Of a stretch of 12,976 nt of DNA, positions 1-12,976 are shown piece by piece. The stretch is from Candidatus Sumerlaeia bacterium (GTDB lineage Bacteria > Sumerlaeota > Sumerlaeia > SLMS01): assembly GCA_038208905.1 (NCBI GenBank), contig JBBQYG010000117.1, forward strand, positions 1-12,976, in the 5' to 3' direction. The notes beneath the pieces were generated by a model, which made no database searches, was not told the DNA's origin, and saw only the letters and a program-made list of their open reading frames with translations. The stretch's first letter is position 1; each line of letters starts with the position of its first letter. The translations under genes and the position numbers were made by a program.

Positions 1-1
1 C

Positions 2-481
2 GGCGTGACGGCGCTCCCCGATTCGGGCCGCATCCTCGTGCTCGATGGCGTCCGCGATCCCGGCAACGCGGGGACTCTGGTACGCTCCGCCGCGGCCTTT
101 GGCTTCGCGGCGGTCCTGGCGGATACGTCTATCAATCTATACAACGAGAAGATGATCCGCGCCAGCGCGGGCACTTGCTTCCTTCCCGGCACGGTCGCCG
201 CGGGCGGCTCCCCCGCCGATCTTTCGCGCGAGCTGGCCGGACGCGGCTTCCGGATCGTGACGCTGGAGCCCCGCGCGGACCACGACCTGCGCGATGTGGC
301 GCTCGACCCAAAGCGCCCGCTGGCACTTGTTCTTGGCGGAGAGGTCGCGGGCATCGACCCCGCCGCATGGGTCGGCGCCACCGGAGCGCGGATTCCGATG
401 CGGAGAGACGTGGAATCGCTCAACGTCGGCGTGGCGGGGGCCATCGCGCTCTATGAGCTGTCGTCGAGAATCCCTCGATGA
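2..481 (+). CDS. SpoU/TrmH-family (SPOUT) RNA 2'-O-methyltransferase, probably 5'-truncated by the window edge
   Basis: All three SpoU motifs are present: LDGVRDPGNAGTLVRSAAAFG, LVLGGEVAGI and IPMRRDVESLNVGVAGAIALYE. The frame is open from base 2, so the GTG at 5 may not be the true start. The stop overlaps the waaA start (ATGA, 478-481). Substrate (tRNA or rRNA) cannot be determined. Confidence 0.92.
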   Translation, partial: GVTALPDSGRILVLDGVRDPGNAGTLVRSAAAFGFAAVLADTSINLYNEKMIRASAGTCFLPGTVAAGGSPADLSRELAGRGFRIVTLEPRADHDLRDVALDPKRPLALVLGGEVAGIDPAAWVGATGARIPMRRDVESLNVGVAGAIALYELSSRIPR

Positions 482-1776
482 ACGGGATCGACCTGGCCTA
501 TCTGGCCGCGTCGCCCGCGTTTCTGGCGCCGATGGTTTGGAAGCGCTGGCGCCACGGCAAGTACCGCCGCTCGCTTCCCGGCATGTTCGGCGCGAACCTG
601 CCCGAGCCCCCGCTGGCAGAAGGGCCCCGCGTGTGGCTGCACTCCGTCAGCGTCGGCGAAACCATCGCCGCCGGGGCCGTGTTCCGCGTGCTCCGCGAGC
701 ATCGCCCCGAGTGGGACTACCTCTCCACGACCACCACCGAAACCGGGCAGGATCAGGCAAAGCGAAGCCTCTCCGAGGCCCAGTACCACGACTTCGCGCC
801 GATCGACTTCTCTTGGAAGGTGCGCCGGTTTCTCCACGCCTACCGGCCATCGGCCTATCTCTTCTTCGAGACCGAAATCTGGCCCAACATTCTGCGCGAA
901 TGCGGTCGCCGCCGGATGCCCGCCTTCCTCGTCAACGGCAAGTTGTCGGAACGGTCGGCGCGTGGATATGCGAAGATCGGTTTCGCCCTGCGGGGCCCGC
1001 TTTCCAACGTGCGCGCGTTCCTGATGCAAACGGAGCCCGACGCGGAGCGGCTAGCCCGCGTGATCGGACGGGAGCGGGCGATCCTCGTCACGGGAAATGT
1101 GAAGTTCGACAACCTCCCCGCGCCGCTTTCCGGCGACGAGCGCGTCGCCATGCGCGCGCAATTTGGAATCGCCGCGGATGAACTTCTGCTAATGGCGGGA
1201 AGCACGCACCCCGGCGAGGAGAAAGCTGTCTATACAGCCTTCGCCGCCCTCCGCAATGGCGCCGCGCCCGGCGCGCGGCTGGTCATTGCGCCACGGCACC
1301 CCGAGCGATTCGACGACGTTGCGCGCGAGCTGGAAAAACTCGGCGCCACAGTCCACCGCATGAGCTCGGGCGATGCGCCGCGCTCTGGAAAACCCGTGGT
1401 GCTCCTGGACAAGATGGGTGTGCTGGGGCGCAGCTTTGGCGCGGCGGATATCGCGCTGGTGGGCGGAGCGTGGAATCCCATCGGCGGCCACAACCTGCTG
1501 GAGCCCGCGGCCCACGGTGTGCCCGTGGTCCACGGCCCGCACATGCACGCCCAGCGGGAAATAATGCGCATCGCGCGCGCGCACGACGCCACCATCGAGG
1601 CCGACGAGGCGTCGCTCGCCGACGCGCTGGGCCAACTTGCGAATTCCGAAAGCCGCCGCGCGGAACTGGGCGAGCGTGGCCGCGAGGCGGCCCGCCAGAA
1701 CGCCGGAGCCGCCCACCGGAGCGTCGATCTGATCCTGGGCCTTATCGACTCCGCGCCGCGGCACCGCCGGGCCTGA
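478..1776 (+). CDS. waaA: 3-deoxy-D-manno-octulosonic acid (Kdo) transferase, GT30
   Basis: Characteristic motifs in order: VWLHSVSVGE, STTTTETG, FAPIDF, ETEIWPN, NGKLSERSARGY, TGNVKFD, AGSTHPGEE, IAPRHPERF, DKMGVL, GGHNLLEPA. N-terminal membrane anchor; 432 aa. Confidence 0.96.
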   Translation: MNGIDLAYLAASPAFLAPMVWKRWRHGKYRRSLPGMFGANLPEPPLAEGPRVWLHSVSVGETIAAGAVFRVLREHRPEWDYLSTTTTETGQDQAKRSLSEAQYHDFAPIDFSWKVRRFLHAYRPSAYLFFETEIWPNILRECGRRRMPAFLVNGKLSERSARGYAKIGFALRGPLSNVRAFLMQTEPDAERLARVIGRERAILVTGNVKFDNLPAPLSGDERVAMRAQFGIAADELLLMAGSTHPGEEKAVYTAFAALRNGAAPGARLVIAPRHPERFDDVARELEKLGATVHRMSSGDAPRSGKPVVLLDKMGVLGRSFGAADIALVGGAWNPIGGHNLLEPAAHGVPVVHGPHMHAQREIMRIARAHDATIEADEASLADALGQLANSESRRAELGERGREAARQNAGAAHRSVDLILGLIDSAPRHRRA

Positions 1777-2773
1777 CGATCCACACGCGGGCCAACTCGC
1801 CGCGCACCTTCACCTTCAGGCGCGGCTCGAAATCGACCCCCGTCATCCCCGCCTTCGCCGTGTCCACCGCCTTGTCGTCCGACGTCAGGATCACCGCTCG
1901 CCAAGTGGTGCCCTTGCCGATTCGGATCATCTCGTCGAAGAGGCGTCTATACAACACCGCGTTGCCGGCCTTGTCGCCAAACTGCTTCCCGAAGGGCAGG
2001 TTGGCCAGAAACACATCCACCGATCCCGCGGCCAGGCCCGTCGCCGCTCCGTCCTTTCGCTCAAGGCGTGCACCGTCGGCGAACTCCAGATTTCGCTTCG
2101 CCGAACTGACCGCCTGGGCGTCGGTGTCGAAGCCGATCAGCCTGGCGCCCGGCTGCATGTGGGCCGCCTCGGCCAGCAGGGTGCCCGACCCACAAACGGG
2201 ATCAAGAATCGTCTCGCCCGTCTTCGGCTCCGCCAGAAACGCCATCGCGGCCGCGGCGGTGGGCGGAAGCGCGCCCTGGCGCTCGATCATGCGGAGAGAT
2301 CGGCCCGGCACTTCCTCCGCCTTCCACCGCGGCGTGCAGATGTAATAGGACTCGTCGATGGCAAACACGTTCAACTCGTTCTCGCCCTCGTCCTCGTCGA
2401 TGCGAACCTCCATCGCGCGAAGCCGCTGGATTACGAAGCGTTGCAGGTCCTGGCGCGTAAACGTCTTGCCGTCCACGCTCACATTGACGCGCCACGCGCC
2501 GCGCCGCTGGAGCATCGCCTCCGACAGCACGTCAAACTGGGCGTGGGAAATCTTGAACCGGCCAAAGACGATGCACTCCTGGGCGTCCTCCGCCACGCGG
2601 AGCGTGGGCGTCACGGCCTTGGCCGTGCGCTGGAGAAAGATCAGGTCGTGGTTGCGCTGAAACAGGGTCGTCGGCTTTGCGCGCCCGTCCAACATGCGGG
2701 CGGTCCGCATTTCGGAAAGGAGGACCCGGCCGAGGCCGGGAATGGTGTGGATGACCCAGGAAGGCTTGCTCAT
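1742..2773 (-). CDS. UPF0020/THUMP-type SAM-dependent RNA methyltransferase (TrmN/Trm14/RlmL-like, probable m2G), 343 aa
   Basis: The likely start is ATG at 2773 (MSKPSWVIHTIPGLGRVLLSEM), overlapping the permease stop (ATGA). Motifs GALPPTAAAAM, ILDPVCGSGTLLAEAA (motif I), IGFDTDAQAV and ANLPFGKQFG (motif IV). The ORF-track extension to 3226 lies out of frame inside the permease. Confidence 0.85.
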   Translation of the reverse strand: MSKPSWVIHTIPGLGRVLLSEMRTARMLDGRAKPTTLFQRNHDLIFLQRTAKAVTPTLRVAEDAQECIVFGRFKISHAQFDVLSEAMLQRRGAWRVNVSVDGKTFTRQDLQRFVIQRLRAMEVRIDEDEGENELNVFAIDESYYICTPRWKAEEVPGRSLRMIERQGALPPTAAAAMAFLAEPKTGETILDPVCGSGTLLAEAAHMQPGARLIGFDTDAQAVSSAKRNLEFADGARLERKDGAATGLAAGSVDVFLANLPFGKQFGDKAGNAVLYRRLFDEMIRIGKGTTWRAVILTSDDKAVDTAKAGMTGVDFEPRLKVKVRGELARVWIVRPGGAAARSR

Positions 2774-4062
2774 GGCGAAATGCTCCGGCGGAGAGTCGCG
2801 CGCGCCGCAAGCCCGAGGGCAACGAAACAAACGCCGCCGACCCAGATTGCCGGTGGCACCCCAAACGCCAGAATCGCGCAACCCGCCAACCCAATCCACG
2901 AAATCACGCGCGGATACCGCCGCGATTCGCGTGGCAGCCGCAGCGCCGCCACGTTGGTTATCGCGTAGTAAACCAGCACGGTGAACGCGCTGGCCGACCA
3001 CGCGAGGGCAATGCTCCCCGGAATCACAAGCACCGCGATCACCGAGGCCGAGAACAGCACCGCCGCGGTGGCGCTCCGCCCATCGGGCCCCACGCGCGCC
3101 AGCCCCCTCGGCAAATCCCCCCGGCGCCCCATCGCCAGCACCACGCGGGAAATGCCGAGGATCAGGTTGAGGAGCACGCTCGCCATCGCCGCCAGCGCCC
3201 CCCAGGAAACCACGAGCCGGAGCCACCCGCTGCCGAGTGCGCTGGCCGCAGCCGCCAAGGGCGCCCCCGACTCGCGCGCCGCGCGGGCGAACTCACCCGC
3301 GCCCATCGCGGATAGCCCCGCCAGCGCCACCGCCAGATAGAGCGCCGTCACCAGCAGAGTAGTCGCGATGATTGCTCGCGGGATCGTGCGCGAAGGGTCG
3401 TGAACCTCCTCGCCCAGCGTCGCGATTCGCCCATAGCCGGTGAACGCCACAAACATCAGCGCCGTCGCCGCATAGAATCCGCCCGGCGTGAAGTCCGTCG
3501 CCGATGCCGCAAGGACGGCTCCTCCCCCGCCGCGACCCGTTGCGACCGCCACGAACAGCGCGAGCGCCCCCAGCGAGGCCGCAACCAGCACGGCGACCAC
3601 GCGGGTCGAAAGCCGGGCCCCCGCCAGCGCCACCCCACACGCCACCGCAAGAATCACAAGGGCCACGGGGACGCGCGGCACGGCCTCGGCCCCGGGAATC
3701 AGCGCAAGCCCATAGCCCGCGATGCCCAGTGCCGCCGTGGCCGCGGAGGCACACTTGGCCGCAACAAAGAGCAACCCCGCCGCAAAGCCCGCCGTGGGGA
3801 ACAGGAAGCGATAGGCGTATTCATAGGTGCCGCCGCTGACCGGGTGCGCCGCCGCGAGCTGTGCGCTGCCGAGAGCGTTGCACCCCGCAAGCGCCCCTGC
3901 CGCCAAAATCGCCGGCAGCACAGCCGCACCCGCCGCGCCCGCACCAAGCCCGATGCTGACGAACACTCCGGTCCCCACCATGGATCCAATGCCAAGAACG
4001 ATCGCGCCGCCGAGGCCGATCTCCCGCTTCAGCACCCCGCTCGATTCGGCACCGGTGGACAT
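2770..4062 (-). CDS. APC-superfamily amino acid permease
   Basis: LKREIGLGGAIVLGIGSMVGTGVF (TM1), SAQLAAAHPVSGGTYEY, FVAFTGYGRIATLGEEVHDPSRTIPRAI (TM6-7), SRVVLAMGRRGDLP. About 12 hydrophobic segments. Confidence 0.93.
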   Translation of the reverse strand: MSTGAESSGVLKREIGLGGAIVLGIGSMVGTGVFVSIGLGAGAAGAAVLPAILAAGALAGCNALGSAQLAAAHPVSGGTYEYAYRFLFPTAGFAAGLLFVAAKCASAATAALGIAGYGLALIPGAEAVPRVPVALVILAVACGVALAGARLSTRVVAVLVAASLGALALFVAVATGRGGGGAVLAASATDFTPGGFYAATALMFVAFTGYGRIATLGEEVHDPSRTIPRAIIATTLLVTALYLAVALAGLSAMGAGEFARAARESGAPLAAAASALGSGWLRLVVSWGALAAMASVLLNLILGISRVVLAMGRRGDLPRGLARVGPDGRSATAAVLFSASVIAVLVIPGSIALAWSASAFTVLVYYAITNVAALRLPRESRRYPRVISWIGLAGCAILAFGVPPAIWVGGVCFVALGLAARATLRRSISP

Positions 4063-4069
4063 GGGGCCA

Positions 4070-5446
4070 TCAGACCTTCAGGAAAATCTTCTTCCGATAG
4101 AGCGGGTATGTCAGCACGAGCCAAAGCACGACGTTGAACAGGGCAAAGGCCAGCGAGGCGTTCTTTGGCGTGTCGGGAAAGGTGGAGGTGCAGATGCTGT
4201 ATATCCACGAGCGGACGCTCACCGCTTTCTCATCGGTCGTCCAGCGGATCATCCCCATGAGCCTCGCCAGAATTCCCGAGGCAAAGAACACCAGAATCGC
4301 GTTCGTGCCCAATACCACGAAGGGGCCCGTCCACCACTTCGAGCCACGAACGTCGATGAAGTAATAGCACGCGCCGAGAATCACCAGCGCCCAGCCGGTC
4401 ATGAAGACGACATAGCTGCTGGACCAGATTGGCTTGTTGATGGGAAAGTACTGGTCCATGCACCAACCCGCGATCAGCATGGCGTTGCCAACGAGGAACA
4501 TGCCGAGGGCGATTTCCATGCGAGGGCGCTTGGCCAGAATCCAGTTTCCGGCGAGAACGCCGAAGAGCGTGGTGGCGATCGAGGGGATGGTGCTGAGAAG
4601 ACCCTCAGGATCCGGGCGCCCGCCGTAGAGGTGCGCGCCGAAAATCTTCACGTCAATCCAGTCGTGCAGTGCCCCCGGAAACGGCGCGCCTGCCGTTGCG
4701 CTGGCCCTGCCGCCGCCCGAGGTTCCGGCGATCCAGTCAATCGGGGCAGGTATATGCCGCACGATCAAGTAGTAGAGATTGATCAGCGCCAGCGCCCACG
4801 CCAGCCGCCCCCAAATCCCTGAATACATCACGATGACCGAGGCCGCTAGGTAGCACATGGCGATACGCTGCAGGACGCCGGGAATGCGGACGATACTCCC
4901 GCCCAGATTTCCCCCCCTTGGCCAGAGTGACTGGAGCCATCCCACCTTGTCGGAGACACTCAGTCGGTTTGGCCCTGAAAAATGGGCCCAATCCAGCGCG
5001 AGCCAGAGCACCGCCACCGTCAGCGCGGCAATTCCGATGGGGCTCCGGGTCACCTTTCCCGAATCCGCCAGGACGAAGTGAGCCCCCACGATGATTAGCG
5101 CCCACGGAATGATCAGCCGGAAGTTCGGGAACGACTGGAGGATCATCCCCAGCATGAACAGGATCGCCGCGCGTCGGCAGACCTGGACAAAGAGCCCCGC
5201 GCGGCTGTCTCCCCGCGCCAGTCGCTTGTCGAAGGAGAACGTCATCGCCACACCCACGATGAATAGGAAGAACGGAAAGATGAAATCCGTCGGCGTCCAC
5301 CCGTCCCACGGCGCGTGCTCAAGCGGGCCATAGATATGGTCCCAGCTCCCGGGGTTATTGACGAGCACCATCGCCGCGATCGTCAGCCCGCGAAAGACGT
5401 CCAGCGAAAGAAGGCGTCCGGCCGATTTTTCCGTTTCGTTTCCCAT
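4070..5446 (-). CDS. NagX / heparan-alpha-glucosaminide N-acetyltransferase (HGSNAT)-like integral membrane acyltransferase
   Basis: RLLSLDVFRGLTIAAMVLVN, LEHAPWDGWTPTDFIFPFFLFIVG, RIPGVLQRIA, DPEGLLSTIP, PINKPIWSSSYV, LGTNAI and C-terminal LYRKKIFLKV. Confidence 0.92.
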   Translation of the reverse strand: MGNETEKSAGRLLSLDVFRGLTIAAMVLVNNPGSWDHIYGPLEHAPWDGWTPTDFIFPFFLFIVGVAMTFSFDKRLARGDSRAGLFVQVCRRAAILFMLGMILQSFPNFRLIIPWALIIVGAHFVLADSGKVTRSPIGIAALTVAVLWLALDWAHFSGPNRLSVSDKVGWLQSLWPRGGNLGGSIVRIPGVLQRIAMCYLAASVIVMYSGIWGRLAWALALINLYYLIVRHIPAPIDWIAGTSGGGRASATAGAPFPGALHDWIDVKIFGAHLYGGRPDPEGLLSTIPSIATTLFGVLAGNWILAKRPRMEIALGMFLVGNAMLIAGWCMDQYFPINKPIWSSSYVVFMTGWALVILGACYYFIDVRGSKWWTGPFVVLGTNAILVFFASGILARLMGMIRWTTDEKAVSVRSWIYSICTSTFPDTPKNASLAFALFNVVLWLVLTYPLYRKKIFLKV

Positions 5447-5516
5447 GACAGACGAAATGCGCCCCGACCGCCCAAAGGGTCAAGCGCCAGATGCATTGCG
5501 ATGAAGGGGGGAAAAG

Positions 5517-5604
5517 TGGTGGATGGGCTAGGATTTGAACCTAGGTAGGGATTCCTCCCGCCGGATTTACAGTCCGGTGCATTTGACCGCTCTGCCACCC
5601 ATCC
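5517..5604 (-). tRNA. tRNA-Tyr (anticodon GUA), long variable arm, CCA encoded, 88 nt
   Basis: Reverse complement GGATGGG TG GCAGAGCGGTCAAATGC A CCGGA CTGTAAA TCCGG CGGGAGGAATCCCTAC CTAGG TTCAAAT CCTAG CCCATCC A CCA. It gives a perfect 7-bp acceptor stem, 5-bp anticodon and T stems, and discriminator A73. Confidence 0.98.
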
Positions 5605-5617
5605 ACGGGTGCCCAAG

Positions 5618-5633
5618 GCCGGGGTACCCCGGC
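5618..5633. repeat. Perfect 16-bp palindrome GCCGGGGTACCCCGGC just upstream of the tRNA 5' end
   Basis: Read directly from the sequence; 13 nt from the mature tRNA 5' end. Function unknown. Confidence 0.6.
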
Positions 5634-5762
5634 AGGGGGGAGATTGGTAGGCCCGGGGCACGGCGCCGGGCAAGCGCAAAGTGGCGCGGACGAAGAATCC
5701 CAACCATGATTAGCCTGTCGACGGTTCGCACACTGCGATCACCTGACTCATCAAAGAGGCGG

Positions 5763-5942
5763 ATGCCCAAGACCCCCGAAGAAGCCAAGAATCGCAGCCG
5801 CAGCTACTCCACCGACATGAGCCCCGAGGACGTGGCGCGGCGGATCAATCTGGTTTCCGAGCTGCGCGCGATGGCGGTCAAGCTCGACAAGGCGAAGGTG
5901 CTGGGGCCGGTGGAGCCCAAGAAGGAACGACACGACCCCTGA
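5763..5942 (+). CDS. Small hypothetical protein, 59 aa (MPKTPEEAKN...DMSPEDVARRINLVSELRAMAVKL...)
   Basis: AAAGAGG Shine-Dalgarno just before ATG 5763. Codons end strongly in G/C. Predicted amphipathic helices. The ORF-track start at 5535 overlaps the tRNA and is implausible. Confidence 0.75.
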   Translation: MPKTPEEAKNRSRSYSTDMSPEDVARRINLVSELRAMAVKLDKAKVLGPVEPKKERHDP

Positions 5943-5965
5943 ACCGCTCGTCCACTGGATGGCCG

Positions 5966-6604
5966 CTACTTCGCTCCCAAGAACACCTTCCCTGAAACCA
6001 GCGGGATGATCTCGCCGGAAGTCACCTGCGTCACGGCGCCCTTGATGTCGCGGATGACGGCGTGGATGCGGATCGGTGTCTCGCCATCGAGCGCCACTAG
6101 TCCAGCGTGGCGGAGCTGTCCCGCCTCCAGTTCCGTGGCGATCTCGCGAAGGCCCTCGGGCCCGCCATCAGTCCAGGAGAGGTCCACCGTGCAGGCGTCG
6201 GAGTGGGCATCGGCGAAAGACCACGAAACTTCCACCTGGCCGCTGATGCATTCGCCCTGCCGAGCCACGGCGTATATATCCCCAAACGCGAAGGTCGGCG
6301 GGCTGTTTTCGCCCACATAGAGCTGGTCAATGCCCGCGCAGCCTTCGATGCGGGTGCCGGGCGCCTTGGTGTTGCCCTTGGTTCCGGTGCCGAATTCATA
6401 GGGAATGTACTCCACCTTCCAGACCTCGTCCTCGCCGATGAAGAGGCTGCTGACCTGCGGCGAGCCGTCGAGCTCGACCTTGTGGACAAAGGCCTCGCCG
6501 TTGTCCGTGGACTTGGACCTCCAAGGTTTGAATTCACCGAAGCCCGCGAGCCGGGAACTTTTGATATCCAGAGTCTTGTATGGTCGCAAAAGTTCCCCCG
6601 ACAA
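5966..6604 (-). pseudogene. Probable C-terminal fragment of a secreted protein with an Ig-like beta-sandwich domain; true start unclear
   Basis: 5966 to about 6510 has host-like G/C-ending codons and the pattern NSPPTF...VSWSFADAHSDACTVDLSW...IHAVIRDIKGA, typical of bacterial Ig-like modules. There is no signal peptide. The TTG start has no Shine-Dalgarno and sits one codon after an in-frame TAG. The first ~30 codons are AT-rich and coincide with an inverted repeat. Confidence 0.5.
6553..6597. repeat. 11-bp perfect inverted repeat GGGAACTTTTG-N23-CAAAAGTTCCC
   Basis: Arms at 6553-6563 and 6587-6597, read directly. Confidence 0.8.
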
Positions 6605-6654
6605 CTTCTATTGAGGCCATCCGGCTATCAATCGCGCGCCCCCGCCGCCCCAAG

Positions 6655-6690
6655 GTTCCCATGCGGGCAGTTTGCTCCCCTCATGGGAAC
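6655..6690. repeat. Inverted repeat GTTCCCATG-N18-CATGGGAAC, with extra imperfect internal pairing
   Basis: Arms at 6655-6663 and 6682-6690, in the divergent intergenic region upstream of the lolA-like gene. Confidence 0.75.
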
Positions 6691-6756
6691 TGCGGGACTC
6701 TGTCCTTGCACTTCACCGGAGCCCGCCGGGAGCGTTGCCGGCGGAGGATGGCTCTT

Positions 6757-7515
6757 ATGGTTCGGCGGCTGATCGTGGCGGCTTTGGCGGGTTGTATGGC
6801 AATGGCGGCTGGCCTCCGGGGTCAGGAGGCGACGACGCCCACGCTTGCCCTCGCGGATGCGCCCTCCACGGCGACCATCGCGGCTCAGCAGCCGGGGGAT
6901 TCGCCCGAGGTGGCCTTCCTGCGGCTGATTGAGGCGAAGAACGGCGAAACCCGCTCCCTCCAAGCCGAGTTCACCCAGACCCGGGTTGACCGCGTGTTCA
7001 GCGACGAGGTGGTCAGCGAGGGGGAGTTCTGGTACGAGGCTCCCGGCTTGTTTCGCGCCAGCTACAAGGGCGACAAGGACTCGGGGTCCGAGGACTCCGA
7101 TATCTGGATGAAGGATAACAAGCTGATCTCCTACACTCCCTCCCTGCGCCAGGTGGAGATTGTCCAGCAGGCCGCCGGGGACAGGGCGCCGGTGAACCAG
7201 CTTCTCCTCGGATTCGGGGTCAAGGTGGAGCGCATCCAGCGCCTTTTCGAGGTACAGCCCGCCGCCAAGCCCCGGCCCGGCACCACCGGCATTCGCTTTG
7301 TTTCCCGGGACGTGGATTTTTCGCTGGGCTACGACTCGATCACCGTTTACTTTGACACCACCCGCCGGGAACCGCAGATCATTCTTCTGGAACAGGAAGA
7401 TCAGGAGATCACCGTGGAACTGAAGAAAGTCCGCATGAACCCCCAGATCAAGCCGTCGGTCTTCGAGACCAAGTGGCCCAAGAACGTGGAAATCCTGGAG
7501 TACAAGCAACTGTGA
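6757..7515 (+). CDS. lolA: LolA-family outer-membrane lipoprotein carrier protein, 252 aa
   Basis: GGAGG at 6743-6747, 9 nt before ATG 6757 (alternative ATG at 6748). Signal peptide, Ala/Thr/Pro linker, then SLQAEFTQ...SEGEFWYEAPGLFRASY...ISYTPSLRQV...NPQIKPSVF, the LolA-fold pattern. Could be a paralogue rather than the true orthologue. Confidence 0.82.
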   Translation: MVRRLIVAALAGCMAMAAGLRGQEATTPTLALADAPSTATIAAQQPGDSPEVAFLRLIEAKNGETRSLQAEFTQTRVDRVFSDEVVSEGEFWYEAPGLFRASYKGDKDSGSEDSDIWMKDNKLISYTPSLRQVEIVQQAAGDRAPVNQLLLGFGVKVERIQRLFEVQPAAKPRPGTTGIRFVSRDVDFSLGYDSITVYFDTTRREPQIILLEQEDQEITVELKKVRMNPQIKPSVFETKWPKNVEILEYKQL

Positions 7516-8120
7516 CCCCGACCCCCCGCCTCCTCTCGCTGTTGGCTCTTGTCGCGCTGACCGTTCTTGCCGCGACCGGCTGCACCCCCGTTGTCCGCGA
7601 CCGGACGCTGCCGCCGTCGGTGCGCTCCGTCCACGTTCCGATGATCGTCAATCGGACGCAGCAGCCCGGGCTGGAGGAGCGCCTTACCGTGGCCTTCCAG
7701 CGCGAGCTTCTGGCCGACGGCCGCCTCGACGTGGTCAAGGAGACCAAGGCCGACGCCATTGTGCGGATGACCATCGACAACTTCGACGATTATCCTGCGG
7801 CGCTCGACGCCGATGGATTTGGCGTCAGCCGCCAGTGGGACGTCAGGGCCCGGATGGAAATCCTGGAGAACATCCCCGGGCGCCCGAGCATCGGGGGCGT
7901 GCGCAAGATCAAGGCGCGCTGGGTCTCCAACGACGATTCGCGGACGACGACCTTCACGCCGGAAAGCCGCGAGATCGAGGAGTTGGCCACGATCTTTGGC
8001 CGCGAGGCGCTGCTGGAACTCATCACCGGCGAGTTCGAGGAAATCGCCCCCGAGCTTGAGGAGGCGCAGGGCCGCGAAGGGCGCGAGATGCCAACGGCGG
8101 GCATCGAGCTCCCCCGATAG
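7512..8120 (+). CDS. lptE: LptE-like (LPS assembly) outer-membrane lipoprotein, 202 aa
   Basis: GTG start overlaps the lolA stop (GTGA, 7512-7515). Lipoprotein signal with lipobox LAATG-C. LPPSVRSVHVPMIVNRTQQPGLEERLTVAFQRELLADGRLDVV...ADAIVRMTI matches the LptE-like pattern. Confidence 0.75.
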   Translation: MTPTPRLLSLLALVALTVLAATGCTPVVRDRTLPPSVRSVHVPMIVNRTQQPGLEERLTVAFQRELLADGRLDVVKETKADAIVRMTIDNFDDYPAALDADGFGVSRQWDVRARMEILENIPGRPSIGGVRKIKARWVSNDDSRTTTFTPESREIEELATIFGREALLELITGEFEEIAPELEEAQGREGREMPTAGIELPR

Positions 8121-8132
8121 CGGCGCACCGCC

Positions 8133-10214
8133 ATGGCACGCGCGGCCATCGAGACCGTCGGCGAGCTTCGGTCTCGATTCCGGCGGCACAGTCTGCTGGT
8201 CGTCAGCACGGCCCTCTATCTGGCGGCAATCGCCGGAACGCTCTACACCATCGAGACCGCCTATTACCTCCCTGCAAAATGGGATCTGATCCGCATACAG
8301 CTGTCGGATAGGTCCTACATCGATTCCAAGACGGGGATCGACTATCATCTGGCGGCGATCGAATACGCATCGGCGCACTATCACAATGCTCCCGCTGATC
8401 GCATGGAGAGCATTCGCGGGCGCCTGAAAGAGCGTGGGCGAGCTTACATGGATGCCTCGCCCACGCTGACGGCACTCCTGCTGGAAACCACCGCGGGCGA
8501 GCAACTCTACTTTGCCGAGCGGCGGGTGCGCCTGGCCGCACAGCACAACTTTAGCAATAGCATCCTGACACGCTCCTTTGAGCGACAGGCCCAGCAGACG
8601 ATCGCGCGCCCCGGCGACGCGCTGGAGACCTATGCGGTTAGCCGCGTCTTTGTGACAACGGCGTTGGGGAACCCGGCCATCGAGAGGCTGACGAATTCCT
8701 ATCGCGCGGCGATGCTGGGATCCGTGGGGTTTCTCTCTCTGATCTACTACATGCTGCTGATTCTGCTGATCCTTCCGCTCAGTCGGCTGCTGGCATGCTT
8801 GGAGATGCGCCAGGGCGGCGGCTCCACGATCATTGCGTCGCCTCGAAGCCACGTCGAGCGCGCCTACAACTCGCTGGCGCGTGACGCCTCGCTCACGCGC
8901 CTCTCGAAGGAACTGCGGGAGATCATCTCCGGCGAGGGGCTGTCCCACGTGGAGCCATTCCTCGACCGAGTGCCCAGGCTGGTGGAAAACAATCTGGGGA
9001 TTGTCGGGTGCCAAGTGTGGGCCGCGTCTCGCCGCACGGGAAGCGGCGCATGGCAGATCGAGAAGTCCTTCGCGCGGGAGCTGACTTGGTTCCGTCCCGC
9101 CGACTTCGCCCCCGTGCTGGAGACACTCCTTGGCGATTCGGTTCCCCAGGCCGGCGTCGGTCATTTAGCCCGGGCGGGCGATGGCGAAGGGGGTCATGCG
9201 TTCTTCTGGGATGTTCTGGATTCGACGCATGAGCGCCTCCTCCTGTTCGTGGTCCAGATACCGCCGGGAGCCCCCGAGCCCGCGCCCTGGTGGATCGACT
9301 GCTTCTCCCGCGTGGGAAACGAACTGCGCTACGCCATCTTCAGCGTCGAGGAACAGCGGCGCATGATCCTCGCCGAGAAGTCCAAGGCCAACGTCTCGCT
9401 CTCGCGGAATCTGGGGCACGACCTGACCAACATCATCGCCACCAGCAAGCTGGAGCTGATGAACGTGAAGATGTTCCTCTCGATGAGGGCCGAGGACGTG
9501 AGGAAATCCCCCGCCAAGGAGCAGATCTTCCGCGAGTCGCTGGAGGCGCTCCTCAACAATACGCGCTTCCTGCAGGAAATCGTGAACCTCTACCGCAGCT
9601 TCAGCTATATCCAGAAGCCCCGCTTCGAGGAGGTGGACATCGCCGAGCTGGTGGAGGACGTGTCCCAGCTCTATCGCCTCTCCGTCTCCCGCCACATCCG
9701 CGTGGAAACTCGACTTGCGGGGGACATTCCGCCGGTGCGCGTCGAGCCCCGCCTGCTCAGGCTCGCGCTCTTCAACCTCCTCACCAACGCCGCCGAGGCG
9801 ATCAAGCGCGCCACCTCCGCCGACAACCCCGCCGGATCCATTGTCGTCTCCGCGCAATTCGACGCGGCCCAGCGCCGCATCGCCATCGCCGTGGAAGACA
9901 CGGGCACGGGAATCTGCGATAGGGACGGGAACCTGTTGAATCCCGACCAGTTGTCGGAGATTTTTCGTCTGGGCTTCTCGACCAAGGCCAATCAGGAGGG
10001 CGAGGGCCTGGGTCTTAACTGGGTGCAGACCATCGTCCGCGAGTTCCACGGCGGAGAGATCGTTGCCGCAAACCGGCCCGGGGGGGGCGCCAGCTTTGCC
10101 ATCCGCCTCCCCACGGCACACCACGCCGGCATGGATTCCTCGACCAAGTTTACCTCGGCAAAGCGGGGCGAAGAGCACACACTCCAGGAAGCCAGAGGGG
10201 AAACGATACCATGA
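8133..10214 (+). CDS. Membrane sensor histidine kinase (TM, periplasmic domain, TM, cytoplasmic linker possibly GAF-like, HisKA, HATPase), 693 aa
   Basis: Two hydrophobic helices (LLVVSTALYLAAIAGTLY; MLGSVGFLSLIYYMLLILLILPL). H-box SRNLGHDLTNII (His429, nt 9417-9419), N-box LFNLLTNAAEA, G1 VEDTGTGI, F-box IFRLGFSTK, G2 GEGLGL. Confidence 0.95.
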   Translation: MARAAIETVGELRSRFRRHSLLVVSTALYLAAIAGTLYTIETAYYLPAKWDLIRIQLSDRSYIDSKTGIDYHLAAIEYASAHYHNAPADRMESIRGRLKERGRAYMDASPTLTALLLETTAGEQLYFAERRVRLAAQHNFSNSILTRSFERQAQQTIARPGDALETYAVSRVFVTTALGNPAIERLTNSYRAAMLGSVGFLSLIYYMLLILLILPLSRLLACLEMRQGGGSTIIASPRSHVERAYNSLARDASLTRLSKELREIISGEGLSHVEPFLDRVPRLVENNLGIVGCQVWAASRRTGSGAWQIEKSFARELTWFRPADFAPVLETLLGDSVPQAGVGHLARAGDGEGGHAFFWDVLDSTHERLLLFVVQIPPGAPEPAPWWIDCFSRVGNELRYAIFSVEEQRRMILAEKSKANVSLSRNLGHDLTNIIATSKLELMNVKMFLSMRAEDVRKSPAKEQIFRESLEALLNNTRFLQEIVNLYRSFSYIQKPRFEEVDIAELVEDVSQLYRLSVSRHIRVETRLAGDIPPVRVEPRLLRLALFNLLTNAAEAIKRATSADNPAGSIVVSAQFDAAQRRIAIAVEDTGTGICDRDGNLLNPDQLSEIFRLGFSTKANQEGEGLGLNWVQTIVREFHGGEIVAANRPGGGASFAIRLPTAHHAGMDSSTKFTSAKRGEEHTLQEARGETIP

Positions 10215-11476
10215 GCACCAAGGTCCTGATTGTTGACGACAACGAGCTGTACCGGACGGCGTTCCGCCGCAACCTGATCCTGAAGGACTACGAGGTGACG
10301 GAGGCCGAGAACGCCGACGACGCCCTGCGCTCCTACGAGCAATCCGTCCCCGATATCGTGGTGACGGACCTGAGCATGAGGACGCCGACGGAGGGCCTCG
10401 ACCTGATCCGCTCCCTCAAGCAGATCGATCCGCTCATGCCCGTGGTGCTGATCTCCGCCGTGGGCACCTTCGAGGAGGGGTCCCTCGCCAAGGAACTCGG
10501 TGCCGATCGCGTCCTGATGAAGCAGAAGATCGACGAACACATCGAGGAACTCTACGACGCGATCGAGAAGGCCCGCGGCATGGGCGCGCAGCTCCGCGCA
10601 ATGCGTGCGGAGATCGATAAGATCGCCTCCAAGCCCGAGTCCGTCACGCCCGCCCAGGTGGCGCGCCTGCGCGAGATCATCTCCAAGCCCGGCCAGCACC
10701 CGGTGATCCTGGCGGAGGGCTATGACGCGATGGCGCTGGCCACGGAAAAGGACATCCGCATTGCCATCGAGAAGCAGATCGACAGTGCCGCGGAGGCCGG
10801 CGTCCGCGATGCGGAACACCGCCTGACCGAGTTCCTTCCCGAACTCGCCAAGTTCGCGCCCGAGACGATCAAGGAACTGCGCACGGCGGAGTACTTCTTT
10901 CAGCGGCAGGGCGGCGACAAGCCCCAGGACGCCGTGGACTTCTCCCGCAACATCGGCTTCTCCTTCTGCTTCGCCGTGGAGAACGAGGCGAAGGTCCGCC
11001 TGCGCAAAAAGCTCCAGAAGTTCCTCTCCGACAGCGGCAGCGTGAAGCTCATCCGCAGCCTCCTCGACGGCCGATCGGGCCAGCTCGACATCTTCTATCA
11101 TCAGTATTTGCTAAGGCTCGAGCAGCAGATCAGCTTCGACTTCACCGTGGACAACGTGCGCCAGGTGTTCCAGCGCATCCTTGAACACGAGTCGCGCTAC
11201 AAGCCGGACGGACTCAAGGCCCTTGGCATCATGATCGTGTGCTTTGGGCGCGAATACACCGTCAAGGGACTGAAGGGGCCGGTGAAGGTCCAAAATCCCC
11301 TGGCGCTGCGCGCGTTCAACACCGACGAGGAGGTGCTGCGCTTCGCCCACCTGCTCGTCTCGCTCCAGCACTACCGCAACCCGTATATACACCCGGAAAT
11401 CAGCGAGATGGAGAAGGTCTCCAAGATACGCGAGACGGCCATCCTATGCCTCAAGGAAATCGCGCGCCTCCCGTGA
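10211..11476 (+). CDS. Response regulator: receiver domain, helical linker and putative HEPN-like C-terminal domain, 421 aa
   Basis: Receiver residues are intact: D9/D10, phosphoacceptor D53 (DIVVTDL), S82, K104. ATGA overlap with the kinase. No recognisable HTH, AAA+, GGDEF, EAL or HD-GYP motif. The C-terminus has DFSRNIGFSFCFAVENE and RNPYIH. The receiver call is secure; the HEPN call is inferred. Confidence 0.9.
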   Translation: MSTKVLIVDDNELYRTAFRRNLILKDYEVTEAENADDALRSYEQSVPDIVVTDLSMRTPTEGLDLIRSLKQIDPLMPVVLISAVGTFEEGSLAKELGADRVLMKQKIDEHIEELYDAIEKARGMGAQLRAMRAEIDKIASKPESVTPAQVARLREIISKPGQHPVILAEGYDAMALATEKDIRIAIEKQIDSAAEAGVRDAEHRLTEFLPELAKFAPETIKELRTAEYFFQRQGGDKPQDAVDFSRNIGFSFCFAVENEAKVRLRKKLQKFLSDSGSVKLIRSLLDGRSGQLDIFYHQYLLRLEQQISFDFTVDNVRQVFQRILEHESRYKPDGLKALGIMIVCFGREYTVKGLKGPVKVQNPLALRAFNTDEEVLRFAHLLVSLQHYRNPYIHPEISEMEKVSKIRETAILCLKEIARLP

Positions 11477-12783
11477 GCAAGAACCTTGGCCGCACCATTC
11501 GCCGCATCGCGCCGTTGATCGCGCTGGTCCTCCTCGCGCGGGTCCTAACCGCCCAGGCGGTCGGCCCCGATCCGCGGTGGATCGCGCTCTTCGAGCGGTG
11601 CTACGGAACCGAGGGCCTCTACACGGTGGAGATGTATCCGGAAGACGAGGAAGGCGCCTCGCGCCTCAACCTCCAGTTGCTGAATGCCTCGGCGCGCGAA
11701 TTGAGAAAATCCGGAATCCGGACGATCCCAAGCGCCGAGGACCTCGTGGCGCGCGGCGCCGTGGCGGGGCTCCATCCGCATCCCGCCGAGGAGTCCTATC
11801 TCTGGGACTCCGCCCGCAATTGCTTCGAGAGTTCACTCGGCGGCAAGAACTCGACGGCGCAGGGGGCGCTCACGCTGCTTCGCGCCAACGCCGACGTGCG
11901 CCGGCGGATGCTCTCGCCCGATATGTTTGTGCGCCAGCGGTGGAAGCAGGTGTACCAAAGCCCCGACTGCCCACCCTTCCTGAAGAATGAGATCCTCCTT
12001 CGCGAGTTCCTCCTCGACAAGTACGAGATCGCCAGCGCCCAGACCGCCCACTCGATTCAGCAGACCCTTGTGATGATTGAGGAGGGCATCAAGCTCTACG
12101 CGATTCGCGAGAAGAAGAACCTTGGCGACTCCATCACGATGGAGGAACTCATCGCGTCGCGCCTCATTGGTTCCGTGGAGCGCCCGCCCGAAGGCGTGGA
12201 GATCATCGTCAAGTCCATCGGCGAAGCGCCGCGAGCCACCTTCGACGGTGCCGAGATAACCACCGATCCCTCCAGCGTGGAGGCCTATCACCGCGCCAAG
12301 GTCGAGAAGGCCTGGACAGCCTATCCCAACTTTCCCCCGGCCATCGCCCTGAAGGCGCGATTCGCCACGCCCGGGGAAGCCATCAAGCTGATCGACAACG
12401 CCGTGATGCGCTGGCCCGGCGTGCCCGGAATGCGCATCGAGCGCATGGCACACAATGCGCGGCTCAAGCGCTTCGACGCATGGCGCGAGGACCTTGGCTA
12501 CCTCCTCGGGCACTTCCCCACGGCACCGGTTCTTTTCGAGATGCAGTCCATGGCCGAGGCCGCCGAGGTACTCGCCGACGAGACCGAGCGGGCGCGCCTG
12601 GCCACGGCCCTGGCGGATATACGCCCCGACCTTCTCAGCCACCAGCTCGCCGCGATTCAGGCGTTGGTTGACTCCAAGAAAATCGACGCCGCGCGCCTGA
12701 TCCACGCCCGCATGGTGGCAACACAGCCGGGCTGGGCACAGGTCCTTCCGCCGCCGGGGTCCGAGCCCCCGCCCGCGAATTGA
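11473..12783 (+). CDS. Secreted hypothetical protein, 436 aa, with two pilin-head-like repeats and a TPR-like helical C-terminus
   Basis: GTG start overlaps the regulator stop (GTGA, 11473-11476). Sec signal MSKNLGRTIRRIAPLIALVLLARVLTAQA (AQA cleavage site). Host-like codon usage. Domain guesses are by eye. Confidence 0.8.
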   Translation: MSKNLGRTIRRIAPLIALVLLARVLTAQAVGPDPRWIALFERCYGTEGLYTVEMYPEDEEGASRLNLQLLNASARELRKSGIRTIPSAEDLVARGAVAGLHPHPAEESYLWDSARNCFESSLGGKNSTAQGALTLLRANADVRRRMLSPDMFVRQRWKQVYQSPDCPPFLKNEILLREFLLDKYEIASAQTAHSIQQTLVMIEEGIKLYAIREKKNLGDSITMEELIASRLIGSVERPPEGVEIIVKSIGEAPRATFDGAEITTDPSSVEAYHRAKVEKAWTAYPNFPPAIALKARFATPGEAIKLIDNAVMRWPGVPGMRIERMAHNARLKRFDAWREDLGYLLGHFPTAPVLFEMQSMAEAAEVLADETERARLATALADIRPDLLSHQLAAIQALVDSKKIDAARLIHARMVATQPGWAQVLPPPGSEPPPAN

Positions 12784-12976
12784 ACCATCTGGCGCACCTT
12801 GCCCTTTCCGACGGCACCGGGCCGTCGATGGCGGGGAACATGATGGCCGACTCGATCAAGGGACGCCAGATCGACGCGCTCCCACCCGCAATGCGCGAGG
12901 GCGTCCGGCAGCATCGGGCCGTGGACGCTTTTACCGACGCCCACCCCCGCGTCCTTGCCAGCATCGCCCGCCTCAA
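12780..12976 (+). CDS. acpH: Acyl carrier protein phosphodiesterase (AcpH/YajB family), 3'-truncated; absent from the ORF track
   Basis: TTG at 12780 overlaps the previous stop (TTGA). It translates as MNHLAHLALSDGTGPSMAGNMMADSIKGRQIDALPPAMREGVRQHRAVDAFTDAHPRV, matching the AcpH pattern MNxLAH...GN..AD..KG...G...HR.xD.xTD.HP. Confidence 0.92.
   Translation, partial: MNHLAHLALSDGTGPSMAGNMMADSIKGRQIDALPPAMREGVRQHRAVDAFTDAHPRVLASIARL

Follow-up and report, generated by a model that had tools for sequence, protein, structure and literature searches.

Results and Discussion

A response regulator paired with a membrane histidine kinase

The window analyzed here is a 12,976-nucleotide stretch of contig JBBQYG010000117.1 from a Candidatus Sumerlaeia bacterium. 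It contains a response regulator gene, called as a complete open reading frame and confirmed by translation, and this gene is flanked by a sensor histidine kinase gene and three further genes on the same strand (Table 1). Opposite-strand ORFs lying over the regulator (9992-11101 and 11111-11392) were taken as the usual shadows of a gene with 64% G+C. The candidate phylum Sumerlaeota is known chiefly through metagenome-assembled genomes. A protein search returned 367 relatives of the regulator at E<=1e-3, and 67 loci were collected from species-representative genomes, in which the regulator is a single-copy gene present phylum-wide. The gene product is a genuine two-component response regulator, conserved across this candidate phylum.

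Table 1. Coordinates of genes, domains and motifs at the regulator locus, with the basis of each assignment.
Feature	Position (nt)	Strand	Basis
LolA-like lipoprotein carrier gene	6580..7515	+	Pfam LolA E 6.4e-12; TIGR00547 E 1.2e-14
LptE-like lipoprotein gene, immediately 5' of the kinase gene	7473..8120	+	Pfam LptE E 5.3e-05, 24.3 bits vs. cut-off 23; lipobox-like signal
Cognate sensor histidine kinase, 693 aa	8133..10214	+	HATPase_c E 7.6e-17; kinase families over residues ~400-680
Response regulator gene	10211..11476	+	ORF and translation; 421 aa plus stop
Receiver (REC) domain, residues 5-111	10223..10543	+	Pfam PF00072 Response_reg; phospho-acceptor D53 at nt 10367-10369
Helical linker, residues ~111-214	10541..10852	+	AlphaFold2: long helix 111-140 followed by four or five shorter ones
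C-terminal output domain, residues 215-421	10853..11473	+	Candidate HEPN-like domain by motifs and predicted helix order
E257-N-E-A-K261, E-x3-K motif in long helix 245-273	10979..10993	+	E257 and K261 each in 63/63 rows
R389-N-P-Y-I-H394, R-x4-H motif	11375..11392	+	62/63 rows; position from AlphaFold2 models
Downstream gene, 436-aa protein with N-terminal signal-like helix	11473..12783	+	ORF and junction

The kinase has two predicted membrane helices around a ~155-aa loop. With its gene adjacent and its stop codon overlapping the regulator start by 4 nt (ATGA), it forms a two-component pair with the regulator. A homologous kinase adjoins the regulator in 40 of the 67 loci; among the 59 that carry sufficient flanking sequence to judge, the proportion is 40/59. 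It lies upstream in 39 and downstream in one. On the other side, the GTG start of the downstream gene overlaps the regulator stop (GTGA). No Pfam family matched its 436-aa protein above threshold, and a relative of this gene is found directly downstream in 9/67 loci and elsewhere in one more.

Gene context had not been covered by the sequence-only reading, an earlier interpretation made from the DNA letters of the window, and the neighborhood of the regulator includes outer-membrane biogenesis genes. An LptE-like gene sits just upstream of the kinase in 30/67 loci and a LolA-like gene ~3 kb upstream of the regulator in 26/67, and the LolA / LptE-like / kinase / regulator cluster recurs in Sumerlaeota genomes. 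The true start of the LolA-like protein in the window probably lies later within the ORF. A defense or toxin-antitoxin reading was considered and rejected, as no defense models were found nearby and the single-copy gene sits in a conserved housekeeping cluster.

Where the kinase is missing, the regulator lies directly upstream of RNase J in nine loci and directly downstream of RNase PH in three. As read from a quick tree, eight of the nine RNase J loci form one clade (the ninth, L040, is truncated and absent from the tree), and the three RNase PH loci form another. These adjacencies amount to two evolutionary events, both beside housekeeping genes.

An intact receiver followed by a helical linker

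The receiver domain is complete and phosphorylatable, in agreement with the sequence-only reading. Pfam Response_reg matched residues 5-111 with an E-value of 8.3e-20 (71.5 bits, cut-off 30.2), and D9, D10, D53, S82 and K104 are each present in 63/63 full-length rows, which comprise the window protein and 62 loci and underlie all conservation counts given here. In a Foldseek search with the full-length AlphaFold2 model (pLDDT 87.2, pTM 0.76), the receiver fold matched CheY, Spo0F and RR468 in the PDB, with target-normalized TM-scores of 0.85-0.90. The position that we take to be the aromatic switch, three residues before K104 in CheY numbering, is an invariant Val in this family. A helical linker of ~100 aa, also proposed earlier, is reproduced by AlphaFold2, with the shorter helices running to ~214. 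It had no family match in Pfam at E<=10, either for the window protein or, among the first 25 of 44 families, for 62 members.

Predicted structure and conservation of the output domain

As the full-length model gave receiver matches only in Foldseek, residues 142-421 were modeled alone (pLDDT 90.0, pTM 0.87). AlphaFold2 places the output domain helices at residues 217-232, 245-273, 372-389 and 399-418, with a 100-aa insert (at 275-361) between the second and third core helices. The ~200-aa region had been described as all-helical; it is helical save for one short beta-hairpin (348-351, 358-361). R389 ends helix 372-389, H394 is in the loop that follows, and helix 399-418 is the last. The domain is basic (pI 9.2; median 9.05 over 62 relatives), and the receiver is acidic (pI 4.45).

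Two motifs in this domain had been singled out from the sequence, and their positions hold: the E221 codon begins at nt 10871, the K261 codon finishes at nt 10993, and R389-H394 fall where they had been placed. Homologue alignment also upheld the expected conservation. E257 is present in 63/63 rows, and R389, N390 and H394 in 62/63. In the single exception, locus L051, the assembly breaks within the gene, whose real C-terminal end, motif included, is found on L067 of the same assembly. E257-x3-K261 and R389-N-x3-H394 are thus invariant in every intact relative. Mean column identity in the family alignments is only 49-51%, and the longest conserved block is Q386-I397. The two most divergent relatives, P0142 and P0144, both keep the E / R-x4-H residues; P0142, at 31% identity, reads AVECEVR and RNPYVHP, the first being E-x3-R. 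Because the R-x4-H motif lies in the longest conserved block at such identity and is kept in P0142, its conservation is above chance.

A second block, Y330-K-P-D333-G-L-K336-A, is also invariant, with Y330, D333, G334 and K336 each in 63/63 rows. This block raises the possibility of another type of enzyme, such as a hydrolase or phosphodiesterase whose substrate is a small molecule or a nucleotide messenger, with H387, H394, E257, D333, Y330 and K336 as its site and R-x4-H not being a HEPN center. Response regulators often have enzymatic outputs that act on small messengers. The block is as invariant as R-N-x3-H and is not among the HEPN features in the sections of PMC3710099 drawn on here, and phosphohydrolase and PDE entries occur among the weak Foldseek matches at E about 0.7. 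However, no hydrolase family was matched in Pfam (E<=10) or NCBIfam, and the named language-model neighbors described below are HEPN families, save one. P0142 has changes at E325, H326, Y330 and D333, unlike the E / R-N-x3-H residues; it thus loses D333 and Y330 and keeps the HEPN-type residues. We regard this alternative enzyme as distinctly unlikely.

HEPN signatures and library searches

In the sections of PMC3710099 used here, the HEPN core is an up-down four-helix arrangement of two alpha-hairpins, with the usual insert site between helices 2 and 3. The R-x4-6-H motif, in which a polar residue follows the R, spans the end of the third core helix and the loop leading to the last one, and an acidic residue in helix 2, typically within E-x3-[KR], lies near it. 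The R-x4-H of the regulator agrees with this description, R389 closing the penultimate helix and H394 preceding the last one. E257-x3-K261 corresponds to the helix-2 signature by sequence and by position in the predicted helix. Helix order and the 100-aa insert also agree with the layout, and Foldseek gave 0 matches at E<=0.001.

That Foldseek result applies to the residues 142-421 model both against the PDB (best match an aspartase model at E 0.24) and against BFVD (best E 0.39), so the fold check proposed earlier, AlphaFold plus Foldseek against HEPN families, did not return a significant match. HEPN entries in the Foldseek lists are noise: a Csm6 chain (5yjc_B, E 0.81) ranked 42 and a phage MAE-28990-like HEPN protein (E 0.56) ranked 5. 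The domain matched no non-HEPN fold, and R389 and H394 are conserved; the opposite results had been named beforehand as counting against the HEPN reading.

Sequence libraries gave a similar picture. Pfam searches at E<=10 found no HEPN family with two C-terminal pieces of the window protein, where a model for phage head-tail joining was the only match (E 0.1-0.3, noise), and none for 62 members among the first 25 of 44 families, no one of which occurred in more than three members. NCBIfam, searched with 64 members, gave no HEPN model, and its sole weak lead was HP0729_fam. PADLOC gave no HEPN match; its SduA model matched the receiver (residues 2-85), and nothing matched the C-terminal domain. 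PDB sequence searches gave 0 matches at E<=10 for the single sequence and five weak matches, none of them HEPN, for the family profile. Against a 19-sequence RnlA alignment, hhalign returned probabilities of 0.59% and 0.74% for two family alignments (0.1% for a reversed control), and the two R-x4-H motifs were not paired in the aligned stretch.

Language-model neighbors gave the sole direct pointer to HEPN families. The nearest named clusters were nearly all HEPN families, among them RnlA/LsoA HEPN_RnaseLS (0.82-0.86), Cas_Csm6_HEPN (0.81) and DUF4145 (0.79), apart from one Met-zincin cluster (0.76); these scores of 0.76-0.86, all below 0.9, are a lead only. A third of shuffled proteins get ten like-family neighbors in this kind of search. 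The top neighbor was an unnamed cluster commonest in Campylobacterota. The proposal of a HEPN-like C-terminal domain therefore stands in its motifs and helix placement and fails in its matches to Pfam, NCBIfam, PADLOC, the PDB, RnlA and Foldseek targets. The output domain may belong to HEPN, as a candidate by motif and predicted helix order, without a significant match in any library tried.

The searches also bear on whether the regulator is an ordinary transcription factor with a helical DNA-binding domain too divergent to recognize. Some public records name relatives as 'NarL/FixJ', 'OmpR', 'YesN/AraC' and 'sigma-54 dependent' regulators, and the output domain is basic, as such a factor would be. 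These record names, however, are automatic and mutually contradictory, and NCBIfam matches of the OmpR, NarL, NtrC and LytTR type cover only the receiver (residues 1-~150), with nothing C-terminal. No helix-turn-helix, winged-helix, Fis or AAA+ model matched the C-terminal 300 residues in the Pfam searches above, even at E<=10. Foldseek, which finds small DNA-binding domains readily, found none, and FixJ, StyR and EutV reached TM-scores of no more than 0.31 normalized by query in the full-length search. A transcription factor is in our judgment very improbable.

A third alternative is a new non-catalytic helical output that binds a protein partner or RNA on phosphorylation, as RssB or ANTAR proteins do, with the R, N, H and E residues forming a binding surface. 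It would suit a domain for which no enzyme family was matched in any library and no known fold was found, and whose basic pI would suit the binding of nucleic acids no less than their cleavage. The domain is also found essentially only fused to a receiver: an exhaustive phmmer search of 1.84 billion proteins with residues 201-421 returned 36 cluster representatives, all of the same regulator family. A profile search for stand-alone relatives was saturated by this family (351 matches at E<=1, all 120 listed belonging to it) and so speaks neither for nor against distant relatives. Tblastn of the output domain gave no match on plasmids; in phages, the one match (E=1) fell beneath an RNA ligase 2 gene and is noise. 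Binding surfaces, however, rarely keep so many invariant charged and His residues at 34-82% identity (here E227, R246, E257, K261, Y330, D333, K336, Q386, H387, R389, N390, H394 and R407, among others), and it would then be a coincidence that the HEPN catalytic pattern recurs exactly, at the right points of the secondary structure. On balance, a purely binding output seems to us unlikely.

A possible phosphorylation-switched RNase

The reading we prefer, with a probability of about 0.5, is that the output of the regulator is a phosphorylation-switched HEPN-like RNase domain. The helical output domain carries the HEPN signature residues in the right places, and for this reason it may act as such a switch. 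Points in favor are the R-x4-H with a polar N after the R, the E-x3-K, the position of the insert and the survival of these residues in divergent relatives, together with the language-model neighbors, the basic charge, the RNase neighbors and the intact phospho-site with its kinase. A point against is the setting, since a single-copy, phylum-wide regulator is atypical for bacterial HEPN domains, which are mostly toxins or defense effectors in the sections of PMC3710099 considered here. We infer that the domain may have the HEPN fold, may dimerize and may cleave RNA, and the same conditional applies to which way the switch works and to its RNA targets.

In the preferred mechanism, the membrane histidine kinase encoded upstream would phosphorylate D53, altering the packing or pairing of the receiver and the long linker helix, and two C-terminal domains would thereby be brought together, or released. 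R389, N390 and H394 would form an RNA-cleaving site, aided by E257 and K261, and the conserved Y330-K-P-D333-G-L-K336 loop would probably help too. The output of the two-component system would then be RNA cleavage, metal-independent, rather than transcription. Because the LolA / LptE-like / kinase / regulator cluster is conserved, the kinase most likely senses some state of the cell envelope.

A bolder version, by analogy, is a bacterial counterpart of Ire1, in which the kinase would sense envelope trouble and the REC-HEPN protein would dimerize and cleave selected RNAs, such as envelope-protein mRNAs or a tRNA, with the RNase J and RNase PH neighbors handling the products in other clades. We consider this version unlikely; if it is true, the envelope stress response of a whole phylum would act after transcription, by way of a regulated endoribonuclease.

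To our knowledge, almost all characterized response regulators act on transcription, second messengers or protein partners, and our search found no published example of REC-HEPN. Most bacterial HEPN domains are toxins or defense effectors. If the preferred reading is true, a phosphorylation-switched endoribonuclease would be a new output class for two-component signaling, a HEPN nuclease would serve as a core, single-copy bacterial regulator rather than a toxin or defense effector, and its logic would have converged with that of eukaryotic Ire1 and RNase L. The question is directly testable because the family is compact (~420 aa), conserved across the phylum and offers clear point-mutant targets. 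Should the HEPN reading fail, the region 215-421 is still a well-modeled, strongly conserved output domain without a match in the libraries searched.

Comparison with known systems

The HP0729 lead (NCBIfam NF041917) comes from one relative, L050, in which residues 2-114 of its C-terminal domain aligned with profile positions 196-303 of 355 (E 2.7e-05); the score, 23.6 bits, falls well short of the curated cut-off (250 bits). At E<=10, four of 64 members match this model, and the window protein is not among them. HP0729 of Helicobacter pylori is listed only as a 'probable ATP/GTP binding protein' in the part of PMC3561388 consulted.

RssB, PorX, EutV (ANTAR) and CheB share with the regulator the order of REC, linker and an enzymatic or protein/RNA-binding output. 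The structural matches to RssB, PorX and EutV in Foldseek are through their REC domains only, and the best NCBIfam matches, to RssB and NtrC models, also cover only REC. In contrast, the output domain is unrelated to PP2C-like, PglZ, ANTAR and methylesterase domains, nothing being matched beyond residue ~150.

With HEPN superfamily RNases (RnlA/LsoA, Csm6/Csx1, HepT and the KEN domains of Ire1 and RNase L, as covered in the sections of PMC3710099 used), the regulator shares the R-x4-H and, by sequence and predicted helix layout, the E-x3-K, the insert site and a basic, mostly helical domain. It differs in that no HEPN family tried gave a significant match by sequence, profile or fold, in its further invariant Y-K-P-D-G-L-K loop, and in being fused to a receiver within a single-copy housekeeping neighborhood, rather than belonging to a toxin-antitoxin pair or defense island.

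Ire1 and RNase L consist of a kinase or pseudokinase fused to a KEN/HEPN RNase, whereas the input here is the receiver of a bacterial His-Asp phosphorelay rather than a Ser/Thr kinase. In KEN the HEPN fold is circularly permuted (PMC3710099, in part), and the predicted helices of the output domain of the regulator follow the canonical order. The likeness we propose is one of logic only: in each case, a phosphorylation-controlled signaling domain would turn a stress signal into RNA cleavage by assembling a C-terminal HEPN-type RNase.

A conserved receiver joined to a basic, largely helical output domain

Pfam places a receiver domain at residues 5-111 of the regulator (E 8.3e-20) and finds nothing above noise beyond it, and NCBIfam matches (NtrC, RssB, PhoB and similar models) are confined to the receiver. 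In an alignment of the regulator with 62 full-length relatives from species-representative genomes (63 rows), D9, D10, D53, S82 and K104 are each found in 63/63 rows. Together with the Pfam match, this bears out the complete phosphorylatable receiver proposed in an earlier sequence-only reading, whose coordinates all agree with the regulator translation. An AlphaFold2 model of the full-length protein, built on a 33-sequence alignment, had a pLDDT of 87.2 and a pTM of 0.76, while one of residues 142-421, built on a 62-sequence alignment, reached 90.0 and 0.87; both are of high confidence. In these models the linker consists of a long helix (111-140) and then four or five helices to about residue 214, where the output domain (residues 215-421) begins. 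The helical linker and C-terminal helices anticipated earlier are confirmed, but the C-terminal region is not all-helical, as it contains a small beta-hairpin. The output domain is basic, with a pI of 9.2 (family median 9.05, range 6.4-9.8).

Features of the window, of the regulator and of related loci (L numbers denote family loci in species-representative genomes; residue numbers refer to the regulator)
Feature	Position	Strand	Remark
SpoU-type RNA methylase	2-481		Stop overlaps Kdo transferase gene start
Kdo transferase (WaaA/KdtA)	478-1776		Start overlapped by SpoU-type methylase stop
Candidate gene, 458 aa	4070-5446	-	
tRNA-Tyr, anticodon GTA	5517-5604	-	Found by both Rfam and ARAGORN
Candidate gene, 212 aa	5966-6604	-	
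LolA / LptE-like lipoprotein / histidine kinase cluster	6580-10214		Upstream of regulator
Kinase N-terminal 400 aa	8133-9400	+	
Regulator gene	10211-11476	+	Open frame, 421-aa translation
436-aa ORF	11473-12783	+	Signal-like N-terminal helix; GTG start overlaps regulator stop (GTGA)
Acyl carrier protein phosphodiesterase	12780-12974		Gene start only, far end of window
Output domain helices (AlphaFold2)	residues 217-232, 245-273, 275-283, 294-306, 313-329, 334-345, 372-389, 399-418		
Output domain beta-hairpin, short (AlphaFold2)	residues 348-351, 358-361		Between helices 334-345 and 372-389
Output domain of the L050 relative	L050:7646-8266		
Ser/Thr protein kinase, L014	L014:5559-6971		Upstream of regulator
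Hybrid kinase, 1015 aa, L011	L011:8184-11228		Downstream of regulator
RNase J loci	L029-L032, L040, L042, L044-L046		
RNase PH loci	L058, L059, L061		

Resemblance to the HEPN superfamily

The available passages of a HEPN survey (PMC3710099) describe the HEPN core as four up-down helices that form two hairpins, with inserts common between helices 2 and 3; helix 2 often carries an acidic residue as E-x3-[KR], near the R-x4-6-H motif. Candidate core helices in the output domain would be 217-232, 245-273, 372-389 and 399-418. E257-x3-K261 lies inside the second of them, which is followed by a 100-aa insert, and R389 ends the third, with N390 next and H394 in the loop. The domain thus appears to fit every HEPN point visible in sequence and predicted secondary structure.

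The residues proposed as catalytic are conserved across the family. E257 and K261 are present in 63/63 rows and R389, N390 and H394 in 62/63; the sole exception, L051, departs from the alignment after an assembly break, and its missing C-terminus, LQHFRNPYIHPE, lies on contig piece L067 from that assembly. In alignments with a mean column identity of 49-51%, no conserved block is longer than Q386-H-x-R-N-P-Y-I-H-P-E-I397. Further invariant polar residues are E227, R246, Y330, D333, K336, Q386, H387 and R407, and a rival reading places a different hydrolase around the second invariant loop, Y330-K-P-D333-G-L-K336. P0142, the most divergent relative in an exhaustive search (31% identity), retains E-x3-R and R-N-P-Y-V-H-P and has lost E325, H326, Y330 and D333.

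Residues and helix order fit a HEPN domain, but similarity searches did not recover one. No HEPN model from Pfam, NCBIfam or PADLOC was among the matches listed at E<=10 for 62-64 family members, and PDB sequence searches gave no relevant match. With hhalign, the probability of a relation to the RnlA family was 0.6-0.7%; a reversed control scored 0.1%. Compared by Foldseek with PDB (best E 0.24) and BFVD (best E 0.39), the pLDDT-90 model had no match at E<=0.001, and the two HEPN entries in the lists are at noise level. No other known fold was matched in PDB or BFVD either, which leaves the HEPN assignment standing, still unproven. A rival reading takes the output domain to be a non-catalytic binding domain; the weakest rival, a divergent DNA-binding domain, is disfavoured by the lack of any DNA-binding model or fold among the matches.

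The one independent lead towards HEPN came from the ESM Atlas. The named clusters closest in language-model features were RnlA/LsoA HEPN_RnaseLS (0.82-0.86), Cas_Csm6_HEPN (0.81) and DUF4145 (0.79). Being below 0.9, these scores count as leads, and a third of shuffled proteins also yield uniform family lists. Scores of 0.91-0.93 went to unnamed clusters of 177-215 aa, and an unnamed Bacillota cluster of 414 aa was also among the neighbours.

Distribution of the family

A word-indexed search with residues 125-421 found 367 proteins at E<=1e-3. A precomputed receiver domain was present in 117 of the 120 matches listed, the remaining three being shorter fragments, and source names among the matches listed were generic ('response regulator', 'CheY-like') or conflicting ('NarL/FixJ', 'OmpR', 'AraC', 'sigma-54 dependent'). 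When residues 201-421 were compared exhaustively with 1.84 billion cluster representatives by phmmer, 36 matched at E<=1e-3, all from this family. Among these 36 is P0144 (247 aa), the only relative found to carry the output domain but no receiver; given its low-complexity N-terminus, it could be an incomplete or wrongly called gene rather than a true stand-alone form.

Scanning one genome per species gave 67 loci, 57 of them under the names Sumerlaeota, Sumerlaeia or BRC1; six have no title beyond 'bacterium' (one as UBP4), two are Omnitrophota and one is Myxococcia. Each assembly has one locus, except an assembly whose gene splits over two contigs. The regulator gene is therefore single-copy and phylum-wide.

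A distant link to uncharacterised Campylobacterota proteins is possible from sequence comparison. The output domain of the L050 relative matched the NCBIfam model HP0729_fam over its first 114 residues (E 2.7e-05; 23.6 bits, with a curated cut-off of 250), and the model matches 4/64 family members at E<=10. The HP0729 family is uncharacterised; HP0729 itself is listed as a 'probable ATP/GTP binding protein' (PMC3561388). The top ESM Atlas neighbour is commonest in Campylobacterota.

Gene neighbourhood

The window runs from the SpoU-type methylase and Kdo transferase through a methyltransferase and an amino-acid permease (both on the minus strand), tRNA-Tyr, LolA, the LptE-like lipoprotein, the histidine kinase, the regulator and the 436-aa protein to the start of the acyl carrier protein phosphodiesterase. 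The kinase is encoded at 8133-10214, and its stop overlaps the regulator start (ATGA). Two predicted membrane helices in the kinase flank a loop of ~155 aa; the N-terminal 400 aa, which include this loop and a cytoplasmic stretch of ~190 aa, match no Pfam family, and therefore the sensor domain is likewise unannotated. The downstream 436-aa protein has no Pfam family and only a sub-threshold TPR match, with relatives at 10/67 loci and directly downstream of the regulator in only 9. Two long minus-strand ORFs (458 and 212 aa) may be genes; neither matched a Pfam family, and tblastn found no counterpart of either in the 67 related loci. No PADLOC defence model matched near the regulator.

A homologous kinase adjoins the regulator in 40/67 loci (39 upstream, 1 downstream), or 40/59 of those with enough flanking DNA. 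The LptE-like gene lies directly upstream of the kinase in 30/67 loci, and LolA upstream in 26/67. LolA, the LptE-like gene, kinase and regulator form a cluster conserved in Sumerlaeota. It links the two-component system with the building of the outer membrane, and its conservation suggests that the input is the condition of that membrane or of the envelope.

In a tree from a quick maximum-likelihood search, the kinase-linked state is scattered across the whole family, and two clades no longer have a kinase next to the regulator. At nine loci RNase J directly follows the regulator, which in most cases has a GNAT acetyltransferase on its other side, and the eight of these loci in the tree form one clade (support 99). 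At three loci, also a clade (support 100), it is directly downstream of RNase PH. The RNase adjacency is only a hint, because it represents two independent events, not twelve. In a small clade other kinases stand where the membrane kinase is usually found: L014 has a Ser/Thr protein kinase that carries a cNMP-binding domain, and L011 a hybrid kinase that combines GAF, REC and Hpt domains.

A candidate phosphorylation-switched RNase

Given the receiver with its paired membrane kinase, and a basic output domain with invariant HEPN-type residues at the right secondary-structure positions, the best-supported reading, to which we give about an even chance, is a phosphorylation-switched HEPN-like RNase. 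Phosphorylation of the receiver would lead to dimerisation, and the HEPN-like output domain would then cleave RNA; we infer the fold, the phosphorylation-dependent dimerisation, the catalysis and the targets.

No description of a receiver-HEPN fusion was found in the openly accessible literature, and a record of the architecture may exist in domain-architecture databases. In the available text of publications on HEPN and response-regulator receivers, the two are mentioned separately. Those on HEPN and REC mostly concern, by title, REC lobes of Cas proteins, and elsewhere REC is fused to non-HEPN domains in the text available. Literature searches that took in Sumerlaeota response regulators, ribonucleases and endoribonucleases returned nothing relevant. 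In the available passages of the HEPN survey, receivers come up solely as an alternative domain with which a membrane domain is paired (PMC3710099). If the RNase reading is right, the regulator would give response regulators a new kind of output and HEPN nucleases a new kind of input.
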